Part shown: positions 1-64,000 of the stretch, piece by piece
Position numbering within the stretch: position 1 is the stretch's first letter
Layout: each line of letters starts with the position of its first letter
Source of the DNA: a virus
Virus record (IMG/VR): IMGVR_UViG_3300031992_000044
Length of the DNA stretch: 64,000 bases
Direction: 5' to 3' (one strand)
Notes under the pieces: model-generated
Seen by the model: the letters and a program-made list of their open reading frames with translations, nothing else
What the model was told of the DNA's origin: nothing
Database searches by the model: none
Program-made: the position numbers and the translations under genes

Positions 1-1425
1 TTTCAAGACACCAAAGTAGTCATTGATTGCGTATTGATAGAATGCTTCGTACTCATCAGTCTCGAATTCTAGACGCGTAAGTTTTTCAACCTCGGCAATA
101 GCGTCTAAAATAGCCTGTTTAAAGCACTTTTTAGCCCTGTAGACGACACCATCGGTGTTACACTGAATAATTTCACACCCAAGGTCTAAAAGCCTGTCTA
201 CGAGCAAAAGAAGTATTAACTGGCCATTAATTCTTATCTTAAAGACATTGAAAGGATCATACATCCAACTTACTTCCTGCTGCATTTTACCAGTAGGAGA
301 ATTGAGCACAATCTTCAGAAACTTATTCTTTGTAGTCTGACCTGTACGTTTTGCTTCTAGTCTTTCGACTTTCAATCCGGCAAATAGATCGCAAAATAGT
401 TTTCTCAAGTGACGAGGTCCAAATTGATATTCTATCAATAAAGACGGGTACATCGACGCCACATCTGCGTGCCCTATAAACTCGTCATCAGCTGGGAGGA
501 ATATCTTTGGTGTATGAATAGTATGAATACCACCAACACCAATAGAATATACCACATTCGAGAGAACAAACTTCTTCTCGTAGCCTTTTCGCTCCTTAGA
601 GTAAACTACCTGTTTCTTCATTTCCTCTAAGACGCTCTGTAACTTTGGATTTTTATATGATATAAATGGCAGTATGACATCCTTCAATGGAATATAATCC
701 ATCGGGGAACGCATTTCCTTTATTACATTTTTAGGAATACCTGACTTCTCTGAATATTTTTCGAGTAGAAAGGTCTCTGCCATTTTAACAGAATCCATTG
801 ATAAACAATCAATTCCGTGTTCTTCTTGTATGAAGAGTCTGAGTTCTATGTCTTTCTTCAACCGGTTTAATAACTCTGTGGTTGATTCTACATCATTGAT
901 ATTATAGCCAATCATATTGTCTATTTGGTCTACTGGTATAGGCTCTTCGAAGTTTCCTTCATATTCATAGACATTACGATAATGCATTGTCACCTGCATG
1001 CTTTTAAGACCAACTCGTAGTTTCTGACTGAACATCATGGTTAGTAAGTCCATCGATTGAAAGTAATGTGCATACTTCCATCGTTTGAACTTATCTATAT
1101 TCCCATCTTCTGCATTCACAATAGTTTGTGAGAGATTAAACAGAGATAAGCATATTCTCCAAAATGGAAGTTGATCCATCTTGTAAAACATATCAATCAT
1201 ATAATTTACTATAACATCATCATAATGATGATTATTATATCCACAGAACATTTTGTCTTTGGAGTCATAGTAAAAGAAATCAACCAGTTGTTTTAGCTGG
1301 TTGACTCTCTCACTAATTTCGAATTTATATAATTGATTAGTCTCTGTATCTTTACACACGCAATGGAAGCAGTTGGGAAATACTTCTATGTCGTATGTTA
1401 CGACCGTTGCATTGCGTATAATCAT
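1..1425 (-). CDS. polB: Family B DNA polymerase, N-terminal ~475 codons (ATG at 1425; C-terminus lies beyond the window start)
   Basis: Absent from the ORF track because it runs off the edge. Hand translation from 1425 in one frame gives MIIRNATVVTYDIEV (ExoI DxE), GYNNHHYDD (ExoII-like), ADVASMYPSLL (motif A DxxSLYPS), KIVLNSPTGKM (motif B) and CNTDGVVY (motif C). Confidence 0.85.
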   Translation of the reverse strand, partial: MIIRNATVVTYDIEVFPNCFHCVCKDTETNQLYKFEISERVNQLKQLVDFFYYDSKDKMFCGYNNHHYDDVIVNYMIDMFYKMDQLPFWRICLSLFNLSQTIVNAEDGNIDKFKRWKYAHYFQSMDLLTMMFSQKLRVGLKSMQVTMHYRNVYEYEGNFEEPIPVDQIDNMIGYNINDVESTTELLNRLKKDIELRLFIQEEHGIDCLSMDSVKMAETFLLEKYSEKSGIPKNVIKEMRSPMDYIPLKDVILPFISYKNPKLQSVLEEMKKQVVYSKERKGYEKKFVLSNVVYSIGVGGIHTIHTPKIFLPADDEFIGHADVASMYPSLLIEYQFGPRHLRKLFCDLFAGLKVERLEAKRTGQTTKNKFLKIVLNSPTGKMQQEVSWMYDPFNVFKIRINGQLILLLLVDRLLDLGCEIIQCNTDGVVYRAKKCFKQAILDAIAEVEKLTRLEFETDEYEAFYQYAINDYFGVLK

Positions 1426-1450
1426 GACTCAAAGGTTCTAAAGATTAATT

Positions 1451-1501
1451 GCGTACACCGAGGAATCGAACCTCTCTCCGTTTCTGGTTAACGAAGAACC
1501 A
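1451..1501 (-). other. tRNA-like fragment: T-arm plus anticodon-like hairpin, no acceptor or D arm found
   Basis: Minus-sense AGAGG-TTCGATT-CCTCG lies at 1459-1475 and TGGTT-CTTCGTT-AACCA at 1485-1501. I could not pair any 5' acceptor strand with the 3' flank GTGTACG. Confidence 0.3.
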
Positions 1502-1571
1502 TCCTAACGTCTATTGTGTTGGATATGATAGCTTGCTGTAATGTTATTGACTCTGGTGGTGTACTAATCAC

Positions 1572-2360
1572 TTATGCTGCTTTACGCATCATCATGAGAT
1601 TTGTAGGGAGTATAATTCGTCCCTTTGTTCCTTTATGGTCTTTTAGATTAGTAGACACAAGATTCATATGTTTTGCATGAATTGTGTCTGTGACCATTTG
1701 GGCTTTCTTAAGTAGCTTAGACTTCTTACTGAGGTCATTTACGTTATGCCCTTCTCCGTTGATGTCTTTTATAGTAGCTACTTCTTTTTCTTCGAACTTC
1801 CCATCAGCCGTCTTAAAACGACCAATGAGATGTAATTTGTCGTATGCAGAGACTACCATATCTCTGAATCGTTCTACAGCCTTATCGTGTTCTTCTTGCC
1901 AAGCAACCTGATATTCGACTTTGAATAAGTCGTCATCTTGGCACGGCTTCGGGTTCTTCTTCTCCCACTTAGCCGTTTTATGTTCGACAATCTTTTCCCA
2001 AAAGGAAACTCTACTCATTGGTATAGGATCCTTATGGAAGTATTCTGACTCATGCTTTACAAGCTTATGTTCTGTAGCCCAACCTTTCTCCTTAGAGAAT
2101 GTTGATATATACTCCCACTTCTTACGCGAATGAAGTAGACGATGTGGCTGTTTTGTTTTCTCCTGTTTCCAGGGTTTTGCATCCTGTACATAGTGCACAT
2201 CATTCTTACCAAAGATGACCTTCTTTAACATCTTAATGTCAAAGATCGGTTTATCTTTAGGCATGTTGTTAACGCAATCGTTAACGTTCCTGGATGCAAT
2301 AATTGCACGCTTTTTGTTGCGCAGTTTTACCTCGCGCTGTTTGCTCTTTGATAGTACCAT
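1572..2360 (-). CDS. Hypothetical Lys-rich basic protein (262 aa)
   Basis: ORF-track ORF with a TAA stop, tightly packed after the upstream gene. C-terminus is ...RKAA. Confidence 0.7.
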   Translation of the reverse strand: MVLSKSKQREVKLRNKKRAIIASRNVNDCVNNMPKDKPIFDIKMLKKVIFGKNDVHYVQDAKPWKQEKTKQPHRLLHSRKKWEYISTFSKEKGWATEHKLVKHESEYFHKDPIPMSRVSFWEKIVEHKTAKWEKKNPKPCQDDDLFKVEYQVAWQEEHDKAVERFRDMVVSAYDKLHLIGRFKTADGKFEEKEVATIKDINGEGHNVNDLSKKSKLLKKAQMVTDTIHAKHMNLVSTNLKDHKGTKGRIILPTNLMMMRKAA

Positions 2361-2374
2361 AGTTCACCTCCTTT

Positions 2375-3094
2375 CTATGCAGCTTTTTTGAGGCTCGTAG
2401 AGGCCTTTTTAGAGCCCGTAGAGCGCTTTGTTTTCTGCAGGTGGATAACATTAGCCTTGCGATCTTTCTTGGCCTTAGCGAGGCGTTCTCGCTTTGCTGT
2501 AAATGCAGTTTTTTTGCTACGTTTCGTGCGATTCGTATTACGTGACACATTGGCAAACTTACGACGTTCCTTAGCTGCTTTCTTAGCTTCTGCCGTATTG
2601 TTTGAAGGCTTCTTCACCTTAATAGGCTCTGATTTAGGAAGTACAGATTCGAACTTCTTAGCGTACGGGTGGATACTAGCAAATGTCCCTATTGTTTCAC
2701 GAACTTTTGCCAATACTGACTGATCACCTTCTATCAGTGCCCAGCTGAATGTCTCCTTCTTCTTAGTAAGAATAAGAAGTTTACAGTTAATCTTAGCATT
2801 CTTCAGGGCCTGTACTGCCATGTCTTCCATTCCTGAATGGAATATTACATGTATACTATACTGATTAGGCTCCTTGAGCTGCTTCTTCAGCTTTTCTACG
2901 CACTCGTTAATCTGTTCTTCAGACATACCCATTCGCTTTGCACGACGCTTAAGAGCATTTACACGACGGTTCTCGTATTCCTGCTCCTTTGCTTTACGAA
3001 TCTCTTCCTTAGACTTTATAGTCTTTACCTTACCTGTTGGTACTTTTGTGGCCTGACCATTCTTGGTAGTTTCCACAGATGTATTTTTATTCAT
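2375..3094 (-). CDS. Hypothetical highly basic K/R-rich protein (239 aa)
   Basis: ORF-track ORF. ATG is preceded by the recurrent leader TTATCAAA-ATG. It ends in TAG used as a stop; readthrough would run over the next gene's start. C-terminus is ...LKKAA. Confidence 0.75.
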   Translation of the reverse strand: MNKNTSVETTKNGQATKVPTGKVKTIKSKEEIRKAKEQEYENRRVNALKRRAKRMGMSEEQINECVEKLKKQLKEPNQYSIHVIFHSGMEDMAVQALKNAKINCKLLILTKKKETFSWALIEGDQSVLAKVRETIGTFASIHPYAKKFESVLPKSEPIKVKKPSNNTAEAKKAAKERRKFANVSRNTNRTKRSKKTAFTAKRERLAKAKKDRKANVIHLQKTKRSTGSKKASTSLKKAA

Positions 3095-3119
3095 TTTGAT
3101 AATGCTTTATTAGTTAATA

Positions 3120-3494
3120 TTATGCTACTTTTTTGTAGCGAATCAGACCCGTTGCTTCCGGATCCCATTCATAGCGAACACCTCGCATATAGAACCCTGC
3201 TATTTTACGTGCAGGCATAGACGTTACTTTTGCATGCACAACAGGTGCTGTCTTCTCCTTCTTTGGTTGGATGACTATATCTATGTGGTTCACATTGAAA
3301 CGCTGTTTCATTTCTTCACGTGTAAATGTAGTACGCTTACGGTATATCTTTATTTTTACGTACTTCTGCTTTTCAGCATCCCATACACGTTTTGTTCTAT
3401 ATTGACACGAGGTTTTAGCTCGACGTTCTTTTCTTTCTTTTTCACCGCCGAAGAACTGAGTCTTCTTTAAAGTGGATAAATTCTCTTTTGCCAT
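3120..3494 (-). CDS. Hypothetical basic protein (124 aa)
   Basis: ORF-track ORF with the TTATCAAA-ATG leader and a TAA stop. Confidence 0.7.
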   Translation of the reverse strand: MAKENLSTLKKTQFFGGEKERKERRAKTSCQYRTKRVWDAEKQKYVKIKIYRKRTTFTREEMKQRFNVNHIDIVIQPKKEKTAPVVHAKVTSMPARKIAGFYMRGVRYEWDPEATGLIRYKKVA

Positions 3495-3543
3495 TTTGAT
3501 AACAGTTTAGAGGGTTTGACATATTTTTGGGAAAATACATTTG

Positions 3544-3614
3544 TTGGGTCACACGGATTCGAACCATGACTAAGGGAACCAAAATCCCTTGTGCCGCCAT
3601 TACACCATAACCCA
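3544..3614 (-). tRNA. tRNA-Gln (anticodon UUG)
   Basis: Hand fold: TGGGTTA/TGACCCA acceptor (U1-A72), D arm GTGT-AATGGCG-GCAC, anticodon arm AGGGA-TTTTGGT-TCCCT, T arm CATGG-TTCGAAT-CCGTG. Confidence 0.85.
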
Positions 3615-3621
3615 GAGTTGC

Positions 3622-4164
3622 TTATATAGCAAGCTCAGCTTTAAACTCATCCGCAACAGAAGTAATCTCAATACTTGTATTAGTATTAAACTCCTCCATA
3701 GCAGCATCGAAGTTCACCGCTTTAAGCTGCAACTCCTTAATGAGAGAAGCAATCTTAGCTGAGGTAAACACCTCATCCTTACCCATCTTAGATGCGCCAC
3801 CCTTCTTCGACTTAGTAGCCGGATCCAAAGTAGGAACCATCTTAAGCTGAGCAATAGCCTCCTTCATCTCGGTGGCCATAAAAATATTATAATTATTTGT
3901 CTTCTTAAACTTCTCCTTATCGAAAGTAGTCTCACCCATATTCAGATAGAAGAGCATACCCTTGATAAGCACAAGCTTCTCTGACATCTGCATAATCTCA
4001 TTATACAGAGCCTTGAGGTCATACTTACGGAAACCGTTCTTAACCTCCTTCGTGGACAACAAGTTGGTTGTTCGGATCTGCATCCAATTATCCTTCTTTT
4101 TCTTATCGATGTCCTTACGAATATTAATGATGTTCTTAGAGTTAAACTTTATTGATTTCGTCAT
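3622..4164 (-). CDS. Hypothetical protein (180 aa)
   Basis: ORF-track ORF with a TAA stop 8 nt before the tRNA-Gln 5' end. Confidence 0.75.
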   Translation of the reverse strand: MTKSIKFNSKNIINIRKDIDKKKKDNWMQIRTTNLLSTKEVKNGFRKYDLKALYNEIMQMSEKLVLIKGMLFYLNMGETTFDKEKFKKTNNYNIFMATEMKEAIAQLKMVPTLDPATKSKKGGASKMGKDEVFTSAKIASLIKELQLKAVNFDAAMEEFNTNTSIEITSVADEFKAELAI

Positions 4165-4244
4165 ACGCGTCTTGATTTAAGTTTATACTATACTTGAGAA
4201 CATCTGCCTACGTAATCTATGGTGGATACGATCCCCCATAAACT

Positions 4245-4287
4245 AAAAAGTATCCTAGGTAGAGCAGTCCCTCAAGACTACTCTACC
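4245..4287 (-). terminator. Candidate terminator hairpin downstream of 4415..5008
   Basis: Minus-sense GGTAGAG-(AGTC..GACT)-CTCTACC extended hairpin. A T5 run follows, but 8 nt away from the stem. Confidence 0.4.
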
Positions 4288-4414
4288 AGACTCCCTCGAG
4301 AGTCATATAGGATAAGATATTGTTGCTTTCTTTTATGCTTCTTTTTGTGTATAATACATATTGCGATAGTTTTCAATCAGTGACCCCACGAGGTATGATT
4401 TAATCTCTTCGAGA

Positions 4415-5008
4415 TTAGTTTTCTTCTATTACAGTATGTACACCAACAACGCCAAGTTCGCACTCCAGAAATGCTTTTCCAGTTGCATCAGGAAAACGCA
4501 CCGTTTTGTGAGTTTTTCCATCTATGTTGACATTAACATTCACAGGATTGTTGACCGGTACAGCAACACGAGCTACGCTCGGGCCCGACTTCCCCAGGGA
4601 TCCCTCGAGATCCGCTCCACCCTTGTTATTACATACATGATCATAACATTCCTGTAGACGCTTTACAACCCAGTTGTACTCTTTCTCACGCTGTGACTTT
4701 TCCATCAGTTCGCGTCCAAGCCCTTTTTGTAGGGCTTCCTTATTACCTCCTGCAGAGAGGTCCACCAATGCATCCCATACAGCCGAAACGAATGCATGGA
4801 ATGTTAGTGGGAATTGACATTTGATAAGGCGATTCCACCACCAATACCTGGTTTCACCAAGCACTACGATACCAGAATCATGTACCTTATATGTCACATA
4901 GGGTCTACCCTCCTCTCCCGCAGACATTACTTTATTACGAATCGTCTCGTTGAGCATCAATCGCTCAATGTTCAACTTCGAATCCGGTGTGAGGAGTTTC
5001 TTCTTCAT
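4415..5008 (-). CDS. Hypothetical protein (197 aa)
   Basis: ORF-track ORF with a TAA stop. Its start lies 3 nt after the stop of 5011..5679. Confidence 0.75.
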   Translation of the reverse strand: MKKKLLTPDSKLNIERLMLNETIRNKVMSAGEEGRPYVTYKVHDSGIVVLGETRYWWWNRLIKCQFPLTFHAFVSAVWDALVDLSAGGNKEALQKGLGRELMEKSQREKEYNWVVKRLQECYDHVCNNKGGADLEGSLGKSGPSVARVAVPVNNPVNVNVNIDGKTHKTVRFPDATGKAFLECELGVVGVHTVIEEN

Positions 5009-5010
5009 GG

Positions 5011-5679
5011 TTACTCAGCGCCGCTAGTAGCCGATACTTCAACCATAGCACTCACGTCACCCTTCAGGATGTCACGGAAGTCTACGGTCTCTATCTTGGT
5101 CTCCTGGAGCTCCTTGGCGAACTTCTGAGCCTTCTTGGTGTTGTCATTGATGGCACCAATCAGATTCTGCTTAATACTATTCAAAGCCTTAATAAGGGCC
5201 TCAACAGCGTTGAGCTCTGACTTGTTGGCATCGTTGATAACAGTAGCTACTGCTACGGGGTTGAGGAAGAAATTCTCGCCTTCACCCTTGAGGGCGTCAG
5301 CTATTGCCTCGGGAGTACCCTTCACCAGGTTGAATATGTCCTTGTTGAGGGGGAAGAACTGATCGAATGTTCCGTCCTGACGGAGGTTGATTGCGATACC
5401 CATCTCACCAGTGACAGGACGCTGATAATACTGAGCGCCGAAGATATCGACGTCCTTCAGCATATACTTGTTAATCTTGCGGTTGGGGATCAACATGGTG
5501 GAGAGACCGTTACGAACTTTCTCGTTGTCGGCATCCCAGCCCTGATCGCCACCCTGCCAGGTGTTACGAGATTCTACCTTGTGGTAAGCCTGGCCTACCA
5601 ACGAACCAACCATAGATCCGATGCCGCGACTTGTAGGAATTGCAGCCTGGATATTAATGTCAATGTTTTTTGTTTCCAT
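5011..5679 (-). CDS. Hypothetical protein (222 aa)
   Basis: ORF-track ORF with GC3-rich codons, suggesting good expression. TAA stop. Confidence 0.8.
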   Translation of the reverse strand: METKNIDINIQAAIPTSRGIGSMVGSLVGQAYHKVESRNTWQGGDQGWDADNEKVRNGLSTMLIPNRKINKYMLKDVDIFGAQYYQRPVTGEMGIAINLRQDGTFDQFFPLNKDIFNLVKGTPEAIADALKGEGENFFLNPVAVATVINDANKSELNAVEALIKALNSIKQNLIGAINDNTKKAQKFAKELQETKIETVDFRDILKGDVSAMVEVSATSGAE

Positions 5680-7795
5680 TTTTTTTCTTATCCTTTTTGA
5701 TATCGTTATTGATTAACTAACGATAAGAATTAATATTTCCTCCACTTATGGCGGGAGGGTAACCTTTGAGTTTGAAAATGTGGCGTTCTGGCTCAAAGGC
5801 TCTACGAACGTTTATCTTTAGATCTTTTAATGTTAATATCTTTATGCGTGCTCACGAGAGCAATCTTTTTTCATCCAATAGGATCTTCCAGCTAGATAAA
5901 TTACGTAGCACGAACACTATTTCATTTATCGGGGACTCAGCGATAGAGTCAGCCATGCCCATCATTAGAAGATTGTTGTATTTTCTGTAAAAGTACAAAA
6001 AGTGATATATTGTAACCAAACATAAGATCCATTGAGATTATGTTAATAAATAATTTACATGCACTGAATGTTTTCAACACTATTCGTTGGCAGCATTTCA
6101 CAAGGACTACTGTTCGTAGAATATGCTTACTAAACCCAGCGGCATTTAACCAACAAAAATTGTGTAATTCTTCCTAGCGTATTTTCCCGTTTTGCTTGGA
6201 ATCCTTACCATGTTTCTGAATATTTAACGAGACTAACAGCAACATTAACGTTCTCGTCCACGCTCAGCATAAGGCATCTCATGCGTAGACATGTTTTATT
6301 ATCGGAATGGTCTAGAGCTCCAGAACTCATTATGGACCTACGGTTTTTTGTTGTACATTCAGCTTTACTGCTGTCTTCTGTTTATAGTGCGCGAATACTG
6401 GAGGAATTCCACCTCATACGCTATAAGATTTATCACCCACCTAAAGATTCACTTTGTCGAACTCTCCTTCAATTTCCTCAAAAGGTATGGATCTCCGGTT
6501 TGCTTTACCCCTCCGAGACAGGGAGGTGATTTCATTTCACGATAGGCTGCCTTACATCGTTTACGTATATTGACTTTATACTTTCTACCCACATAGATTT
6601 GCTGTCTATGCTTCGCTTCGTTGCGTATTCTGTCTACTTGCTTCTCAGGAACGGTTGGCACTCGATTTCTTGGCGTGAAAGCACCCACAAGCGTTACAAA
6701 CGGGGTCTTTATCTTCTCCCAGCCAAGGGACATCTATTAGATTTAACAATATATTTAATGTAACGATATTTTCATAAGCCTTATCTTAGAATCAAGTTAT
6801 GCCGCACATAAGTTTACTACTCTCACTGATATAGTATAACAGGTTCAGGTCTTATTATCTTTTGCATTACACGAGCGATCTCCTTCTGTACTGGATGTAC
6901 AGTTCTCGAATCGACCCTATCTCACTATAAAATAACTTGGGTTTGACTGTCAGGTTGTCATCCTTCGACTCCAGCATTTCCTCTGGTACATCTCCAATCT
7001 ATATTACTTAACTATCGCTTATCATAGTCTTTCATACCTTTTGAATAGTCTTTCACCCCGGACTTCACTCGGGTAGCATTCAGTCCTCTAGGACTATACT
7101 CCGCATTATGTGGCGCATCCACATGTGGTCATTTACTTTTAGCACGAATCAATTCCACGTGTCTTATACCGCTTGAACGACCAAAGCCTGGCGGTCACCT
7201 TCATCATATTTTTCTCAGTACCCCATCCCCGGCACCCCTTCAACGGAGTCGTGCTGAATCGAACAGCAAGGACTTCTCCAAGGAACGTAGTTACGGTACG
7301 TCGCAGACAGTTAAACCTTCTGCTAGGCTCATATACTCCAGTAGTTTTCATCCCTTCATACACGCTGTGGAGGCGTGGAACACTAGACTACAGCTTAATT
7401 TGTGATACATCCGTATACTCTTTGGATTAGTATACGCTGCAACTCGTGTAACGTGATTCTAGGTCTATGTAATCTCTCGAAACCTAGATCTATCGATACG
7501 GTTCGTTTTGCGCTTCTTGCGACTTATGTGTCTTCTCTTGACTACCCTCACCAGACGGTTCTCAGGGACCAGAATAGGGTTGATACAACGCTCTCCCTAA
7601 TATCCACAAGCTTTTCACACTTGCGATCTTCCATCCTACCTTTTGAGTTTCTCACCCGTTGAGCGGGCTAACATATTCTCGGATCAAGTAAATTTGCGTA
7701 CACGGCTAATGAGACCGTTGCCTTAGCTGTACTGACGTGCTGCCAAACTGGCTGGGGGATACAGGCAGTGTCCCATATCCCCCGCACCGGAGTGA
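5680..7795. ncRNA. ORF-free, hairpin-dense block (2.1 kb); candidate structured noncoding RNA(s)
   Basis: Only short scattered ORFs in all six frames. In the parts I checked (6961-7140 for TAA and TGA; 7061-7800 for TAA only) no minus-sense frame stays open for long. Two sampled 120-nt windows (7181-7300, 7541-7660) are 53% and 47% GC by my count. Many perfect hairpins, for example CGTATAC..GTATACG at 7411-7437. Shares motifs with the other ORF-free blocks. Confidence 0.35.
7245..7268 (-). other. Isolated tRNA T-arm-like module inside the ORF-free block
   Basis: Minus-sense TGCTG-TTCGATT-CAGCA (7252-7268) followed by CGACTCC. GGAG occurs just 5' of the arm. No canonical D or anticodon arms found. 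Confidence 0.3.
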
Positions 7796-8254
7796 TTATC
7801 GCTTATAGACTTCCTCACCGTCGACAATGAGGATAATGGACTCTTTAGGAGATCCAATAGTGTCTGCGGGATTCTCCTCTCGACCCGCACCGAAGTTGTT
7901 TACAACAGGTGGATCAGGTAAGATAGCTGGAATGCTATCGCCTAAACGTTTCTCTGTTGCACGTGCAGGCTTCGGCGCCCGTACGTATTTTATTTTATAC
8001 ACAATACTGTCTCTATAAACAGTATCGGGTACTGTAGTATTGCCAAGACATTCTTGACAAGTAGTATCTTTCTCCAAATTCAATTGGAGATCAAGAGGCA
8101 GCTTTCCGTACTTATTTGGAGCCCAATTAAGTACAGGTGCTGCGCTCGCAGACTTATAGTCTGTGCTATCGTCATGCGAGGGCGCGTATATGGCCAATCC
8201 AGTTCCGCCAATGGCAAATAGGATGGCGCATATAATGGTTGTTATATGTCTCAT
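7796..8254 (-). CDS. Hypothetical protein with N-terminal signal/TM segment (152 aa)
   Basis: ORF-track ORF with N-terminus MRHITTIICAILFAIGGTGLAIYA and a TAA stop. Confidence 0.7.
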   Translation of the reverse strand: MRHITTIICAILFAIGGTGLAIYAPSHDDSTDYKSASAAPVLNWAPNKYGKLPLDLQLNLEKDTTCQECLGNTTVPDTVYRDSIVYKIKYVRAPKPARATEKRLGDSIPAILPDPPVVNNFGAGREENPADTIGSPKESIILIVDGEEVYKR

Positions 8255-8295
8255 CTTTGATAGAATTAACTTTACAACTCTGTTTGCAGGAGTTT

Positions 8296-8350
8296 GTCCA
8301 GCAATGACCTTGTTTTACTTCCGAAGCGCACTAAGTACCCATTGCTGGAC
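8296..8350. other. 11-bp perfect inverted repeat (intergenic stem-loop)
   Basis: GTCCAGCAATG (8296-8306) pairs with CATTGCTGGAC (8340-8350). It lies between the stop of 8352..9761 and the start of 7796..8254. Confidence 0.5.
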
Positions 8351-8351
8351 T

Positions 8352-9761
8352 TTAGGCGTTTTTTTCTTCTTCAGCTTTCTCCTCAGGCTTTGCAACAATC
8401 TTTAGCTCACCGATGTTTGCCTCAGAATAGTTGTTGTTCTTAGCAAGAGGACCACGGAACAAGTTCAGGATCACACCACCACGCTGTGCACAATTGTGAA
8501 GAAGAGAATCTTCGTCTACAGTTGCTACATCAACACCTTTGTGGTATGTGTCCATAATGTTGCGCACAAGGCGACGTGCTGACTTATAACTCTCGCTGTT
8601 CTCGTCTTCAGACTTGTAGCCGTCCTTTAGACTGTCAACAATGTCAAACGACGGATTGTTAACAATGTCGAGAATCTGTTGCTGTTTCACGATCTTGTCT
8701 TCACAAGCCTTGATGACAGTTTCAGCAGCCTTCTTGTGACTTACATCACCTTTACGCTTCTCAATAGCGCGCTTCTGTTCTGCGATTGTCTGGTTTGCAC
8801 CATTGATCACAGAGTTGCAGGTCCAGGTAATGATAGTCTTGACGATATCAGCGATAAACTGGTCGTCATGATCCACGACGCCGGTCTTATTGTTGGTAGC
8901 GGCTCGGCGATGAAGGCAAAAGGCAGAGATTGGACTCCCTGTCTGAGCAGTCTGACCACAATAGATCTTACCTATGCCGCTGAAGATAAACGGGGAATCT
9001 CCTACAACTTCGGTAATGCTCTTCAGGATGTCTATCCTTGAAGTATTGTTGATCTTCTCGAGTTCTGCGTTCTTCTCTTCTTCTTTCTCAATCTTGTTAG
9101 CCTGAATCTTCAGGTAAGACTGATAGAAGTTGATTGCACGCTGAATACGCTTGTCTGGAGTATCCAGAACACTCGTCAGAAGAGCAACGAGAGCATCATG
9201 AAGCTGCTTCTCATTCTCGATCTTCGTTGGATCGGTAATGGCTTTCTCCGCGGATTTCAGTTCCTTCTTCTTCTGCTCAACGACCTTTTCGTCGACGTCT
9301 TTGGCGTCTACGTTAATCACACGTGTCTGTGCAGGGAGAAGCTTGATGCCCTGAGCCTCAAGTTCTTCTTCTGACGGCTGTGGCAGAGCATTAAAGTCGG
9401 GCAGTGCGATTCCCATATTGGCCAACAGGAGACGAGTCTGTGCATACTTCTCCTCATCGGTACCGATGATGCGCGACACAAGACTGTGACCCTGTGCGAT
9501 GTCAGTGACAATGGCGTCAGCCATATATGCATCACGGAGAGCCATACTGTTCTCCTTGATGTCACCGTTAACATTGTTACCGTGCAGCCATTCGTCGTTA
9601 ATAAGACGTGCCATGGTAACTTTGCTATCAAGAGACATGCGATCTACCTTCTTGTTGGGATCTGCTGTTACTTTTGTCTCTTGAGCGCTGCTGCTGGGAG
9701 CAGCATTTTCATTCTTCTTTTCAGCAGCAATCTCGGCTGCTGTCTTTTGTTTCTTTGACAT
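8352..9761 (-). CDS. Hypothetical protein (469 aa)
   Basis: ORF-track ORF 8352..9800. The first M of the track is GTG. The ATG at 9761 carries the TTATCAAA-ATG leader, so I prefer it as the start. Confidence 0.8.
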   Translation of the reverse strand: MSKKQKTAAEIAAEKKNENAAPSSSAQETKVTADPNKKVDRMSLDSKVTMARLINDEWLHGNNVNGDIKENSMALRDAYMADAIVTDIAQGHSLVSRIIGTDEEKYAQTRLLLANMGIALPDFNALPQPSEEELEAQGIKLLPAQTRVINVDAKDVDEKVVEQKKKELKSAEKAITDPTKIENEKQLHDALVALLTSVLDTPDKRIQRAINFYQSYLKIQANKIEKEEEKNAELEKINNTSRIDILKSITEVVGDSPFIFSGIGKIYCGQTAQTGSPISAFCLHRRAATNNKTGVVDHDDQFIADIVKTIITWTCNSVINGANQTIAEQKRAIEKRKGDVSHKKAAETVIKACEDKIVKQQQILDIVNNPSFDIVDSLKDGYKSEDENSESYKSARRLVRNIMDTYHKGVDVATVDEDSLLHNCAQRGGVILNLFRGPLAKNNNYSEANIGELKIVAKPEEKAEEEKNA

Positions 9762-9820
9762 TTTGATAATGTTATTTAAATTAATACTTGTTTTACTCAC
9801 TCACCAATTCATATATACCT

Positions 9821-10216
9821 TCATGATGTATTGAAGGGTGTAGGTGGATTAGCTAAAACGTGAATTGTTGGTTGGTCACGACTTCCGTTCGTGACATTAA
9901 CAGTAGTGAATCCTTTTGCAATTAGAGGCATTTGTGCCTGACTCACAGGTTCTGAAGTTGCCTTCTTGGGTGCTTTAGCTGTGTCACCAGGAAGCATATA
10001 AAATGTCCCTGGATAACTCGGCAAAGCCTCCTGTGTGGGCGATACCTGAATGCATTTAGACTCACTCTGCTCGGTAGAACGCACTACCATTGTCGTCACT
10101 GCATAACCTAAGGTCCATGCGGTGAAGAATATCCAGAAGAGTTTGTTACTCTCATTGTACTTAGCTAAACCAAGTATAATGAGAACTCCGAGGATATACA
10201 GAGCTAATGTCATCAT
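9821..10216 (-). CDS. Membrane protein, possible anti-sigma partner (131 aa)
   Basis: N-terminal TM segments (LALYILGVLIILGLA, LFWIFFTAWTLGYAV). Its start overlaps the sigma gene stop (ATGA at 10213-10216). Confidence 0.65.
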   Translation of the reverse strand: MMTLALYILGVLIILGLAKYNESNKLFWIFFTAWTLGYAVTTMVVRSTEQSESKCIQVSPTQEALPSYPGTFYMLPGDTAKAPKKATSEPVSQAQMPLIAKGFTTVNVTNGSRDQPTIHVLANPPTPFNTS

Positions 10217-10782
10217 GTTGTTTTAATTTTTAAATGTTTTTGAATTCGCTTTCGAGTCCTTGATAACGTCGACTTTATAGTTCCTGTTGGGATATTCAAG
10301 GCCTCACTAATCTGTTCTACTGTCATATTATCTTCGTAGAATAACCTAAGAACCTTACGATTGGTCTCAGATAATTTGTCGAATTCCGTCAGTAAAGATT
10401 CATAAGTCATACGATTGATTATTTCCTCTTCAGCTGAAACATTAGTATCATCTGATGGTATTTTACCATCCGACTGCCCTAGTGCTACTTTACGGTTTTC
10501 CATTCTACGTAGATAATCGATAGCAGTTCGATTAGCTATAATTCGCAGCCAACCCCCGAAGGAGTCGTATTCTGTGAATGTCGAGAGTTTATCATACACT
10601 TTAAGAAATACTATGTTGGTGAGGTCTTTAGCCTCGTCCATGTCTTTAATATACTGAAATAGTATATTATCTACAAAGCTTTTATACTTGTAGAAAAGTG
10701 TATTAAAAGCAGATTCATCACCTGCTTGCGCCTTTTTGATTATCCCAACCTCTTCTGAGGTGATTCTAGGATTCTGTGGCAT
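10213..10782 (-). CDS. ECF-type (sigma-70 family, group 4) RNA polymerase sigma factor
   Basis: Region 2 reads FGGWLRIIANRTAIDYLRR. Region 4 HTH reads MTVEQISEALNIPTGTIKSTLSRTRKRIQ. The track start is TTG; the ATG at 10782 is preferred. Confidence 0.85.
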   Translation of the reverse strand: MPQNPRITSEEVGIIKKAQAGDESAFNTLFYKYKSFVDNILFQYIKDMDEAKDLTNIVFLKVYDKLSTFTEYDSFGGWLRIIANRTAIDYLRRMENRKVALGQSDGKIPSDDTNVSAEEEIINRMTYESLLTEFDKLSETNRKVLRLFYEDNMTVEQISEALNIPTGTIKSTLSRTRKRIQKHLKIKTT

Positions 10783-10884
10783 AATCAAAACAAATTAATC
10801 GGTTTATTAAGGTGTCACTCCTGTATGCGTAACCGAAACGCTTAGTGGGCTGTTGTCATCGAAGACTACCTCTAAGGGACAGCC

Positions 10885-11313
10885 CTAGAACGGCAAATCC
10901 TCGTTTATTACGAGACGATGCTCATTCCATGTGTTGTTACAAAGATAATAATGAATTTTTGCACCGATTCTGAATGGCAAGTCCATTTTGTCTAGCTTAG
11001 TAGTAGCAATTCGTAGCCTAACACCTAATGTTTGATACGATTCTACTCCTATACACAGAGTTATCTTTCGATTAACCCATTCTAACCATTCTTGGAGTTC
11101 TTTATTTCTCCATACTTCTTCGATTATATCATAATTATCTTCGTCATCAGAGATTGGGGCGATCATACGCGTAGTGTACATTACACCCACTGAGCCTTGA
11201 TTGTATGCGATACGCAGCGCTGCGTAAATCTCACTAGGCTTCGGATCGTCCGGCAAACAGATCAAGCAAGCCTCACGCAGAGGCTCTAAATAATTGGAAA
11301 ATACACTAATCAT
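10885..11313 (-). CDS. Hypothetical protein
   Basis: ORF-track ORF 10885..11340. The ATG at 11313 overlaps the upstream stop (ATGA). It ends in TAG used as a stop. Confidence 0.65.
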   Translation of the reverse strand: MISVFSNYLEPLREACLICLPDDPKPSEIYAALRIAYNQGSVGVMYTTRMIAPISDDEDNYDIIEEVWRNKELQEWLEWVNRKITLCIGVESYQTLGVRLRIATTKLDKMDLPFRIGAKIHYYLCNNTWNEHRLVINEDLPF

Positions 11314-11819
11314 AGTCTTCCTAAAGATTGCTTGACACATTTAAGCAAATAATCGGCAAATTTGTCTACTTCTAACATTTGTTTATCATAGGCATTTCTG
11401 TCTTCCATTAAGAGCTTTGCATCAGGCAAACGCTCACTTAAATGATGTGTTATGATGTCTACTTTACATTCGATATCTTCACATCCTTTTGAGAGTGAAA
11501 TTTCGCATGTGTTTTTGACATATGCAAAATTAGTTGTGAACCACTTAACTGTTTTTGAGATTTCATACCAATAATTGGCTTCATCATCAGTTAAATCATC
11601 CCAGTTGATACTCTTATCAAAAACAAAATTTCGATAATATTTCGCAATACCGAGAGTTATACGTGTTGCACGTTTTCTCTCATCTTTTGCTACATATATC
11701 TTAATAAAGTTCTTATAAGCATGTTCAACCCAACGCGTCTTGGCATTACACCATTTCAGCGCAAAATCTACTGTTTCAGGACATCTATCCCTTAACATTT
11801 CTTTGTAGCCTGTCTTCAT
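11310..11819 (-). CDS. Hypothetical protein (169 aa)
   Basis: The first 16 codons of track ORF 11310..11867 overlap tRNA-Ile. The ATG at 11819 (MKTGYKEM) is the plausible start. Confidence 0.7.
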   Translation of the reverse strand: MKTGYKEMLRDRCPETVDFALKWCNAKTRWVEHAYKNFIKIYVAKDERKRATRITLGIAKYYRNFVFDKSINWDDLTDDEANYWYEISKTVKWFTTNFAYVKNTCEISLSKGCEDIECKVDIITHHLSERLPDAKLLMEDRNAYDKQMLEVDKFADYLLKCVKQSLGRL

Positions 11820-11833
11820 TTGATATGTTTTTG

Positions 11834-11907
11834 TGGTCCTTGTTGGGCTTGAACCAACGACCCCCACCTTATAAGGGTGGTGCTCTAACCAACTGAGCTA
11901 AAGGACT
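11834..11907 (-). tRNA. tRNA-Ile (anticodon UAU)
   Basis: Canonical fold: TA-GCTC-AGTTGGTTA-GAGC, anticodon arm CCACC-CTTATAA-GGTGG, T arm GTTGG-TTCAAGC-CCAAC. Position 1:72 is an A:C mismatch in my fold. Confidence 0.8.
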
Positions 11908-11969
11908 GTGTGGGGCGTTTGTTTTTAGAGTGCGGTCAGGCAAGCCCCTGTAAGCCATAGCACTATTGT

Positions 11970-12011
11970 TGCGCAGTGAAGAATCGAACTTCACAAAATA
12001 CCATATACGCA
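11970..12011 (-). other. tRNA-like minihelix (acceptor-like stem plus T-arm, no D or anticodon arms)
   Basis: Minus-sense TGCGTA..(11 nt)..TGAAG-TTCGATT-CTTCA-CTGCGCA. Six acceptor-like pairs flank a perfect T-arm. Confidence 0.3.
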
Positions 12012-12033
12012 AAAAGCTCCCTTGTGAGGAGCT
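12011..12033 (-). terminator. Intrinsic terminator after the 15163->12046 operon
   Basis: Minus-sense AGCTCC-TCACAAG-GGAGCT followed by TTTTT. Confidence 0.7.
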
Positions 12034-12045
12034 TCTTGTAGAAGG

Positions 12046-13911
12046 TTATTGTATAAGTTTTATGGATTTTTCTTTAAGTAGTGTATTGACATCTTTGTTA
12101 TCTTTCTTTATCTTATAACCTTTTATCTTTACACCTTTTTCATAAATTTCCATAATACTATACTCAGCATCGGCATACCTTCGTTCTGACTGACCGTTGC
12201 TATTTATATATCGTGGCTTAGACAATGATGGAAGTGCTACTGTATATCCGGATGTAGACTTCTCATTATTATCTGCTCTTGTGTATACATATGCGTTTTG
12301 TGCATATGGACTGACTATATTATAGTCATGATTGACAAAATGTCCATCGTTTTCCCAACTTATATGAGAATGTCCACTGAAGAATATAACATTCTTATAT
12401 TTGTTGTTGAGTTTATTTAAGAACCAGAATTCAATACCAGTTAAGGCGTTTGAACCTATACTATAAAGTTTTGATTCTTTTATATCTTTTTCTCCAGCTT
12501 TATGTATATCTGCATATTGCCATGCTCCTTGTTGAGGTATTCCTAAACTATTACCTGCTTTATTCGGCAAGAAATGATGAGTAAATACATAGATCTTCTT
12601 ATCTGGATTATTTTCAATTATTTCTTTTAACCAAATAAGACTGTTTGGACTATAATACTGGTAATTATACTACATATCACCGTTACCATAATCGGTATCT
12701 TGTACGTATTCAACCATTCTCTTGATATATGGATCGTTTGATTTGGTATCGATAATTGTTCTTGCATGAATCATACGATCATGCCACTTATCATTGATAG
12801 GCCAAATATCATTACCATAATCTACAGAAAGGAATACAAAGATATCATCATCTTTCTTAAGCCAATAGTTAAGTTTAGAATAACCATTTCTTCCGTGACT
12901 ACCACCGTCATTCCACATAATGAGATTATCTTTTACCTCATTCCAGTGGCTATTTACGTAGTTGTTTGCACAACGGATAGCTTCATCTGATATACCTCCT
13001 TTATTTGCATCCCATATCGAACTTCCTGTATATCCTCCTTTTCTTGCATATAAATCAACATGGTCGTTATATGAGAAGAAGTTCATGTCAGCTTGACCAA
13101 CAGGAGTAGATTTGCCTTTTTCTAAATCAAATACTATGCGTCCTCTACCAGGTACAATACCATTGATACCTTGACCAGTAGGCCATAAATTTGCAATTCT
13201 CTGGTTTACATTGGCATTATATCCTGAAATACATTCGGAATTCTTTTTACCAGTTCTTACATCACCTTGTCTAGATTCAAATAGTCCATAGAAATCATGA
13301 TTACCAAGTGGTGAGAACAACCTAAGACCTGCTACTTGCCAATAAGGAACATCATACATTTCTTTTAATTCCTTATAATCAATATCACATACTGCTTCTG
13401 GATGTCTTTGATAAGCATTTGTAGCCGATTCTGAAATATCTCCACAACTCATTACACATTTTATGTTCTGATCTTTAACAAACAGATCCATACAACGTTT
13501 GAAGTCTGCTTCATCCCACCAATCATCATTGTCTTTTGAGATATGAAGATCTGATATCAGACCTACAGAATATTTATAATTTCCAAGGTCTACATCTTCA
13601 TCTCCTTTCTCATCATCTTTTATGATTGTAACAGGACACCACAATTGAGCAATGTCGTTTGTCATTCCTAAATCAGGTCTTCCATTATCTCCTATGGAGA
13701 ATATGAAATGTGTAGTATCGTCGTGAATAATTGCATTATATGTATATTCTTTACTATTTTGCTAATCGTGTATCCTTGTATATCCGATTTTCTCTCGTCT
13801 TTCATGAATACATGAATAACATTCAGTAGCAAACTAGGCATGCAATGCAACTGTTTCTCCAACTCGACCTTTTATTTCTGGTCCAATTAATTTTATTTCT
13901 TCTTTGTTCAT
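12046..13911 (-). CDS. Calcineurin-like metallophosphoesterase with an N-terminal extension; 3 in-frame TAG (621 aa)
   Basis: Track ORFs 12046..12570 and 12670..13665 are in one frame, joined by TAG at 12670-12672. Motifs are split across them: ISDLHI, CGDIS and GNHDF upstream; VFTHHF and GHSHISW downstream. The frame stays open to the ATG at 13911 through TAGs at 13834-13836 and 13762-13764. Confidence 0.75.
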
Positions 13912-13912
13912 A

Positions 13913-15163
13913 TCAATTCGATAATAAATCTGTTTGATTCTCTGCTAATATAATATACCTTGCACCACTCTTATCTGGATCAAGACTTGCATATGGATTT
14001 TTCCAATATAGATTCAGATGATATGTATAACCTCTCTAAAGTTTTACGTTTTGTGTAGGAGCAGCTGCATACATATTCTGAGACCCACTGATTGCAGTTT
14101 TTGATCTTGAATATTCCCTTGTATAAAGAAATATTGGATAACCATATGCATTATTGATAGAATTCATTAAATACCAAGTGCCATCAGTAAAATCAGTAGT
14201 AGGCATATATATACCAGTAATCGTTGTTATTTCTGGTGAGGTATAAGATCCGCCAACTGGTATAATTATATTATTTTTGTGATAATCCCCATTTTGATCA
14301 GGTATACCTATATTGGCATCAACTATATTAGCGTACGCTTGTGTTGAATTTGTCCAATCGTTTTGATTTCTTGATAAATTTAAAGTTACTCTTCCTGAAA
14401 GTCTTGCTTCAGAACCAGTATTATTTGTTATGACAAATTTAATTCCATTGCCTCCTGTATATTCAGCTGTACTGTATACTGTAGTTTCAGGTGCATGATC
14501 ATCTCCAGATGGTGTAGGAGTTGGATCAGGATCTGTGTCATATGTAGGTGTTTGTCCTCCACCCATCCACTCTGTAGTATTATTTGGTATTGTTACAGTA
14601 AATGATCCTCCATCTTGAAATATATAACTTTCACTTACTCCAGATGTTGTGAAAGTATAATTGCTTCCATTTATTTTATATCCACAATTACATAAATAAG
14701 ATGTTTCAGAATACTGTTCTCCTGATGCAAAATGTAATCCTTCGTATTCTCTTTCAAATATTACAGTACATTGTGCAGATAAACCTTGTTCTATTCTATT
14801 ATTTGTTGTTACTGTTCCTGTCACAGATTGTATTTGCTGATTATCCTCATCCCACAATAATAACTGCAATTGGCGGATGTTTAATCTACCACCAGCATTA
14901 TTCACAATCATTGCTGTCATAGTTATACCGTCTTCTGGTGTAGGAGTTGGTGTTGGTTCTGGATCGTCAGGAATAATAGGATCTGGTGTAGGTGGTATAA
15001 ATGAATCTATATTACCTATCTGTATTACAAGCCCTTCTTCTGGAATTTCCTCAGTATCAGTACCGCTAGCGTGTATTATCTACACCTAATCGCTGGTTAT
15101 CTTCAGAATACTTGGCTGATCGATAACGTCATCTTTATTTGTAAAATCGTATTTGTTTAACAT
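13913..15163 (-). CDS. Hypothetical fibre/carbohydrate-binding-like protein, 3 in-frame TAG (416 aa)
   Basis: Track ORF 14036..14920 extends upstream in frame to the ATG at 15163 through TAG-GTG-TAG (15080-15088). Downstream it reads through TAG 14036-14038 to TGA 13913-13915, which sits 1 nt before the next gene's ATG. Contains a Pro/Thr linker PDPTPTPS. Confidence 0.65.
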
Positions 15164-15189
15164 GTTAATTTAGATTTGATTGTATTTGT

Positions 15190-15259
15190 AGCGAGTGTGG
15201 GACTCGAACCCACCAGTTTACAGATTTACTGAAACTTACCGACTGCGAACAGACTCGCT
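15190..15259 (-). tRNA. tRNA-like gene with a non-canonical central region (possible pseudogene)
   Basis: Perfect acceptor AGCGAGT/ACTCGCT and T arm GTGGG-TTCGAGT-CCCAC. No standard D stem. The anticodon region folds as AGTTT-(12-nt loop CAGTAAATCTGT)-AAACT. Confidence 0.4.
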
Positions 15260-16044
15260 CCACCCACTTAGGTAGGGTTCACCGACTTCACGCTGCCTCC
15301 TTGAGACCCGTGTAGTCAACGATATTATAATCGCCGTTTAAATTTATATCAAAGCGTTTAATGTCTTACTTTCCACTGCTGTCAAATCCAGTCAGGCCCA
15401 TAATGCCCACATACGGCCTACGAGTGGGCTGCGCAGATAGTCACCCCTTATTCGCTCTATGTGACAGATAAAACTTGGGACTTGCCGTGGACCTGGAGGG
15501 ATTCGAACCCTCGTCCAACAGCTCATTCTGGGACACGCTAAGATTCTTGTGTAGAACGTTCTGATGATCGGTCAAAACATTCAATTTAAGGCTATTTTCA
15601 GGCTCTCTGAGACGTTTTCTAGGCTTTTGTGGGTAGCTATTCCACTCAAGCTTTAAAATGGCTTAGAAAGGCTTATTTTAGCCTTAAATAAAGGTTGAAT
15701 ACGTTGGTCTACCACTGGCTCGAAGGCTCACAATAGGGCGTATTCGCATTCTTGAAACTGTTTTACAGCAAAAGCTGACTCTATGGTTCAGTAAAACTCA
15801 TAGTTCTTGATCTAATGCCCACATATTATTACACCGTGTGGACGGTGGTATCACCCCGTGGCACTGGCTCAAAGGCTCGGACCTAGATTGCGAGTGTCGC
15901 TCCCTGTCGGACTGAATATAGTTAATATAAAGGCGAACTTCAGAAACTATATTATTACCGATCTTCTATAACGTATTCTGCTTTCTTTTTATAGAGTATT
16001 GGCTCAAAGGCTCGGACTCTACGGATGATGGGTGCTCTCAGAGA
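15260..16044. ncRNA. ORF-free structured block with internal repeats; candidate noncoding RNA(s)
   Basis: No ORF of 60 aa or more. TAATGCCCACATA occurs twice (15401-15413, 15813-15825), each followed 20-26 nt later by TCACCCC. TGGCTC(A/G)AAGGCTC occurs at 15716, 15865 and 16000, and also at 5789. Hairpin AAGGCT..AGCCTT is present. Confidence 0.35.
15489..15512 (-). other. Isolated tRNA T-arm-like module
   Basis: Minus-sense GAGGG-TTCGAAT-CCCTC followed by CAGGTCC-A. No matching GGACCTG 5' strand was found in 15521-16040. Confidence 0.3.
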
Positions 16045-16554
16045 TTACCAATCGTTGAGGTACCAACGATACTCAGCCTCGTAAGAGTTACGGAGTTCTT
16101 CCACACCCTTGCGATACTCTTCGTCGATTTCGCTCTCCTTCTTGCGCATCTCCTCGTTGAGCTTCTTGAGTTCACGCTTGTGTTCAACAGCCGTGAGGCG
16201 CTCCTTCTCGTCGATCTTGGTCTTAGTGGGCACCAGCTCACCGTCCTTGATCTCACACTTCACACCCAGGTAGCGCTCCAGGAGTGCATGGGTCTGCTCT
16301 AGACCATACTTCTCCAGCTTGTCCTCTGCCTTGCGCTTGCGCTTCATCAGGACCTTCTTGCGATTGTCGTAGGTGGCAACACAGATCTGAATCTTGGCCT
16401 CCTGCTTCTTCTTGTCGTCCTTACCCTTTTCGATGTCCTCCATAGCGGCGACAACAGCTTTGTCGGTCATCATGTTCGCGTTGCGCAGGCCGTCCTGCAC
16501 TTCTTCCTGCTCAGCAGCAGCTGCAGCAGCTTTTGTGTCTTTTTTCTCTGCCAT
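16045..16554 (-). CDS. Hypothetical charged coiled-coil-like protein (169 aa)
   Basis: ORF-track ORF with strongly GC3-biased codons, a TTATCAAAA-ATG leader and a TAA stop. Confidence 0.8.
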   Translation of the reverse strand: MAEKKDTKAAAAAAEQEEVQDGLRNANMMTDKAVVAAMEDIEKGKDDKKKQEAKIQICVATYDNRKKVLMKRKRKAEDKLEKYGLEQTHALLERYLGVKCEIKDGELVPTKTKIDEKERLTAVEHKRELKKLNEEMRKKESEIDEEYRKGVEELRNSYEAEYRWYLNDW

Positions 16555-16696
16555 TTTTGATAAATGTTTAATTGTTAATAACTATTATGCGTACTCACGC
16601 CTGTAATCGGCGTTTGTATACTTTTTTCTTACATAAGGAACAGCATTTTTATGTTGCTCCTTGGCGTAGCGAGGTTTTTCACGCCTTTTGTTACCA

Positions 16697-17203
16697 CTAT
16701 GATACGAACACATGGTTGTAATACATATAGGTATTGTGAATAACCTCAAGAATGCTCTTTTTCATGCCGTATTCGTTAAGAATTGGGGCATATCTAGATG
16801 ATATAGTTTTTGTAGCAAGTATTTCTACTGCTGCAATAAGAGCTTCATCTGTGGGCTTTCCTGTTGCACGTTTATATTTCTCATCTGACAAGTCAGAAGA
16901 CAAATGTATAGAAAACGTGCCAGTATTACCTAAGCATTCCTTATATTTTGTTCCTATAAAAACAATCGCGTTATAAATAGGATCGAGGTCTCTGTTGTTA
17001 AGGATGCTAGAATCCTCAACATGTATTGTGTTACCAATACACTTAGCAAGACCATCTGCATCGAACTGCTTTGCGGTTACCAATTCAGGCACCGTAGCCT
17101 TACACTGTGCCATCATTGCTACTATTTCAGCAACAATTTCCTCTGGCACTTCTTTCCCTTGCCATACTATAACAAGGGCCCTGGGTTCGTTACTCTTTGA
17201 CAT
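16697..17203 (-). CDS. Hypothetical protein (168 aa)
   Basis: ORF-track ORF. Its start overlaps the stop of the upstream gene. It ends TAG-TGG-TAA, so the C-terminus is ambiguous by 2 codons. Confidence 0.75.
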   Translation of the reverse strand: MSKSNEPRALVIVWQGKEVPEEIVAEIVAMMAQCKATVPELVTAKQFDADGLAKCIGNTIHVEDSSILNNRDLDPIYNAIVFIGTKYKECLGNTGTFSIHLSSDLSDEKYKRATGKPTDEALIAAVEILATKTISSRYAPILNEYGMKKSILEVIHNTYMYYNHVFVS

Positions 17204-17723
17204 ACGACTTCTCTGTCTTTACTTGTACTTTAACCGCATTACCGTCGACCGTATCGGTGTAGTAATTATACGAAGTCTCAAATACACCGTCTTTTTTGGT
17301 AACGTCCGACCCTCCACTATCGGTTGCAGCTTTATTATCCTTCGAATCAGCAGGTGTAATCTCTTTTGACATGTTATCATACACAGATATATTCTTTAGG
17401 TATTCATTAACAATCTGCTTTTTGTCAGTTGCACCTGATTTGTTGATACACACATCTGCTACTCGTTTTAACGTGGATACGGGTAAACTTGAGAACGTAC
17501 TATCGATAGACTTTCCGTCTTCGATAATTTCCTGATAGTGAGCAACGTCACCAACATTCTCAAATGTTGGATTCATTAACTCATAGTAGATCACACGAGC
17601 AGACTCTTTAGAGATTTCCTCAATCTCAGTCTGCGTCCAGACTTTAGGCGTTCCGTCGCTGCACGATGAAACACCAAGTGCAAGCATAAACATGCTGCAC
17701 AGAAAGAAAATAAATTTCCTCAT
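17190..17723 (-). CDS. Putative lipoprotein (177 aa)
   Basis: The ATG at 17723 gives MRKFIFFLCSMFMLALGVSSC, a signal peptide plus lipobox Cys. TTATCAAAA-ATG leader. The track ORF start at 17897 is an over-extension. Confidence 0.75.
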   Translation of the reverse strand: MRKFIFFLCSMFMLALGVSSCSDGTPKVWTQTEIEEISKESARVIYYELMNPTFENVGDVAHYQEIIEDGKSIDSTFSSLPVSTLKRVADVCINKSGATDKKQIVNEYLKNISVYDNMSKEITPADSKDNKAATDSGGSDVTKKDGVFETSYNYYTDTVDGNAVKVQVKTEKSYVKE

Positions 17724-17769
17724 TTTTGATAAACGATTTAATTTTAAAACTTTGTTTCGAAACCCAGTT

Positions 17770-18003
17770 TTAAAGGGAACTTGGAATAACCTTTCTTGGG
17801 ATGCACATTGGTGGCATATTTTTATAGCATTTGCGTAAATCAAACGTTGTCTTTTTAGTTGGATAATCAAATCGTGCAATACACGGTGGTTTTCCATTTA
17901 CTTGTTGACAAAACATACATGCAGTATAGCCTGAACTATAACGACATTTATGTATTCTATAAACACTGCCATTTAATGTGACCAATTGACCATTTTTCCA
18001 CAT
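17770..18003 (-). CDS. Small Cys-rich protein (77 aa), paralog of 18936..19124
   Basis: Shares GQLxT(L/I)NxxVYR...C..C with 18936..19124. Confidence 0.6.
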   Translation of the reverse strand: MWKNGQLVTLNGSVYRIHKCRYSSGYTACMFCQQVNGKPPCIARFDYPTKKTTFDLRKCYKNMPPMCIPRKVIPSSL

Positions 18004-18027
18004 AATTGTAAATATTGGTGAGTTTTG

Positions 18028-18098
18028 TAGTCTCTAGGAGAGTCGAACTCCTCTTCTAACAATGAAAATGTTATGTCCTACCGATAGACGAAGAGACC
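18028..18098 (-). tRNA. tRNA-Glu (anticodon UUC)
   Basis: Hand fold: GGTCTCT/AGAGACT acceptor (G1:U72), D arm GTCT-ATCGGTA-GGAC, anticodon arm TAACA-TTTTCAT-TGTTA, T arm AGGAG-TTCGACT-CTCCT. Confidence 0.85.
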
Positions 18099-18387
18099 AG
18101 GTAGGTAGTTACACGGGGAGAGGTAAAAAAACACGAGCCTTGAGTCCTTTTCAGAGTACGCCCTACATAACCACTGTTATGATTGTAACTACCTAATTGG
18201 TGAGACTGTTTATAGGATCTGGCAGGGTAGGCATTTCCCCTCGATTCTATCCTATGCACGGTACAGTCTCTTAAACCTCTTTAGTAAAACGTCCTATCTA
18301 GTTGAGTTAGATATCATACCCCAACTATGCACCACCCTCCTGCTAATATCGCCTGTAGCGAATCCCTCGGACGTATTTGTTGCTGTG
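18099..18387 (-). ncRNA. ORF-free ~290-nt segment between a terminator and tRNA-Glu; candidate ncRNA or long tRNA leader
   Basis: No credible ORF; track ORF 18071..18259 overlaps the tRNA. Relatively GC-rich with several hairpins. It sits directly 5' of tRNA-Glu on the same strand. Confidence 0.3.
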
Positions 18388-18419
18388 AAAAGTATACCCT
18401 GTCTCACGACAGAGTATAC
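18388..18419 (-). terminator. Intrinsic terminator downstream of tRNA-Gln(CUG)
   Basis: Minus-sense GTATAC-T-CTGTC-GTGA-GACAG-G-GTATAC followed by TTTTCAC. Confidence 0.65.
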
Positions 18420-18536
18420 ATGTAATGAACACTTTCATTTAAATAACTTAAATAAACATTAAAAGTACTATGAAAATAAACCTTTAACACATTATTAATT
18501 TATCAATTAAGAAATGTCACACGCTTCACAGCGTTG

Positions 18537-18611
18537 TGTGGGAGAATGGATTCCAACCACTACCTACAGATGCAGAATCTGTCGCTCTGATGGTTATTAA
18601 GCTACTCCCAC
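18537..18611 (-). tRNA. tRNA-Gln (anticodon CUG) with atypical D and T loops
   Basis: Acceptor GTGGGAG/CTCCCAC, D arm GCTT-AATAACCATCA-GAGC, anticodon arm ACAGA-TTCTGCA-TCTGT, T arm AGTGG-TTGGAAT-CCATT. The D loop has CC where GG is expected. The T loop has G at the C56 position. Position 37 is C. Confidence 0.7.
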
Positions 18612-18935
18612 TATACTCAGTTTGACCCACTGAGTCTTAGAATAACTTCGTGCTGAGTCCGATTAGAAGAGCGTCTTTTCGACTTAGTTATCTAAGTTGG
18701 ACAGGTATACATATGTCCGCGTTTAATGCAATTGCACCCTCTCATCATTCGTACAGTAGAGATTGTCTAGACGTTGTATTCAGTTTCCTCATTTAATTCT
18801 GACTAACTGATAAAATCCAGATTCTGTACTTGCGGGCTTGAGGTTTCCGCTTTAGCTGATTTCTATGCAATATTGTAATGAACTCCCGTGCTTCACAGCA
18901 GAGGAGTTCAATAATGAATAAAATTAAAAGGACAT

Positions 18936-19124
18936 TCATACTCTCACGAGTATTATATCATTTATAGCACACTCAAGTAACGGTGTTCCATTACGCGAGT
19001 CCACTACATTTGGGCACATCGTTATGCTATTTAGTGCACATCCATAGCATTTATTTATTCTACGTTTTGCTCTATAGACAGCATTGTTTATTGTGCACAG
19101 CTGTCCTGGCTTTGGCGTCTTCAT
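18936..19124 (-). CDS. Small Cys-rich protein (62 aa), paralog of 17770..18003
   Basis: ORF-track ORF with an ATGA overlap with the upstream gene. Shared N-terminal motif GQLCTINNAVYR. Confidence 0.6.
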   Translation of the reverse strand: MKTPKPGQLCTINNAVYRAKRRINKCYGCALNSITMCPNVVDSRNGTPLLECAINDIILVRV

Positions 19125-19585
19125 ATTACGTAGATATTATTCCATCTTGCTGCCACTTTTTTTTCTTTTGGGCGTAACGAAGACAGACGATACGGATTCC
19201 AAAATATTGGCTCAGTTACTACCACCGATATTTTTGAGTGTGGATTATAAAATACAGTCACATCATATTTACCACGATGCATTGACGTGAGCTCCTCTGT
19301 TTTATCAATTGCATCTTCCCATCTTTTTGTAGATGGATGCGTAATGACTGATGGACGATTTTTTATCAACCATTCTAAGTCATCCACGGGTAGTTGCAAT
19401 TTGATGCATTTTAACTTTTTCAATCGGCTGCGTAATCTTGCGAATGACCCAATAGAGTTTTTAGGTACATGATGTACATATACCTGTGTACCTTCGACAT
19501 CATCTACCATCAGTAGTCCTCCTATTAGAACATTACTGTTTTCCATTTTTGTTCGTACGAAATCTCCTTCTTTTAAATATTCCAT
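19121..19585 (-). CDS. Hypothetical protein (154 aa)
   Basis: ORF-track ORF with a TTATCAAAA-ATG leader. Confidence 0.75.
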   Translation of the reverse strand: MEYLKEGDFVRTKMENSNVLIGGLLMVDDVEGTQVYVHHVPKNSIGSFARLRSRLKKLKCIKLQLPVDDLEWLIKNRPSVITHPSTKRWEDAIDKTEELTSMHRGKYDVTVFYNPHSKISVVVTEPIFWNPYRLSSLRPKEKKVAARWNNIYVI

Positions 19586-19653
19586 TTTTGATAAAATTTA
19601 AACGTTTAAACTCGTGCAGACATTATAGCCCACTAACACTTGGGTTGCAGTTC

Positions 19654-19710
19654 CTTAGAACCAGAATAAGGATGATGATTGCCACACCTATCCAAAATCC
19701 TGGTTCTAAG
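19654..19710. other. 11-bp perfect inverted repeat with a 35-nt spacer
   Basis: CTTAGAACCAG (19654-19664) pairs with CTGGTTCTAAG (19700-19710). Confidence 0.5.
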
Positions 19711-19717
19711 TTGTTAT

Positions 19718-19819
19718 TTATTCTCTGGGCTTCCATAACTTTAGTATTAGTATAGTTAATCCAGAGAATACTACAGAGTACAGTATCATTTTCAAGATAC
19801 CATATGTGATACCTGTCAT
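19718..19819 (-). CDS. Possible 33-aa single-TM peptide
   Basis: Hand-found ORF below the track cutoff: MTGITYGILKMILYSVVFSGLTILILKLWKPRE. Its ATG overlaps the upstream TGA (ATGA). Confidence 0.4.
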   Translation of the reverse strand: MTGITYGILKMILYSVVFSGLTILILKLWKPRE

Positions 19820-20049
19820 TTTGTAATCAAATATGAGCATTGTTCTTCACCTCCGAGATTTTTAATAACCTTGGAGATATCAATCTGAGCTATTTTTGCC
19901 GCATTTTCAGACGGCAATTTAGCTAGTAAGAGAGTGGCAGTGCCGCTCTTGACGAAGAGACGGCGACTGTCGTTTCCTTTAGAATCTACTCGCTTCTTTT
20001 TAGGAAGTGGTGGATTCTGTTGGTTTATTTGTCGTACTCTTTCAGCCAT
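19816..20049 (-). CDS. Hypothetical protein (77 aa)
   Basis: ORF-track ORF with a 25-nt overlap with the upstream gene. Confidence 0.55.
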   Translation of the reverse strand: MAERVRQINQQNPPLPKKKRVDSKGNDSRRLFVKSGTATLLLAKLPSENAAKIAQIDISKVIKNLGGEEQCSYLITK

Positions 20050-20525
20050 GCTTCGAACATTTGTTTCAATAATGACTCACTAATACGTCTATATAGTACT
20101 TCGAATGATAGATCTGAATCCCTTCCGAGTAGAATTGCACCCGATGTACCCATACGAGTATTAGTCTCATCCCACGTTTCAATTATTTCTCTAACAAACT
20201 TCTTATCTTCTTCTAGTTGTTTGTTGCTGGAATCAGTTGAATCTACTTCGGGAAGATCGTTGACAAATGCAATTAGGTCTCTACATCTTGCTCTTGCTTC
20301 ACTGATGTTTCTAACCTTACAGCATTCTGCTAGTTCTTTAACTTCTACGAAGAATCGACCATCTCTTGGTGAAATGTTAATCGCAAAAATATGATTATCT
20401 TTACACCAATTTTTTATTGTTTGTTTATTGATAATCGCATTAAATTTGTTCTTCCACTCAAGGTTTACTTCTTTTACGCACGTTATTTCTAAGCGCTCGT
20501 TTACAGATTTGATAACTGTTTCCAT
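20025..20525 (-). CDS. Hypothetical protein (166 aa)
   Basis: ORF-track ORF. Confidence 0.75.
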   Translation of the reverse strand: METVIKSVNERLEITCVKEVNLEWKNKFNAIINKQTIKNWCKDNHIFAINISPRDGRFFVEVKELAECCKVRNISEARARCRDLIAFVNDLPEVDSTDSSNKQLEEDKKFVREIIETWDETNTRMGTSGAILLGRDSDLSFEVLYRRISESLLKQMFEAWLKEYDK

Positions 20526-20528
20526 TGT

Positions 20529-20711
20529 TCAAATTTTTTGATTGATTTCGTCCACTTGTTCAAGGACAACTTTTTGGATGTTGTCATGACGCTTTTGCTC
20601 ATTTTTAAGAGCTTTTAATTCAGAGTTTACTCTATATATGAGCACAAGTGCCCATACTAAGAAGATGAGAGTTAATGCTATATGGAAGCGCTCTAAGATT
20701 TCTAATGTCAT
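20529..20711 (-). CDS. Small TM protein (60 aa)
   Basis: ORF-track ORF with hydrophobic core LTLIFLVWALVLIY and a TTATCAAA-ATG leader. Confidence 0.6.
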   Translation of the reverse strand: MTLEILERFHIALTLIFLVWALVLIYRVNSELKALKNEQKRHDNIQKVVLEQVDEINQKI

Positions 20712-20725
20712 TTTGATAATGTTTT

Positions 20726-20839
20726 TTGATGTTATTCACTTGTAGAAGACCTGTCGCTTCTACTCGACCCACGAAACGCTTCGTAGTAAAATATGCAGAT
20801 TAATACTACAATGATAAAACCTACAAATAATCCACTCAT
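20726..20839 (-). CDS. Possible 37-aa single-TM peptide
   Basis: Hand-found ORF: MSGLFVGFIIVVLICIFYYEAFRGSSRSDRSSTSE. ATGA overlap with the upstream stop. Confidence 0.4.
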
Positions 20840-21102
20840 ATTTCAGAACGTTTAGCAAGATCTGTCATTATTTGTTGCGGTACAGAGTACTCCGAATGTC
20901 CACGTAATACACCATAATGTACTTTGTCGAGATGTTCAGCAATATTACACATTGCTTTTACTAACGCATCACCGTTCTTGTTGCATACTGCGAGAACGAT
21001 ATTTCCATCACTTGCTTTGAATGTGACGTGTGGCACATCACCTAAAGCATTTTCAACTTGTTTGATGATTTTCTCATCTTTTGTTACTAGCTTTTTACTC
21101 AT
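20836..21102 (-). CDS. Hypothetical protein (88 aa)
   Basis: Track ORF 20836..21204 runs through a terminator hairpin. The ATG at 21102 (MSKKLVTKDEK) lies just after it. Confidence 0.7.
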   Translation of the reverse strand: MSKKLVTKDEKIIKQVENALGDVPHVTFKASDGNIVLAVCNKNGDALVKAMCNIAEHLDKVHYGVLRGHSEYSVPQQIMTDLAKRSEI

Positions 21103-21137
21103 TTTGTTAATATTTAAGGGTTTAAAATTGATTTTCA

Positions 21138-21165
21138 AACAAAAGGCGCACTTAGAGTGTGCGCC
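21138..21165 (-). terminator. Intrinsic terminator closing the 21166-22084 ORF-free block
   Basis: Minus-sense GGCGCAC-ACTCTAA-GTGCGCC followed by TTTTGTTTGAAAATCAAT. Confidence 0.75.
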
Positions 21166-21330
21166 ATACTCATCTGTGAGGTTTTCGAAGTTCGTTGCCG
21201 CCATGCGCTTAATGGTTCGGTTTCAGCGCAATCCATACCAGAAGGGCTGTCATCCCTTGTATACTGGCCCTACTAACCATAGTTTTGACGTACTATTTTT
21301 ATCACAGGGGAGTATTGTACTTCTAATCCC

Positions 21331-21366
21331 GACATTTACATGTTTCGTCTTAATTTTCAAAGACTC
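21331..21366 (-). repeat. Conserved element copy 1 (candidate promoter or RNA 5' module)
   Basis: Minus-sense GAGTCTTTGAAAATTAAGACGAAAC (25/25 identical to copy 2), then AAATGTC after a 2-nt indel. Contains the hairpin GTCTT..AAGAC. Lies immediately downstream of a terminator. Confidence 0.5.
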
Positions 21367-21380
21367 TTCAGGGGATTTAA

Positions 21381-21413
21381 TAAAACTCCTCATATCTTCA
21401 CAGACCTGAGGAG
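21381..21413 (-). terminator. Intrinsic terminator
   Basis: Minus-sense CTCCTC-(loop)-GAGGAG followed by TTTTATT. Confidence 0.6.
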
Positions 21414-21474
21414 GAATAACTAGATAACTAAAAAAACCTAAAACTTATATGGATAATTGTTATAATGGTTCTTA

Positions 21475-21520
21475 TAAAAGGGCGGAGAGGGCCCCTTGTC
21501 CATGCTTCGGATCTCCGCCC
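21475..21520 (-). terminator. Intrinsic terminator
   Basis: Minus-sense GGGCGGAGA-(23-nt loop)-TCTCCGCCC followed by TTTTATAAG. Confidence 0.7.
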
Positions 21521-21987
21521 TGCACTCTACGTTCCTAGCATCTATAGCTGCATCACGATTCTTTACACAGATTAACCAACTGAGCATTCTGCTTTTCTTT
21601 CTGTGCGAGTGACCATACATAGATGGATTTTTGTTTGTGAGGACTAGTATCATCACCTCACAGTACCCTCTCTTTACGTCAAGCAGGGCTTTGTTTTTGT
21701 AAGGACTTGGAACGGTAGTCACCTCACTGTACACCTATTGCCTAGTGTCTTTCGACCAATGTGCTTTGTGGAGTCTTAGGTCCGATTACTCCCAGAACGT
21801 CTTTTTGAGCGTTTCAGTTTATCTTACGCACAACTTGACTACTTTTGTTTTTCAACCTTTTTTCAAACAAAGCGCGAATCAATCCACAAGGTTTTCTCAG
21901 TGTTCGTTTAATGTCATGCTGCTGAGCTACCCACATGACTAACAATACAGCTTACGATTTCCTTGGTCACGTAATACTGCATCAAAA

Positions 21988-22021
21988 GACATTTCCGTTT
22001 CGTCTTAATTTTCAAAGACTC
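21988..22021 (-). repeat. Conserved element copy 2
   Basis: The same 25-mer as 21342-21366 plus the shared GACATTT (plus-sense) flank. Confidence 0.5.
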
Positions 22022-22084
22022 ATCGGGCGCTTTGGTGAGCGCAACGGAAGAGCAGTTTTAACACTTGCTTAGGTGCTGAATAAC

Positions 22085-22282
22085 TCATAGACGAGCTATT
22101 CTTTGATACGGTGCAAGCATTGCTGCTTGCATCGGAGTTACTGCGAGCTTGATGCTCCCACACTTGGCGTATATGGATTTCTCTCTACGCCCTGTTGTGC
22201 CAGCTTTGCGGTCATGAGATATCATGATGTGGCTACCGTCTGAGCTGGCTACTGCTGATGGATTGAATCTACGTCTATGCAT
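22085..22282 (-). CDS. Possible small basic protein (65 aa)
   Basis: ORF-track ORF. Its ATG lies 1 nt after the stop of 22284..22619. Coding status uncertain. Confidence 0.4.
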   Translation of the reverse strand: MHRRRFNPSAVASSDGSHIMISHDRKAGTTGRREKSIYAKCGSIKLAVTPMQAAMLAPYQRIARL

Positions 22283-22283
22283 A

Positions 22284-22619
22284 TTAGTATTCTAACATAA
22301 ATTTCTCTAATGCTATAATCTCATAATTGAGTTGTTTCTTGTATGATATATAATCAACTCTTGTACAGTCACCTTTACAGTTTTCAAATATAGTATTTCT
22401 GCCATATTTGTATAGAATAATCATTATAATTAATCTATTTAATGAATACCTATTTTTTGTATAAAGACGATAATGTTGAGTTATATTTTGAGCTGATTCA
22501 TATCGTATTGTTGGGAGAAGATGAGCTCTTATCTTTGTTGGAGAACACATTATACTATTGTGGCTTGTTATGTATTTCTCTAACGCAGATACAATGTTTT
22601 GAAATGTATCATAGTCCAT
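22284..22619 (-). CDS. Hypothetical protein (111 aa from MDYDTF)
   Basis: Track ORF 22284..22715. The ATG at 22619 carries a GAAATCAATCACCAATAAT-ATG leader like that of 23635..24042. Confidence 0.5.
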   Translation of the reverse strand: MDYDTFQNIVSALEKYITSHNSIMCSPTKIRAHLLPTIRYESAQNITQHYRLYTKNRYSLNRLIIMIILYKYGRNTIFENCKGDCTRVDYISYKKQLNYEIIALEKFMLEY

Positions 22620-22730
22620 ATTATTGGTGATTGATTTCGAAGAAAGAACCGACACAATCTTTTGGATTGTACAATTGGCGACTAGCCCTACCAAGTGGCT
22701 CATGTGCCGGTTCAAGTGAGGAAATAGAGT

Positions 22731-22762
22731 GTGCCCAGCTCTTTAACGTGGCTGGGCTTTAC
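22731..22762 (-). repeat. 32-nt identical hairpin element, copy 2
   Basis: GTGCCCAGCTCTTTAACGTGGCTGGGCTTTAC is identical to 24072-24103. The stem is GCCCAGC/GCTGGGC. Confidence 0.8.
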
Positions 22763-23634
22763 TTTGTTATTTGAATTGATTTCAAATATAAAAGGCTGAG
22801 TGTTGACCTTTTGTGTTACCATTTATATCTCTTTCAAGATATTCACACACCTGTTTTTATCAAGTAGGTAACATACGGACACATTTTTATTAGAAATGTG
22901 CAAAAACTACTCTCATATTATGTAGACTAATTTCTCACTCATGGCGCTTGCGGCTTAACAGAGTGCCCCCTGAGACCAGATAAGTTTGATTTCATCTTTG
23001 TGTTTTCCTTGCGGTACTCACACAATCTGCGTATTACAGCAGAACAACCGTATTTTCATACGAGAGTGCATAACACTTTTGCTTTTGTTAAATACTTTGG
23101 ATAAAATAGATAACTAGAGCTCTGCTTGGAAGATGTGGTTATGCTTGTCACCATACTGGCTTTTGACCAGCTGCAGGTGCAACACCTTCCTATTTTCGCC
23201 TGCCAAGGCTACTCATTTCTAATAGTTTTATTTATCCTACCATTTCTGACTCAAGTAACCAGCTGGAGTTCACCATTGGTTGATGAATAGGATATTACTA
23301 ATAGATTACACACTCTATTGGACTGGCAATCCTCTGGAGTATGATTATACTATATATTGTCGGTGTTACCACCCAAGGTAGCTTAGCAAGAGCCACCGTA
23401 TACCTCTTCAACTCTGCCCGAGTATCCCAAGATATACTTATATAGTATAGCTTTCTTATGAACAGAGTCTGTGCTAAAGCACATATCTGCGCACACTCTT
23501 TCTAAAGGAGTGCACTTTATAGCATCGCTGCTTTATTCTCAAAGACAAGAAGCCTGCCTTCCATCACCGTTCACATTACTGTGCCGACTACTTTGGATAT
23601 GTCGGGTGTAGGTTTAAAGGGGCTAATGCCCAAG
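22763..23634. ncRNA. ORF-free block (~870 nt), candidate noncoding RNA
   Basis: No ORF of 60 aa or more. In 22741-22920, TAA/TGA triplets hit all three minus-sense frames. Hairpins include CGTAT-TTTC-ATACG at about 23050. Confidence 0.3.
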
Positions 23635-24042
23635 TCAGACTTCCTCATATTGAGTGACTGGCTTGAGCACTTTGTAACCCAGTTCTTTTAGCATCTTTAT
23701 TGCTCGGTTTACATCGAGTTCAAGTTGCTTTTTGTCTGGGTTTGAGGCCATACGGTTTCTTCCAATATAGCCATAATCATCCCACACCTTTTGTAAGCGT
23801 GAAATATGTATTGGTTTTGGGTTGAAACAATATTTACCTCGTTGTATACGGATAAACGGAGGGTTTTCTCCATTTACCATACATTTTATGAGATTACCAC
23901 TCGTGGCATATCCCATTTTGTTTAAGAGAACTTTGAACTCTTCAAGATTATAGGTCTTGCCGTTTTCATTCTCTCTACGCAGATTAAATCTCATGATTTC
24001 CTGCTCATCAACAATGTGATGCGTCTTTCTTTGCTGTGCCAT
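23635..24042 (-). CDS. Hypothetical protein (135 aa)
   Basis: ORF-track ORF with a TGA stop. Confidence 0.75.
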   Translation of the reverse strand: MAQQRKTHHIVDEQEIMRFNLRRENENGKTYNLEEFKVLLNKMGYATSGNLIKCMVNGENPPFIRIQRGKYCFNPKPIHISRLQKVWDDYGYIGRNRMASNPDKKQLELDVNRAIKMLKELGYKVLKPVTQYEEV

Positions 24043-24071
24043 ATGTTTATTGATTGAATTGATTTCAAGTT

Positions 24072-24103
24072 GTGCCCAGCTCTTTAACGTGGCTGGGCTT
24101 TAC
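24072..24103 (-). repeat. 32-nt identical hairpin element, copy 1
   Basis: Identical to 22731-22762. Lies between small ORF 24108..24248 and gene 23635..24042. Confidence 0.8.
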
Positions 24104-24107
24104 GTTA

Positions 24108-24248
24108 TCAGGTGTACCATATATCATTCTGGGGATTTAATTCTGGCAATGTTATCCCCAAAGATAATGTTATTTGAGCAAGTCTTTTATATTCTTGTTC
24201 TTCATCAAATGGTACAGCAAAGTTTTCTGCTATTCTTCTGTAGTTCAT
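24108..24248 (-). CDS. Possible 46-aa protein
   Basis: Hand-found ORF: MNYRRIAENFAVPFDEEQEYKRLAQITLSLGITLPELNPQNDIWYT. The ATG follows a terminator and an AATCAATCAAATAACAT leader. Confidence 0.45.
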   Translation of the reverse strand: MNYRRIAENFAVPFDEEQEYKRLAQITLSLGITLPELNPQNDIWYT

Positions 24249-24270
24249 ATGTTATTTGATTGATTGATTC

Positions 24271-24317
24271 AAACAAAAGCGGGAGAGTTGCTGAGTACAG
24301 ACCAGCATCGCTCTCCC
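24271..24317 (-). terminator. Intrinsic terminator
   Basis: Minus-sense GGGAGAG-(CGATGCTG..CAGCAA)-CTCTCCC followed by GCTTTTGTTTGAATCAAT. Confidence 0.7.
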
Positions 24318-24459
24318 TACTTAATCACAAAGTTGAGCTACTTTTTTGGCATTTCCCCATAGCTCTACGTTAGCGCCATGATCCGGGCTTTATTAGTGTG
24401 TGCAATTTAATGTTTAACTCCAGGGTGTACAACGGTCAAATCATACACCCTATCAACGT

Positions 24460-24705
24460 TCATGTAAATGTTGAAATGATGTTTGATGCCAATTCAATTT
24501 CTGACTCCAATATACACATAAAAATAGCCTCTATACGACTGAGATCATCATCTGTTAAGTACTCTTTTTTCTGATTTGGAGTACGATGATTTTCAATCAC
24601 TTTGACTACTTTTGTGCATATCTCTACCATCTGTTCAAGCTCGCGTGTTGTAAACTCCACGTGCTTACCGACGATAGCATCTCGGGTGATCAACTCTGTT
24701 TTCAT
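24460..24705 (-). CDS. Hypothetical protein (81 aa)
   Basis: ORF-track ORF. Confidence 0.65.
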   Translation of the reverse strand: MKTELITRDAIVGKHVEFTTRELEQMVEICTKVVKVIENHRTPNQKKEYLTDDDLSRIEAIFMCILESEIELASNIISTFT

Positions 24706-24771
24706 ATATCTATTGATTAGGAAATGTTATTTGCTTTGTTCACTTTGGCTATTTATAGTGTTGTTATACGT

Positions 24772-24813
24772 CAAAACAAAAGGCGAGGAGCCGTGCTATG
24801 TGCACGACCCCTC
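24772..24813 (-). terminator. Intrinsic terminator directly after the TAG stop of 24821..25438
   Basis: Minus-sense GAGGGGTCGTGC-ACATA-GCACGGCTCCTC followed by GCCTTTTGTTTTGA. Confidence 0.7.
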
Positions 24814-24820
24814 TGTGTTG

Positions 24821-25438
24821 CTAAACTGCGGGAACGGCTGCTGGTGTTGAAACGCTATTTGTTAATGGGGTTTCGGGAGCACCTGGCAGTACGATACCTG
24901 CTGATTGTCCGTTATCGAACTGTGACGCAGGAGCGTACAGGTTGTTCCAGATGGAACTTGCCTGCTCTTCGGGCGACCAACCTTTGGCATACCTGAGTTC
25001 GCCAGTTTCATTGTCCGCAATCTTCTTTGTCAGCACGATGATGCTGTTTCTGCGATAGAACTGGCCGTTCTTCGGGTTAACCATCGGCACATTCTCTCCG
25101 TCCTTCAAGCGCACCATGTCCACACCGCCAGGTGAGAGCACCTGTTCGAACTGCGCGTGTGTCATCACGAGCAACTCTGCTGGAATGGGCTTCGTGGCGT
25201 CCTTCAACTGACTTGGGAGCCAAGTCTGTCTGCCGAACTGGTCAACAGGGCCTGGTAGTGCTGGCACGATGTACTCGGAGATTTTCTTGACCATTCGCTC
25301 GTTGAACGTGGTCATCGTACCTGGCTCGTCCCAGTCATCGTCGGGGTTAACTACTGTGGCCTGTAAAAAGAGGCTGCCTGCGTTGGGCTTACCGTCCGCA
25401 ACTTTGCGCAACTTAATGTCTTCTAAATTGTACTTCAT
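24821..25438 (-). CDS. Hypothetical protein (205 aa), GC-rich codons
   Basis: ORF-track ORF. It ends in TAG, 7 nt before a terminator hairpin. Noticeably higher GC than its neighbours. Confidence 0.8.
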   Translation of the reverse strand: MKYNLEDIKLRKVADGKPNAGSLFLQATVVNPDDDWDEPGTMTTFNERMVKKISEYIVPALPGPVDQFGRQTWLPSQLKDATKPIPAELLVMTHAQFEQVLSPGGVDMVRLKDGENVPMVNPKNGQFYRRNSIIVLTKKIADNETGELRYAKGWSPEEQASSIWNNLYAPASQFDNGQSAGIVLPGAPETPLTNSVSTPAAVPAV

Positions 25439-25465
25439 ACTTTAAAACGTTTTAAGTGGAACAAT

Positions 25466-25510
25466 GTTATGCAGTTGATGTCTGCATTCGATAATAAATG
25501 GCTTATTCGA
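25466..25510 (-). promoter_or_regulatory. Repeated upstream element R1 (candidate promoter/operator of 24821..25438)
   Basis: Minus-sense TCGAATAAGCCATTTATTATCGAATGCA...TGCATAAC, 28-72 nt upstream of the ATG. Contains two ATTCGA hexamers 21 nt apart. Confidence 0.5.
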
Positions 25511-25599
25511 TTTCTGCCTAGTTGTGTACGACTATGGTTATCAGTATAGATTGTGTACCTAGCGTGTTGTGTGTGTCAAACATAAGCCAAACCTACGCA

Positions 25600-25794
25600 T
25601 TACCGCGCAGGATTGGACTTTTCCGCGTATCGCACGTTGTCCACGAATGTGATGCGTGTGAACCGCTTGTTGAGGTGCTTTTTGCAGCGCAGTGCTGCTG
25701 CGAAGCACTCCTCTTGTGTGGGATACTCGGGAGATGTACGCCAGTTGCCGTTGGACATCTCGATGCTGAACTGATAGGTGGTAATTGTTTCCAT
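25600..25794 (-). CDS. Hypothetical small protein (64 aa), GC-rich codons
   Basis: ORF-track ORF with a TAA stop, preceded by element R2. Confidence 0.6.
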   Translation of the reverse strand: METITTYQFSIEMSNGNWRTSPEYPTQEECFAAALRCKKHLNKRFTRITFVDNVRYAEKSNPAR

Positions 25795-25809
25795 AATCTA
25801 TTTTGTTAA

Positions 25810-25849
25810 GTTATGCAATATTGCATTCGATAGGAAAAGGCTTATTCGA
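25810..25849 (-). promoter_or_regulatory. Repeated upstream element R2 (candidate promoter/operator of 25600..25794)
   Basis: Minus-sense TCGAATAAGCCTTTTCCTATCGAATGCA-ATAT-TGCATAAC, 16-55 nt upstream of the ATG. Confidence 0.5.
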
Positions 25850-25973
25850 CCGGAAGTTACCCGGGGGTACTTTCCTTTTGGCGAACAGGTGGGGAGGTGA
25901 TTGGAGTGTGTTTCTTGTTTCTGCATATATAATACAATTTCTCGTTTCCACACTCGCACAACAAAAAATTTTG

Positions 25974-26018
25974 CAAAAAAAAATAAAAAGAGCTAAGAAG
26001 ATTACTCCTCCTAGCTCT
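25974..26018 (-). terminator. Strong intrinsic terminator
   Basis: Minus-sense AGAGCTA-(loop)-TAGCTCT followed by TTTTTATTTTTTTTTGC. Confidence 0.75.
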
Positions 26019-26178
26019 TTCCATTATGTTTATGTTGTGCTTTATACTTTACTATGCGTTCATGTAGATCTGTTCTATCTTCTAATAGTATGTCTAGAAG
26101 ATACCAATATTCTTCTCCAGCCTCTTCGTATAGCGTTTCTACAGTAAAATTCCTGCAATACGGCACTCTCCACTCCAT
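26002..26178 (-). CDS. Possible 55-58-aa protein
   Basis: Hand-found ORF: MEWRVPYCRNFTVETLYEEAGEEYWYLLDILLEDRTDLHERIVKYKAQHKHNGKS, then TAG-GAG-GAG-TAA. Its ATG overlaps the upstream TAA. Confidence 0.45.
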
Positions 26179-26387
26179 TATCTAAACAAATCTATTAGTT
26201 TATTCTTACTATCAGGTTTCTCAAAAGGTTCTAAGATAAACTCCCAATCTATTTTATCCCAATCATCTTCCCCAGATGTACATAAATCATATCTACGTAT
26301 ACTCTCTTGTTTCTGCTCTTCAGTATACTCATCATTATCTGCAGATATTAGAGTACCGTAGATTAATGCTCTTATATCATTCTCCAT
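26178..26387 (-). CDS. Hypothetical acidic protein (69 aa)
   Basis: ORF-track ORF with an 11-nt overlap with the upstream gene. Confidence 0.65.
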   Translation of the reverse strand: MENDIRALIYGTLISADNDEYTEEQKQESIRRYDLCTSGEDDWDKIDWEFILEPFEKPDSKNKLIDLFR

Positions 26388-26586
26388 CTTCTTTTACTGC
26401 ATATGTTACCCAGCCGGCAAATTTAGTACAACCTTTATCTATCATTTCTTGGAATGCTTCTGCGGCTTGTTCTTTAGTAACTCCAATTTGTTCAATAGGG
26501 ACGCTTATATATGGCCGCAATCCGTCTTCTCCTTTAGGTGCTTCTAGAAATAAGAAGTGTACCATTGTATCAGTTCTGTTCTCCAT
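26377..26586 (-). CDS. Hypothetical protein (69 aa)
   Basis: ORF-track ORF. Confidence 0.65.
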   Translation of the reverse strand: MENRTDTMVHFLFLEAPKGEDGLRPYISVPIEQIGVTKEQAAEAFQEMIDKGCTKFAGWVTYAVKEDGE

Positions 26587-27094
26587 CTTTTTTTGTCTCT
26601 TCTACTGGTTCTATATATTCATCGGAGGCTTCACCGATAGGTGAAACGTACTCATCCATTATAACTGGTGCAGGCTCTTCCACAGTCGATTCCACCGGTC
26701 TATCCAGCTGTCCGTCTCCGGTTCCTTCGGGGGTTGCCAACTCGGGAGTTTCTGGGAGATTATTATACTCATTTTTAAGTTCTTCTATAGCTTTATTTAT
26801 TTCTTCTAACTCTGCTTGTTCTGCCTCATTTGCAGCATTTTTAGCGTCATCTACGCTTGTTTGGAGGAATGTCATACGTTTCATCAGATCCTCTCTAGAC
26901 ATGTTGTTGTAGAGCTTAAAAAGCCACTTTTGGGCATTATTTAAGTAGACCTTATATACCTCATTATCAGGGTTTTCCTTAACTTTTTTAGTTAATTTGT
27001 CTACTAATTCTTCGGTTTCCTCAAGGGTAAATGCTCCTTGGTCCCCGCGACGAATTAACTCGCCATCAATATCATAAATATTACTTTCTTTCAT
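26570..27094 (-). CDS. Hypothetical acidic protein (174 aa)
   Basis: ORF-track ORF. Confidence 0.75.
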   Translation of the reverse strand: MKESNIYDIDGELIRRGDQGAFTLEETEELVDKLTKKVKENPDNEVYKVYLNNAQKWLFKLYNNMSREDLMKRMTFLQTSVDDAKNAANEAEQAELEEINKAIEELKNEYNNLPETPELATPEGTGDGQLDRPVESTVEEPAPVIMDEYVSPIGEASDEYIEPVEETKKDGEQN

Positions 27095-27191
27095 AATTCA
27101 AAGTCAAAATCGTCCGTAGTATGACGCTGATCCTCGTCATCATAAGGCTCTATTTCATGCTTATTATTCATAGTCAGTAGGATAAAGTCCG

Positions 27192-27719
27192 TTAATAAGT
27201 CTATTCCGTTGTGCTTTCTCCATTAGCGCTAAGGCTTTCAAGAAGTTTTCGTCTTCTAAGGCTTGTTTCAAAGTGTTTGACGTACCGTGTGCACGGTGTT
27301 TGTTGGGGGTCTCCATTTTCATTGAATGTTATGTGAGAATAAAATTGTTCTTTTTTCCATTTGTTATAGGCATTATATGCCTGTTTTCGTTCATACTTGT
27401 TACTAAATCTATGAATACACTTTAACATAGCCTCAGCGTCAACACTACCACATGCTTTTATACTACAAATATCGTCTATAAAGCTCATAGCAGCATCTTC
27501 GTCATACTTTTCTTGTATTGTCTAATATTCTGCCATAGCCTATGCTATATACTAGTTATCAGGGTCATATTCTGGCTCTAAATCAAGTATATACGCACTA
27601 TTTATAGGGGCTCCATGGATAAAGAAATACTTGCAATTATCTGTAACTGGGTGATTTTCATGCTTCATACTTAGAAAATCAGCATAATACAGTATAGCAT
27701 TCAACTCTATATTTGTCAT
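27192..27719 (-). CDS. Panacea/DUF4065-like protein with 4 TAG sense codons (175 aa)
   Basis: The ATG at 27719 (ATGA overlap with the upstream stop) is in frame with track ORF 27201..27488, through TAGs at 27552, 27540 and 27522. The track stop 27201-27203 is also TAG, and TAA follows 2 codons later. The N-terminus MTNIELNAILYYADFLSMK...GAPINSAY resembles DUF4065 as I recall it. Confidence 0.6.
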
Positions 27720-28141
27720 TTATTAAGCCAGTTTTTAAGAATTAACGTGGTTATGTACGACTTCTCATAAGCAAAGTGTTCTTGGTTATCTAAGTCTATT
27801 TCAGCTCCAATTATCTTGTACAAATCTAGTATAGCATGACATGCTTCATGGTCTGCCAGGTTTATTATATCAAGCAACTTGTCTACTTTTACACTAGTGT
27901 CGGAAACATGTTTTACTAATATAAACTGCCTATTATCACTCTTACGTTTTACTGATACAGTAACTCCCTGATACGGATACCCATCGCTATCGTTGAGAAA
28001 ATTATCGTCTAATTCTACTCCATCGGAATACGTAAATATCTCCTGAAGCTCCTCGAATGTAGTATACTTGTTTGCTATTGCTAGATATACTTCATATGGA
28101 GTTTCGTAATAATCTATCCTGCTCTTATTGTTTTGTTTCAT
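27716..28141 (-). CDS. ImmA/IrrE-like zinc metallopeptidase candidate (141 aa)
   Basis: Contains the HExxH motif ADHEACHAILD. The ATG at 28141 (MKQNNKSRIDYY) is preferred over the track start. Confidence 0.55.
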   Translation of the reverse strand: MKQNNKSRIDYYETPYEVYLAIANKYTTFEELQEIFTYSDGVELDDNFLNDSDGYPYQGVTVSVKRKSDNRQFILVKHVSDTSVKVDKLLDIINLADHEACHAILDLYKIIGAEIDLDNQEHFAYEKSYITTLILKNWLNK

Positions 28142-28286
28142 ACGATTTAGTTTACTGGGGAAAGAGAAGAAAGTAGCAAAGAAGATAAAGGGCCAGTATA
28201 TATTATATAAATTTATATAGTTATAACAGTATAGAGCCCCTAATAACCCCCCTATAGTCCCCCCTTCTTCCCCCAAAGGTCACCTG

Positions 28287-28369
28287 CATAACGCATAAAA
28301 TGCCCAAAAAGTTGCAAAAATAAAAAATTTTTATCGTTTTGCAACCAACTTTAAAGAAATCTGCGTTAT
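28287..28369. promoter_or_regulatory. Nested inverted repeats in the divergent early/late intergenic region
   Basis: Outer repeat CATAACGCA (28287-28295) pairs with TGCGTTATG (28362-28370). Inner repeat GTTGCAAAA (28311-28319) pairs with TTTTGCAAC (28337-28345). TGCATAAC (28285-28292) also occurs in R1 and R2. Confidence 0.5.
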
Positions 28370-28402
28370 GGGGGCGTAATTTGATTAAATTGTTAAATTA
28401 AA

Positions 28403-28813
28403 ATGGCAAAAACATTACGTGTAATTTCTGATTTTTTGGACATGAATCCTGGTGATACGTTTGAATACGATAACGATACCAAGATGTATGTCGCAGAGCG
28501 AAACGAGGAATTTCATCGTACGGATGATTCTGATAGTGAACTCCGCTCGATTTATAGTTCTAAGTTCGCTATTTCTGAAGGATATGCCAGAGAGTTGATT
28601 CAGGACGGTATTCTTGAGGACGCCATTAACGATTCAAAAAGTTTCGTTAACGTATTCGACGAGATTGATAATCTTACTACCAGATATGAGAGTGAGCTTA
28701 AGAATCTCGATGAAGATATGGCTCAGTTCCCAGAGTGCATGAAGGTTGAGCGTACAACAGTACTTAACAATCTTCTTTCTGTACTTGATCACCTCAAAGG
28801 ACTTAAGAAGTAA
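28403..28813 (+). CDS. Hypothetical protein (136 aa)
   Basis: ORF-track ORF. First plus-strand gene. TAA stop. Confidence 0.75.
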   Translation: MAKTLRVISDFLDMNPGDTFEYDNDTKMYVAERNEEFHRTDDSDSELRSIYSSKFAISEGYARELIQDGILEDAINDSKSFVNVFDEIDNLTTRYESELKNLDEDMAQFPECMKVERTTVLNNLLSVLDHLKGLKK

Positions 28814-28816
28814 AAT

Positions 28817-29230
28817 ATGGGAGAAGAAGAAAAATTAATAGACCAATCGCCGCTTGCTGAGAGTGTAGCACAGAACATCAAATACGATTTTCTTGACTAT
28901 TTCCTGGTAAAGCCGCTGGATCCGGTCAAAGTGAAGAAAGAATTTACAAAACCGGTCGCAACTGGTACACCCGCAAAAGATGCAAATGGAGTTGAAGCAC
29001 AAGACTTTGACAACGTTGAGACCGAGGTTAAAGAAGTTGATTCTGATTATCGTAGAGGAATTGTATTGAAACGTCCTCTTTACTACAACGGAAGTGATGT
29101 TATTGGCACATCGCAAGAAATAAAAGTAGGCGATGTTGTTATATTTAGAGATCCTGCCGGACTTCGCTTTGACTTACTTAAAGATAGTCGTTTGCTTCGT
29201 TTATACGACATACTTGGTGTAGAAGCATGA
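28817..29230 (+). CDS. GroES/Gp31-like co-chaperonin candidate (137 aa)
   Basis: Cpn10-like pattern: FLVKPL ... long acidic mobile-loop-like insert ... RGIVL ... IKVGDVVIF ... LYDILGVEA. Confidence 0.5.
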   Translation: MGEEEKLIDQSPLAESVAQNIKYDFLDYFLVKPLDPVKVKKEFTKPVATGTPAKDANGVEAQDFDNVETEVKEVDSDYRRGIVLKRPLYYNGSDVIGTSQEIKVGDVVIFRDPAGLRFDLLKDSRLLRLYDILGVEA

Positions 29231-29442
29231 TCGACATCGATAAAGTAATTAGAGAAGTCGCCAAACGTTTAAATGTAGACAAAGATATAGTTGATACAGT
29301 GTGCAAACACGCGTTTAAAGAAACAGTAGAAACTATGAAGTCTGATGATGATTGTAGAGATATACTATTCAATCAATTATTTAAGTTTAAACTGAAGCGT
29401 AGATACAAAGAAGATAAAACATACAAATACAGTTCAAAATGA
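29227..29442 (+). CDS. Hypothetical protein (71 aa)
   Basis: ORF-track ORF with an ATGA overlap. Confidence 0.65.
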   Translation: MIDIDKVIREVAKRLNVDKDIVDTVCKHAFKETVETMKSDDDCRDILFNQLFKFKLKRRYKEDKTYKYSSK

Positions 29443-29903
29443 AGACTTTATATTTAACACAGAGCTCAGAGAACATCGTTGTTGATCCAGAGACTGACTT
29501 TGTTGGCAAGCTCAACAGTGAGGATCGTTATTCAATTCGCTCAGTATACTACATGGAAGAACCCATGCATATTGTATATCAGTGCGGTGAAGTGAAGGAA
29601 GAGCTTGATGCCCGTAAGGGCGACATTGTACTGGTGTTTTATAGCAATACTTATAACAAGTATACTATTGATACTATACGTACAAAACAGTGGGCTGCTA
29701 ATATCCGTAACGAGCACGCCATGCGTCAGAAGGAGAAGGAAGAGTGGGCTGCTAAGAAAGCTAGCTGTGATTGTGATACATGCTGTGAGACATGTTCATG
29801 TGGTGCAAATTTAGCAGAAATTCCTGTGGTTAACGCTGCTCCTGAAAAGGAGAACATTGCCAAAAAGATTAAGAAGGCGTTAAAGAAAGTAACTAAGAAA
29901 TGA
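29439..29903 (+). CDS. Hypothetical protein with a Cys cluster (154 aa)
   Basis: ORF-track ORF containing ASCDCDTCCETCSCG. Confidence 0.7.
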   Translation: MKTLYLTQSSENIVVDPETDFVGKLNSEDRYSIRSVYYMEEPMHIVYQCGEVKEELDARKGDIVLVFYSNTYNKYTIDTIRTKQWAANIRNEHAMRQKEKEEWAAKKASCDCDTCCETCSCGANLAEIPVVNAAPEKENIAKKIKKALKKVTKK

Positions 29904-30262
29904 TAATCATGAAGACAAAGAATACAAAAAATACTAAGAAAGTAACAAAGAAGCCTGACTTTGTAGTAGATTGGACAAACATTGAGACATATCTTGATGT
30001 TCCATATGAGACAGCTCAAGCAAAAGTACGTGCGGGTCTTCCTATTTCACAGGAAGAGGCTGACGTAATTGAGAAGATGGGCTTTATGACTGCTGCCGAT
30101 ATCGTCGATGCTTGTGTTGCTGAAGCAGATAAGCATACTACTGTTATCGAAGACGATGAGCTCGCTGAGAAAATGGTAAAGATGATTAAGAAGCATATTG
30201 CCAAGAAACAGCCTTGGTATAAGCGCTTCTGGCGTTGGATTACTTTCCGTAAGAATAAGTGA
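29900..30262 (+). CDS. Hypothetical protein (120 aa)
   Basis: ORF-track ORF with an ATGA overlap. Confidence 0.7.
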   Translation: MIIMKTKNTKNTKKVTKKPDFVVDWTNIETYLDVPYETAQAKVRAGLPISQEEADVIEKMGFMTAADIVDACVAEADKHTTVIEDDELAEKMVKMIKKHIAKKQPWYKRFWRWITFRKNK

Positions 30263-30566
30263 TATAAGTGGCGCTTTGTGAAGGCGAAAGCTGGAGAGCG
30301 TCCAATCACTAATATACAGGTTAAGACTAGTCATGTGCTCTCCTAATACATAAGGGATCGTAAACGAGCTGGGCGAAATCGGTAAGTAGGGGTCCTGTAA
30401 AAACCCCGAAGTCAATACAGGTTACAGGGTCCTGAAATTCCCTGTGAAGAGTTTGAACACATGTGAAAGATTTGAACGAATCAATCGAACTAAAAGAAAA
30501 ATAAGAGAGAAATAATGTGAGACTTACGTTTAGACCTTGCGAGAGAGCGTTACTCTCGGTAAGTCC

Positions 30567-30641
30567 TGCTCCATGGTGTAGCGGTAGCACGGGAGGCTCT
30601 AACCCTCCAGGTCCGGGTTCGACTCGATGGTGGGGCGACCA
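30567..30641 (+). tRNA. Amber suppressor tRNA (anticodon CUA), Gln-like, with encoded CCA
   Basis: Acceptor TGCTCCA/TGGGGCG (two G:U pairs), then A-CCA. D arm TG-GTGT-AGCGGTA-GCAC is identical in stem to the tRNA-Gln(UUG) of this window. Anticodon arm GGAGG-CTCTAAC-CCTCC. T loop TTCGACT is present, but I could not pair a clean 5-bp T stem by hand. Confidence 0.75.
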
Positions 30642-30663
30642 ATACACACTTTATATACACATT

Positions 30664-31218
30664 ATGACGATTAAATTTAAAAGACTTTCAGAAAATGCGA
30701 TCGCACCTGTAAAAGCACATAGCACAGATGCTGGATTTGATTTGACTTGCACTGACGTTACAACAGAGATTAACGAGAACGGTCAAGTTGTTATAGTATA
30801 TCACACAGGTCTGTCACTCGAAATACCAGAAGGATATTTTGGAGCACTTGTTTCAAGATCTTCTATTGCAAAGAAGCCATTGTTGCTGACAAATGCATTT
30901 GGCGTCGTTGACTCTGGTTTTCGTGGAGAAGTTATTGGTAAATTTAAAGTTACCACAGATTCTGTACCTAGTGTATATAAACCAGGTGAACGATTTGCGC
31001 AACTTTTGATCCTTCCTGTACCAGATGTACAGTTCGAGGAATCAGAAACACTTAGTGAAACAGATCGTGGCGAAGGCAGCTACGGATCTACAGATGAACA
31101 GACATCAAGCGCACCATCGGCTACTCAGAGTCTTCCGGAAACAGAAGGCGAGCCTATAAACTCTGAGCCCGCAACAGACGGCAGCGGCGACGCAGTAAAC
31201 AGCGTTGAGGAAGCATAA
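30664..31218 (+). CDS. dut: dUTP diphosphatase (dUTPase) with an acidic/Ser-rich C-terminal tail
   Basis: Motifs AGFDL, SRSS, GVVDSGFRGE, GERFAQL and RGEGSYGST. The track ORF start at 30517 overlaps the tRNA, so the ATG at 30664 is used. Confidence 0.9.
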   Translation: MTIKFKRLSENAIAPVKAHSTDAGFDLTCTDVTTEINENGQVVIVYHTGLSLEIPEGYFGALVSRSSIAKKPLLLTNAFGVVDSGFRGEVIGKFKVTTDSVPSVYKPGERFAQLLILPVPDVQFEESETLSETDRGEGSYGSTDEQTSSAPSATQSLPETEGEPINSEPATDGSGDAVNSVEEA

Positions 31219-31396
31219 TAATTACGTAATAAAAGCTTCATGGGGTGGCGTACATCGGATGGCAAAACCTCACGAGGTTGATTTAATCAACTGATACGGG
31301 CTACATTGGTAGTCAAGTTAATAGGGACTCTTTAGAGGGCCCCTATTGGCGTATATACATTATTCTCAAATTATTTCATTAATTCTCTTTATTTTT

Positions 31397-32278
31397 ATGG
31401 AAAACTCTAAAATTTTTATGTTCCCTGAGAACGGGACAAAGAGCTCTATCGATCCTACTCTGCTTGCTCTGATGAACAACAATGGTGGTTTCGGTGGTAA
31501 TAACTGGATATGGATTCTCTTCCTCTGGCTCATCTGGGGAGGTTATGGAATGAATGGTTTTGGCGGCATGGGAGGCTTCGGAGGTAATGGCTACTTCGCT
31601 AACCAGCTTGCTAATAGCGAAGGTAGAGATCTTCTGCTGCAGGCTATAAATGGTCGTGCAGATGCTCTCGGACAGCTTGCTAGTATTACTAATAGTAATG
31701 TAGAACAAGTATAGGCCGCTGTCAACACTTTGAATACCAGCATCCAGAATGTAGGCTCTCAGGTTGGTATGTCTAGCTTACAGGTAACCAACGCAATTCA
31801 GAGTGGTAATGCTTCTTTAAGCCACCAACTCTGTGAGTGTTGCTGCGAGAATCGTCTGCTGACAACTCAGCAAGGTTATGAGAATCGCATCTAGACCATT
31901 GAGCAGACCAATCAGCTTGGTTCTCAGGCCGACCGCAATACACGGTCAATAACAGACGCTATTGCGAATCTCCAGACCAACATGACCCGTGAGTTCTGTG
32001 ATATTCGTGAGCGTGAAATGCAAAGTAAGATTGACACACAGAGTGATATTATCACTCAACTGCGTGGTCAGCTGGATAATGATCGTCAGACAGCACAGCT
32101 GTTTAACGCTATTAATCCTCTGCAGGCTAAGGTTAATGAGATTGCTAACAAGCAGCCCAACACTGTGCCTGTTGTATGGCCTAACTTAACCGCAGTTAAC
32201 AACACTCCTTACGCAGCTGGAGCTTTATATGGCTTTGGTTGGAATAATGGTTGGGGTTCTAACAGCTTTTGGAATTGA
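31397..32278 (+). CDS. Hypothetical membrane/Gly-rich protein, 2 in-frame TAG (293 aa)
   Basis: Track ORFs 31346..31714 and 31982..32278 share frame 2. The gap is open except for TAG at 31712 and 31892. N-terminus has WIWILFLWLIWGGYGMNGFGGMGGFGG. Confidence 0.75.
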
Positions 32279-32297
32279 TTGAGAAAGGAGGTAGACT

Positions 32298-32654
32298 ATG
32301 TTTGGTACTACTAATTATCCTTTTAACTTTGCCAATCGCCGTGGTATACCTATGATTGAGAGCAGTGGCGTTACAGCTACAACGGAGAACGTTACTATTG
32401 CCCTCCCTAATAGAGTATTCAGATGGCTTAATGACAAAGGGGTAATCCTTTTTAGGCTTTGCCAAGTAATTCCAGAAGCATCAGTAGATCTTCCTATAGT
32501 ATTTACATCTAATGATTTTACACAGCCTCTCACCCTTGCTGGTGGCGATCCTGCTACAGGTGCAAATGTTATAGGTCCTGGTGTATACCTGATCTACTAT
32601 GATAAAGATGCTAACTTAATGCAGCTCCTTACTATGGCTGCTAGTTCTAACTAA
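32298..32654 (+). CDS. Hypothetical protein (118 aa)
   Basis: ORF-track ORF, preceded by AAGGAGG 7 nt upstream. Confidence 0.75.
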   Translation: MFGTTNYPFNFANRRGIPMIESSGVTATTENVTIALPNRVFRWLNDKGVILFRLCQVIPEASVDLPIVFTSNDFTQPLTLAGGDPATGANVIGPGVYLIYYDKDANLMQLLTMAASSN

Positions 32655-32666
32655 TATTAATTAACT

Positions 32667-33200
32667 ATGTTTTCAGCTTTACGTCAAGGAGCTCCCCTTT
32701 ATATATTAAATAAGGTGGAGAAACCCGAGCTAAAAATCGGGTATGTTGAAAGTGTGACGCAGCCGCGTCCTAGATACGCCACTTATAATCCTACTGTTAG
32801 CTTTGGTACTAATATGGAATAGATAGTAGATGTTGTCGTAAAAGTAGGCACAGATAAACTAGAATATTCTGGTGTACCAGCTAATGCATCTATTCATGAG
32901 TATAACAAGATAGTAATCAGTGAGAGTAGAGAAGCTATGATCTCTGAAGTCGATGGTATGCTCTAGAGTAGTAAGAACGTCTTAGATAACGTAGATTATC
33001 ATCAAGATATTATAAAATCGTGTGAGGATATTCTCAAATAGCTTAACCCTACTTACGCAAAAGAGCAAGAGAGGGATAGTGCTATAGAAGATCTAACAGC
33101 ACAGGTAAATAAAATATAGACTGAGTTTGGATCTATTAAAGGTACTCTTTCAAAGATAGAAGGGCTCCTGACTAGAACTGAGAACGTCCAAACAGTATAA
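32667..33200 (+). CDS. Hypothetical protein, 4 in-frame TAG (177 aa); invisible in the ORF track
   Basis: Hand translation from the ATG at 32667 is open to TAA 33198-33200 apart from 4 TAGs. All fragments are shorter than 60 aa. It fills an otherwise empty 530-nt gap. Confidence 0.65.
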
Positions 33201-33202
33201 TT

Positions 33203-33475
33203 ATGGTGATGATTGAATTTAAAGAAGCAGCCGTTGATAAAGTATTCAACCTGCTTGAGGAGTCGTTTGAGCACAACAAGAATCAAAAGATGATTCTATG
33301 TGAGCTTTATGATGTTCTTGAAGATGCTATGAAAGATCATGGCGATGAAGACAAGATATCAAAAGGTATCATGGGTCTTCGTGAATCTAGAAGCGGTTAC
33401 CGCTCTTCTATGCATGGTGGCTATAAACGAGGAATGCGCGATGACTATCGTGAGGATAATCGTTATGCTTATTGA
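33203..33475 (+). CDS. Hypothetical protein (90 aa)
   Basis: ORF-track ORF. Confidence 0.7.
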   Translation: MVMIEFKEAAVDKVFNLLEESFEHNKNQKMILCELYDVLEDAMKDHGDEDKISKGIMGLRESRSGYRSSMHGGYKRGMRDDYREDNRYAY

Positions 33476-33550
33476 TCGAAGATAATAACAGTGGGGGTCA
33501 GGGGATACTTGATCCCCATTTGTTTTTGTATAACTTAAATATTTATTATT

Positions 33551-33970
33551 ATGCATAAGACAGATTTGACCCAGTTTGACATCAAACCGGAAGCAATGGT
33601 TAATTATCTTCGATATAACGGTCCTCATTTCAATAAGAAGCTATTACAGTTTGCTACTAGTAAGATGACTAAGAAAGGAATCAATGGCAAAGAAACAGCC
33701 ATAGTTCCTTATACTATAGAACAAGTTGATAATATCATTAGAATAAACAATATCAACTTAGAATATAATCAGCTTTACGACTACGTATTTGTAGCTAACA
33801 TGTGTAAAGCAGATTACTTAGGCTCTAGTATAACAGATGAAATGCATCTTGCTAAGTATATCAAAGATGTAATAGACGATGTTGATGGTTATGACGGTAT
33901 CGTGTTTAATCGTTGGTATGCGGATATGTGCCGAAAAGGTATTGTTATTAACTGGGAAGAAATGATATGA
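33551..33970 (+). CDS. Hypothetical protein (139 aa)
   Basis: ORF-track ORF. Confidence 0.75.
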   Translation: MHKTDLTQFDIKPEAMVNYLRYNGPHFNKKLLQFATSKMTKKGINGKETAIVPYTIEQVDNIIRINNINLEYNQLYDYVFVANMCKADYLGSSITDEMHLAKYIKDVIDDVDGYDGIVFNRWYADMCRKGIVINWEEMI

Positions 33971-34371
33971 CCAGCTAGTACATCAAGATAGGCAAGTACT
34001 GGAGAGTGCTTGTACTATATAATGCAGACTTCAACGATCTACCTGAGATAGAGGATTCTCTAGTACAGTTAGATTGTTCAGAAGAAGATATTGACGCTAT
34101 TGCAAAAGTATTACAAAAGCGTGATATAGGTTTTACATACAGTAACAGTGATTATAAAATGAGTATTGTATGTATTTCAGAGTCTACTTCTGCTGAAGAG
34201 TTTGTAAATACTGCAGCACACGAAGCTAAACATGTGCAGTCACATATGTGCGAATATTATGGTATACCGGAAGACAGTGAAGAAGCTGCCTATATCATAG
34301 GGCACATAGTGTCAGAGATGTACAAAATGGTCAGCAAAGTAATTAAACACTATGTTCGATATCTAGGGTGA
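33967..34371 (+). CDS. Small HExxH protein, 1 in-frame TAG (134 aa)
   Basis: ATG 33967 (ATGA overlap), then ACC AGC TAG, in frame with track ORF 34006..34371. Motif AAHEAKHVQ. Confidence 0.65.
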
Positions 34372-34453
34372 TAAAATTCGCCTATCTACCGACGAACTTG
34401 CAATCCCACCTTTTAGGGAGCATTATAATAATGCTAAGGATAAAGCAATTGCG

Positions 34454-34870
34454 TTGAAAGAAATCGAATACATTATTTGGCTACACAAATGGAACAGCCC
34501 GTATGAAGCTTACCCAGCAGATAAACGGGCTGCTATTGTAGCCAAAGATGTATTTAAAGATGATAAATATGTACCTACTGCAGAAGTAAAAGAACTTGCT
34601 AGACGCTTCATAGAGTTCCAAGAAACACCTGGTACAAGATTGTTAACAGCGTCATAGACTGCAGCAGAGGGGCTTATAGCTGCCCTAAATGACTACTCGT
34701 AGGGTAATATGGATATAGATACTGCTATTAAAGTAACACGTATCTTAAAAGATGTTGGTAATATTGTTAAGTCTCTAGATATAGCTATGAAACAAGCTAA
34801 AGCCGAGTAGTTGGAGACTGGTAAAGTTAAAGGTGGAGGTATAATAGGCCTCTACGAAATGGTTAAATAA
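34454..34870 (+). CDS. Hypothetical protein, 3 in-frame TAG; start uncertain
   Basis: Track ORF 34454..34657 (TTG start) continues through 3 TAGs to TAA 34868-34870. The frame is open back to 34343 with no ATG. Confidence 0.55.
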
Positions 34871-34878
34871 TATACAAC

Positions 34879-35415
34879 ATGGAGAAAAGAGTTTTATTTA
34901 CAGAACTTGATGACAGGGGATCACATCTCCGTAGAGACATTACTCCCACTGCGGTGGTAACCGACAAACGTCGTTTCCCGATAGCGCAGTTCTGGGATGC
35001 AAACAAAACTTATGATGTAATCGTAGCTGATGCCACAAGTGCTTCAGATACATTAGAAAAGGCTGAGAAGAATCTTAATAATGAGATTGCAACAGCCAGA
35101 GCTGCAGAAGCTACGTTAAGAGCTCAGTCTGTAGCTACCGCATCATATGATAGTCAAAATAAACTTATTAAATTCTATAATGCAAACGGTACTCTTCTAG
35201 ACACGAGTATTGATGCCACTAACTTTATCAAGGATGGAATGGTAAGTAATGTTGCTATAGACGGCGACTATCTTGTTATTACATTTAATACAGATGCTGG
35301 GCAAGACGATATAGAGATTCCTTTGAGTGATATATTTAATCCCAACAATTATTATACTAAGACACAAATAGATAATATGATTGGGGATATTGAATCGTTA
35401 CTTTCTAATATTTAA
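34879..35415 (+). CDS. Tail-fibre-associated protein (178 aa)
   Basis: ORF-track ORF. Its C-terminal module IFNPNNYYTKTQIDNMI is shared with 43244..44845. Confidence 0.7.
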   Translation: MEKRVLFTELDDRGSHLRRDITPTAVVTDKRRFPIAQFWDANKTYDVIVADATSASDTLEKAEKNLNNEIATARAAEATLRAQSVATASYDSQNKLIKFYNANGTLLDTSIDATNFIKDGMVSNVAIDGDYLVITFNTDAGQDDIEIPLSDIFNPNNYYTKTQIDNMIGDIESLLSNI

Positions 35416-36503
35416 TGATTATGATATCAGAAGAAATTACAAGATTACAAACAGCTAAAGCTAATATTAAAACTGCTATAGAAAACAAAGGGGTAGAAGT
35501 TAGTTCTAGTGCTAAGATAGATGATTATGCAAGTTTAATAGACGACATAAGTAGTGGCGGAGACACTTCAAAATATGGAAACCTTATTGATAACTATAGC
35601 GGTAGCACTGTTACAAATTTCAATTTTTATGCATTGTTTGAACATTTAACAATACCTAGTAATATTCAAACATTATGGCTAAATTTCCCAAATTATAGTC
35701 AGATTAAGTCAATAAGTTTTGAAGCAAATTCACAATGCACTAGTTTGCCTAGCCAATGGTTTTTAAATGTGACCACTTTAACAAATGCAACTTTACCACC
35801 ATTGATTACAATAATACCAAATCAATGTTTTGATAATACAAGAATTTCTACAATAGATATTCCAAGTGGTGTTACAACCATTAATCCTTATGCTTTCAGA
35901 CAAAATCCGTCACTTACTACTGTTAATTTCCAATCTAACAATACACTTACAACCATTGGTGCTAGTGCTTTTGATAACTGTACAAATTTGTCTTCAATTA
36001 CTATACCATCAAGTGTTACAAGTATTGGTAATAATGCATTCCAATACTGTAGTAGCCTTACAAGTATAATTATACCAAGTGGTGTTACAACCATTAATGC
36101 TTATGCTTTCCAAGGCTGTACTAGTCTTACAAGTATAGATATACCAAGTGGAGTTACAAATATTGGTGATTTTACTTTCCGTGGTTGCAGTAGTTTAACA
36201 AGTGTAACCATTGCTAATAGTGTTACAAGTATTGGTGGTTATGCTTTCCAAGGCTGTACTAGTCTTACAAGTATAGATATACCAAGTGGAGTTACAAATA
36301 TTGGTGATTATGCTTTCCAATACTGTAGTAGTCTATCAAGTGTAACTGTAAAAGCAGCAACGCCTCCAACATTGGGTGCAAGTGCCTTTAATGATACAAA
36401 TAACTGTCCAATATATGTTCCATCTGAAAGTGTTGAAGCATATAAGTCAGCAAGTGGTTGGAGTAACTATGCAAGTAGAATCCAGCCAATACCTACAGTA
36501 TAA
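35415..36503 (+). CDS. BspA-type leucine-rich-repeat protein (likely receptor-binding/fibre protein)
   Basis: About 8 tandem units of IPSGVTxIGxxAFxxCxSLTSIxI. Confidence 0.85.
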   Translation: MIMISEEITRLQTAKANIKTAIENKGVEVSSSAKIDDYASLIDDISSGGDTSKYGNLIDNYSGSTVTNFNFYALFEHLTIPSNIQTLWLNFPNYSQIKSISFEANSQCTSLPSQWFLNVTTLTNATLPPLITIIPNQCFDNTRISTIDIPSGVTTINPYAFRQNPSLTTVNFQSNNTLTTIGASAFDNCTNLSSITIPSSVTSIGNNAFQYCSSLTSIIIPSGVTTINAYAFQGCTSLTSIDIPSGVTNIGDFTFRGCSSLTSVTIANSVTSIGGYAFQGCTSLTSIDIPSGVTNIGDYAFQYCSSLSSVTVKAATPPTLGASAFNDTNNCPIYVPSESVEAYKSASGWSNYASRIQPIPTV

Positions 36504-36510
36504 TTAAACT

Positions 36511-39258
36511 ATGGCAGTATTAAGATATTTTCATCAAGACCCCAGACAAACATCTGTACAAGAGTCATCAGTAATAGATAAACAAGGTACTGTATTAACA
36601 CAGAAGTTAACTACTATAAATCAATCTATAACTAACAATACACAAGTTTTAGAAGATAAGTAGAATAGTGTACCAGGTAAATCTCTTTCTACTAATGATT
36701 TTACGGATGAATATAAGAACAAACTTAGAGGAATTGAAGAAGGAGCTGAGGTTAATGTACAATCTGACTGGGGCGAAGATGACAATACTGCAGATAGTTA
36801 CATTAAGAATAAGCCTACATCACTACCAGCTTCAGATGTATATGATTGGGCTAAACAACCAAACAAACCGTCTTATAACTTAGATGAGGTTCCGGATGGT
36901 AATATAAGAAAGCTTAGTAATTATATACCATTAGCCCAAAAAGGTATATATGGCGGTGTAGCTACATTGGGAGCTAATGATGGTAAAGTGCCAGAATCAC
37001 AGCTTCCCAGTTATGTAGATGATGTATTAGAATATACAAATAATAGTCAATTCCCTGTTATAGGAGAAAGCGGTAAGATATATGTAAACACTACTACTAA
37101 TCTTACTTATAGGTGGACTGGTACGTAGTATACAGAGATAAGTCCGTCTATAGCCTTGGGGGAAACATCATCTACAGCTTATGCTGGAGATAAAGGTAAA
37201 GCTCTTGCGGATAGTTTATCTTCTTTGACAGGTATAGTAAACGATACGCAAGATTATCAAGATACATTAGATTGGAACACTAGAGTAGCTATAGCTAAAA
37301 TAAATGGTACAGAGATAACAGCTAAGTTGCCGTCAAATCCCGACACATGGAGGCCTATTAGTGATTCTATCAATACTGTTAGTTCTACAATATCTGCATC
37401 ACTTACTGCAGTAAAGGCTGCATATGACTTAGCTGCAAGTAAGACATCGAATACTGGTACAGTAACGTCAGTAGGATTAACTGTACCGACAGGATTATCT
37501 GTATCAGGTAGTCCAGTAACTACATCTGGCACATTAGCTATTACATACGCTAGCGGATATTCTATACCTACTACAGCTAAATAGGATGAGTGGGATGCTA
37601 AGCAGAATGCTATATCAGATCTATCTACTATACGTACCAATGCCAGTAATGGTAATACGGCATACGGTTGGGGCAATCATGCTAATGCTGGGTATTAGAT
37701 GGCTATATCTGATTTGGCCACTATTAGAGACAGGGCCGATGAGGGTCATGTTGCTTATGGGTGGGGAAACCATGCTGAGGCTGGATATGTTACGTCATCC
37801 GGTGTGACATCTATAAAAATAAAAGCCACTTCCCCAATAGTTAGTAGCAGTTCTTCTGCCATAACTACAACAGGAACAAGATATATAGGTATAGCAGACG
37901 CATACGGAGATATAAAAAACCCATATGGTGCCAAAACGGCAAATACTATACTTGCTGGTCCGACTACAGGATCTGCTGCAGTTCCAACATTTAGAGAATT
38001 AGAACAATCCGATATACCAACTTTAGATTGGAGTAAGATAAATGCTACGGTATCAACCACAACAGTAGGATCCGCTTCGGCTAGTACAAATATATCTGCT
38101 GACGACATTACGGCATGGGATCCTGGAGCTACACCGACACTTGGAACCGCAATACCAGCAGATGATATAACTGCATGGGACGCCGGAAGTACTCCAACAT
38201 TAGGAACAGCAATAAGCGCGGATGATATTACAGCATGGTCTGCAGGATCACTGCCTACTTTAGGGACAGCAATATCTGCAGACGACATTACTGCTTGGAG
38301 TGCTGGAACGCTACCAACATTAGGCACCGCGATACCAGCTGACGACATAACAGATTGGACAACAAATGTACCTACGGAAGTTGTTCCAAATACAGTTGTT
38401 ATAGGCGGAAGTACTACTAGTATACCAAATATATCTAAGAAGACTGTTGTAACAAGCGTAACAAAGAAAACAGTCGTTACTGGCGGTAGTACTACAGATG
38501 TGCCTAATATTAGTAAAAAGACAGTAGTTACCGGAGGTAGCACAACTGATGTACCTAATATATCTAAGAAGACTGTTGTTACCGGTGGAAGTACAACAGA
38601 TGTTCCCAATATATCTAAAAAGACCGTAATAACAAGTGTATCGTTATCTGGTGGCATACTTACTATAAACACTGGTGATAGTGTAACAGTTGGTACAGCT
38701 ATAAAGGCATATACCACTCTGAATACTGGCGACAGTGTTACAGTCGGCACACCTATAAAAGCTTATACTAGTCTTACTACTGGAGATTCTGTAACGGTGG
38801 GAGATCCTATAAAAGCGTATACAAGTCTAACAACAGGCGATAGTGTCACAGTATCAACGGGCGATAGTGTAACTGTCGGAGCCGCTATAAAAGCGTACAC
38901 GTCTTTAACCACAGGTCCTGCCGCAACAGTTACTGCTGGCACAGCAGCATCTCTTGATTATAGTGCCAAGTCTATACCAAACATTACTGGTGTTGGTACA
39001 CTACCGTCGTTGTCGTATACTTCGCGTAGTATACCAAATATTACTGGTGTTGGTACTCTCCCATCACTGTCTTATACATCTAGAAGTATACCTAATGTAA
39101 CAGACGTAGGTACTGCCCCATCTCTTACTTATACAGCTAAATCTATACCTAATGTAACTAGTGTGGGATCTACCCCAACACTAACTTACGCATCTCGTTC
39201 TATACCAAATATATCAGTAACAAATAAAACAGTAGTCACAGGAATAACTACACCATAA
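36511..39258 (+). CDS. Tail fibre protein, 4 in-frame TAG (915 aa)
   Basis: ATG 36511 is in frame with track ORFs 37156..37584 and 37699..39258. TAGs lie at 36661, 37126, 37582 and 37696. Fibre motifs VQSDWGEDDNTADSYIKNKP and GKIYVNTTTNLTYRWTGT. The C-terminal half is built from four tandem repeat arrays. Confidence 0.85.
38092..39215 (+). repeat. Four successive in-frame tandem repeat arrays inside the fibre gene
   Basis: 60-nt units (ISADDITAWxAGxxPTLGTA, x4.5). 51-nt units (GGSTTDVPNISKKTVVT, x4). 54-nt units (TGDSVTVGxxIKAYTSLT, x4). 57-nt units (SRSIPNITGVGTLPSLSYT, x4.5). Confidence 0.85.
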
Positions 39259-39268
39259 AGAAGATAAT

Positions 39269-42200
39269 ATGTACGTAGGAAAAGTAAAATATGGAAATAA
39301 TACATGGCCAGTCGGTTCTACACTATATGGCACATGTAATACTGCAGCCGATACGGTAGAAAAAACCGTAACGTTGGCAGACTTTGATACACTTCTCGAA
39401 GGTGTAACTATTCATGTTAAATTTACATATAGCAACACTGCAAGCAACCCGACGCTTAATGTAAACAGCACAGGAGCGTACGCAATAAAAAGATACGGAA
39501 CAAAAGCCCCAGGTACCAGTTCCAATAGTTCGTGGAACGCTGGATCTGTTGTAAGTTTTACATATGATGGTACATACTGGCAATAGAACGACTGGTTAAA
39601 CAATAACACTACTTATACGTTTGATGGAACTTATGACGCAAGTACTAATAAGGCTGCTACAGTAAACACTGTTACTAATGCAATCAATGCTCTTGATGGA
39701 GGTACTATAGGTACTGGCGGTAGTGGCAAAACCATCACCTCTCTTAGTCAGACTAATGGTAATGTGTCTGCAACTTTCGGTGATATTTCAATCACGAAAT
39801 CCCAAGTGTCAGACTTTCCGTCTTTGGCAACTGTAGCAACCTCAGGTTCGTATAATGACTTGAGCAACAAGCCTACAATTCCTTCTGCCGCAAACAACGG
39901 TACTTTCTCTGTCAAGACAAAGGTTGGCTCTAATGATGCTGTCACAGCAGCTGATTTTACTGCTAACCAGTCGAGTGCAGACGATATTACATTCATTCAA
40001 GGAAGTAACGTTACACTCACTACGGATACTACAAATAGAACTGTTACCATTGCTGCAAAGGATACTACATATACTTTCGATGGTACCTACAACTCGTCTA
40101 CAAATAAGGCTGCCACAGTATCTACGGTTACAAATGCCATAGCAACCCTTGACGGTACAGTCACAGGTAGTGCTGGATCAGGAAAAACCATTACTGCATT
40201 CTCACAGACAGACGGAAAGGTTTCTGCTACATTTGGCGACATTTCCATTACCAAGTCGCAGGTATCTGACTTCCCCACTATTCCTACGGTTAACAATGCT
40301 AAGTTCAGTGTGAAGGGCGATGGCACAGAAGTTGCATCCACTACGGCTAATGCTTCATCTGCTTCTTCTGTTGACATTGTGGCAGGAAGCAATGTTACTG
40401 TGACACCGGATGCTACAAACAAAAAAATAACTATTGCTGCTAAAGATACAACATATTCAACAGCCACTACATCAGCAGCCGGTCTTATGTCAGCAGATGA
40501 CAAGACAAAGCTGAATGGCATAGCAGCAGGTGCAGATGTCAATGTTCAGTCAGACTGGAATGCAACTTCTGGTGATGCCTTCATTAAGAACAAGCCAACT
40601 ATACCAGACAGCTTCCAGTGGTTCGGCACATCTTCCACAGCAGCAGACGTTGTGCAAAAAGAAGTCTCAATACCAAGTATAACCAGCTTGAAAACAGGTC
40701 AGATTATAGTAGTAAAGCCTACTGTGACATCTACTGTTGCAAACAGCACCTTGAAACTGAATGACTTTGATGCCTATCCGATGAGATACAACAACGCTGC
40801 TATTACTACAGGTACTGACAGCATTGTATGGAGTGCAAATATTCCATCGTTATTTGTGTTTGACGGTTCATATTGGGAATTTCTTGGGCATGGATTAGAT
40901 TCAAACACCACATATTCTGCAATGTCTGTAGCTGAAGGCACTGCTGGAACAAAAACTTCTGCAAGGACTATGAGGGCTGACTATCTGAAGCAGATAATTC
41001 AGGCATTAGCACCTCAATCTGACTGGAATGCAACAAGTGGAGATGCAGTGATTCTGAACAAACCAACCATCCCGACAGTGAACAACGGAAAGTTTTCCAT
41101 AAAGGGTGCTGGTACAGAGGTGGTATCTACAACAGCTAATGCCTCTTCTGATTCTTCTGTTGATATTGTGGCAGGAAGTAATGTAACGATTACACCAGAT
41201 GCTACCAATAAGAAAATCACCATAGCATCTACGGATACCAATACTACCTATTCTGCAGGTACTGGGCTTAGCTTATCTGGCACAACATTTAGTGTAAAAA
41301 CCGGTTATACTACTAGTGGAAACAATAGAGCTGTACAAGCTGACTCAAATGGTAATTTGTATGTAACACAAAAAGACGACAATGCCACATATACATTTAC
41401 CGATAACAATCCGACGTTAGCTTGGGGTACTAAGTCTAAAGTAGCTACTGTTGGTGGTACCGACATTCATGTAACAATGCCAGCTAATCCGAATACTAAC
41501 ACTACTTATACTATAGCCACCGGCGATAGTGATGGACAAATAAAAGTTACTCCATCTAGCGGTAGTGCTTATAACGTAAGTGTTAAAGGATTAGGTTCTA
41601 GGGCTTATGATAGCACTAGTTATTTACCTTTAGCTGGAGGTACTTTGACTGGCGGGCTGAACTTTAAGTTTGGGCATGACCTTACACAAACAAATAACGG
41701 TGTAGAATCAGTCCAATACTACGGCATTAGGATGTACGATAAGAACAATTATTACTCCGCACAATTATTAAACCAAGTACAAACAGACGGTACAAATGCC
41801 TTAAACTTTAACCTTAGAAATAGGAATGGCAGTACAGAGTACGATAAAAGCCTGATGATATATCTTACTAAAGCCGGTGTCATCTCGGCATCCCTTGGCG
41901 GTGCATTTACAGCAAATTCTTTTATTAAATCAGGTGGTACATCTTCACAATTCCTGAAAGCGGATGGTAGTGTAGATAGCAATTCGTATTTGACAAGCAT
42001 AACCAAAACAATGGTAACTAATGCTCTTGGTTATACCCCACCGACTACAGATACTAATACATGGCGTGGAATAACTGATAGTTACTCCGGTACAGATTCA
42101 TCTATTTCTTTATCTCAAAAAGGCGGCAATGCTTTATACAATGCACTTTTAAACGGGTATGCTAGTTCTGCAGGATATGCAGATTCAGCAAGTTATGCTT

Positions 42201-43231
42201 CATCTATACCTTCAAGAACAATATGGGGGCAATCATTCAATGGAACTGCAAATGTAAATGGAACGTTCTATTTTACTAATGGAGATGCAACTATGAAAAT
42301 ATATGGTGCGCCATCTACTGTCGAGTCTTACGGTAACGAAAGAGTTGCAATACAAACATCATTTGATATGCAAGATCCAGAAACATCTTCTTATCCAACG
42401 AATTATCCTACCCGTGCGGCACTACTTTTGCAACCAAGAGGAGGCTACGTGGGCATAGGTACTACATCTCCATCCACAAGGATGCATGTTGTAGGCAGAG
42501 TGACGTGTGAATATAGTAGTGCATATTCTGGTTCATTTAGTGCTATTCGTGATGTCTATGAAGGATGTTTTGGAATAAATAGTTCCGGTTATACACTTCT
42601 TACTACAAATAAAGTTGGTGATTCTAGTGCAAGAGTTAGAATATCATTAAGTCCTCATACTATTACAAACAGCAGAATTATTTTGAATGATAATGTAGAA
42701 ATGTCTAATGGTAGTGGTATATATTAGGCATCATCTTATAGTTCCAGTAGTGATCCTTTTTATATACAAAACCACGATTTGTATGATAACGATGTTTCAA
42801 TAGGACGCCCTGGAGATTCAGGAAAACCTTGGGTTGGTATAGGTATACGGAAACCGTCTTATAAACTGCATGTAAATGGAGCATGCGGAGCTACATCGTT
42901 TCCTAATACATCGGATATAAGATTGAAAGATATATAGTCAGAGTGGTTACCTAAACTGGAAGATATAGCAAACGCTCCATCATTCTTGTTTAAATGGAAT
43001 AATATAAAGGATGATACTGTTCATTTAGGTAGTAGTGCGCAATATTGGGAAGAAAAAGCTCCAAATGTAGTAACAGAAGCAAATGATGAAATAAAGACAA
43101 AATCGTTGCAGTATGATGTATTGGGAACTGTAAACAGTATAGCCATAGCAAAAGAAGTTGTAAGTTTAAAAGAAGAAATAAAGCTTCTGCAGGCTTAGAT
43201 TGCAGAATTAAAGTAGCTACTAAATAATTAA
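39269..43231 (+). CDS. Large tail fibre with a C-terminal intramolecular chaperone (peptidase S74-like) domain, 5 in-frame TAG (1320 aa)
   Basis: Track ORFs 39269..39586, 39764..42727 and 42986..43198 share frame 2. Gaps are open except for TAG. The C-terminus YKLHVNGA...TSDIRLKDI...HLGSSAQYWEEKAPNVV...LQYDVLGTVNSIAIAKEVVSLKEEIKLL matches the S74 pattern. Modules are duplicated internally. Confidence 0.85.
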
Positions 43232-43243
43232 ATATAATCGATT

Positions 43244-44845
43244 ATGTGTAATAATAATTGTTGTACGTGTTGTCAATGTGGCACGCACGATGACGATACT
43301 CCACAGGAGATCACATATACCTCTGTATGTAATAGTGATGTATGCAAAGATAAAGATGGATGCAGATGCTGTTGCTGTAAAAACAAAGGAGTATGTGAAG
43401 ATGATCCTAACATTCGCTTGGATGGTATGGAAGAGCGTATGGAGGAGTGTTGTGAAGAAGTGAATGAAAGAATTACGAATCTAGAATGCGAGCTTTGTGA
43501 AGAGATAAGTCGTTCTACAACGAAAGACGAAGAGCACGATGAGAAGATAGAAGATCTTTATAATAAAGAGAGTTTAGACTATAATAATGTTAACTATACT
43601 CTCGATAACCACAATCTTGTTGTAAACTTCTATCATGATGATGTATTCCAGGATAGTATTACTATTCCGGTAGAGTCATTTATAAAAGACTGGTTTGTTG
43701 ATGATGTCGATTTGATAGATTCTCATATACTTAGAATAACGTTTAATGTAGATCCTACTACAGAAACTCATCATGAACCCAGAATAATCGACATTGATCT
43801 TAATGATTTTCTAAATCCCAGTAACTATTATACTAAGACTCAGATCGACAATATGATCAATCCTCTTAGTCAAAGTATAACTAACCTTACTACAAACCTT
43901 AATAATTATAAGACAGAAGTAAGTAATACATACGAAACTAAAGTTGCTGCTGGTAATCATATCAACAATGTCGATTATGATCAAAACGATCATCATACAC
44001 TCATCTTTACAAAAGAGAATGGTTAGACTATAACAAAAACAATTCCCGATAGCGATTTGTACATATAGTCTGGTCAATATACAGGTGGTAATCTTGTACT
44101 TACTAGAAACAATAATACAACCGTTACAATTCCTGTACCTGCAACAAATCATATTGTTGGAGGAAGTATTGATGGACGCGTAATAACTCTTGTTAGAGAG
44201 AACAACGGTACACCTGTTACCATCCAACTTCCGGCTGATGCAAATACATATCCTGTAAGTGCAGAAATTATTGGCAATACACTTACTATCACAAACAGCG
44301 ATGGTAGTACTGTTCCTGTAACATTGCCTACTGATAATGATCATTATGTTACTGGCGGTAGCATTTCTGGAAGCACACTTACTCTCACTAGAAACGGAGG
44401 GCTTTCCAATGTAACAGTTCAGCTTCCTGCGTGGAAAACTACAGATAATGATCATTATGTTACCAGCGGTACCGTTACAAATGGTGTATTGAAATTAACA
44501 AGAGATGGTATAAACGGAACGGTAGATATAACACTTCCTGAAGGCGCAGATGGAGACCATTATCCAACGCAAGCAACATTGAATGGAAATACACTTACGA
44601 TTTCTGGTAATACCGGATTTAATCCGTTTAGTGTAGATCTTTCTGGTATCAGCGGTACTACCAATGTAACATATGGTGGTGATACCGTAACATTACAGCA
44701 AGCTATCACATCTATTGAAAACAGGTTGAACGCACTTGAAGGATTGTGGGAGATTAATCCGAACGACAGTACACAGGTTGTTGCTAAGAATAATAGATCA
44801 GCAAAGGCCGCAGGATTCTATGATTCGACTGTAAACGCAGTATAA
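43244..44845 (+). CDS. Fibre/spike protein with a Cys-rich N-terminus, 2 in-frame TAG (533 aa)
   Basis: Track ORFs 43244..44026 and 44324..44845 share frame 2. TAGs lie at 44024 and 44066. N-terminus MCNNNCCTCCQCG...CRCCCCKNKGVC. Repeated TDNDHYVTxG units. Confidence 0.8.
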
Positions 44846-44856
44846 TAATATAATAT

Positions 44857-46899
44857 ATGGTAGACTTTAATAAAAAGATTCTAAATAGTTCAAAGTTCCG
44901 CTAGCCAGCTATATTCTTTAAAGAGCATGGATGTTATACACTGGCTCCGCGTGGAACAACCGATTATATACAATATTGGGATAGAGAAACACAAAGGTGC
45001 ATAAACGGATATGTAGCACCTGATGGCGACGCTATTACAGGCTACCATTATTTTTACCTAAACTATAGTCCTATTATGAAGTTGGAGGAAACTAAGTATA
45101 CAGATAGGTACGGAAACGAACGTACCAGAAGAGAACGTGTACTTAATTTCCCCGACTTCTGGGATTATGATTATTACTACTTCAATGCGATAGAAGAAGC
45201 CGAAAACCAAGGGAAACACATGGCAACCCTTAAATGCAGACAGAGAGGTTATAGCTTTAAAGGGGCTAGTATGCTGGTGCGAAACTATGAACTCATCCCA
45301 GGATCAAAGAATTTCGCAGTAGCTTCTGAGTAGAAGTTTCTTATAGGAGATGGACTACTTACGAAAGCTTGGTAGATCATGGATTTCGTAGACAAGCACA
45401 CAGCATGGTCTAAACAACGTCTAACATCAACCCGTATGGAGCGTGTATCTGGTTACAAAGTCACAGATGAATTTGGTAAACAGACAGAACAAGGATATTT
45501 GAGCTCTATTACAGGTATTACACTAAAGAATGACCCAGAACGTCTTCGTGGTACTCGTGGTAAGCTTGTGCTATTTGAGGAGTGCGGTAAGTTCCCCAAC
45601 CTAGAAACAGCATGGCGTGTTGAACAACCTGCTGTAGAAACTGACGACGGTGTGGCATTCGGTTTGCTTTGTGCATTTGGTACAGGTGGTACTGAAGGAG
45701 GTAGCTTTGATGGTCTAAAGAATCTATTCTATAAACCAGATGCATTTAATGTATTATCTTTCGATAATATATGGGATGACGGATAGGAGAATACTAAATG
45801 TGGATTCTTTGTACCAGCGTGGAGTAATATGGGTCCTGAGTTCATGGATGAAGACGGTAATAGCGATAAAGATAGATCTATAGAAGAATTAATGGTATAG
45901 CGTAACAAAGTTAAAGATGGAGGCGCTACACAGACATCTATAGATAGGTTTATCTCAGAACGTCCTTTAAAGCCACAAGAGGCTGTCTTAGAGCTTGGAA
46001 GAAACATATTCCCTAGAAAGCTATTGATGGACCAGCTAACCCGTATCAGAACCAATAAGAAGCTTTAGAATATGAAACATATTGTAGATCTTCTATGGGA
46101 CGGTAAAGGTGGTGTTGAAGCAGTAGAAAAGAAATCTGGAGATATAACTACTTATCACTTAAAGAAAGATGACAAACCAAAAGGATCAGTAGTTATCTGG
46201 GAATACCCAATCACAGATCCCCCATTTGGATTATACATTGGCGGCTGCGACCCGTATGATCATGACGAGTCGTTCACTAACTCGTTAGGATCGACGTTTA
46301 TTTTTAAAAGAGTTAGAGCTGGAGAGGCTTGGAACGATGTAATAGTCGCAGAATATACTGGGCGACCAGATACTGCTGAAGAATATTACGAAAACGTGCG
46401 TAAACTATTGATATTCTATAATGCACGTCTGTTGTTTGAGAATGAACGTAAGGGTATCTACCCTTACTTCACAAACAAACACTGTGATTATCTTCTTGCA
46501 GATTAGCCAGATAAAATAATTACGGAAGTCTTTAAAGACAGTAGAGTACAGCGCCGCAAAGGCTGTCATATGACTAAATAGATTAGGGCGTATGGAGAAG
46601 GATTAATCCTCGAATGGCTTATGGAAGAGTATGAAGAAGGGCATCCTAATCTAGAAAGAATATACAGCGAACCTTTGATAGAAGAGTTAATAGAAAACGA
46701 CGGTGAGAAAAACGTAGACCGTGTTATTGCTATGTGTATGGTTATGATATATAGAGAAGAACTATATCAAGTTAAAGTGTCCGCTGCAAAAGAACAAAAC
46801 AAATAGGTTGAACTCTTCGAACTACCTTTATTCAGTTAGCGATACTGGGATGCTGATGAAGAGGTAGTGCAAGACAACATACCTGTATTTAACTTTTAA
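44857..46899 (+). CDS. terL: Terminase large subunit, 10 in-frame TAG (680 aa)
   Basis: Four track ORFs (45076, 45379, 46072, 46621), all in frame 1. Gaps checked: only TAG. Motifs CRQRGYSFKG (Walker A-like), KLVLFEECGKF (Walker B) and GGCDPYDHD (nuclease). Confidence 0.85.
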
Positions 46900-46902
46900 T
46901 AT

Positions 46903-49392
46903 ATGGTTAGAGTAGACGATAATTTATATAACGTATCATTTCCCCAATAGAAACTACCACTAAAAAAGAAAGACGAATAGTGGCAGCATGATTGTGTAAA
47001 CTGGATAATCGGCGAGGGGAACGTTGCGTCTGGAGGTATGAATAAGACGCGATTCGGAGAGATACAAACCTACTATAATCTTTATAATTCTATATTTGAT
47101 GAAAAAGACTTCAAGCGTATTACGAACCCATTTAAGGTAGAAGATGGGTTCCCCGCTACTCCTCAAGATTTCAATATAATTAGGCCTAAGGTAGACCTCC
47201 TTATAGGTGAAGAGACAAAGAGGCCAATGAACTTCAGGGTGGTGAGAACGTCGTAGGAAGCCGCTTCAGAGCTTATGGACAGAGAGAAGGAGATGCTCAT
47301 CCAATATATTATGGCATCTATTACTTCTCAGATGGGTCCTGAAGAAGCACAATAGTTTTAGCAATAGTTACAGTCTGGCGAGATAATGCCTCCTGAAGCT
47401 ATAGCTAAATATATGTAGAAAGATTATAAAGATGTTATAGAAAACACAGCATATCATACCCTCACATACTTACGAGAAAAACTAAACTTGGACAATGAGT
47501 TTATCAAAGGCTGGAAAGATGCTCTTATTGCAGGTACTGAATTCTATTATGTTGGTGTAATGAACGATGAGCCGTACATGGAGAGAGTGAACCCAGAATA
47601 CTTCGATTATGATCATAGTCCTGATCTAGAGTTTGTAGAAGATGGTTCGTGGTGCTGTCGTAGAATGAGGATGCCTGTGGCTGAGATATATGACCGTTAT
47701 TATAATAAGCTTAGCGAGAAAGACTTGAATAAGCTTAACGAGATGATGGGTAGCAGACACGCTAATGATCTTGGTGATAGACCTCCTGTAGATAACTTCG
47801 GTGGTGGTATACAATTCCATATCTATGATAATCCTACTATGGATTAGAAGACTAGATATGCTATAAATGTATGGCACTGCTGTTGGAAATCTTTCAAAAA
47901 GATATACTATGTTACATACTTCGATGAAGCCGGTCAGGCACAAGTAGAAATTATGGACGAGTCTTATAAGAAGACAGGACAGGAGATATCAGTTGAACCG
48001 GACTGGATTATAGAAGTTTGGGAAGGATACCGTGCAGGATCTGATCTTTATTTTGGTATTCAGCCTATTGAGTACCAGCATGTATCAATTGATAACCCTA
48101 ATTCTCAAAAGCTTCCGTATTGCGGATGTGTCTACTCTAATACCAACAGTAGGCCACGTTCTCTTGTAAGTATACTTAAGCCTCTACAGTATATGTATAT
48201 TGTATTGTGGTATAGACTTGAGTTAGCTATAGCCAGAGATAAGGGAAAGGTAGTAAACATGGATATTACATAGATTCCTAAATCTATGAATATCACTCCT
48301 GATAGATGGATGCACTACTTGTCTTCTGTAGGCGTAAACTTTATTAATCCTTATGAAGAAGGTTGGAACATCGCAGGTAGAGAAGGCGGAAAGCCTGCTA
48401 CGTTTAATTAGATCACTGCTCTCGATCTTACTATGTCGAACGTAATCGCTGAATATATTCAGCTGATGGATAAGATTGAGCAATTGGCTGGTACTATATC
48501 AGGTATTACAGAACAGCGTGAAGGCGCTATTAGTTCTAATGAACTTGTAGGTAATGTAGAACGTAGTGTTGTACAGTCTTCTCATATTACTGAGCCTTTG
48601 TTCTGGGCTCACAACCAATGTAAGCGTCATGTACTTAACATGTTGTTAAATACAGCTAAAGGGGCATGGTAGCAGACAGGTAAGAAGAAGCTTAGTTATA
48701 TCTTCGATAATGGAGAACGTGCTTTTGTTGATATCCAAGATAAATTCTACTATGAAGATATGGATGTGTTTGTAAGCGACACTTCTAAAGACATGGAAAA
48801 CATTTAGAAGTTGCAGCAACTTATTCAGCCGGCTATGCAGAATGGTGCTAGCTTGCTTGAAGCAGCTGAGGTACTTACCAACGATAACTTCAACATCATC
48901 AAGCAGAAGCTTCTAGAGATGCAGCAACGTCAAGAACAGCAAATGCAACAGCAACAAGAAGCTGAGCAACAACAAGCTATACAACTGCAACAAATGCAGA
49001 ATGAAGCTCGTGAACAAGAACTTATGCTTGAAGAGGCTAAGATGGAGCTTGAGCGTTACAAGATCGATGCTGACAATTAGACTAAGATTGCGGTTGCTGA
49101 GATATCTACTTATCGTGGTACTGAGGAGAAAGATATCAATCAGAACAATATCCCAGATCCGCAGGAAATGTACGATATTGCTATTCAGCAGTAGAAGCTG
49201 CAATCCGATGCTTATACGAAGCGTTACGAAGCAAATCAGAAGAAGAATATAGAAGACAAGAAGATTGAGCTCGAACGTGAGAAGATGAAGCACGAGATGG
49301 CACTACAGAAGCAGAAGGATGACGCGGCTCTTGAGCGTGAGAAGGTTAAAGGGCGCTACGCTCTTCGTAACAAAACATCGGGAGAGCGATGA
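46903..49392 (+). CDS. Portal protein, 14 in-frame TAG (829 aa)
   Basis: Five track ORFs, all in frame 1. Every gap was read and contains only TAG. It follows terL directly. Size and the Q/E-rich C-terminal tail are typical of large podophage portals. Confidence 0.75.
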
Positions 49393-49562
49393 CGTACGCT
49401 GAAGAACAAGAGCTTCTATAGCTTACTAGAGAGAACAATCAATTGTTGAAACTTATACTGAGATATGTTTGGCATGATGGAGGCGATGATTTCATTACCA
49501 ACATCATTGCTAACATAATCGGTAATAGAATAGATCCTGCTTATGTATAGAGATCCAAGTGA
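49389..49562 (+). CDS. Possible small protein, 2 in-frame TAG (57 aa)
   Basis: Its ATG overlaps the portal TGA (ATGA). Open to TGA 49560-49562. Confidence 0.4.
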
Positions 49563-51531
49563 ATTTAGAGAGCGCTTTAAGGCGTATAAAGAAGGTAAAT
49601 CTGTACGAGAGATCTATGGATTGTCTGGGTATGCTGGAGGTAAAAGTACTATTGAAGACACCGCCGATTTTCTTAAACAGTATGAAGGGTTTAGAGATAA
49701 AACATATCTAGATGGAAAGGGGATACCCACTATTGGATACGGTTTTACGGATGCTAAATTTGTAAACAAAGGAAGAATAACAAAGGCTGAAGCGGATGCT
49801 GAGTTAAAAAGACAAATCGCATTTAGATAGGCAAAACTTAGAAAGAAACTTGGTCCTGCAGTGTGGGATTCTTTATCTAACGACAGTAAGAAAGCTCTCA
49901 CGTCGTATCATTATAATTATCCTTCCGGATTTGAAGATGATACCAAGTTTATGAAATATTGGAGGTCTGGACAGTATGCAAAAGCTATAAAAGAAGTAGA
50001 TGCAGGATGGAACGATTCTGCAAATCCAGGGCTTCGTACACGTAGAATGAAAGAGTAGTAGTTACTATTTTCAGACCCTGTACTTGGAGGTTTTATTGTT
50101 CCAGAAACAAAACCTGAACCAATTATAGCTATGCCAGACGCTACTAGAGTATCTACTATTCCTACTATACAATAGAAAGCTATAGATTATTCTGATCGTA
50201 GAAATGCAGTAGCCGCTGAAGCGGAGCGTGCTATGTGGGCTCATAATGTAATGGAGGATATGAAAGGTGCTTATCAAGTACCTATCTGGGAATCTCCTTC
50301 ATTACCAGCATTGACTCCTGTAGAGTATGATGTTACTCCTTTGAAGACATACGCTGGTGGTAAAGTTTCAAATGAACCGGTAATAACTCAAGGACGTGCT
50401 GGTAGTAGATTGGACAAACTCGACAGAATGATGGATCCGGACGAAGACGACGGTGTGGCAACTAGAGTGGCAAAGAAAATAGGAAAAGGTATTACATCTA
50501 TCGCACAAGATGCAAAGAAAATATTTGGATTAGAAACAGTAGATAGATTTGCTACTCGCACACAACGTCCAGAAGATTATGTAGACGCAGCATTCCTTAC
50601 AGTAGGTAATGCTATCATATCTAAAATAATGAAGTCGTCTTCTAAGGCGTTCATAAAATAGTTCGTAATGTCTTTTGATGATATGGATGCTAGAGCGATT
50701 GGAAAATATTTCTTTTAGGAGCATCCAGAATTAATGACACAACCGCAAGAAGCATGGTATGGAGAATTAGCTAAAAAATCAGATTCATATTTTCGTTAGG
50801 CGATAGATCACAGAGTCAAAATGTTTGATCGAGAAGGAAGACCTCTCAGCCCAGAAAGTATAGCAGCTTAGATCAGTCCTGATATCAAAATTGCACCAAT
50901 TAAAGGAAGTCGCTATGGGGGAATTTATTCTGCTCCCGATAATACTATGCTCGTCAATAGTGATCTTGTAAAAGACCCAAGAACTGCTGCTAAAGTATAT
51001 AATCACGAACGAGCTCATGCAATGCAAACAGCGTTTGAGAATGAAGTAGGATTGCCGTACCCGATTAGATACGGTACAGAAATGGAAGCTTTATTCCCGT
51101 TTACAGCAGAGCAAAAGGCGAAACGTCCAGGCGTGCATATAGGTAAAGAAATTGATGCTTCTTTACACGAAGTTAAATCATTGCGTTCGTATGACACGAA
51201 TCAACTAGGTAGAGCGTTAGATGTAGACTTTGAAAATATGTCTGATGAAGAGTTTAAACAATATGCGAATAATGGTTATTTCAAAGATATAATGCAGAAT
51301 ATCTAGAACGGACTACAAGCACAAAAGAAATTTATAAGCAAACTTAAGGACGGCAAGCTACCTGGATATAGTAACGGCAAAATAAGAATTAAACCGGCTA
51401 ATCTCGGTAAGTTTAATGCTACTAAAAAACGTACCGGTAAAACAACAGAAGAACTTACACACAGCAAAAACCCGCTTACTAGAAAACGCGCAATATTTGC
51501 ACAGAATGCTAGAAAGTGGAATCACAAATAA
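49543..51531 (+). CDS. Virion-associated multidomain protein: GH24 lysozyme domain plus HExxH zincin domain, 9 in-frame TAG (662 aa)
   Basis: Track ORFs 49543, 49861, 50233 and 50947 all lie in frame 1. Lysozyme motif FLKQYEGFRDKTYLDGKGIPTIGYGFT. Zincin motif NHERAHAMQ. Tandem TAG-TAG at 50056-50061. TAA at 51529. Confidence 0.8.
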
Positions 51532-51568
51532 CAGAATAAACTGTACAAATTAACTTACATATTATAAT

Positions 51569-52750
51569 ATGGCAAAGAAAAAGAATACAATTCCGAGCGG
51601 ATTTGAAGATGTTCTTGGAAGCATTTATTCTAATGCTGAAGGCCAAGAAGAGGTTACACAATTAACTGATGATAGAGGTTACTTTGTTAATCCCGACGAC
51701 GATGATGATCCAATCGATGAACCGATTAAGAATGAGCCGCCAGTGAAGAAAGATCCTGAGGACGGCAATGTAGACGATCCGGATAAACCGGATCCAAACG
51801 CAAAGGATGATGATTCTCCAATCCCTCCTAGCGTAAATAATCCTGAACCACCTATAACAGAACCACCTGTAGAGGATCCTAATAATAATGAACCTACAGA
51901 TGCTGATGTAATAGAAGCTGAACAAGTAGGGTTGTTCTTTGATGCCCTAGGTAATTCACTTGGGTGGAACATGGATGAGATTGATGAAAAGAGTAGACCT
52001 CTTACTGTAGATCAACTAACCGAATACATGCGTGATGTTGTACAGGAGAACTCCGTACCGCAATACGCAGACGATCGTATACAGGCGCTCGATGAGTATG
52101 TAAAGAACGGCGGTAAGTTTGAGGACTTCTACCAGAAACAGCAACAGGCTCTTACTCTTGATGACATTAATCTCGAAGACGAGAATAATCAAAAGGCAGT
52201 TATACGTGAACTCATGCAGCGTAATGGTTATACCAACGAGCAGATTAATAAAAAGATTGAACGCTATGAAGATGGTGACATGCTGTTTGAGGAATCTGAG
52301 GATGCTTTAGATAGATTGAAGCAGCTTAGGCAGGCTGAGGTTGAAGAAGCTAAACGACAATAGGAAGAATTTGCACGACAATAGGAAGAACAATCAAGAC
52401 AATTCTTCAGCACTGTAAGTAATGACATCAAATCACTTACTAACATTCGCGGCATCGCTATTCCTAAGGAAGATCGTCAAGCTTTGTTTGATTACATTTT
52501 CAAAGTGGATCAGAACGGTCAATCACAGTATACTAAAGACTTTAATAAGAATCTATCAAAGAACCTTATTGAGTCTGCGTATTTTACGATGAAAGCTGAT
52601 ACTTTAATCAATAACGCGACGAAGGCAGGAGAAACATCCGCTGCTGAAAAACTTAGGAAAATGTTGAGGCATAGTGCAAAGAATCATAGCACTTATAATG
52701 CCGATGATAAACAGAAGTCAGTAACCGACCTTATAGGTGGTATGTTCTGA
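51569..52750 (+). CDS. Scaffolding-like acidic protein, 2 in-frame TAG (393 aa)
   Basis: Track ORFs 51569..52363 and 52484..52750 share frame 2. Acidic and Pro-rich N-terminal half. Located immediately upstream of the MCP. Confidence 0.65.
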
Positions 52751-52772
52751 CGCACAAGAATTATAAATATAT

Positions 52773-54296
52773 ATGAATAATACTTTACTTAACAATCTCC
52801 AGCTGTACCGTGGACGTCGTTTCTCGGACCTGGTAGATGAAAACATGATTTCTAACGCCCTGCTGACTAGACCTCATGAGGTGTCTGGTCTGCTTTCACT
52901 GGTATTTGGTACAAAAGACGATGGTGTTTCTACTACTATCGATCTGCTCACCGGTGGTCTTGGCAAGACAATGATTATTGATAACCGCGAGTTTGAGTGG
53001 GCTGTCCAGGTTGACAGCGAGCACGCTATTAACATTCGTTGGGCAAAGTGGAACGGTAAGGAGATTACCTCCGCTAACTATATTTCTGAGACTCCTGGTC
53101 TGAATGGTACTCCTATCTACCTCGCTCTTGAAGAGCGTTGGTTCGGTCCTGGTGCAATTCTGTCATTTGACGATTACAAGTTCCAGGTTCGTGTAAACGG
53201 TGTTCCTTATCAGGACGGTAGCGCTTGGGTATATGAGGTATATGTTGTTGATGGAGCACAGGCTGCTTACATCCCCGGTGAGTTCCTGCTTCCTGGTCGT
53301 CAGGTAAGCCGTTTGGGTTCTGCTTACGAGGAGTACAGTGATGAGGCAGATATCATCAACTACCAGACTCCGTTTAAGATGCGTGGTCATCTGCAGACTC
53401 TCCGTCTGACTTATGATATTACTGGTGACGCATATTCAACGGTTCTGGCTATTGCTCTGCAGGATCCCGAGACTGGTAAGAAGAGCTATCTCTGGGCCGA
53501 TTATCAGTACTGGCTCGCACTCCGTGAGTGGAAGAAGCGTGAGGAGTATCAGCTGTTGTTCTCTAAGAGCAACCGTCTGGCTGATGGTACTTATCTTAAT
53601 AAAGGGACAAACGGCAGACCCGCACCTACGATGAGTGGTTTGTTCGAGCAGATTAGCCCGGCTAACATTCGTTACTATCATCACCTGACAGCTGAGCTGT
53701 TCGAGGATTATCTCTTCGACCTCTGCTACAATATCCTTGGTACCAATGAGCGTCGTTTCGTTGCTCTGACTGGTGAGATGGGTATTCGTGAGTTCGACCG
53801 TATCCTGAAGGAGAAGGTTGCTAGCTTCAATATGTGTGAGAATATCTTCGTTACCGGTAGCGGTCAGAACCTGACTCTCGGTGGTCAGTTCACTACCTAC
53901 AACATGACAAACGGTATCACGCTGTCTCTGAAGCGTTGTCCTTTGTTCGATAACATGGAGATGTTCCGTCAGCTCCATCCGCTGACTGGTAAACCCCTGA
54001 TGTCTTATACGTTCCTGTTCGTCAATATCAGCAACTTCGACGGTCAGGCTAACGTTGTTAAGGTTTGCCGCAAGGGTCGTGAGTTTGTTCAGTGGTACAC
54101 CGGCGGTTCTGTTTCGCCTCAGGGTTATGCAAACAGCATTAACACTCTGCGTTCTAACAGCCGTGATGGTTACCAGGTTCACTTCCTCGGTGAGGAGGGT
54201 ATTATGGTTCGTAACCCGCTGAACTGTGGTATTCTGTACTGCGACGCTGAAGATACCGAAATCTGCAACGACGGCGGTATTAATGTCGGTGCGTAA
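52773..54296 (+). CDS. Major capsid protein candidate (507 aa), no TAG
   Basis: Single uninterrupted ORF with strong GC3 and preferred-codon bias. It follows the scaffold-like gene and is followed by a GC hairpin. Confidence 0.7.
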   Translation: MNNTLLNNLQLYRGRRFSDLVDENMISNALLTRPHEVSGLLSLVFGTKDDGVSTTIDLLTGGLGKTMIIDNREFEWAVQVDSEHAINIRWAKWNGKEITSANYISETPGLNGTPIYLALEERWFGPGAILSFDDYKFQVRVNGVPYQDGSAWVYEVYVVDGAQAAYIPGEFLLPGRQVSRLGSAYEEYSDEADIINYQTPFKMRGHLQTLRLTYDITGDAYSTVLAIALQDPETGKKSYLWADYQYWLALREWKKREEYQLLFSKSNRLADGTYLNKGTNGRPAPTMSGLFEQISPANIRYYHHLTAELFEDYLFDLCYNILGTNERRFVALTGEMGIREFDRILKEKVASFNMCENIFVTGSGQNLTLGGQFTTYNMTNGITLSLKRCPLFDNMEMFRQLHPLTGKPLMSYTFLFVNISNFDGQANVVKVCRKGREFVQWYTGGSVSPQGYANSINTLRSNSRDGYQVHFLGEEGIMVRNPLNCGILYCDAEDTEICNDGGINVGA

Positions 54297-54317
54297 TATC
54301 AATAAAACATACTGATG

Positions 54318-54343
54318 TCCGAGGGGGCTTAGTGCCCCCGCCC
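54318..54343 (+). terminator. GC-rich hairpin after the MCP gene (no T-run)
   Basis: GGGGGC-TTAGT-GCCCCC. Confidence 0.45.
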
Positions 54344-54372
54344 GGCATCACAACATACTAATTATTATAATT

Positions 54373-55125
54373 ATGGTAGTTGAATTAAAGATTAAGAAGA
54401 AGAATCCCTGGGGATCTTTTATAAAGTATAGGAATTGTTTTGATTATATTGCTCCGTACTTTACACGTTCCGGGTCGATTTATACGGGTCTCACCCCAGA
54501 AGATGAGAAATATTATGAGAAAGCTTTGGGTTATCCCGAAGGACATCTTGCAAAAACATCAGAATTTTGGAATACATTCTCTGTAAAAGTTGGTGCACGT
54601 GGTTTGCTTCTCGACGATTCTATTCCTCGCCAAGCCATGATGATCAAATTCTTAGAAGGTCATAAGCGTGTTGCTACTACACTTGATAAACTTGATGCAG
54701 GTAAAGATTATCTGTTGATTAACCGTGAGGCTGAGGCAATTGAACAGAATAAGCAGAACAAGCTTCGTCGTGATGCAATTAAGCAGTTTGATACATTGTC
54801 GCTTGAGCAAATGCGTAAGTGTCTGCGTCTGTTTGGTGCTAATCCCGATCGTATGTCTAACGAACTTGTAGAATCTACATTGTTTGGTATTGTTGATAAA
54901 CAACCTAAGAAGTTCATGGATAAGTGGGTTAACAATAAGTCCAAAGAGACGGAGTTCTTGCTTGAGAATGCTATTGCTAAAGGTGTAATTCGTAAAGATA
55001 AGACACACTATTTCTACGGTTCTGATATGTTTGCAGACTCGCTTGATGATGCTATTGCATATTTGGATAGTAAGAAGAATCAAGACCTTAAGCTTTCGAT
55101 TATAAACGAAACAGAGAATAAATAA
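54373..55125 (+). CDS. Hypothetical structural protein (250 aa), no TAG
   Basis: ORF-track ORF. Confidence 0.75.
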   Translation: MVVELKIKKKNPWGSFIKYRNCFDYIAPYFTRSGSIYTGLTPEDEKYYEKALGYPEGHLAKTSEFWNTFSVKVGARGLLLDDSIPRQAMMIKFLEGHKRVATTLDKLDAGKDYLLINREAEAIEQNKQNKLRRDAIKQFDTLSLEQMRKCLRLFGANPDRMSNELVESTLFGIVDKQPKKFMDKWVNNKSKETEFLLENAIAKGVIRKDKTHYFYGSDMFADSLDDAIAYLDSKKNQDLKLSIINETENK

Positions 55126-55143
55126 CTCTAATAAACATGTGAT

Positions 55144-55944
55144 ATGACGCATAAAGACATATATACTAAGTTCGTGATAGAATATGACAAGGCAAATGTT
55201 ACTTCGTCATATCCATCGTTAACAGAATACGAAATAGCTACTGTTCTTGATAAAGCTTATAACGCACTGATTGCACAAAAGATAACTGGTAATAATTACA
55301 GACGGTCGATGTTCGAGTCTGACGTAAAATCTATTGCAGATCTTGAACCACTTGTTAAATCTGAAAAGAAGAGATTATCTTCAGAAAATTCGAGAGTTGC
55401 AAACATGAGTTATACTGATTGTCCTGATGATATGCTTTATTATATTACTTCGTACGTACGTAAAGATACAAAAGCAATGCCTGTTCAATCTCCATATAAT
55501 CCGATGGATAGTAACAGGACTAGGACAATGTAGGTAAAACTGGTTAGTCACGATATGGCAAACAATTTCTTTGCTAGCCCGCATAACATACCTTGGGTAA
55601 AAGATCCGGTATGTTATATAGAAAGCAATAAAATTAATGTCGTATACGATCCTATAGACAAACCAATGTTTGCTGATGCAGATGACAAAACAGATACCGA
55701 TATTGAAATAGTATATATAAAACAACCACACACGTTTGTAAAAGATTTGAGTCAATATTCTAGCGCAAATTACGCATCGTATTTCGATTGGAATGGCTCT
55801 GGAAATTTACCAGAAGCATATTAGTTCGAATGCAATAGCACAATGGCAGAAGAACTTGTAAGCCTTGCTGTAGCGTTTGCTCTTGAGAATGTAGAATCTG
55901 CTAGATTAAATAGTAAACTTAATATGAGAGGACTTGAAGCATGA
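55144..55944 (+). CDS. Hypothetical head/neck protein, 2 in-frame TAG (266 aa)
   Basis: Track ORFs 55144..55533 and 55555..55824 share frame 1. It ends at TGA 55942-55944, overlapping the next ATG. Confidence 0.75.
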
Positions 55945-56771
55945 CGTTAGATGAAACAAGACAAATGGGTATTGAATTCGAAAGACGAGTTCAAACCATG
56001 ATTCCTGAGAAGGAATTATTAGAGAAGCTTGATACTGAGACGATCTACTCGTTCCTCAATCAATATCAAGACAAATATATACACGATATTTATCGTAGCC
56101 TTGATGCTATTCCATCTGGTTCTAAGATCTCTGCACATGTAGAGAGTGTATTGCAATCGTTGTTAAAACGCGATTGGATACCGGTTACGGATCCGGGCGT
56201 AATAAACGCAACAAGCAATCTTATTGATCCAAACGGCATTGAGGTTATGAATACCGGTAGATCTGTAGTATATCCATTGAACCCCTTATTTTACATGTAT
56301 GTCAGAAGTGTATCAAAAGTCACTAAAACGTTTAGTTTTAGATCTGATAAAGCAAATAATAACAGCTCTATCAGAGTTTTGCCGAACGAGTTGGTATCAC
56401 AGTCCGATGCCTGGACTTTAATAGAAACTCCTCACGATACACTTAGGATATTACGTAGACCGGCTGCAGTGTTGAGTAATACCGTTGCTGATACAAACGG
56501 ACAGAAAGAAGGACAAAGTCTTACTGTAATATACGATCAGTATACTGAACCTCTTGGTATAGAGATATTATACTACAAAGAACCCGCTCATTTTGATCTT
56601 ATGACTTCTACTGCATGCGAACTTCCTTTAGATTGCTTCGACGATATTGTTACAGGTGCACTTGAACTCTATATTCAATATGTATCTGGTGCAGAAGCAA
56701 ATAGACGTAGACAGCAGGAGGCTATGAGACAGCAAGCTAGACAACAGAATAACGATAATGAGAACAGTTGA
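55941..56771 (+). CDS. Hypothetical structural protein (276 aa), no TAG
   Basis: ORF-track ORF. Confidence 0.75.
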   Translation: MTLDETRQMGIEFERRVQTMIPEKELLEKLDTETIYSFLNQYQDKYIHDIYRSLDAIPSGSKISAHVESVLQSLLKRDWIPVTDPGVINATSNLIDPNGIEVMNTGRSVVYPLNPLFYMYVRSVSKVTKTFSFRSDKANNNSSIRVLPNELVSQSDAWTLIETPHDTLRILRRPAAVLSNTVADTNGQKEGQSLTVIYDQYTEPLGIEILYYKEPAHFDLMTSTACELPLDCFDDIVTGALELYIQYVSGAEANRRRQQEAMRQQARQQNNDNENS

Positions 56772-57447
56772 TTTAATAGCAGCTTTTGAGCTTGAGATAA
56801 ATAAACTAGATAATTCTTTGCAAAAGCCTGTTACAGACGATTCGCTGTTCTGGATTAATCAAGCTGTTATTAAGTTTGTTAAAGATCGGTTTAATGGAAA
56901 TCCTCCTAAGAAGACTTCCTATGAGTAGAATGAAAAACGTACTAGAGATTTAATAAGATTATATAGAACTGGTACAAACTATAAATTTCGTAAAGACTTT
57001 AGTCATGTTAACTATAATAGTTATTCTTACTGCTATCCACAAGACATGATGTTTGTACTTAATGAAGATGTTGTTATAACAGATATGGATGGTGACCATC
57101 AGATGGATACGTGCGTATTTGAATGTACAGCAGATAGTTTTATGTATAGAATAAACAATAGTCTTACTGATTTTCATTATAAGTATCATAGAGCTCGTCC
57201 TCTTAGAATAAGAACAAGGAATGGATTTCGTCTGTTAACAGACAAGAATTATAAGATATACTCCTACACTTTAGGTTATCTTAAAGTGCCGGAAGAAATA
57301 ACTAATCAAGATCCATATAAAGAGTACAAGGATTTTGATGACTATATATGGTTAGAGATAACTAAGATCGCAGCACAGATGTATGTGGAGAATCAATCCG
57401 ATCCTAGATATAAAACTCTAACAAACGAAGTACTCACTTAGGAATAA
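56758..57447 (+). CDS. Hypothetical structural protein, 2 TAG (229 aa)
   Basis: ATG 56758 is in frame with track ORF 57046..57441 through TAG at 56926. The terminal sequence is TAG-GAA-TAA. Confidence 0.7.
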
Positions 57448-57523
57448 TTTAAACGTGGAAACCCCAGCTGGTTAGGTCCAGTCTTTGTATATAGGGGGAG
57501 TAGAATAAATTAATTAATATAAT

Positions 57524-58654
57524 ATGATTACATACGTAAATACTGTGCTCGTCAGCAATTTGGCTACGGGTGCTGTGCTCACAGATGAGCCCGCTGCAGC
57601 TACTTCTATGGCTGCTGCTTCTGCCGATGCTGGCAAGTTCATTATCATGAACTGCGATCCCGATGTTGTCGCCGATAAGCTGTATGAAGTTACTACAGCT
57701 AATGCTGGTGCTATCAACAAGATTAAGGTTGGTATCGTTACAAAGAAAAACACCGCTGTTCGCATGCCGGATGGTTCTACCGAGTATCGTCCTATTATTA
57801 AGTGGTCTAACGAGATTAAGTCTAAGGATGTTCGTAGTTACAACGTTCTTTCTTATACCGCAGACACCGAGGACGCTATTGTTATCGATTTTGATAACCT
57901 TGATGAGAGCAAGCTGGTTGATACCGTAAATGGTACCGATGGTGGCAAGCGCATCATCGTTCGTCTTACTTACAAGGATATGCCTCATCGCTATCGTAAG
58001 TGGACTGAGTCTTATGAGTATGTTACTTCTAAGACTGAAACCAAGGCTTCTATTGCCAAAGGTATCGCTGACATGATCAACCGTGAGTGGAAGCGCGCTC
58101 GTGTTTCTGTCGTAACTGGTACTTATACTCCTGGTCAAGCTGGTGCTCCTGGTACATTTACTGCTGGTGCTAATGGTACTGCTATTCAGATTACCGCTCT
58201 GCCTTATGATGATGACGATGCTGTTGATACGCTGAACTGGGCCAACAAGGTTCGTTTCAATGCTAACATTTATTGGACTGATCCTGCTGGTGATGGTTGG
58301 GAGTCACTGAACAAGTACTTCCCGAAGGGTGTTGTGATTGTTAAGACTCCTGGTAAGACCTATCCCGCTTCTGCTAAGCTGGTTCGTGATCGTGAGTCTC
58401 AGGCTATGGGTTATCTGGGCATCCTGAACCGTGGTAACGGTACTTGGCCGATCATCAAGCCTGATATGGAAGTACAGCTTGATAAGCACTATGATGCCAT
58501 TACGCTTGAGTTTGAGAATATGTATCGTGCTGCAGACGATATCTTCCGCAAAACCAAGCAGACTGTTGAGATCTATGGTATCGAAGATCAGCTTGAGGAT
58601 CTTAAAGATATTCTCGAAGCTTTCATCGAGTGGGATGGTAAGCTCGCAGATTGA
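57524..58654 (+). CDS. Abundant virion protein candidate (376 aa), no TAG
   Basis: Codon bias like the MCP. Followed by the strongest terminator in the window. Confidence 0.75.
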   Translation: MITYVNTVLVSNLATGAVLTDEPAAATSMAAASADAGKFIIMNCDPDVVADKLYEVTTANAGAINKIKVGIVTKKNTAVRMPDGSTEYRPIIKWSNEIKSKDVRSYNVLSYTADTEDAIVIDFDNLDESKLVDTVNGTDGGKRIIVRLTYKDMPHRYRKWTESYEYVTSKTETKASIAKGIADMINREWKRARVSVVTGTYTPGQAGAPGTFTAGANGTAIQITALPYDDDDAVDTLNWANKVRFNANIYWTDPAGDGWESLNKYFPKGVVIVKTPGKTYPASAKLVRDRESQAMGYLGILNRGNGTWPIIKPDMEVQLDKHYDAITLEFENMYRAADDIFRKTKQTVEIYGIEDQLEDLKDILEAFIEWDGKLAD

Positions 58655-58684
58655 TAAACAAAACATATAAAACTGGCTGGGGTG

Positions 58685-58719
58685 GGCTACGCCCAACCTG
58701 GCCTTTTTTATTACATATT
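58685..58719 (+). terminator. Intrinsic terminator
   Basis: GGCTGGGGTGGGC-TAC-GCCCAACCTGGCC followed by TTTTTT. Confidence 0.85.
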
Positions 58720-58724
58720 GCAAT

Positions 58725-60095
58725 ATGAGAAAAATAAGAATAGGTAACGATATTAGGCTTATTCTGAATATCAATACGACATCTACTATCATCGAAGATG
58801 ATGGTACGCAGTATAACATTACTGTGAACGATTTAGATATGACTAATATCAAACAAGTAAGGTGTTACTTAATTAACACCTCTAAGGAGGAAGATCGGAA
58901 GAAGTTTAAACGTGTTGGTTTCCCAGAATTCTATAATCCTACAGCATATAATATAAATAATGCAGGATTCCCTAGTTATCATATGGAGCCAGCAAATGTT
59001 TGTAACTACGATAGATTTGCTCCAGATTTTCACGATTTTCATTGGTGGCCTGGTTTCCGTGGATTCGGTATGTATCCAGAAAGATTCCACGATCATTGCG
59101 GTCATGTACTCTGGCATGGTCCTCATCCAGAACACAATCATTTCCCTGATCATTGGTACCTTGCTGACTCATGGGTATTAAATGAAAAGAATACGCTCGC
59201 ATGCATGTTCCCGGCTATTGATCAGATAATGTGTGGTACATATAAACTTGTTGTAGTAATAACAGTATTCCAAAAAGGTTGGGGTAAACATAATCTTCGT
59301 ACTTATACAATAGACAAAGGTGATATATTCCAACTTGTAGACGAAGGTGGTGAATCCGGTCCAGTAACAATCGATGTTGATACTAAAGGCGATGATAGGA
59401 AGAATATGCCTGAGATAGAAGCTATTTATACTACACAGTTTAGTAATGAATGTTATACTCTTGTTATGGGCCAAGATCTTAGAATAGGTGAACAAGATGT
59501 TAACGAAAGTGAATATCGTATTTACGTCAAGCTTAAGGATGGCAGTACATTACTGTATAATCCTCTTGATTGGAAGTATGATAATCTTAATTTCGAATCT
59601 CCAAGCTGTGCTGTAACAGTAGATAAAAATGGTACTCTACATGCACATTGCTTGACAGATCCTATATGCATCACAGTATCGTACGGAGAAGGTCGTAGTA
59701 AGGTACAGACTTCATTCTGTGTTAAAGTAGATCCTGTCATTCCTTTGTATGTAGGTTTCTCTACAGACGGATCCTTTAACAACATTAGTAAAGATAAAGA
59801 CAACTGGTATAAAGGAGATAGCATTTGGAATGTCAAGAAACGTCAAGCATTAGATGGTGTTATTGATATCCATAATCCGCTTTGTGGAGGTTACCTGTAT
59901 ATCATGTCTCAACGTAAAATAAAATACATTAAGTCTTTTGGAGAAGATATTGTTTCTTCAAGTGTAAGATTTCCTGTAGTTCCTGGCAACAAGAAGGTAG
60001 ACAACTACTTTGTATATCGCAGCGTAGCTCCTATTGTAGGTGGTGGTGCTATTCCTACAGGTAATGATGTTAAATTTAAACTTGTATACGCATGA
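58725..60095 (+). CDS. Hypothetical structural protein, His/Trp-rich segment (456 aa), no TAG
   Basis: ORF-track ORF. Confidence 0.75.
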   Translation: MRKIRIGNDIRLILNINTTSTIIEDDGTQYNITVNDLDMTNIKQVRCYLINTSKEEDRKKFKRVGFPEFYNPTAYNINNAGFPSYHMEPANVCNYDRFAPDFHDFHWWPGFRGFGMYPERFHDHCGHVLWHGPHPEHNHFPDHWYLADSWVLNEKNTLACMFPAIDQIMCGTYKLVVVITVFQKGWGKHNLRTYTIDKGDIFQLVDEGGESGPVTIDVDTKGDDRKNMPEIEAIYTTQFSNECYTLVMGQDLRIGEQDVNESEYRIYVKLKDGSTLLYNPLDWKYDNLNFESPSCAVTVDKNGTLHAHCLTDPICITVSYGEGRSKVQTSFCVKVDPVIPLYVGFSTDGSFNNISKDKDNWYKGDSIWNVKKRQALDGVIDIHNPLCGGYLYIMSQRKIKYIKSFGEDIVSSSVRFPVVPGNKKVDNYFVYRSVAPIVGGGAIPTGNDVKFKLVYA

Positions 60096-60841
60096 ATTGT
60101 AATTGTTGTAACTGTTCAAGTAACAGTGGCTGTGGAGATAACAGCGAAATCAAAATATATGGCACGCTTGTAAATGTTACGATCGACGATAAGTTGAAAG
60201 ATGCTAGAGATGAATAGCATGATCCTTGTAAAGCCAAGAATTGGCCTAGTAACGTAACAGAAGAAGGACATAATGGTGCGCTCGCATATGCTTATCAACT
60301 GCATGACGGTAGATTTAGGCAAGATGATCCAAATATGAAAGAGTGGGAACGTTTTCAAGATGAAATCAACAAACGTGTTACAGATATTATATATGACGAG
60401 ACCGGTGGTAACGTTAGTGACGAGCCGATAACAATCATAGAGAACCCGTTTACGCATGATGATAATGGTAATCTTGTACCAATTGGTGGAGAACCGTATG
60501 ACGATAAGTGGTTGAAGGGTGAGAACACAGACGGTAAGGATGGTATTATAGGGGCAAATCCGGACAACTATGACGATCGTAAGGATGAACTGAAAGCTGT
60601 ACCTCTTTATCCAAATGGTGGTAATACTCCTGTATTTAAAGATAATATTATTGATTTTATCCTTAATCTTGCTGCAGAAGTGAATGATTTAAGAAACAGG
60701 ATCATTGCACTTGAAGACGGTGATACAGATACCTGTTTGTGGACAACTTCTGGAGATGGAATATGCCCAAAGAATAGTAACGCTAAAGTATATAGCGATC
60801 AGGGTTTCTTTGACAGAAGCTTGAATAACCCGCAATCATGA
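60092..60841 (+). CDS. Hypothetical protein with a Cys-rich N-terminus, 1 in-frame TAG (249 aa)
   Basis: ATG 60092 (ATGA overlap) is in frame with track ORF 60335..60841. TAG at 60215. N-terminus MNCNCCNCSSNSGCG. Confidence 0.7.
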
Positions 60842-61245
60842 CGTTATTGTTGAAGAGAATTGCTCTTAGAGATACTTACACAATAGGTAAACTTTACATA
60901 GATGGTATATATTAGTGCGACACAGTAGAAGACAAAGTGCGCAACTTAGACAAAGAAAAGAAAGTATATGGAGAGACAGCTATTCCGTATGGGACATATA
61001 AAGTAAGCTGGACATATTCTCCTAAGTTTAAGAAATATATGCCTCTATTAGAAGATGTGCCACATTTTGCAGGTATACGAATACACTCCGGTAATACAGC
61101 CAAAGATAGTCTTGGCTGTATTATAGTCGGAGAAAATAAGCAAAAAGGAATGGTACTTAACTCTAGAGCTACAGTAAATAAACTATACCCTTTGATTAAG
61201 AAAGGATGTCTTTCTAAAGAAGGATGTAAAATAATAATATAGTAA
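60838..61245 (+). CDS. DUF5675-like putative cell-wall hydrolase, 2 TAG (135 aa)
   Basis: ATG 60838 is in frame with track ORF 60937..61242. The pattern GKLYIDG..C.T.ED...GETAIPYGTYKV...SPKF...LPLL..VP.F.GIRIHSGNT..DS.GCI.VG matches my recollection of DUF5675. Confidence 0.55.
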
Positions 61246-61246
61246 T

Positions 61247-62833
61247 ATGTTAAGAATGATAACTTACGGAGATCTACCAAATGGGGACCCGGGAATGAAT
61301 ACTCTTCTCATAAGTGCAGAAATACCACCAGAGAGATGTGTGTCTAAATACGTTGCTATATATAACGGAACCGACACAGATAAAATGAACGAATTTGCTA
61401 CGGCAAACGGAGGTGTTGATAAATTTCCAGATACCAGACTTGTACCGGTATGGCCAATTGAAGAAAGTAGTTATAGCAAAATGTGTACATATCCATGCGA
61501 CTCTAGTCGTATGAGGGTTGGAAGATAGCAGGGGCAACCGGATAATCCAACAGGAGACGCATATTTAGCTGGTTATGATTATACATTCGAAAATGTTCCA
61601 GATTGGTTAACTATAACTCGTCGCAGTACTACAACATTTCATACAAATGCCGGTTATGTATGGGATGATGGAATAACAATAACAGCGCAAGCTCTTTCTG
61701 ACGGTGAACCTGATAGATATGTTTATATCACAGTAGTCGCTAAAGAGAATAGTGAAACAATGGCTGCGGCTAGAATATATGCGCAACAAAATAATGCATA
61801 GGTTTGTGAAACAGTATGCGAAAAATCTAAAATCCTTATATACCAAAAAGCGCAAGGTGCTACTGGAAAGTAGTTTGTTGGAGTTGATAAATTAACGTTA
61901 ACGGCTACATCATCCACCATAGAAAATAACACGCGAATAAATCTTGCTGCAATATGTACAGAACAAAATTTATCAGGTACATGTTTTGCTAATGGTACAA
62001 TATTAGGTCAATCTGCAGGAGAGTATTCTTCTATTGCACGTGTTTCTGGAACTGGTGTTGAAGTAAACATAGCGCAGATAAGAAGTAAGTTTGATCCGTC
62101 TCGTACAGCAAATGTTACGTTCCTTATATATGGTACATGGGAGGGAGCCGGTAGTACTTCTAGAAAAATACCTGTACCGATAAGAAGTTCTTATAGAGTT
62201 GATGTTTCTGCAAATAGAGAAATAGTTGAAAGTACAAGGATGATATCTTGCGGAAATATGAATATCTTGGAAAACGATATCGATTCTAAGAATCCAGATA
62301 TATCATAGCGTTCTACAATTACACAAAAAGTTGCGGCACGTTGTGCATTAGTTGCAATAATTGGATATAATTTAACAACAGATACAGTCACAGTAACGCT
62401 TGGTAATGATACGGTAGACGGAGGAATATGTCCAATATTCTATCCTACTACATATTCAACAAACGGAACTTCTGGTTAGTTTACTTGGCTTGGAAGCGGA
62501 TCTAGTACATCTCGTTTATTCCAACCTATAAATATGTCTGCATCTGAAGTAACAGTAAACGTTGAATCTACAAATCTTGGAAGCAATACTGCATTTAATA
62601 TTTTAGTTGGTGAAAATTCTGCGTTGGATTCTTATACAGTAAACGGAACCACAATAACTACATCACAAGGTGTGGATATATCTAGCGGGTCATTTACTAT
62701 AGATTTGAGTTCATGCGCTGCAGATACCACACATAGATTTAGATTGCGTCAGATAATACCCGATGTAGATATTAATAGCGGAAACTCTTCTCCAGAATAC
62801 GCCGATATAGCATTTACAATTGTAAACCAATAA
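61247..62833 (+). CDS. Hypothetical protein, 5 in-frame TAG (528 aa)
   Basis: Track ORFs 61247..61528 and 62534..62833 share frame 2. The whole gap was read and contains only TAG. Confidence 0.75.
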
Positions 62834-63372
62834 TGATTAAGCACTTGTCACAAACACTATAGCACATAGGTACTGCGATAAACAGTATAACACAAGGCAG
62901 TATAATCGGTAAATGGGCAGTGGGGTTAATGTCAGCAGTAGCTGCATTTATAACCCCTATATAGTATTTGTTGATGATATGCTTCGCCGCTACTATCGTA
63001 GATATGTTTTGCGGGTTTAGGGTGGCTAGGAAGTTTAAATAGAAGATAGAAAGCGGTAAGAATTGGTCTGGTACGCTTAGAAAGCTTATAGACGAATTTA
63101 CAATACTTTGCTTAGCACATGGCTTAGAATGGGCTGTAATGGATGAGAGTGGAGTATTTGTACTTACCGGAGGTGCCACAGTCATTATTACGTTGACTGA
63201 GATGTGGTCAATATTAGAAAATCTAAATACTGTAGATCCAAACGGTCCTTGGAGGATGCTTGGTAAGTTCCTTAAGAAAAAGGGCGAGGATTATACTGGC
63301 ATAGAATTAGACGAAGATGAACATACTGACGATCATACCGTGGGTCATAAACCACGGAAGAAGCGCCATTAA
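62833..63372 (+). CDS. Holin (phage_holin_4-like), 3 in-frame TAG (179 aa)
   Basis: ATG 62833 (TAATG overlap) is in frame with track ORF 63139..63372. TM segments are present. Motif ITLTEMWSILENL. Basic C-terminal tail. Confidence 0.65.
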
Positions 63373-63976
63373 GGCCATTTGCGTGGCTTCTGTTGCGTTA
63401 TTACTGGCGTGGGGTATAAATACCCACAGACAGAATATAAAGCTGTCACAGGAGCTAGAAATGGCTCAGAACAACATTGAAGCCTATTAGGGGTTGGTTG
63501 CCGACTCCTAGTAGGCTAATAATGTTTTAAGGCTAAACATAAGAGATTTGAAGGACTAGAATGACAATATACTACACAAGCTAGATAGTGTCAGGTCTAA
63601 GTTGAGTATTAAACCAAAACAAGTTTAGGCGGCTGCAACGCAAACGCAGTCTATAAACGTTATAGAGAGTAAGGGGGTAGGGGGTGATATTATATCTATT
63701 AAAGATAGTATATACAACGATACAATAAACTTCAACGACCTTACAACAGTAACTTATAGTATTAGTAAAGATACAGTTAGTATAGGCTTAGATATTAGGA
63801 ATGAGCAATATCTATATGTATTTGATACTAAAAAATATAAGAATAAGAAGAGTTTTATAAAGCGACTACTAACATTTGACTTTAAGAAAGTACATAAGAC
63901 AGAGTATAAGATAGAGAATACGAACGACTTGATTAAGACAACTGATGTAAGAGTAGTACAAAATACAACGAAATGA
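63317..63976 (+). CDS. Spanin-like (Rz-like) protein, 5 in-frame TAG (219 aa); start embedded in the holin 3' end
   Basis: ATG 63317 in frame 2. N-terminal TM AIKAICVASVALLLAWGI followed by a coiled-coil-like region. Read codon by codon to TGA 63974-63976. Includes tandem TAG-TAG at 63509-63514. Confidence 0.55.
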
Positions 63977-64000
63977 ATACAACAAGCCTAAAAGAAATAG
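63973..64000 (+). CDS. Start of the next late gene (truncated by the window end)
   Basis: ATG overlaps the TGA (ATGA). Reads MNTTSLKEI... Confidence 0.3.

Follow-up and report, generated by a model that had tools for sequence, protein, structure and literature searches.

A candidate large structured RNA at a conserved non-coding locus of crAss-like phages

Large structured RNAs outside the ribosome are, to our knowledge, very rare. GOLLD, found in the Lactobacillales and their phages, is about 0.8 kb long, and ROOL, which is associated with phages and prophages of the gut or rumen, about 0.6 kb. Like the RNA proposed here, both are large RNAs encoded near tRNA genes; GOLLD, a conserved structured RNA carried by phages, also resembles it in combining many helices with conserved junctions and in having no assigned function. 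OLE, a large RNA that forms a ribonucleoprotein with OapA/B/C, shares with our locus the presence of conserved single-stranded segments. GOLLD, ROOL, and OLE each raised structural and functional questions, and cryo-EM has revealed that all three form RNA-only homo-oligomers (PMC12286853). Group II and group I introns, which are frequent in delta-group crAss-like phages (PMC7886860), are similar to the locus in size range, in their many conserved unpaired adenosines, and in their domain-wise organization. Finally, a screen of intergenic regions in IMG/VR produced 8495 candidate structured RNAs of 29 to 151 nt (mean, 67), with no mention of crAss-like phages and no unit of 1.4 to 2 kb (PMC10690425). 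These candidates come from the same contig collection and rest on the same covariation logic as ours; compared by description, individual hairpins of our locus may be among them.

Here, we analyzed a window of 64,000 nt (IMG/VR record IMGVR_UViG_3300031992_000044) in which a block from 5680 to 7795 (minus strand) separates the stop codon of a 152-aa ORF (7796 to 8254) from the ATG of a 222-aa ORF (5011 to 5679), both on the minus strand. A previous sequence-only reading had proposed that this block encodes a large structured RNA of no recognizable class, a proposal that synteny, conservation, covariation, and searches of Rfam now support. The block is best read as a new large phage noncoding RNA that would be comparable in kind to GOLLD and ROOL.

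Comparison with known RNA families

Rfam 15 (4227 models, covering GOLLD, ROOL, OLE, raiA, HEARO, group I and II introns, RNase P, rRNAs, 6S, and riboswitches) was searched over the whole window at gathering thresholds, returning five tRNAs and a permuted tmRNA but nothing in the block. At an E value of ≤10, positions 5500 to 8000 yielded only a spurious PrrF match (20.6 bits versus a gathering score of 90), and at an E value of ≤5, eight homologous loci had no match inside the block. The block lies outside every Rfam family, in agreement with the earlier failure to match it to an RNA class. It therefore differs from ROOL and OLE in having no Rfam match and from GOLLD in having none even at these relaxed thresholds. 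In addition, its core of about 1.4 kb and total of about 2 kb exceed the length of GOLLD, and its carriers are crAss-like phages infecting Bacteroidota. Relative to ROOL, the block is about three times longer and occupies a fixed syntenic position in one phage lineage. Unlike OLE, it has no conserved partner gene identified beside it, its neighbors having no Pfam, PHROG, or NCBIfam family: across six to ten neighboring proteins, searches of Pfam, PHROGs, NCBIfam, and PDB sequences identified only a sigma factor. A conserved upstream protein of 482 aa has a confident all-helical AlphaFold model (pLDDT, 79) that matched no PDB fold (best E value, 0.2). By analogy with OLE, the conserved A-rich linkers of the block make a ribonucleoprotein role plausible.

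A group II or group I intron was rejected. No Rfam intron model matched and no intron-encoded protein was found; each flanking ORF is a gene in its own right, complete with stop and start codons, and a conserved operator-like hairpin precedes the downstream ATG. Furthermore, the block sits at the same locus in every genome and is not mobile. The GTGCG near the 5′ end of the window copy, which can be compared to the group II 5′ GUGYG, is not conserved in relatives.

A non-coding block at a fixed position in crAss-like phages

The block is non-coding. As had been claimed, it is free of substantial ORFs, the longest within 5680 to 7795 being 94 aa. With TAA as the sole stop codon, open frames would reach at most 158 codons on the minus (gene-sense) strand and 262 on the plus strand; readthrough of TAG or of TGA would give minus-strand frames of up to 104 and 122 codons, respectively. 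TAA recurs in all three minus-strand frames, as first noticed (17 to 22 occurrences in each), and 10 to 19 times in the plus-strand frames. A gene with reassigned stops (TAG or TGA recoding) was rejected, as every subset of stop codons was tried and none opened a frame. Codon periodicity of substitutions was absent across the block (period-3 ratio of 0.0 to 1.4, with one 150-nt window at 3.8) and clear in both flanking genes (6.2 to 7.4). We also looked for conserved micro-ORFs, which the sequence-only reading had set against its own proposal, and found none: the only candidate, starting at the conserved GGUAGGAUG, was rejected because it is 4 to 58 codons long, has an ACG start in some genomes, and is not conserved.

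These observations already contradict a coding reading, whether as a protein gene that has decayed or is decoded unconventionally or as a group of conserved micro-ORFs, and we regard such a reading as extremely improbable. In its favor, the phage carries an amber suppressor tRNA(CUA) and apparently recodes TAG in late genes; readthrough of TAG would about double the summed length of long open frames in the plus-strand half. Small ORFs are annotated inside the block in GenBank records of some relatives, and the single window at 3.8 is a weak period-3 signal. However, the annotated ORFs vary from genome to genome in both strand and position, TAA is abundant in every frame and no reassignment opens one, and the nucleotide conservation of the block exceeds that of the adjoining real genes.

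The cues by which the block was originally picked out (GC content, hairpin density, and shared motifs) mostly fail to set it apart from its flanks. Its GC content is 41.6%, and the mean over 200-nt windows (0.42) equals that of the flanking 2 to 12 kb, compared to 39.3% for the whole window; the block is not locally GC-rich. Mean minimum free energy (MFE) z-scores in 200-nt windows were +0.26 (minus) and −0.14 (plus) in the block versus −1.75 (minus) and −1.37 (plus) in flanking coding DNA. We dropped hairpin density as an argument because these z-scores fail to separate the block from its flanks. Internal repeats within 5000 to 8500 amounted to short two-copy matches at chance level, leaving no internal repeat family, and the repeated units of a CRISPR array or of a tandem or interspersed repeat element were absent from the block.

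In relatives, an ORF-free gap of 1.9 to 2.5 kb was found at the same synteny, downstream of the sigma-factor gene, in Oafivirinae (Darmviridae) and all four Suoliviridae subfamilies. The block itself is present in Oafivirinae, Loutivirinae, Boorivirinae, Bearivirinae, and Uncouvirinae and in a lemur phage. At least 110 full-length copies were recovered, with 1884 to 2250 nt between the end motifs (median, 2012), and order, spacing, and total length are kept among 110 copies and the five subfamilies. The block is thus syntenic and length-constrained across the former “delta” crAss-like lineage. A BLASTN comparison, suggested in the sequence-only reading, found these homologous phage contigs and a block conserved in them: coverage in relatives was 37% for the block versus 1 to 2% for the ORF-poor stretch at 17.8 to 25.5 kb. 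Other ORF-poor stretches of the window, unconserved in relatives, were rejected as similar RNAs.

Conservation was compared between the block and its neighbors. Per-column conservation was 0.55 to 0.80 in the core versus 0.25 to 0.56 in the flanking genes. In tblastn searches, the flanking 222-aa protein was matched only in cr130 and cr131 (27 to 32% identity), and the block was matched by blastn in all genomes in which that protein was sought. Together, these comparisons indicate that the block is conserved above the neighboring proteins. Homology across the five subfamilies was likewise indicated by a covariance model, R1, built from Oafivirinae-type 5′ domains only. In the other subfamilies R1 gave one match per genome, on the expected strand and at the 5′ end of the gap or abutting it, with E values of 1e-18 to 1e-19 in Loutivirinae, 1e-16 to 5e-8 in Boorivirinae, 2e-8 in Bearivirinae, 2e-7 and 6e-7 in Uncouvirinae, and 4e-17 in the lemur phage. 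A scan of cellular-genome contigs with a loose pattern returned chance matches in 119 of the 120 cases listed; among these, the only true match was a phage contig within a Segatella copri MAG. A full-text literature search found no published description of the element.

Covariation, strand, and anatomy of the core

Compensatory changes, which the sequence-only reading had proposed to look for, were found in two independent clade sets. For 35 sequences, RNAalifold gave 247 pairs with 90.5% canonical cells; 138 of the 247 had compensatory changes versus 41 to 48 when partners were shifted, and the consensus energy was −273.6 versus −31 to −43 for column shuffles. The second set (18 sequences from Loutivirinae, Boorivirinae, and others) gave 242 pairs, 96 of them compensatory versus 19 to 29 in controls, with an energy of −177.9 versus −32 and −42. 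In the domain from 7400 to 7120, 203 cells were doubly changed versus 64 in shuffles (0 of 500 reached 203) and 19 to 42 with slid partners. Our covariation counts, these included, overstate independent events because they come from related sequences and, for the 5′ domain, from a model-fitted alignment. The top column pairs by structure-blind mutual information were nearly all Watson-Crick or G-U, local, and stacked. Taken together, the alignments indicate helix covariation in both clade sets.

None of the supported helices spans more than 100 nt; all are local. Local helices exceed a parallel-helix null (15 versus 2), whereas long-range helices equal it (10 versus 10), so that a single global fold with a multi-stem long-range architecture, as in GOLLD, is at most putative here. 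Pairing involves only about 27% of consensus columns, and folding energies are no lower than those of shuffled sequence. It is the single-stranded stretches linking the hairpins that are strongly conserved, and conserved unpaired columns in the minus sense comprise 109 A, 44 U, 28 G, and 16 C.

Oafivirinae, Loutivirinae, and Boorivirinae share positions between about 7735 and about 6296, beyond which conservation collapses. This structured core of about 1.4 kb (6296 to 7735, minus strand, as are all features below) is the part conserved between subfamilies, and most covariation-supported helices fall within it. The 5′ domain (7539 to 7699) scored 161 bits with R1, with no second match in the 64-kb window. 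Its helix P1 (AUCC/GGAU) encloses one hairpin and the invariant motifs AUCCGAGAAUAUGUUAGC and CUCAAAAGGUAGGAUG; two more hairpins and then UGAGAACCGUCUGGUGA follow the P1 unit. P1 covaries, occurring as AUCC/GGAU, GUUC/GAAC, ACAG/CUGU, and GUGG/CCAC. In the model-fitted alignment of this domain, 19 of 23 pairs changed on both sides, and 95% of cells were paired versus 36 to 52% with slid partners.

Two perfect hairpins that had been reported at 7755 to 7785 and 7411 to 7437 proved to be real and lineage specific. The first (7754 to 7783), just past the upstream stop codon, has an 8-bp stem (GGGGGATA...TATCCCCC) and occurs only in close relatives (L005 and L004), being absent or different in other genera. 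At the site of the second (7412 to 7436; 7-bp stem CGTATAC...GTATACG), other genera have a longer, different insertion. A three-tier hairpin with a conserved UCCAAA-like loop (7350 to 7381; helices 1 to 3 of alignment A4) was 81 to 100% paired, with 8 of 9 pairs changed on both sides, and its column pairs were also among the top structure-blind mutual-information pairs. For the two adjacent hairpins GCAGA...UCUGC and GACGUA-CCGUAAC-UACGUU (7284 to 7323; A4 helices 4 and 5), 9 of 11 pairs changed on both sides, and RNAalifold scored 5 of 5 and 6 of 6 pairs as compensatory. Between 7330 and 7200, L005 carries a different variant from the window, modules having been exchanged between close relatives.

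What had been called a complete tRNA T-arm at 7252 to 7268 is a T-loop-like hairpin, GCUG-UUCGAUU-CAGC (7253 to 7267; stem of 4 to 5 bp). The hairpin is kept in most relatives, with UUCGAUU or UUUCGAUUA as the loop across genera and with stem variants GACG/CGUC, ACUG/CAGU, and CAG/CUG, but neither ARAGORN nor the Rfam tRNA model called a tRNA in 5680 to 7795. Only 67% of its cells are paired because the alignment is poor there. A candidate pseudoknot, GACCGC..UGGUCG..GCGGU..UGACCA (7126 to 7196), is suggestive only: helix 8 (UGGUCG/UGACCA) is 94% paired with three pairs changed on both sides, and the crossing helix 7 (CCGC/GCGG) is invariant but for one CG-to-AU exchange in four sequences.

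Farther 3′, the single-stranded motif GAGUGCCAACCGU (6651 to 6663) is invariant, with GCCAACCG identical in 10 of 10 sequences from three subfamilies. The most conserved block of all, AGGUGGGUGAUAA..GUAUGAGGUGGAAUUCCUCCAGUAUUCGCGCACUAUAAAC (6380 to 6442), contains the hairpin GAGGUG..CCUCC, and the 17-mer TATTCGYGCACTATAAA was found in at least 94 IMG/VR contigs, mostly crAss-like genomes of about 100 kb. A search of the 64-kb window for complementary (antisense) sites to 13 conserved motifs gave none that were convincing, only matches of the shortest motifs with one or two mismatches.

That the helices are local raises the question of whether the block is a cluster of independent small RNAs or signals (processing sites, protein-binding hairpins, or sRNAs) kept together by chance. 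Such a cluster would fit the span limit of 100 nt and the null result for long-range helices, the exchange of modules seen in L005 at 7330 to 7200, the lineage-specific hairpins inserted at many places, and the recurrence elsewhere, beside the tmRNA, of one hairpin motif. We nonetheless consider it quite unlikely: order, spacing, and length are kept in the 110 copies listed and in five subfamilies, conserved single-stranded linkers are unexpected if the hairpins are merely autonomous units in a row, P1 closes the 5′ domain into a multi-helix junction, and a candidate pseudoknot lies at 7126 to 7196.

The minus strand, which carries all neighboring genes, four of the five tRNAs in the window, and the tmRNA, is probably the functional one. 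Consensus energy was lower for the minus than for the plus strand (−273.6 versus −240.0), and in the minus sense, several positions in well-supported helices have G-U as their most frequent pair. In the domain from 7400 to 7120, a hand tally counted about 152 G-U cells versus about 24 A-C cells; over all candidate helices, a strand test with a symmetric rule counted 498 G-U versus 457 A-C.

This equivocal symmetric count, the strong consensus folds on both strands, and the unremarkable folding energy could also point to an element that works as DNA, such as a replication origin, a site for packaging or recombination, or an array of hairpin promoters or protein sites. Covariation would then preserve DNA hairpins or cruciforms, and the invariant stretches could be protein-binding sites. 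We found no replication-origin marks at the block, neither a GC-skew inflection nor repeats or iterons: cumulative GC skew falls steadily through it to a minimum at about 27 to 28 kb, away from the block, where gene orientation switches. Moreover, the covarying positions at which G-U is commonest would read as A-C mismatches if the opposite strand were the one that pairs, conserved unpaired positions show a strong A bias on one strand, and only in an RNA do the T-loop motif and the operator at the ribosome-binding region make sense. A DNA element is therefore very unlikely, and we have high confidence that the block functions at the RNA level.

The 3′ region and possible modes of action

The core is followed by a poorly conserved 3′ region (5756 to 6295), in which conservation between subfamilies is nearly nil and that within Oafivirinae is 0.35 to 0.65; lengths differ by about 200 nt even in comparison with the 99%-related L005. 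This region may represent either a peripheral domain of the RNA or the promoter and leader of the genes downstream. It includes the hairpin CGUUC-[GUAGAGCCUUUGAGCCA]-GAACG (5784 to 5810), whose loop motif, GAGCCUUYGAGCCA, has four copies in the window, all on the minus strand, with none expected. The reported recurrence of TGGCTCAAAGGCTC at 5789, 15865, and 16000 was reproduced, with a one-mismatch copy at 15716 and none expected by chance. The stem covaries in relatives, as CGUUC/GAACG, CAUUC/GAAUG, and ACAUC/GAUGU. A second reported recurrence, that of TCGTGCTGARTC at 7249 and 18648, also exceeds expectation (0.01), and a third, CTACCCACAT at 6585 and 21927, is at chance level (two or more copies in 2 of 100 shuffles). 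The earlier statement that several motifs recur only in other ORF-free blocks holds for the GAGCC motif and not for the others.

Immediately before the downstream gene lies an operator-like hairpin (5686 to 5728), the 3′ strand of which covers an AAGGA region 5 to 9 nt before the ATG at 5679. Forty-five sequence variants occur among the 110 copies listed. The outer helix has at least eight covariants (e.g., UCUUAUC/GAUAAGA, UCAUAUC/GAUAUGA, GUGUC/GACAC, and AUGUUC/GAACAU), the inner 4-bp helix covaries as well, the AUCAA loop is conserved, and 6 of 10 pairs are compensatory by RNAalifold. An alternative proximal pairing is possible. We propose that the last 50 nt form a separate cis-acting element, in which the 3′ hairpin would pair with the ribosome-binding region of the next gene and probably control its translation. 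A covarying stem that buries the ribosome-binding region near a start codon, a conserved loop, and an alternative pairing are features reminiscent of phage translational operators (the MS2 coat-protein operator and the T4 RegA and gene 32 sites) and of switches that sequester ribosome-binding sites. The likeness is confined to 5686 to 5728 and is an analogy of mechanism only. Bacteroidota make little use of Shine-Dalgarno pairing, and for this reason the occluded AAGGA may act differently.

If the end of the block acts in cis, the whole block might do so, as a giant intercistronic leader that is never released from a polycistronic early/middle transcript and that governs the stability, processing, antitermination, or translation of the genes from 5679 onward. 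In agreement with this idea, a scan of the minus strand, itself uninformative about expression as a discrete RNA, found neither a promoter nor an intrinsic terminator bracketing the block. In some genomes, conserved sequence starts within tens of nucleotides of the upstream stop codon (about 30 nt to the first conserved motif in cr130), the covarying 3′ hairpin occludes the next ribosome-binding region with an alternative pairing as in a switch, and the GAGCC hairpin lies about 110 nt upstream of the ATG at 5679. However, about 1.4 kb of conserved covarying structure far exceeds what known bacterial or phage leaders need, about 540 nt that are unconserved between subfamilies separate the core from the operator, and the downstream protein is poorly conserved, yet the core is nearly invariant in places. 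We consider a leader spanning the entire block unlikely.

The explanation we favor overall, with somewhat better than even confidence, is a large structured RNA from the minus strand that acts in trans, combined with the cis-acting 3′ element. The block would be a noncoding RNA locus read in the same sense as the surrounding early/middle genes. Its main product would be a structured RNA with a core of about 1.4 kb (about 7735 to 6296), or about 2.0 kb with the variable 3′ part, in which dozens of short helices are joined by highly conserved adenosine-rich single-stranded segments. Synthesis of this RNA may start at a promoter that overlaps the upstream gene or may be part of a long leftward transcript, from either of which the RNA would be processed out to act as a scaffold or ribonucleoprotein RNA during infection, as proposed for GOLLD and ROOL. 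Weighing against this explanation are the absence of a bracketing promoter or terminator in the scan, the short distance from the upstream stop codon in cr130, the null result for long-range helices, the low paired fraction, the unremarkable folding energy, and the equivocal symmetric strand count. We infer transcription, strand, processing, unity of the RNA, action in trans, and function from comparative patterns. Whether there is one stand-alone RNA of at least 1.4 kb we judge evenly balanced; more tentatively, a single processed RNA of about 1.4 to 2 kb might define the former “delta” lineage (Darmviridae and Suoliviridae) and serve as an RNA machine or scaffold in host takeover.

Delta-group crAss-like phages infect dominant Bacteroidota, and one homologous contig was binned with Segatella copri. 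The group has been described as the largest of the human-gut crAss virome (PMC7886860). If our reading is true, an RNA of 1.4 to 2 kb, better conserved than most early proteins, would amount to a major gene of these viruses that has escaped annotation; in current GenBank records the block is either empty or occupied by spurious small ORFs. It would also rank with the largest structured RNAs, ribosomal ones aside, known in a phage and would represent a giant structured RNA of a new class, with two to three times the length of GOLLD or ROOL. The block offers more than 100 natural variants for structure modeling and a defined genomic context, the candidate translational operator attached to it is directly testable, and R1, with one copy per genome, provides a nucleotide marker for the lineage.

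For the more tentative role in host takeover, the translation apparatus is one possible target, a suggestion that rests on two features of the window, namely that the block shares a strand block with the phage tRNAs and the permuted tmRNA and that the phage has an amber-suppressor tRNA and apparently recodes TAG late. The copies of the GAGCC motif upstream of the tmRNA, like the one in the block, lie within inverted repeats.

Position, distribution and coding status of the block

The window covers part of the genome of a crAss-like phage. In GenBank its closest relatives are two phages from pig faeces, cr272_1 and cr273_1, followed by other Oafivirinae (cr7_1, cr124_1, cr130_1, cr131_1, and a Bohxovirus). 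Genes lie on the minus strand from 1 to 27 kb and on the plus strand over the remainder. The block (5680-7795) is situated between minus-strand ORFs of 152 aa (7796-8254) and 222 aa (5011-5679). In every relative examined, this position is occupied by an unannotated or noise-annotated stretch within a fixed order: a sigma-factor gene is followed by a small gene, then by genes of ~1.4-1.7 kb and ~0.4 kb, the block, and two genes of ~0.55-0.65 kb. Block length is 2.0-2.4 kb in Oafivirinae, about 2.1 kb in Loutivirinae, about 2.5 kb in Boorivirinae, 2.1 kb in Bearivirinae, 1.85-1.9 kb in Uncouvirinae, and about 2.1 kb in the lemur phage Dulem virus 42, where the gap is tiled by 15 tiny CDS on mixed strands. 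Because Oafivirinae, listed under Suoliviridae in GenBank records, are now placed in Darmviridae (2026 NCBI taxonomy), the element spans two families under current names.

In IMG/VR, motif scans matched at least 94 contigs in one case and at least 119 in the other, most of them near 100 kb in length, and 110 full-length copies were extracted from all loci (5'-to-3' motif span of 1884-2250 nt; median, 2012). Scanning bacterial and archaeal genomes gave one true match among the 120 loci listed, a 101.5-kb phage-like contig within a Segatella copri MAG. This crAss-like contig (L116; JAJWOH010000001.1, 101,563 bp) carries a copy of the block with 94.6% identity to cr7-like copies. Its placement in the MAG may point weakly to the host or may be an artefact of binning.

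The sequence-only reading had described the block as free of genes, and this was borne out: the longest ORF is 94 aa, no gene-sized frame appears under any subset of stop codons, and each minus-strand frame contains 17 to 22 TAA triplets. In an alignment of close relatives, three-base substitution periodicity was clear in both flanking genes (6.2-7.4) and absent from the block (ratios of 0.0-1.4, with one window at 3.8). The latter window contains a possible small ORF with a conserved AUG start, which was rejected as a conserved gene because its length varies from 4 to 58 codons and its start is ACG in some genomes.

Covariation and conservation across subfamilies

Two further descriptions given by the sequence-only reading, that the block is locally GC-rich and dense in hairpins, did not hold. 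GC content is 41.6%, the same as in the flanks; mean folding z is +0.26, compared to -1.75 in flanking coding DNA, and predicted folding energy is not better than that of shuffled sequence. The individual hairpins named (7411-7437, 7755-7785, and a T-arm-like hairpin at 7252-7268) are present. Among the motifs thought to be shared with other ORF-free DNA, TGGCTCAAAGGCTC is clearly non-random in the window and TCGTGCTGARTC occurs twice (0.01 copies expected), whereas CTACCCACAT recurs at chance level.

The interpretation as a large structured RNA is supported by synteny, conservation, and covariation. In a mutual-information scan blind to folding, the top column pairs were Watson-Crick or G-U, local, and stacked into helices. 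RNAalifold predicted 247 pairs in 57 helices from an alignment of 35 sequences, with 90.5% of cells canonical. Compensatory changes, each seen in at least two sequences, were found at 138 of the 247 pairs, compared to 41 to 48 when partners were shifted by 1 to 3 columns, and consensus energy was -273.6 kcal/mol, compared to -31 to -43 in column-shuffled alignments. A second set of 18 sequences (Loutivirinae, Boorivirinae, and others), with no overlap with the first, gave 242 pairs, 96 of them compensatory (19 to 29 with shifted partners), and a consensus energy of -177.9 (-32 and -42 in the corresponding controls). In the domain at 7400-7120, the cells of 33 pairs were paired in 90.6% of cases, compared to 33 to 44% with slid partners and 72.2% in shuffles; doubly changed cells numbered 203, compared to 19 to 42 and 64, respectively, and none of 500 shuffles reached 203.

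A covariance model of the 5' domain (R1; 7539-7699), built only from 21 Oafivirinae-type domains, matched the window exactly once (161 bits). Every other lineage yielded one strong match per genome on the expected strand (E values of 1e-22 to 6e-7), located at the 5' end of the gap or abutting it. Both partners change at 19 of 23 pairs in the R1-based alignment, a count that leans towards the structure since the alignment is model-fitted. Relative to a parallel-pairing null, contiguous covarying helices were in excess locally (15 compared to 2) but not over long distances (10 in each), and pairs involve just a quarter or so of the consensus columns. The most complex defensible features are the junction of the 5' domain closed by helix P1 and, at 7126-7196, a candidate pseudoknot with only one covarying pair in its crossing helix.

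Several GenBank ORFs lie inside homologous blocks (loci L002, 5310-5792; L008, 5407-5913; L314, 2695-2880; L315, 9873-10034; L318, 9967-12082). Those of cr7_1 (gp52) and the Bohxovirus are on the opposite strand, and those of cr10_1 (gp22) and cr114_1 (gp096) are small. Since place and strand vary among genomes, and one such ORF overlaps an R1 match, these are probably spurious gene calls.

Averaged per column over 35 sequences sharing less than 95% identity, conservation was 0.55-0.80 over most of the block, compared to 0.25-0.56 in adjacent genes. The downstream 222-aa protein was detected by tblastn in only two GenBank phages (27 to 32% identity); the block itself was detected by blastn in all of these GenBank phages. 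In cr272 and cr273, blastn covered 37% of the block, compared to 1 to 2% of another 7.7 kb of ORF-poor DNA in the window. Positions conserved between subfamilies extend from ~7735 to ~6296 and are nearly gone thereafter until the last 60 nt. Invariant stretches include AUCCGAGAAUAUGUUAGC, CAAAAGGUAGGAU, UGAGAACCGU, GCCAACCG, and ..UAUUCGUGCA... The best-conserved parts are largely unpaired linkers with a strong excess of adenosine when read in the minus sense (unpaired columns at least 90% conserved: A, 109; U, 44; G, 28; C, 16). In L005 (2677-5000), a close relative of the window with a 99% identical flanking protein, the hairpin modules corresponding to window positions 7330-7200 are swapped for the variants of cr272-like phages, and the 3' region is about 200 nt longer. 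This comparison suggests that RNA modules are exchanged between lineages by recombination.

Strand, ends, and attached hairpins

The block is likely read from the minus strand, which is favoured by consensus energy, by G-U being commonest at several covarying positions, by the adenosine bias at conserved unpaired positions, and by the fact that all neighbouring genes and RNA genes lie on it; a symmetric-pairing strand count taken over all candidate helices gave an equivocal result. Neither a sigma-70-type promoter nor an intrinsic terminator stood out on this strand, and in cr130 conserved sequence begins about 30 nt past the upstream stop. Cotranscription with upstream genes followed by processing appears more likely than transcription from a promoter of its own.

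A hairpin in the 3' part of the block (5784-5810, minus strand) carries the motif GAGCCUUYGAGCCA, with GAGCCUUUGAGCCA in its loop. Further copies (15716-15729, 15865-15878, and 16000-16013, minus strand) are spaced ~140 nt apart just upstream of a phage-encoded, permuted (two-piece) tmRNA at 15197-15577 (minus strand; predicted tag peptide GDYNIVDYTGLKEAA), and relatives have a tmRNA at the equivalent position. The window thus holds four copies where none is expected by chance. At least three lie in inverted-repeat loops, with stems that differ among copies and covary in relatives. The motif could serve as a signal for processing, bind a protein, or act as a phage promoter of RNA genes.

Just ahead of the 222-aa ORF, a covarying hairpin (5686-5728, minus strand) occludes an AAGGA region lying 5 to 9 nt upstream of the ATG. 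At least eight variants show its 5' strand covarying with the 3' strand over AAGGA; the 5' strand also has an alternative proximal partner, the inner 4-bp helix covaries as well, and the loop AUCAA is conserved. Among the copies examined, those of Oafivirinae, Loutivirinae, and Boorivirinae type retain the hairpin, which resembles a translational operator or two-state switch acting on the downstream gene.

Relation to known RNAs and the surrounding genome

The block lies outside every known RNA family: the covariance-model search of Rfam suggested by the sequence-only reading matched no family to it. It is neither a tRNA nor a repeat array, and, given a GC-skew minimum at about 27-28 kb, it is not a likely origin. 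Closest in kind are GOLLD and ROOL, large phage-associated RNAs, although the block belongs to neither family. No description of the element was found in the main crAss-like genomics literature, two large structured-RNA screens, or full-text searches (subscription-only work being outside their scope). A 2023 IMG/VR screen reported motifs of 29-151 nt only and did not mention crAss-like phages; its anonymous candidates may include individual hairpins of the block.

Together, these data make it very probable that the block is a functional element at the RNA level; whether it forms a single stand-alone RNA, 1.4 kb or longer, is about evenly balanced. Such an RNA would be processed out and act in trans, either as a scaffold or in a ribonucleoprotein, and the 3' end of the block would carry a separate cis-acting translational operator. 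No convincing complementary target for the conserved motifs was found elsewhere in the window. Of the neighbouring proteins, the sigma factor alone has a family assignment; the conserved 482-aa upstream protein has a confident all-helical predicted fold (pLDDT, 79) with no match in the PDB.

The minus-strand half also encodes four tRNAs. On the plus strand, a tRNA with anticodon CUA (amber suppressor) lies at 30567-30641, and reading through TAG over 28001-64000 raised the number of plus-strand frames of at least 200 codons from 13 to 20 (5069 to 9724 codons). Both observations fit a recoding of TAG in late genes, which is known from delta-group crAss-like phages (PMC7886860). Within the 2-12-kb region, predicted folding is most stable at 8001-8200, inside the 152-aa ORF just upstream of the block (minus strand, -72.2 kcal/mol, z = -6.95; plus strand, z = -4.35).

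Follow-up and report, generated by a model that had tools for sequence, protein, structure and literature searches.

The block at 15189-16022 on the minus strand of the window (the whole 64,000-nt stretch of IMG/VR virus record IMGVR_UViG_3300031992_000044 analyzed here) is best explained, with a probability of roughly 0.8, as a single composite non-coding RNA locus in a crAss-like phage (Crassvirales, Suoliviridae/Oafivirinae). According to this reading, its core is a permuted ssrA gene derived from a Bacteroidales one-piece tmRNA, accompanied by a tRNA-like element at the 3′ end and a structured domain on the 5′ side. All features of the block are read on the minus strand (Table 1). All six frames carry TAA, TGA and TAG stops, so reassignment of any one stop codon would still leave the block non-coding, and a hidden recoded gene is ruled out.

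An earlier sequence-only reading had likewise described the block as free of ORFs, and the sequence features that it listed there were all present and non-random. The fact that organizes them had been missed: the T-arm, the sequence between the two copies of TAATGCCCACATA and the region down to 15288 make up a circularly permuted tmRNA gene. Relatives were retrieved from IMG/VR with DNA patterns drawn from the tmRNA, and no relatives were found there with the upstream 169-aa protein. The repeats, whose absence from related genomes that reading had named as counting against it, are conserved in these genomes, and the comparative analysis that it had suggested showed covariation of the closing stems and the pseudoknot. 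Comparison of five neighboring proteins with Pfam and PHROGs gave no informative matches, with neither SmpB nor a loop-binding protein among them, and a scan for sigma-70 promoters and intrinsic terminators stayed at chance level.

Table 1 Features of the RNA locus and of the additional pentamer-repeat hairpin, in window coordinates.
Feature	Position	Strand	Description
Extra pentamer-repeat hairpin	5790..5802	−	Stem CGUUC/GAACG; 3′ end of a 2.1-kb non-coding block
tRNA-like minihelix	15189..15259	−	7-bp acceptor stem AGCGAGU/ACUCGCU, T-arm, non-canonical 39-nt middle
tmRNA coding piece	15263..15399	−	5′ acceptor strand GGGCCUG (15393-15399), P2 5′ strands, tag frame (15288-15335), post-tag hairpin
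Spacer separating the tmRNA pieces	15400..15487	−	Pseudoknot-like module (15406-15436); ends include the first TAATGCCCACATA copy and TCACCCC
tmRNA acceptor-piece core	15488..15536	−	P2 3′ strands, T-arm (15496-15512), 3′ acceptor strand CAGGUCC (15489-15495), A73 (15488)
Conserved-loop hairpin	15554..15582	−	Loop CUGAUCA in relatives, CCGAUCA in the window; just 5′ of the acceptor piece
Sequence-conserved stretch	15584..15685	−	A-tract/AGCC elements ~10-11 nt apart; from alignment
Hairpin 4	15709..15736	−	Stem CUAUUGU/GUGGUAG, loop GAGCC-UUC-GAGCC (15717-15729); p = 2.2e-6
Module 3	15760..15797	−	Helix GUUUUAC/GUAAAAC around degenerate copy GAACC-AUA-GAGUC (15777-15789), with a small hairpin; read by eye
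H-type pseudoknot	15818..15847	−	S1 CACCG/CGGUG; loop UCCACA pairs with UGUGGG (15818-15823)
Hairpin 2	15860..15883	−	Loop GAGCC-UUU-GAGCC (15866-15878); cognate versus non-cognate stems, p = 7.6e-4
Hairpin 1	15991..16022	−	Stem GUAGAGU/ACUCUAU, loop repeat GAGCC-UUU-GAGCC (16001-16013)

The permuted tmRNA and its tag

ARAGORN called a permuted tmRNA (tmRNA*) at 15197-15577 (−) with the tag GDYNIVDYTGLKEAA*. The Rfam model RF04321 aligned over its full length (positions 1-213) with 49.4 bits against a gathering score of 47, and 12 other lineages scored 50-70 bits; the window's own score barely exceeds the threshold. The order of the parts in the window is acceptor piece, spacer and coding piece, which is that of permuted tmRNA genes, and the T-arm reported earlier at 15496-15512 is real and belongs to this gene. 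The 7-bp acceptor stem GGGCCUG/CAGGUCC contains G3:U70 and A73, as in tRNA-Ala, the T-arm has a loop of the GGUUCGA type, and CCA is not encoded in the acceptor piece. The G3:U70 wobble, A73 and the lack of an encoded CCA recur in all 24 distinct versions with a parsable acceptor stem, a count that leaves out L041 and L076, which could not be parsed at fixed offsets. Acceptor pairs 4-7 covary among lineages (p about 1e-6), and compensatory changes were seen in both acceptor and P2 pairs. The spacer, which processing would remove, varies from 17 to 103 nt across lineages; its pseudoknot in the window was read by eye.

The tag frame (GGC...UGA, 15335-15288) starts with the resume codon GGC and encodes 15 codons ending in a hydrophobic C-terminus, after which the coding piece contains a post-tag hairpin, CCC-UACCUAAGU-GGG, at 15263-15277 (−). 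Tags of the relatives are homologous, end in AA or VA, and are conserved at the peptide level with the pattern ...N(I/V)VDYT...(V/A)A. The stop codon of the tag is TAA or TGA in 26 of 26 distinct versions.

These observations bear on whether the tmRNA-like gene is a captured fragment without function, or only a decoy titrating host SmpB, the role suggested for the TLD-only molecule of mycobacteriophage DS6A. TLD-only tmRNA mimics of phages are known, and the tag is unlike the YALAA-type tag of the host, but the tag frame, resume context, G3:U70 and A73 have been kept in about 17 lineages (52 contigs), and neither the compensatory changes nor the peptide-level conservation of the tag favor a fragment or decoy, which makes this explanation highly improbable.

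RefSeq annotates a tmRNA at the same position in the crAss-like phages cr273_1, cr272_1 and cr131_1, so the core was already known. The searchable literature contained no account of a crAss-like tmRNA beyond automatic annotation, and no description linking tmRNA to stop-codon recoding. The element is overlooked or mis-annotated in some records and ARAGORN misses several lineages; in the GenBank record of Bohxovirus the site carries no tmRNA feature, and only hypothetical CDSs are annotated at the margins of the match.

If the gene follows established tmRNA biology, RNase P would cut at G1 (15399), the acceptor end at A73 (15488) would be finished by tRNA 3′-end enzymes and the CCA-adding enzyme, and the two pieces would remain base-paired. 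The molecule would be charged by AlaRS via G3:U70 and A73 and, with host SmpB, would rescue stalled ribosomes and attach a phage-specific tag.

Bacteroidales ancestry and a probable renewed permutation

The T-arm/acceptor pattern matched 20 of 20 Bacteroidales genomes and zero other taxa. ARAGORN identified a standard one-piece tmRNA at 18 of these 20 loci and the permuted form at none, and the tags there start with Gly. The first 22 nt and the last ~31 nt of the phage tmRNA are nearly identical to those of Prevotella tmRNA, and this sequence evidence points to descent of the phage gene from a Bacteroidales one-piece tmRNA. The Bacteroidales molecule, about 395 nt long with the tag GENNYALAA, has in common with the phage form these two ends, the Gly resume codon and the absence of an encoded CCA, whereas the phage form is permuted and has a longer, different tag (…VDYT…EAA or …VA). 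In place of PK2-PK4 of the Bacteroidales tmRNA, the phage has the four-module domain, which either replaced or diverged from them; no sequence similarity between the two is detectable.

tmRNA is the main ribosome-rescue system of bacteria, and two-piece forms of it are known in three bacterial lineages, in organelles, and in phages associated with these three lineages. The three lineages are Alphaproteobacteria, a betaproteobacterial lineage and Cyanobacteria, whose models RF01849, RF01850 and RF01851 have been merged as RF04321. The phage gene was assigned to none of these three models; its match to beta_tmRNA was partial, covering the tRNA-like domain only, with 39.3 bits against a gathering score of 84. 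It resembles the bacterial two-piece tmRNAs in gene order, in a tRNA-like domain built from two RNAs, in G3:U70, and in the position of the tag after the 5′ acceptor strand and P2. It differs from them in its Bacteroidales-type tRNA-like domain, its ~450-nt 5′ structured domain and its 3′ minihelix, and in its carrier, a crAss-like phage of the gut with a host clade in which the sampled genomes show only the one-piece form.

Because the sequence of the tRNA-like domain is of the Bacteroidales type, the permutation appears to be separate from those of the alpha, beta and cyanobacterial lineages, and looks new. This suggests that tmRNA underwent circular permutation once more, within a virus. 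The present order of pseudoknot-rich domain, acceptor half, spacer, and 5′ half with the tag is the one that would remain after a tandem duplication and a subsequent deletion.

In one survey (PMC9004378), 53 of 133 unique phage tmRNAs were of the two-piece type. As in the mycobacteriophage Bxz1 group, Melnitz and the pelagimyophages, of which Melnitz and the pelagimyophages have the two-piece form, ssrA is here carried by a phage. The known two-piece phage tmRNAs, nearly all of them marine, correspond to their hosts' alpha or cyanobacterial lineages, whereas the host clade of the crAss-like phages is without a permuted form in the sampled genomes.

The tRNA-like element at the 3′ end

Downstream of the coding piece, the element previously called a tRNA-like gene at 15190-15259 is real (15189-15259), but it is an acceptor/T-arm minihelix attached to the tmRNA rather than a tRNA. 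The segment folds into an acceptor stem and a T-arm plus a central hairpin capped by a 5-nt loop. A canonical tRNA was rejected on the basis of this non-cloverleaf fold, the variable middle and the lack of any call by ARAGORN or by Rfam at the gathering score; the best tRNA-type score was a 21-bit tRNA-Sec match (E = 0.29). RF00005 gave no match adjoining the tmRNA in 13 relatives, and L010 has a genuine tRNA-Met at the position of the minihelix.

A minihelix follows the coding piece in all ~18 distinct lineages, always flanked by the post-tag hairpin and the next ORF, which in the window starts at 15163, 26 nt downstream. Its middle part ranges from 10 to 71 nt in relatives. Across its 12 pairs, 95.8% of the cells were paired, with changes on both sides in 11 of the 12; the covariation score was 1.009 versus 0.27 for shuffles, a value reached by 0 of 500 shuffles.

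A conserved acceptor stem and T-arm thus lie at an RNA boundary, the structure of a tRNA-like processing signal, and the minihelix is probably an RNase P/RNase Z processing (“punctuation”) signal, which looks new. Its role would be to mark where the coding piece ends on the 3′ side and to keep that piece apart from the next ORF. Plant mitochondrial t-elements and the 3′ ends of MALAT1 (mascRNA) and MEN-beta are acceptor/T-arm mimics at RNA ends that are cleaved by RNase P/Z. Like them, the minihelix is a non-decoding mimic that ends another RNA, with cleavage only predicted; unlike them, it occurs in a bacteriophage, also borders the next ORF, and is replaced by the real tRNA-Met in L010.

The 5′ structured domain and its possible role

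A conserved, structured domain of ~450 nt lies 5′ of the acceptor piece. It contains four modules with the pentamer direct repeat GARYC-N3-GARYC; in three modules the repeat lies in a hairpin loop with a covarying closing stem. The sequence-only reading had listed the DNA motif TGGCTC(A/G)AAGGCTC at 15716, 15865 and 16000 and once in another non-coding block, at 5789, and all four copies were confirmed (0.01 expected; four reached in 0 of 100 shuffles); the copies at 15865 and 16000 continue identically as stated, agreeing over 18 nt. A fourth, degenerate GGCTC copy within the block (GAACCATAGAGTC, 15777-15789, −) had been overlooked. The copy at 5789 belongs to the extra hairpin, which sits 110 nt upstream of a gene starting at 5679. 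The motif is strand-specific, with nine minus copies versus zero plus copies in the window, and in 16 of 18 lineages the distances of the four copies of the domain from the T-loop are conserved.

Unguided RNAalifold on MAFFT alignments recovered nothing except the CUGAUCA-loop hairpin, and gave no consensus structure for the hairpin 4 region; MAFFT also placed the pseudoknot out of register. Since unguided folding and alignment performed poorly, we used anchored per-sequence searches with shuffle and non-cognate-partner controls. For hairpin 1, whose stem sequences vary by lineage, cognate closing stems averaged 5.2 bp versus 3.05 bp for mismatched flank pairs (26 distinct relatives, p = 2.6e-11). 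The closing stem of hairpin 2 has just 3 bp in the window and 4-8 bp in relatives, and the motif copy of module 3 has no simple closing stem in relatives (p = 0.68). Hairpin 1 is absent from its usual place in the closest relatives, L005 and L010, which indicates that the modules are evolutionarily plastic.

The H-type pseudoknot recurs at the corresponding site in all of the 21 relatives, among which about 12 S1 and 14 S2 variants occur, with per-sequence shuffle fractions of 0 to 0.2. The second TAATGCCCACATA copy forms its S2 3′ strand with flanks. This accounts for the repeat pair that had been taken as the signature of a ~410-nt duplication. The two copies do occur, at 15401-15413 and 15813-15825, and TCACCCC follows them at 15441-15447 and 15851-15857, with gaps of 27 and 25 nt instead of the 20-26 nt given before. 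No extended repeat exists; only the ends of a ~50-nt pseudoknot module are common to both places (GGGGUGA ... UAUGUGGGCAUUA), one related module lying in the 5′ domain and the other in the spacer separating the tmRNA pieces, and no other repeats were found in the block at ~410-nt spacing. The former interpretation as tandemly related RNA modules or reiterated protein-binding sites holds in its first part, as four RNA modules with covarying stems and a pseudoknot on the transcribed strand, while binding by the identical loops is possible.

The region belongs to no known RNA family. Rfam models, including ROOL, GOLLD and RAGATH, gave no match at the gathering score in 15530-16050, and a permissive search of the same interval gave a lowest E-value of 2.2 and a highest score of 18 bits, consistent with chance. 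The 5′ domain and the tRNA-like punctuation element are undescribed.

In the lineage of L037, L041, L071 and L073, GTATC replaces GARYC in all four copies of the motif, and no complementary cis partner (GGCUC or GAUAC type) tracking this switch was found in the same RNA. The eight identical pentamers probably serve to dock a co-evolving trans-acting factor. CsrB/RsmZ are multi-hairpin protein-sponge RNAs with the loop motif GGA; the phage domain likewise has several hairpins each presenting the same short loop motif, but here it is a tandem pentamer (GARYC or GUAUC) rather than GGA and is linked physically to a tmRNA.

A concerted switch of all copies in a genome, as expected with one phage-encoded recognition protein, would also suit hairpins acting as DNA, whether as promoters, operators or iterons, for example like the hairpin promoters that phage N4 offers to a phage RNA polymerase. 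The early promoters of N4 are arranged in tandem, a layout that the modules recall, and the motif is strictly oriented and mostly intergenic; moreover, the literature has no known promoter motif for the crAss-like early polymerase. However, stems of only 4-7 bp around ~17-nt loops are very unlikely to extrude from double-stranded DNA, and they tolerate G:U pairs, an RNA signature. Between the hairpins lie further covarying RNA structures such as the pseudoknot, so the region is transcribed through, and we consider action at the DNA level quite unlikely.

Between the modules and the acceptor piece, the stretch at 15584-15685 is conserved by sequence rather than covariation. It contains a small hairpin, GUGG-AAUAGCUAC-CCAC (15629-15645), and the block AACGUCUCAGAGAGCCUGAAAAUAGCCUUAAAU (15584-15616), which occurs once within the window. 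Bohxovirus has a second, partial copy of the stretch upstream of an unrelated gene. The stretch may act as single-stranded RNA or, at the DNA level, as a promoter or another regulatory element and, given the second Bohxovirus copy, could be an internal promoter separating the modules from the tmRNA. The adjoining CUGAUCA-loop hairpin has 11 pairs by RNAalifold, with compensatory changes in 10 of the 11. A kissing interaction of GAUCA at 15807-15812 with this loop, both being lost in L038 and L048, was rejected as evidence; these two genomes have zero GATC in about 12 kb versus about 35 expected, indicating genome-wide GATC avoidance.

The 5′ domain occupies the place expected for PK2-PK4 after a permutation by duplication and deletion, and we infer that it is a 5′ extension of the acceptor piece. 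The tmRNA assignment could be right and the four-module region (about 15709-16022) nevertheless be separate, namely a 3′-UTR-derived or independent RNA of the upstream 169-aa gene, with 15584-15685 as the promoter of a short acceptor precursor. Acceptor pieces of known two-piece tmRNAs are short, which agrees with such a precursor, as do the sequence-level conservation of the stretch, the ~10-11-nt phasing of its elements and the partial Bohxovirus copy. The first hairpin begins ~25 nt past the stop codon of the upstream gene, which leaves little room for a promoter of its own. Conversely, motif copy 4 keeps a distance of −207 to −221 nt from the T-loop in most lineages, no recognizable promoter consensus rises above chance level, the CUGAUCA-loop and small GUGG hairpins show RNA-type covariation with G:U intermediates included, and the duplication-and-deletion origin predicts a pseudoknot domain exactly here. 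A separate RNA is a possibility to be taken seriously, though short of likely.

With the domain taken as part of the acceptor piece, a further proposal, which is tentative and on the whole unlikely, is that it is a new tmRNA appendage: a four-module scaffold whose eight identical pentamers would recruit multiple copies of a co-evolving, probably phage-encoded factor. Two-piece tmRNA would then have arisen a fourth time, independently and recently. If this is true, the appendage and the non-host tag would mean that crAss-like phages reprogram ribosome rescue and do not merely supplement it, for example by coping with non-stop ribosomes that arise when the amber-suppressor tRNA of the phage reads through host TAG stops, or by diverting tagged proteins from host proteases. 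Both the likely precursor (the Bacteroidales one-piece tmRNA) and an intermediate (the real 3′ tRNA of L010) would then still be observable. A permuted tmRNA with a Bacteroidales-type tRNA-like domain is unusual in an abundant phage family of the human and animal gut. The 5′ domain and the punctuation element could show how phages control the processing and the partners of a rescue RNA, and the locus could show whether ribosome rescue is tied to the TAG reassignment used by these phages.

A permuted tmRNA in the window and its relatives

As the sequence-only reading had claimed, the block was free of open reading frames. TAA, TGA and TAG stops occurred in all six frames, so that it is non-coding even in a phage reading TAG as sense, and all of its features lay on the minus strand. 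ARAGORN called a permuted tmRNA with the tag GDYNIVDYTGLKEAA*, and RF04321, the Rfam permuted-tmRNA model, matched at full length (49.4 bits; gathering score, 47). The T-arm earlier described as perfect was present and is that of the acceptor piece. The acceptor stem, in which CAGGUCC (3' strand) pairs with GGGCCUG, yields G3:U70 and then A73, the identity elements for AlaRS; CCA was absent from the encoded acceptor end. GYGUAUGAGGUA, directly before the T-arm, pairs with GGAAGUAAAUAC of the coding piece and covaries with it, the variants read off alignments being GUC/GAC in the window, GUCU/AGAC in the related locus L005 and GUAU/AUAC in most others.

BLAST against phage records found the crAss-like phages cr273_1, cr272_1 and cr131_1 (Suoliviridae, Oafivirinae), where the corresponding position bears the RefSeq label "transfer-messenger RNA, SsrA"; the tmRNA core is of a known gene type, already annotated in relatives. 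In cr273_1 and cr131_1 RefSeq also lists a phage-encoded "RNA polymerase sigma-W factor" of ECF type, ~1.5 kb downstream of the tmRNA, which may be relevant to promoters driving the tmRNA region.

Two IMG/VR pattern scans yielded 52 further contigs, most of ~55–105 kb, comprising ~17 distinct lineages. Of 26 distinct versions, 24 had the 7-bp acceptor stem carrying G3:U70, followed by A73; these were all that could be parsed (L041 and L076 were not parsable at fixed offsets). Acceptor pairs 4–7 changed in a compensatory manner (CCUG/CAGG, CUCG/CGGG, CGUG/CACG, CCAU/AUGG, GCUG/CAGC, CGAU/AUCG, GAUG/CAUC), and cognate strands paired better than non-cognate ones (p about 1e-6). The tag was conserved at the peptide level as ...N(I/V)VDYT(G/H/C/N)...(A/V)A, with TAA or TGA, never TAG, as its stop codon in 26/26 distinct versions of the family. 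RF04321 scored 50–70 bits in 12 other lineages; ARAGORN gave no tmRNA call in several lineages. It also missed the full tmRNA locus of Bohxovirus sp. 'endotrachealis' (RF04321, 70.6 bits), whose GenBank record carries no tmRNA feature and has hypothetical-protein CDSs that overlap the match edges only. The spacer between the tmRNA pieces was 103 nt in L059, where a T-arm-like sequence (UCCAGAUUCGACUCCUGGA) had been inserted and a complete tRNA-like unit may be present, and down to 17 nt in other lineages.

Coordinates of features in the window and in related phage loci
Feature	Sequence	Position	Strand
Neighbouring ORF	window	from 15163 downward	-
tRNA-like minihelix	window	15189-15259	-
Permuted tmRNA (ARAGORN)	window	15197-15577	-
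RF04321 match	window	15288-15536	-
Acceptor stem, GGGCCUG	window	15399-15393	-
Acceptor stem, CAGGUCC	window	15495-15489	-
TAATGCCCACATA	window	15401-15413, 15813-15825	-
Module around first TAATGCCCACATA copy	window	15406-15436	-
T-arm of acceptor piece	window	15496-15512	-
Conserved stretch of 5' domain	window	15584-15685	-
Hairpin with palindromic loop	window	15629-15645	-
TGGCTCRAAGGCTC	window	15716, 15865, 16000, 5789	
Second non-coding block	window	5680-7795	
Extra pentamer hairpin	window	5790-5802	
Further extra hairpin (probable)	window	1426-1438	
CUA-anticodon tRNA	window	30567-30641	+
Sigma-W factor (RefSeq)	L001	427-990	
Sigma-W factor (RefSeq)	L002	595-1149	
tmRNA locus	L080 (PV686213.1)	80072-80970	
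RAGATH-15 RNA and tRNA-like element	L003 (PV686213.1)	about 71.2-72.4 kb	
Second locus listed with RAGATH observations	L049	3605-3681	

The 5' domain and its pentamer loops

The region 5' of the acceptor piece is a conserved structured RNA with no match to an Rfam family. The repeat TGGCTCRAAGGCTC occurred three times in the block and once elsewhere, as first noted (4 matches against 0.01 expected), and reads GAGCC-UUU-GAGCC on the RNA strand. Four copies of GARYC-N2-4-GARYC were present in 16/18 lineages examined, ~490, 385, 305 and 213 nt upstream of the T-loop (-504, -369, -280 and -220 in the window). Copies 1, 2 and 4 form the loops of short stems whose sequences are lineage-specific yet complementary, cognate strands pairing better than non-cognate ones (p=2.6e-11, 7.6e-4 and 2.2e-6, respectively); the same analysis gave no closing stem of that kind for copy 3. 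The motif was GAGCC-UAA-GAGCC in L047 and GUAUC-N3-GUAUC in all four copies of L037, L041, L071 and L073. Because eight identical pentamers switch together across a genome, the comparison points to one trans-acting partner of the loops, and since no cis complement tracking the GARYC-to-GUAUC switch was found, a protein is the better guess, though no more than a guess.

The motif was strand-specific in the window (9 minus, 0 plus), and 15/15 copies found outside the domain in other loci shared the strand of the tmRNA. An extra pentamer-repeat hairpin, and probably a further one, elsewhere in the window means that the signal is not exclusive to the tmRNA. The former marks the minus-strand end of a second non-coding block, 110 nt upstream of the gene starting at 5679; this block (2.1 kb) had no Rfam match and was non-coding in all six frames, whichever single stop codon is taken as reassigned. 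Motif pairs in relatives, ~10 kb downstream of their tmRNA, may represent the same locus.

Reading of 14800-16700 and a repeat finder recovered both copies of TAATGCCCACATA, each followed by TCACCCC at 27 and 25 nt rather than the 20–26 nt first given. The ~410-nt duplication proposed from them did not hold, the shared part being confined to the ends of a ~50-nt module. The second copy is a pseudoknot strand, because the window pseudoknot (CACCG-UCCACA-CGGUG...UGUGGG) contains it; the first sits in the tmRNA spacer, within a similar module also found in the closest relatives. The pseudoknot that contains the second copy is of H type and comes after hairpin 2; it occupied the same place in 21/21 sequences, with ~12 different sequences per stem. 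A hairpin with a conserved CUGAUCA loop showed compensatory changes in 10/11 pairs. L038 and L048 had 0 GATC sites in about 12 kb each against ~35 expected, which indicates genome-wide avoidance, presumably for restriction evasion; this avoidance removed from the lineage both GAUCA motifs that are conserved in the RNA domain.

One stretch of the domain was conserved in sequence, with elements ~10–11 nt apart, and in Bohxovirus part of it recurs ahead of an unrelated gene. It could be an internal promoter; a promoter and terminator scan gave chance-level results. A hairpin there and its homologues carry a 6-nt loop palindrome that is altered yet still palindromic. Most lineages have UAGCUA, whereas L037, L041, L071 and L073 have UAAUUA and L011 has CAGCUG; L005 and L010 are exceptions. 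It could serve loop-loop self-pairing or be a DNA palindrome.

Circular permutation through tandem duplication followed by terminal deletion would leave a post-tag pseudoknot domain, the tRNA-like 3' half, a spacer and the 5' half bearing PK1 and tag, in that order. Because the gene order in the window agrees with this and the GYGUAUGAGGUA pairing covaries, we favour a 5' domain that extends the acceptor piece and takes the place of PK2-PK4.

A tRNA-like minihelix beyond the coding piece

The tRNA-like gene of the sequence-only reading proved to be a tRNA-like element, but neither ARAGORN nor Rfam called a tRNA there. It combines a perfect 7-bp acceptor stem with a T-arm, and its middle folds as a hairpin with a 5-nt loop, not as D and anticodon arms. 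An equivalent followed the post-tag hairpin in every lineage with enough downstream sequence, with 18 different acceptor stems and middles of 10 to 71 nt; in L010 the site was occupied by a genuine tRNA-Met(CAU). In the trimmed alignment, 95.8% of cells were paired and both sides had changed in 11/12 pairs. The covariation score was 1.009 against 0.27 in shuffles (0/500 as high), and a control with partner-strand fitting also allowed gave p about 1e-9. The next ORF begins ~5–30 nt beyond. RNase P and RNase Z require no more of a substrate than an acceptor/T-arm minihelix; the element is a putative punctuation signal for these enzymes that would set the coding piece's 3' end and free the downstream mRNA.

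In Bohxovirus, a RAGATH-15 RNA (226 bits) has directly behind it a tRNA-like element for which a 4-nt anticodon was called. Bohxovirus contains RAGATH-12 as well, and another relative has a RAGATH-1 hammerhead ribozyme. Phages of this group are rich in structured RNAs, and a large RNA again precedes a tRNA-like element.

Origin of the permutation and possible role for the phage

A T-arm/acceptor pattern scan covering one genome per prokaryotic species gave 20 matches, 20/20 in Bacteroidales (Bacteroides, Phocaeicola, Prevotella, Alloprevotella, Porphyromonadaceae and Azobacteroides). ARAGORN called a standard one-piece tmRNA of ~395 nt at 18 of these loci and a permuted one at none, the remaining two being without any call. 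Bacteroidales tags (GENNYALAA, GNENYALAA and similar) begin with Gly, as do the phage tags, and in the window the coding piece (first 22 nt) and the acceptor piece (last ~31 nt) were almost identical to the Prevotella tmRNA. These similarities suggest that the phage lineage captured an ssrA of Bacteroidales type, which was then permuted within it. Permuted tmRNAs are known from alpha, beta and cyanobacterial lineages and from organelles (PMC11915505), and the two-piece forms reported to date in phages, nearly all of them marine, match these lineages (PMC9004378). Lineage-specific Rfam models did not fit, beta_tmRNA reaching 39 bits (gathering score, 84) in the tRNA-like domain only. A literature search found no description of a Bacteroidales-type permutation, of the 5' domain with its pentamer loops or of the 3' tRNA-like element, each of which appears undescribed.

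The ORF adjacent to the tmRNA contains in-frame TAG codons, read as sense, and the window encodes a suppressor-type tRNA that ARAGORN labelled tRNA-Pyl. Their joint occurrence indicates that TAG is reassigned in part of the genome. A link between tmRNA and TAG read-through was not found discussed in the literature search; the suppressor tRNA could read through host TAG stops, and such read-through would give more non-stop ribosomes. The phage tmRNA may supply extra or altered ribosome-rescue capacity during infection.

Follow-up and report, generated by a model that had tools for sequence, protein, structure and literature searches.

The stretch of 837 nt at 18099-18935 of the window (the whole DNA of 64,000 nucleotides analyzed here) is best explained, with a probability that we put at roughly 0.6, as an RNA-processing island in which a minus-strand early transcript carries two composite tRNA units. 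Judged by comparison with related sequences, each unit appears to be a string of conserved RNA modules, each with its own fold, that leads directly into a tRNA. The first unit would consist of a GUGA-loop hairpin, a twister-like ribozyme, a three-hairpin leader, tRNA-Gln(CUG) and a small hairpin, while the second would consist of an AT-rich spacer, another GUGA-loop hairpin, the modules M8, M7 and M9 and tRNA-Glu. Conservation, covariation, a twister-type layout, the tRNAs and the fixed positions of the modules relative to the tRNAs are directly observed. The window derives from a crAss-like gut phage with relatives in the Suoliviridae/Oafivirinae, and a distant BLAST search with the region 17700-22400 matched only the phage records of the crAss-like cr272_1, cr273_1 and cr131_1, over ~2% of the query. 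Phages of the crAss-like group rank among the most abundant viruses of the gut.

All genes and tRNAs and one permuted tmRNA of the region 17700-22400 are found on the minus strand, as are all parts of the two tRNA units, and the phage also encodes an amber-suppressor-type tRNA. Along this strand lie a small Cys-rich ORF of 62 aa (18936..19124 in the ORF list), which stops just upstream of the RNA block and is outside it; 324 nt without an ORF; tRNA-Gln with anticodon CUG (18536..18611; found by ARAGORN, Rfam tRNA score of 52.7 bits); a hairpin; an ORF-free stretch of ~290 nt; tRNA-Glu with anticodon UUC (18027..18098; ARAGORN, 52.6 bits); and, beginning 24 nt after it, a second Cys-rich ORF of 77 aa (17770..18003 in the ORF list). 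Both tRNA genes score above the RF00005 threshold of 29 bits. This order had been given by a first-pass annotation made from the sequence, with ~320 nt for the first gap, and it is confirmed, as is, weakly, the paralogy that the annotation saw between the two Cys-rich genes, whose products are 40% identical over 45 aa (pairwise E 2e-5). A homologue of the 62-aa ORF is also located upstream of the twister-like element in relatives. The 62-aa ORF itself matches nothing in Pfam or PHROG. None of the eight neighboring ORFs reaches a Pfam gathering score or matches a PHROG family; two ORFs beyond the locus, at 20836-21105 and 22284-22715, have only weak, sub-threshold Pfam matches.

Whether the sequence is read with table 11, TAG=Q or table 4 (TGA=W), 18099-18935 is overlapped by no ORF longer than 69 aa, and the same three scans rule out an alternative genetic code as the cause of the missing ORFs. 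The stretch does contain short ORFs, of 30-69 aa, and could thus be imagined to hold unrecognized small protein genes or decaying coding sequence. This explanation is extremely unlikely, given that no longer ORF appears under any of the three codes, that substitutions among relatives keep base pairs rather than reading frames and that insertions of many lengths are found inside stems. The alignments with relatives instead support the earlier suggestion that the ORF-free stretches beside the tRNAs are conserved structured RNA.

The first unit contains, at 18731..18871, a predicted twister-like ribozyme of type P1 with a 79-nt insert in P5, as delineated by an alignment (A2), covariation and minimum-free-energy (MFE) folds. 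P1 (18871-18866 with 18736-18731) is followed by five unpaired bases that include the candidate cut sites, predicted at 18865|18864 or 18863|18862, and then by the 4-bp P2 (18860-18857 with 18747-18744), a GC dinucleotide, the 4-bp P4 (18850-18847 with 18835-18832), the variable stem P5 (closing pair 18829/18751), the 3' strand of P2, a stretch of seven bases and finally the 3' strand of P1. The P4 loop is 11 nt long and carries a C-rich run and then AAGC. Four of the seven bases between the 3' strands of P2 and P1 are complementary to the C-rich run (pseudoknot T1, 18843-18840 with 18741-18738), and the GC dinucleotide that follows P2 has its complement in the P4-loop GC (pseudoknot T2, 18856-18855 with 18837-18836). 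P2 is flanked by A 18861 opposite G 18743 in all 19 aligned sequences, the putative counterpart of the sheared A-G pair of twister.

Alignment A2 comprises 19 distinct phage and metagenome sequences, the window included, in each of which an insert, 11 to 134 nt long, separates a 41-nt core from a second invariant word of 14 nt. The core is the only part of the first ORF-free block found by BLAST in cr272_1 and cr273_1, and pattern scans located it in 10 IMG/VR contigs and 20 metagenome contigs. Proposed partners can pair in 95.7% of the alignment cells, vs. 83.5% after shuffling and 29-44% when the partners are slid. Double changes are found at all six P1 pairs and at five of the six pairs at the base of P5 (19 sequences). 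In T1, the four positions are complementary in 19/19 sequences, with one compensatory double change, in cr272_1; in T2, both GC dinucleotides are present, complementary and invariant in 19/19. P2 and P4 are likewise invariant in all 19 sequences and covariation is therefore silent on P2, P4 and T2. MFE folds of three diverged members give P1, P2, P4 and P5, and in the cr272_1 copy P5 is reduced to a minimal tetraloop hairpin. A covariance model (R1) finds one copy of the element per phage and none elsewhere in the window. The family is narrow: besides the IMG/VR and metagenome contigs, it is represented in 2 of 50,697 phage records, and degenerate patterns that sought more divergent members returned the same 10 viral contigs only. 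Neither of the two RefSeq records with a copy annotates the element.

To compare the element with canonical twisters, we used the Rfam consensus for a sub-threshold canonical twister in cr273_1 together with a published description of the twister fold, in which a sheared A-G pair is stacked onto the four Watson-Crick pairs of P2 as an extension (PMC5408937). Features in common with twister type P1 (RF03160; Roth et al. 2014; review PMC5408937) are the helix order P1-P2-P4-(P5)-P2'-P1', the 4-bp P2 with its A/G flank, the GC after P2 that is complementary to the P4-loop GC (T2), the C-run and AAGC in the P4 loop, the complementarity between the C-run and the P1/P2 loop on its 3' side (T1), an N-A step adjoining P1 and an occurrence near hammerheads and canonical twisters. 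Twister has about ten near-invariant nucleotides in its P1/P2 and P4 loops; the corresponding loop words (C-run, AAGC and GA plus a G-run) are present, but off the consensus spacing. The element differs from the consensus in having a P1/P2 internal loop that is longer by two bases on either strand, a T1 of four pairs plus a spare G rather than three pairs, a P4 loop that is longer (3 extra bases) and has three A in place of the starting U, and P5 inserts of 11 to 134 nt; its cleavage is a prediction. It goes undetected by every Rfam twister model, neither the window copy nor the short cr272_1 copy matching RF03160, RF03154 or RF02684 at E<=10. Because of these departures and the absence of a Rfam twister match, we refer to the element as twister-like and regard it as a probable ribozyme that stands outside the twister family by the criterion of the Rfam library. 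Natural twisters accept many imperfections, while changes just downstream of the cut site were poorly tolerated in the CHiTA study (PMC11662667).

The lack of a Rfam twister match, the loop lengths that are off the twister consensus and the invariance of the catalytic-core helices, to which covariation consequently lends no support, are also what would be seen if the core at 18871-18731 were structured and non-catalytic, for example a protein- or ligand-binding pseudoknot or a scaffold for folding of the tRNA precursor, with host RNases alone freeing the tRNAs. We consider such a core a doubtful but real possibility. The likeness to twister extends from the order of the helices and both pseudoknots to the AAGC word, the GC that follows P2 and the A/G-flanked P2 of 4 bp, and the extra bases occur on both strands of one loop, as is expected if the fold is kept. 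In addition, canonical twisters of sister phages are found in the same GUGA-hairpin context as the element: canonical-looking, sub-threshold twisters occur in cr273_1 (32.7 bits) and in the closest relative, G002 (41.5 bits), each preceded by a hairpin of the GUGA kind, and the canonical twister of cr273_1 has the same P4 stem as the twister-like element.

In the window, the corresponding GUGA-loop hairpin is located at 18880..18910, ~9 nt upstream of P1. A hairpin precedes P1 in every listed copy, with a stem that differs in sequence and keeps its pairing and a loop that is GUGA in nearly all copies, the exceptions being cr272_1/cr273_1 and the related locus L009 (related loci are given L numbers hereafter). 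This hairpin probably caps the 3' end of the upstream mRNA once cleavage has occurred, or serves as a P0-like stem. Downstream, a true tRNA follows the twister-like element after ~120-450 nt, without an intervening ORF, in 11 of the 19 distinct sequences, and most of the remaining sequences have instead a tRNA-like element with a 7-bp acceptor stem. Inside P5 of the window copy is M2, an H-type pseudoknot of 42 nt (18780..18821), for which five distinct copies show changes in both stems with pairing kept; in L005, L009, L011 and L013, M2 is positioned after the ribozyme rather than within P5.

M5, the three-hairpin leader (18615..18718), ends 3 nt before tRNA-Gln and was defined with an alignment of seven distinct loci (A3). 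It consists of hairpin A with an invariant 10-nt loop (18718-18699), hairpin B with a variable interior (18696-18636) and hairpin C with an invariant 7-nt loop (18635-18615), and its fold has a z-score of -2.0. In the window, L018, L028 and L034, M5 is immediately followed by tRNA-Gln(CUG); in other places its neighbor is a tRNA-like element or another module. The unit is closed by a small conserved hairpin with a 4-bp core stem and a GUGA loop (18517..18539), which overlaps the 3' end of tRNA-Gln and whose 12-nt core is also found after a tRNA or tRNA-like element in L004, L017 and L028. The first-pass annotation had called this hairpin a terminator. The hairpin is real, but its stem is bulged, its mixed A/U/C tail lacks a proper U-tract and the terminator scan left it uncalled; an intrinsic terminator in the sense of a GC-rich hairpin with a U-tract directly after it is thus rejected at this position.

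The second unit begins with an AT-rich spacer, delimited by its sequence (18420..18516), in which a 13-nt A/T word is common to L004 and L017. The spacer possibly holds a promoter for this unit; it contains one sigma-70-like match, no more than are found in shuffled sequences. The second GUGA-loop hairpin, with a 12-bp stem, and the conserved U-rich word after it (18392..18419) are shared with L004 and L017, while L028 has a hairpin with a different stem and the same U-rich word and in L034 the hairpin found here also has a GUGA loop but is followed by another word. M8 (18289..18374; 15 distinct copies) comprises a 6-bp closing stem, a strand with G-tracts, a hairpin and a conserved GUA. Its closing stem has seven different sequences in the 15 distinct copies and is always fully complementary. 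Folding that takes account of G-quadruplexes places a two-tier quadruplex in just 4 of the 15 copies, for which reason a predicted M8 G-quadruplex is kept as speculation.

M7 (18202..18270) has an 8-bp closing stem (18270-18263 with 18209-18202) that covaries among the window, L004, L017 and the L005 group, and a structured interior. M9 (18099..18201) ends 5 nt before tRNA-Glu and combines a 12-bp long-range stem, formed by an inverted repeat (I5), with an inner hairpin and a third stem; RNAalifold, applied to three sequences only, finds double changes in 7 of the 12 outer pairs and in 4 of the 6 pairs of the inner hairpin.

Based on this arrangement, we propose that the ribozyme would fold during transcription and cut itself at its 5' side, at one of the two candidate sites. 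The mRNA of the upstream Cys-rich gene would then end in the GUGA-loop hairpin and a cyclic phosphate, and the RNA downstream of the cut would bear a 5'-OH. A cut by RNase P at the 5' end of tRNA-Gln, 18611|18612, would yield a structured leader RNA of ~250 nt and the tRNA. The second unit may be processed by RNase P and RNase Z, and, as the next ORF begins so soon after tRNA-Glu, processing of this tRNA may also define where the next mRNA begins. What we infer in this model are self-cleavage, the precise position of the cut, the order of processing and any role of the released leaders.

The main product of such processing could also be the leader RNAs themselves (~250 and ~290 nt), as stable trans-acting molecules that serve, for example, as decoys for host RNases or defense proteins, with the ribozyme and tRNAs just setting their ends. 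The invariance of the M5 loops across diverged relatives, the retention of modules where a non-decoding tRNA-like element replaces the tRNA (L004 and L005) and the presence of a GOLLD-like RNA in the same early region are consistent with this role. It is nevertheless quite unlikely, in that module order and content vary widely among close relatives, which better fits interchangeable cis elements, and M8 is located ahead of protein genes in most relatives. A bolder combination of ideas, which we deem unlikely, is that the variant founds a distinct twister subclass characterized by an expanded active-site loop and a 4-bp T1, and that the excised leaders of the cassette of GUGA hairpin, ribozyme, modular leader and tRNA, including M8 and possibly its RNA G-quadruplex, act in trans in host takeover.

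The first-pass annotation had also proposed that the ORF-free blocks at 18099-18935 and 21166-22084 are built from related modules, citing three words that occur in the same order at 18632-18680 and 21771-21810. These words are present exactly as written in both places. When the two blocks were compared by gapped local alignment under five scoring schemes, the observed score was reached by 50/300, 69/200, 21/200, 28/200 and 81/200 dinucleotide shuffles, respectively, and a BLAST search of the stretch against the whole window did not report the pair of blocks at E<=5. The sole statistic to exceed the shuffles was a chain of collinear exact 8-mers, which covered 26 bases vs. a maximum of 23 in 200 shuffles and was picked post hoc, after the data had been seen.

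The middle word, a 9-mer at 18665-18657 and 21788-21780, occurs at neither site in any related phage. Of the three words, that at 18640-18632 constitutes the conserved 3' strand of hairpin B and the start of hairpin C and is common to the seven distinct loci of the M5 alignment. The other two belong to the interior of hairpin B (18648..18685), which is the window-specific part of the supposed shared module; the nearest relative, L018, has a 15-nt interior without them. At 21810-21771, the words make a separate small hairpin, and in its L013 homologue the stem is kept by compensatory changes and the loop is different. A shared module in the sense of a repeated functional unit is thus rejected, as its alignment is at shuffle level, it is absent in relatives and its structural roles differ at the two sites. 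Since those roles differ and relatives lack the words of the hairpin-B interior, the similarity reflects, at most, a recent event confined to this window and is no building block. What does stand of the proposal is its modularity: reusable modules recur across relatives in varying orders and positions, so that the blocks are modular in a pan-genome sense and not by virtue of a marginal 40-nt similarity.

GOLLD and ROOL are phage-associated RNAs that are often found beside tRNAs, and the first-pass annotation had raised, without deciding, the possibility that the locus is of this type, which would make it one large, ornate RNA that contains or adjoins the tRNAs. In 18090-18945, no Rfam family other than tRNA matches at E<=0.5, so that the proposed Rfam check finds no large RNA within 18099-18935. 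At E<=10, five further matches in 18090-18945, to unrelated small-RNA and rRNA families, are at chance level (E 0.58-3.3, far below gathering scores), none of them ribozyme- or GOLLD-like. GOLLD and ROOL are therefore excluded for 18099-18935, and neither they nor any other large RNA match anywhere in 17700-22400 at E<=10.

A whole-window scan at E<=0.5 does find one GOLLD match, at 22793-23190, which extends over the full model and is sub-threshold (96.3 bits, E 5.9e-24, gathering score 150). It is the only one in the window and lies in the next ORF-free block, ~4 kb upstream of 18099-18935, so in this one respect the earlier thought of GOLLD came near. The locus resembles GOLLD (RF02032) in being phage-borne and near tRNAs, with the GOLLD-like match in the same early region, but similarity to GOLLD is absent from 18099-18935 and 21166-22084, and the stretch is a chain of small modules rather than one ornate RNA. 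The match 4 kb upstream and the frequent location of GOLLD and ROOL beside tRNAs speak for a giant RNA, but it is contradicted by the searches of 17700-22400, by the AT-rich spacer and two tRNAs that interrupt the stretch and by the modules, which fold locally and are shuffled between relatives; we judge the chance that it is correct to be slight in the extreme.

Other known RNA families were also considered. In 17700-22400, sub-threshold matches of hammerhead type are located at 21992-22050 and 21325-21377, ~2.5 kb upstream of the stretch, and the remaining matches, with E>3, are at chance level. Apart from tRNAs, no module reaches a Rfam gathering score in the window or in 17 related loci. 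Hatchet (RF02678) likewise does not reach its gathering score in these sequences and has no match in 17700-22400 at E<=10; a search of four related phage genomes found none at E<=0.1, and the control genomes were equally blank, so that this search is uninformative on absence. The coremin/xrRNA-C motif consists of a hairpin of 3-4 bp with a YGAD loop, a conserved 10-nt spacer and a second hairpin (PMC6546385). It was rejected for the small hairpin at 18682-18672, within the supposed shared module, which has a 5-nt loop starting with G and lacks the spacer word, and for M2, which has a different geometry.

In 2015, Weinberg et al. reportedly described a set of ribozyme-associated motifs (twister, hammerhead, hatchet, pistol and RAGATH). 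Ribozyme-rich intergenic islands are already known in phage-like DNA (PMC6765202), and the present locus resembles them in its cluster of several predicted ribozymes and structured motifs of no known class amid small phage genes of obscure function, for which processing of a polycistronic transcript is the usual hypothesis; it differs in that its modules run straight into true tRNAs or tRNA-like elements. Also known already are the theta ribozymes, minimal HDV-like ribozymes beside tRNA genes in gut phages with suppressor tRNAs (PMC10879173), which the locus resembles in coupling a small ribozyme, here a predicted one, to tRNA genes. Whereas theta is HDV-like and abuts the 3' end of a tRNA, the element described here is twister-like, lies 120-450 nt upstream of a tRNA and, given its predicted cleavage, would cut the 5' end of a leader and no tRNA end. 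In the mitochondrial model of tRNA punctuation, tRNAs or tRNA-like elements border RNA units as they do here, where an ORF follows tRNA-Glu by 24 nt; the present case differs in its phage setting and in a predicted ribozyme at one border, and its processing is as yet a proposal. New are the twister-like variant with covariation, the fixed arrangement of hairpin, ribozyme, leader and tRNA, and the leader modules, which belong to no known class.

Self-cleaving ribozymes and non-coding RNA islands go unmentioned in a 2023 review of the crAss-like phage order (PMC10136315). As this locus shows, seemingly empty gaps in the early region of crAss-like phages hold conserved RNA machinery, here a putative ribozyme variant that is invisible to the standard library and is joined to tRNA genes in a phage with an amber-suppressor-type tRNA. 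If the predicted cleavage is true, the known sequence space of twister would widen, a concrete and testable model would be available of how an early transcript is dissected into messages, leaders and tRNAs, and annotators would have grounds for scanning gaps of this kind with less strict structural descriptors.

The GOLLD match at 22793-23190 is found in the two closest relatives as well, and in G002 the order is GOLLD-like RNA, canonical twister and twister-like variant, while in the window two hammerheads take the place of the canonical twister.

On the minus strand of the window, a match to the GOLLD model (RF02032) that covers the full model is found at 22793-23190, within the ORF-free block 22763-23634. 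With 96.3 bits and an E-value of 5.9e-24, this match is highly significant yet below the gathering score of 150. Equivalent matches are found in the two closest relatives (82 and 85 bits), while no GOLLD match was found in the crAss-like phages cr272_1 or cr131_1.

The RNA module M8, which lies in the gene-free leader upstream of tRNA-Glu (18374-18289, minus strand), consists of a covarying 6-bp stem enclosing a strand with four GG tracts spaced 1-3-1. Besides that of the window, 14 other distinct copies were identified in related loci (e.g., L004:2005-2066 and, on the minus strand, L017 from 4920), and in most relatives the module is located ~90-100 nt 5' of a gene start. G-quadruplex-aware folding predicted a two-tier quadruplex in four of the 15 copies.

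Canonical-looking twister-P1 ribozymes, all scoring in the range of 30-41 bits and below gathering, are found in sister phages at L002:6620-6675 (minus strand), at 32069-32141 of contig G002, the closest relative (equivalent to L037:2570-2642), and at 98175-98233 of contig G003. The G002 twister occupies roughly the same position as the two hammerheads of the window, which suggests that ribozyme classes are swapped at one locus. In six related loci (L005, L008, L011, L013, L021 and L029), the twister-like element is followed on its 3' side by a recurring element whose 7-bp stem resembles that of a tRNA acceptor arm (e.g., L005:905-975); ARAGORN did not call this element as a tRNA, and it stands where other relatives have a true tRNA.

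The window also encodes a suppressor-type tRNA with anticodon CUA (30567-30641, plus strand), tRNA-Gln(UUG) (3543-3614, minus strand) and tRNA-Gln(CUG) (18536-18611, minus strand). The anticodons CUG and CUA are one base apart, consistent with TAG-to-Gln recoding in late genes.

GUGA tetraloops cap four hairpins located within 600 nt of the minus strand (18965-18950, 18910-18880, 18539-18517 and 18419-18392), one of them lying in the terminal part of the Cys-rich ORF. The GUGA loop recurs at corresponding spots in relatives, and such a hairpin lies immediately 5' of the canonical-looking twister in cr273_1 and G002, the two cases in which the sequence preceding the ribozyme was inspected. The GUGA tetraloop may be a common recognition or stability signal.

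Follow-up and report, generated by a model that had tools for sequence, protein, structure and literature searches.

Why should the same 25-nt element occur twice on one strand of a phage genome, each time ahead of a stretch without credible ORFs? The question was raised by IMG/VR virus record IMGVR_UViG_3300031992_000044, of which we analysed a stretch of 64,000 nucleotides, referred to here as the window. A sequence-only reading of it had described two ncRNA-like units, each headed by the element, and had taken the element to be either a promoter for host or phage RNA polymerase or a conserved RNA 5′ domain. The repeat itself held up, as GAGTCTTTGAAAATTAAGACGAAAC was found with 25/25 identity at 21342–21366 and 21997–22021, both on the minus strand, with 0 such repeats expected; no third copy was detected in the window with up to 3 mismatches allowed, and none in 100 shuffles. 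The AAATGTC that had been placed 2–4 nt further on lies 4 nt past the 21342 copy and 2 nt past the 21997 copy, and the hairpin GTCTT..AAGAC within the element is also real, being stem II of a ribozyme. Base by base, the 25-mer corresponds to G8-A9, stem II (GUCUU/AAGAC) with an 8-nt loop, G12-A13-A14 and A15.1-C15.2; it is the 3′ two-thirds of a hammerhead, with its last two bases opening stem III. We therefore read the 25-mer as the core of two hammerhead ribozymes, A (the 21997 copy) and B (the 21342 copy), which most likely divide one long transcript into several non-coding RNAs, and on the sequence comparisons and structural models given below we put the probability of this reading at about 0.82. 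Its direct basis is sequence identity, fold, family-wide covariation, lack of coding potential and a conserved ribozyme position.

The phage carrying both ribozymes was assigned to the Crassvirales (Suoliviridae-like); its major head protein (52773–54296, plus strand) is 83% identical to the counterpart in cr272_1, which is classified as Crassvirales, Suoliviridae, Oafivirinae. Both ribozymes lie on the minus strand, on which the small genes around them are also encoded, in a block that further contains tRNAs and a permuted tmRNA. The order along this strand is a GOLLD-like RNA, a TTGAAATCAATT motif, a 110-aa gene, a 65-aa gene, hammerhead A, ~470 nt of non-coding RNA, the hairpins T1 and T2, hammerhead B, an orphan RNA of ~165 nt, the terminator T3, a second TTGAAAATCAATT motif and an 88-aa gene. 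Searches of the neighbouring proteins against Pfam and PHROGs returned nothing useful. The features are as follows.

23190–22793, minus strand: GOLLD-like RNA (Rfam, 96 bits against a gathering score of 150, E 2e-25)
22774–22785, minus strand: TTGAAATCAATT motif, with sister copies at 24068–24057 and 21138–21126
21993–22049, minus strand: hammerhead A, type III (Rfam Hammerhead_3, minimum-free-energy fold, covarying homologues)
21521–21992, minus strand: body of the non-coding RNA that hammerhead A would release, ~470 nt (homologous modules, no conserved ORF)
21476–21520, minus strand: terminator-like hairpin T1, GGGCGGAG...CUCCGCCC followed by UUUU (sequence, fold, compensatory changes in relatives)
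21382–21413, minus strand: hairpin T2 (21413–21386) followed by UUUU, directly upstream of hammerhead B (fold)
21325–21377, minus strand: hammerhead B, type I (Rfam Hammerhead_1, custom covariance model, minimum-free-energy fold, homologues)
21166–21330, minus strand: orphan RNA, ~165 nt to T3 and ~190 nt in all (no credible ORF)
21138–21165, minus strand: intrinsic terminator T3, hairpin GGCGCAC-ACUCUAA-GUGCGCC (21165–21145) followed by UUUUGUUU (terminator scan)

Both copies have an N-U-H triplet directly 5′ of stem I, GUC in B and GUU in A. In copy B, stem I is formed by AAUCCC (21377–21372) with GGGAUU (21330–21325), followed inwards by the core CUGAAGA (21371–21365), stem II with loop II (21364–21347) and stem III, ACAU-GUAA-AUGU (21343–21332); CUGAAGA...GAA agrees with the consensus at every core position. 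C17 is 21331, and the predicted cut should fall between 21331 and 21330. A permissive Rfam scan of 20800–23300 matched Hammerhead_1 at 21325–21377 with 25.1 bits and an E value of 0.0036, under the RF00163 gathering score of 34. The minimum-free-energy fold of the copy is the hammerhead with stems I, II and III (z −2.3), and its homologues in L001, L002, L132 and L146 carry compensatory changes. A covariance model that we built from 80 instances in other loci scored copy B at 65.7 bits (E 2e-22) and copy A at 40.3 bits, the latter a core-only match since its topology is wrong for a type I model. The best match in the window beyond these two reached only 10.5 bits, so the window holds exactly two such ribozymes.

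Copy A, which starts 35 nt past the stop codon of the 65-aa gene, has stem III outermost, with UUCCGU (22049–22044) pairing with ACGGAA (21998–21993), and stem I closed as the hairpin GCGCU-CACCAA-AGCGC (22042–22027). The core CCGAUGA is at 22026–22020, stem II and loop II at 22019–22002 and GAA at 22001–21999. Set against C3-U4-G5-A6-N7-G8-A9...G12-A13-A14, the sequence CCGAUGA...GAA departs once, with C in place of U at position 4. U17 is 22043, giving the triplet GUU and not GUC, and the predicted cut should lie between 22043 and 22042. The same Rfam scan matched Hammerhead_3 at 21992–22050 (37.8 bits, E 5.5e-6; RF00008 gathering score 48.5), and the minimum-free-energy fold is the hammerhead three-way junction with stems I, II and III (z −3.4). 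Type III homologues, in which stems I and III covary, were found in L136, L138, L097, L143, L144 and L149–L152; with Hammerhead_3 scores of 49.8 and 48.3, L143 passes the threshold and L149 nearly does. The C4 core, CCGA for CUGA, recurs in L136, L138 and L097, the first two being close type III relatives; in all three the loops vary and the remaining core is intact, with H17 being C as against U in the window. C4 was also seen in several otherwise perfect type I members, and the loci with it include L015, L055, L059, L064 and L074. The change U4C considerably lowers hammerhead activity in vitro, yet a viroid with U4C remains infectious (PMC3088659). Copy A is probably active and may be slow. 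Apart from the ribozyme, the 65-aa gene encodes an Arg-rich protein, and a tight link between this gene and the ribozyme was considered; it is true in close relatives and fails in L153 and L154.

The search for the 25-mer in the rest of the genome and in relatives, which the sequence-only reading had suggested, gave the two copies in the window and exact matches in >119 IMG/VR contigs. Species-representative bacterial genomes contributed a further 91 stretches with an exact match, most of them from gut Clostridia and the rest from Bacteroidales, Elusimicrobia and other groups. The matching loci elsewhere share with the window only the ribozyme itself. As the exact 25-mer is this widespread, the 25/25 identity of the two copies is best read as the family consensus and is no sign of recent duplication, which is rejected also by their unrelated flanks.

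From among the matches listed we took 117 non-redundant instances of the exact 25-mer. Downstream of it, these instances have a variable hairpin, next the triplet GUH and last a segment able to pair with the 6 nt that precede CUGA. Stem I, in the type I register, had at least 5 of 6 pairs in 94 of the 117, with 62 distinct stem I sequences, and the figure fell to 12% when partners were swapped between instances. In 80 trimmed instances, a set selected using stem I, 96.8% of the cells were paired and the covariation score was 0.607, compared with 0.11 in shuffles and ≤0.063 with partners slid. The inner two pairs of stem III, which played no part in that selection, were 99% paired in the same 80 instances, with 5 pair types each. 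About ten instances are of type III, with stems I and III covarying and the core unchanged. The cleavage triplets in the family are GUC (80), GUU (9) and GUA (5). No conserved box was found downstream of the 25-mer across the 117 instances; since the downstream sequence is variable and only the pairing and GUH are kept, the element behaves as an RNA structure and not as a DNA site.

This bears directly on the idea that the 25-mer serves host or phage RNA polymerase as a promoter, with TTTG as a −33-like and TAAATGTC as a −7-like box, each copy starting a non-coding transcript. TTTG does occur in each copy, with AAATGTC 2–4 nt later, and the position of copy B, right behind a terminator-like hairpin, would naturally suit a new start. 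The boxes, however, do not match the Bacteroides consensus, as had been acknowledged from the outset, and a sigma-70-type scan called no promoter at either copy. Past GAAAC, the 117 instances keep pairing and GUH with no box at a fixed spacing, and the 25-mer is found in prophage-like DNA of several phyla with differing promoter types. The hammerhead core and stem II account for every base of the 25-mer, and the promoter proposal, left without support, has become extremely improbable. The expected promoter places in the locus are occupied by another repeat, TTGAAA(N)TCAATT, which matches the window three times, always on the minus strand, compared with an expectation of 0.06; this is a better candidate for a promoter or leader than the 25-mer. 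Its copy TTGAAATCAATT is a candidate promoter or leader for a unit comprising the 110-aa gene, the 65-aa gene and hammerhead A. Of the earlier proposals, the conserved RNA 5′ domain comes close for copy A, where the ribozyme would remain on the 5′ end of the released RNA. In the same way, copy A can be said to head its unit, whereas copy B, being of type I, would cut on its own 3′ side and stay with the upstream fragment.

The two units following the copies are indeed free of credible ORFs and closed by terminator-like hairpins. The longest ORF (98 aa, GTG start, 21734–21438) is broken in three relatives, with in-frame TGA, TAG or TAA at the homologous positions in L146, L136 and L141, and a coding remnant is thus rejected; reading TAG or TGA as sense opened no long conserved frame, and related sequences of the RNA body differ by 1–2-nt indels. 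The terminator-like hairpins were confirmed at the places proposed, T1 at 21520–21476, T2 at 21413–21382 directly upstream of the 21342 copy and T3 at 21165–21138. All three have the G+C-rich hairpin and U run of an intrinsic terminator, and the terminator scan itself picked up only T3. The apex of T2, GGUCU-GUGA-AGAUA, with a G.A mismatch and a GUGA loop, is conserved and was seen beside ribozymes in several other crAss-like loci. No convincing promoter match was found by eye between T1 and T2. The first non-coding RNA probably ends at T1, and hammerhead A probably heads this RNA of ~570 nt, which reaches to the terminator at 21520–21476.

The body of this RNA is modular, with homologous modules in L129, L135, L136, L141, L146 and L149–L152. 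No Rfam family was matched by it at E values up to 10 in the window and up to 1 in the relatives. Its 5′ domain of ~150 nt, at about 21946–21800, is structured and conserved across two sub-families, and comprises a 6-bp hairpin (GUCAUG, 21939–21934, with CAUGAC, 21918–21913), a candidate 5-bp pseudoknot (CUCAG, 21926–21922, with CUGAG, 21900–21896), a variable hairpin with several compensatory pairs and a hairpin at ~21834–21803 with the invariant 15-nt loop UAAGAUAAACUGAAA. Covariation is modest, being drawn from five sequences for the 6-bp hairpin and pseudoknot and from seven for the whole domain. The succession of hairpin, AAA-rich linker and pseudoknot presumably resembles pistol; it had no Rfam support, and a pistol-like layout is not claimed. 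The orphan RNA after copy B has a weak predicted structure (fold z −1.8), and no homologue of it was found outside identical contigs.

The homologues of hammerhead B in L132 and L146 lie 25–27 nt upstream of a start codon. In the wider family, an ORF ends within 150 nt upstream in 78% of instances, the median distance from stop codon to 25-mer being 11 nt, and the stop codon of the upstream gene typically abuts stem I; an ORF starts within 150 nt downstream in 80% of instances, the next ORF lying ~55 nt past the 25-mer. Homologues before start codons and stop codons abutting stem I together argue that the hammerhead family with this 25-mer is a processing element between genes or RNAs. On the same grounds, the ~190-nt RNA after copy B may be an insertion specific to the window phage.

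Close relatives of the window phage are almost absent from IMG/VR: two protein-based scans yielded 0 and 1 loci, L123 was found without the RNA, and contigs with the window's own 166-aa protein are 99.9–100% identical across the region and add no diversity. An exact 25-mer taken from the 3′ module of the RNA body had no match in IMG/VR. Related loci were reached through homologues of the 88-aa protein (L129–L144), a metagenome scan (L146) and a motif scan (L149–L152); the metagenome scan returned one true relative, L146, and three chance matches inside unrelated coding sequence. Each of the 14 distinct crAss-like loci has a self-cleaving ribozyme at the head of the non-coding stretch that precedes the gene; the classes are as follows.

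Hammerhead type III: the window, L136, L138, L144 and L149–L152
RAGATH-1 hammerhead: L135, L139 and L146
Twister-P1: L132 and L141
Twister-P1 with an enlarged insert: L129 (alignment only)

Most relatives carry only the 5′ ribozyme, while L146 has a bracketed layout like that of the window. In the relatives with twister, the 3′ strand of stem P1 pairs with an upstream AAGACAUUU, and the window keeps AAAUGUCUUUUGAUGCAG after hammerhead A; the twister P1 3′ strand (AAAUGUCUU) still adjoins that ribozyme on its downstream side. Because AAAUGUCUUUUGAUGCAG is the P1 3′ strand in the relatives, we take it as the footprint of a ribozyme replacement, which also explains the AAATGTC after copy A. There, AAATGTC is the start of the downstream RNA and in the twister-bearing relatives the 3′ strand of P1, whereas in copy B the same heptamer provides the 3′ half of stem III and the C at the cleavage site. 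As the slot is always headed by a ribozyme in the 14 loci, and by three classes of them, the comparison speaks for selection on 5′ processing itself. Type III hammerhead, RAGATH-1 and twister-P1 share a defined cut leaving a 5′-OH, and such a cut is therefore probably the function of the slot.

Cleavage and its rate, the extent of the transcript and the roles of the released RNAs are inferred, and the following course is proposed. Hammerhead A would cut cotranscriptionally after GUU (22043/22042), detaching the upstream mRNA, and would remain on the 5′-OH end of the ~570-nt structured RNA, with T1 ending most transcripts. With T1 and T2 both lying between the copies, transcription of copy B would require either that both let transcripts through or that they enclose a promoter that has escaped recognition. 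Read-through transcripts reaching hammerhead B would be cut after GUC (21331/21330), which would free the ~190-nt RNA, with a 5′-OH end and stopping at T3, from the upstream structure; in the relatives, the homologue of hammerhead B would free an mRNA leader instead. In a region so densely packed with RNA genes, cotranscriptional cutting of this kind could define the ends of non-coding RNAs and mRNA leaders precisely and whatever their context. The GOLLD-like RNA of this region lies ~0.7 kb upstream of hammerhead A.

Against this reading stand the scores of both copies under the Rfam gathering thresholds, C4 together with GUU in copy A, the two hairpins that separate the copies and, for the ~190-nt RNA, the failure to find a homologue and its weak predicted structure. 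The scores and the departures in copy A could mean that one or both copies, A being the likelier, are decayed and inactive relics and that no processing takes place; inactive hammerhead-like sequences exist in nature (PMC3088659). Decay is nevertheless hard to reconcile with the recurrence of the C4 core in L136, L138 and L097, where varying loops around an otherwise intact core are a sign of purifying selection, with C4 in otherwise perfect type I members or with the infectivity of the U4C viroid (PMC3088659). The ribozyme slot is filled in each of the 14 related loci, and copy B is consensus at every core position, and we regard relics as unlikely. Alternatively, the pair might excise the 712-nt segment 22042–21331, the ends of which would be joined, for instance by RtcB, into a circular RNA of retrozyme or viroid type. 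The geometry would allow this, as hammerheads of one orientation bracket a non-coding segment, A cutting on its 5′ side and B on its 3′ side, so that the excised RNA would keep both, and L146 has the same bracketed layout; the 5′-OH and 2′,3′-cyclic phosphate ends left by such ribozymes also suit RtcB-type ligation. But A and B differ in topology and could rebuild no single hammerhead across the junction, the direct repeat stops at the 25-mer, the segment itself contains two terminator-like hairpins, and most relatives have the 5′ ribozyme only. Moreover, Perreault et al. searched tandem prophage hammerheads for products that had been circularised or spliced and found none (PMC3088659). Circularisation is thus very unlikely, and cutting of a long transcript into separate non-coding RNAs by hammerheads A and B remains the preferred reading.

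The repeat, then, belongs to two hammerhead ribozymes; the element is of a known kind and its setting informative. That a promoter-looking repeat is an RNA catalyst holds a lesson for annotation. In three RefSeq relatives (Crassvirales, Suoliviridae), nothing is annotated beneath the match; ribozymes and structured RNAs in fact crowd their 'empty' stretches of 1–2 kb. What self-cleaving ribozymes do for bacteria and phages is still called largely elusive (PMC6765202), and this locus offers a clean test of the question, with one slot, homologous RNA modules and three ribozyme classes. Tentatively, and at less than even odds, the ~0.5-kb RNA may represent an undescribed class of structured phage RNA that needs a ribozyme-made 5′ end, with three unrelated ribozyme classes swapped at the position. 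If so, the swapped ribozymes would be a natural experiment showing that selection maintains the cleavage event itself. The interchange of three ribozyme classes, the uncatalogued structured RNA and the neighbouring GOLLD-like RNA in a crAss-like phage are all worth following.

Compared with curated hammerheads of type I (RF00163) and type III (RF00008), the window copies share the core CUGANGA...GAAA, three helices, the pairs A15.1-U16.1 and C15.2-G16.2 and the GUH triplet, and their stem II, GUCUU...AAGAC, resembles the type III consensus of Rfam, GuCcc..gGaC; they differ in scoring under the thresholds and, for copy A, in having C4 and U17. RAGATH-1 (RF03152: L135, L139 and L146) and twister-P1 (RF03160: L129, L132 and L141) fill the same slot and presumably do the same job. 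The window copies themselves are ordinary hammerheads, A of type III and B of type I, and copy B gets only 20.5 bits from the RAGATH-1 model against a threshold of 56.3. Both have a 5-bp stem II and an 8-nt loop, whereas RAGATH-1 in the relatives is read as having a very short stem II with its loop pairing upstream. Retrozymes and viroid-like circular RNAs also have hammerheads bracketing a non-coding segment of several hundred nucleotides; the window differs in being DNA phage sequence without long terminal repeats, with topologies III and I, a repeat of only 25 nt and unrelated flanks.

In gut phages, HDV-like theta ribozymes adjoin tRNAs and define RNA ends (PMC10879173), so that small self-cleaving ribozymes beside non-coding RNA genes are common to both systems; here the ribozyme class and the partner RNA are different, and although the window phage carries a suppressor tRNA and other tRNAs, none adjoins either hammerhead. 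Genes in prophages are flanked by multiple hammerheads, which cleave in vitro and have been proposed to process long phage transcripts (Perreault et al. 2011, PMC3088659). As in the window, phage DNA there has several hammerheads of the same orientation placed at the boundaries of genes, whereas here non-coding RNAs and not genes are flanked, in a crAss-like phage of Bacteroidota-type gut communities. The proposed cutting into unit-length RNAs is common to those prophage hammerheads and to our reading of the window.

Several elements were identified beside the two predicted self-cleaving hammerhead ribozymes of this crAss-like phage (A, type III, and B, type I), all on the minus strand:

21413-21382 (-), hairpin T2 followed by a U run, directly upstream of hammerhead B
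22282-22085 (-), gene for a 65-aa protein (N terminus MHRRRF...), the last gene upstream of hammerhead A
24068-24057, 22785-22774 and 21138-21126 (all -), TTGAAA(N)TCAATT motif, by motif count
22765-22730 and 24106-24071 (-), 36-nt repeat, 35/36 identical between copies
22793-23190 (-), GOLLD-like large RNA, matched by the Rfam model

The apex of T2, GGUYY-GUGA-RRAUA, is conserved among hairpins of this type and combines a G.A mismatch with a GUGA loop. Such hairpins, the stems of which covary, are also present in the viral or metagenomic loci L036, L044, L110, L132, L146, L149-L152 and L001/L002, and in crAss-like phages they often lie immediately 5′ of hammerheads. Those of L001 and L002 gave weak matches to BTnc231. 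The T2-type hairpin may act in termination or, alternatively, bind a protein.

The 65-aa protein, arginine-rich at its N terminus, belongs to a small family (43 clusters) that matched neither Pfam nor PHROGs. Its gene immediately precedes the ribozyme in close relatives; L153 and L154 do not show this arrangement. Directly 3′ of ribozymes, relatives carry a conserved motif of ~45 nt, GCAACCAAUAAUGACCGUAGCCAGUCGGAAGAGAGAAUUGC, which was located as follows:

L132, about 3933-3980
L141, about 3218-3265
L138, about 3495-3540
L135, about 4040-4085
L144, about 1715-1765
also L149 and L151

Its helices covary (e.g. CCUCA.../...UGAGG in L144), it had no Rfam match, and it is absent from the window. 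The same hammerheads as in the window form arrays of three, spaced by ~400 nt, in three IMG/VR contigs (L032 at 428/815/1217, L075 at 12657/13059/13449 and L115 at 12510/12912/13301), at which each hammerhead appears to flank a short gene.

The TTGAAA(N)TCAATT motif, which may be a promoter or leader of the phage, occurs three times in the window against 0.06 expected; every copy has a gene downstream, and two of the three are immediately 3′ of a terminator or of the end of a non-coding RNA. Genes in L129, L146, L151 and L155 are preceded by similar motifs. Both copies of the 36-nt repeat, which folds as a hairpin (GCCCAGC...GCUGGGC) and is kept in L132, L135 and L139, adjoin TTGAAATCAATT motifs.

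Two further RNAs were detected elsewhere in the window:

30567-30641 (+), suppressor tRNA with anticodon CUA, labelled tRNA-Pyl by ARAGORN
15197-15577 (-), permuted, phage-encoded tmRNA (49.4 bits vs gathering score 47)

Under the standard code, just 7 ORFs in the 64 kb reach 350 aa or more. In the late genes of this phage, on the plus strand, TAG probably serves as a sense codon. The tag peptide of the tmRNA is GDYNIVDYTGLKEAA, and homologues of this RNA were found in L123, L150 and L152.

The Rfam scan detected no GOLLD-like RNA in the relatives L129-L144. In the window phage, hammerhead A lies ~0.7 kb downstream of the GOLLD-like RNA, which scored 96.3 bits (E 2e-25), below the Rfam gathering score of 150, with the GOLLD model aligned end to end (positions 1-416).
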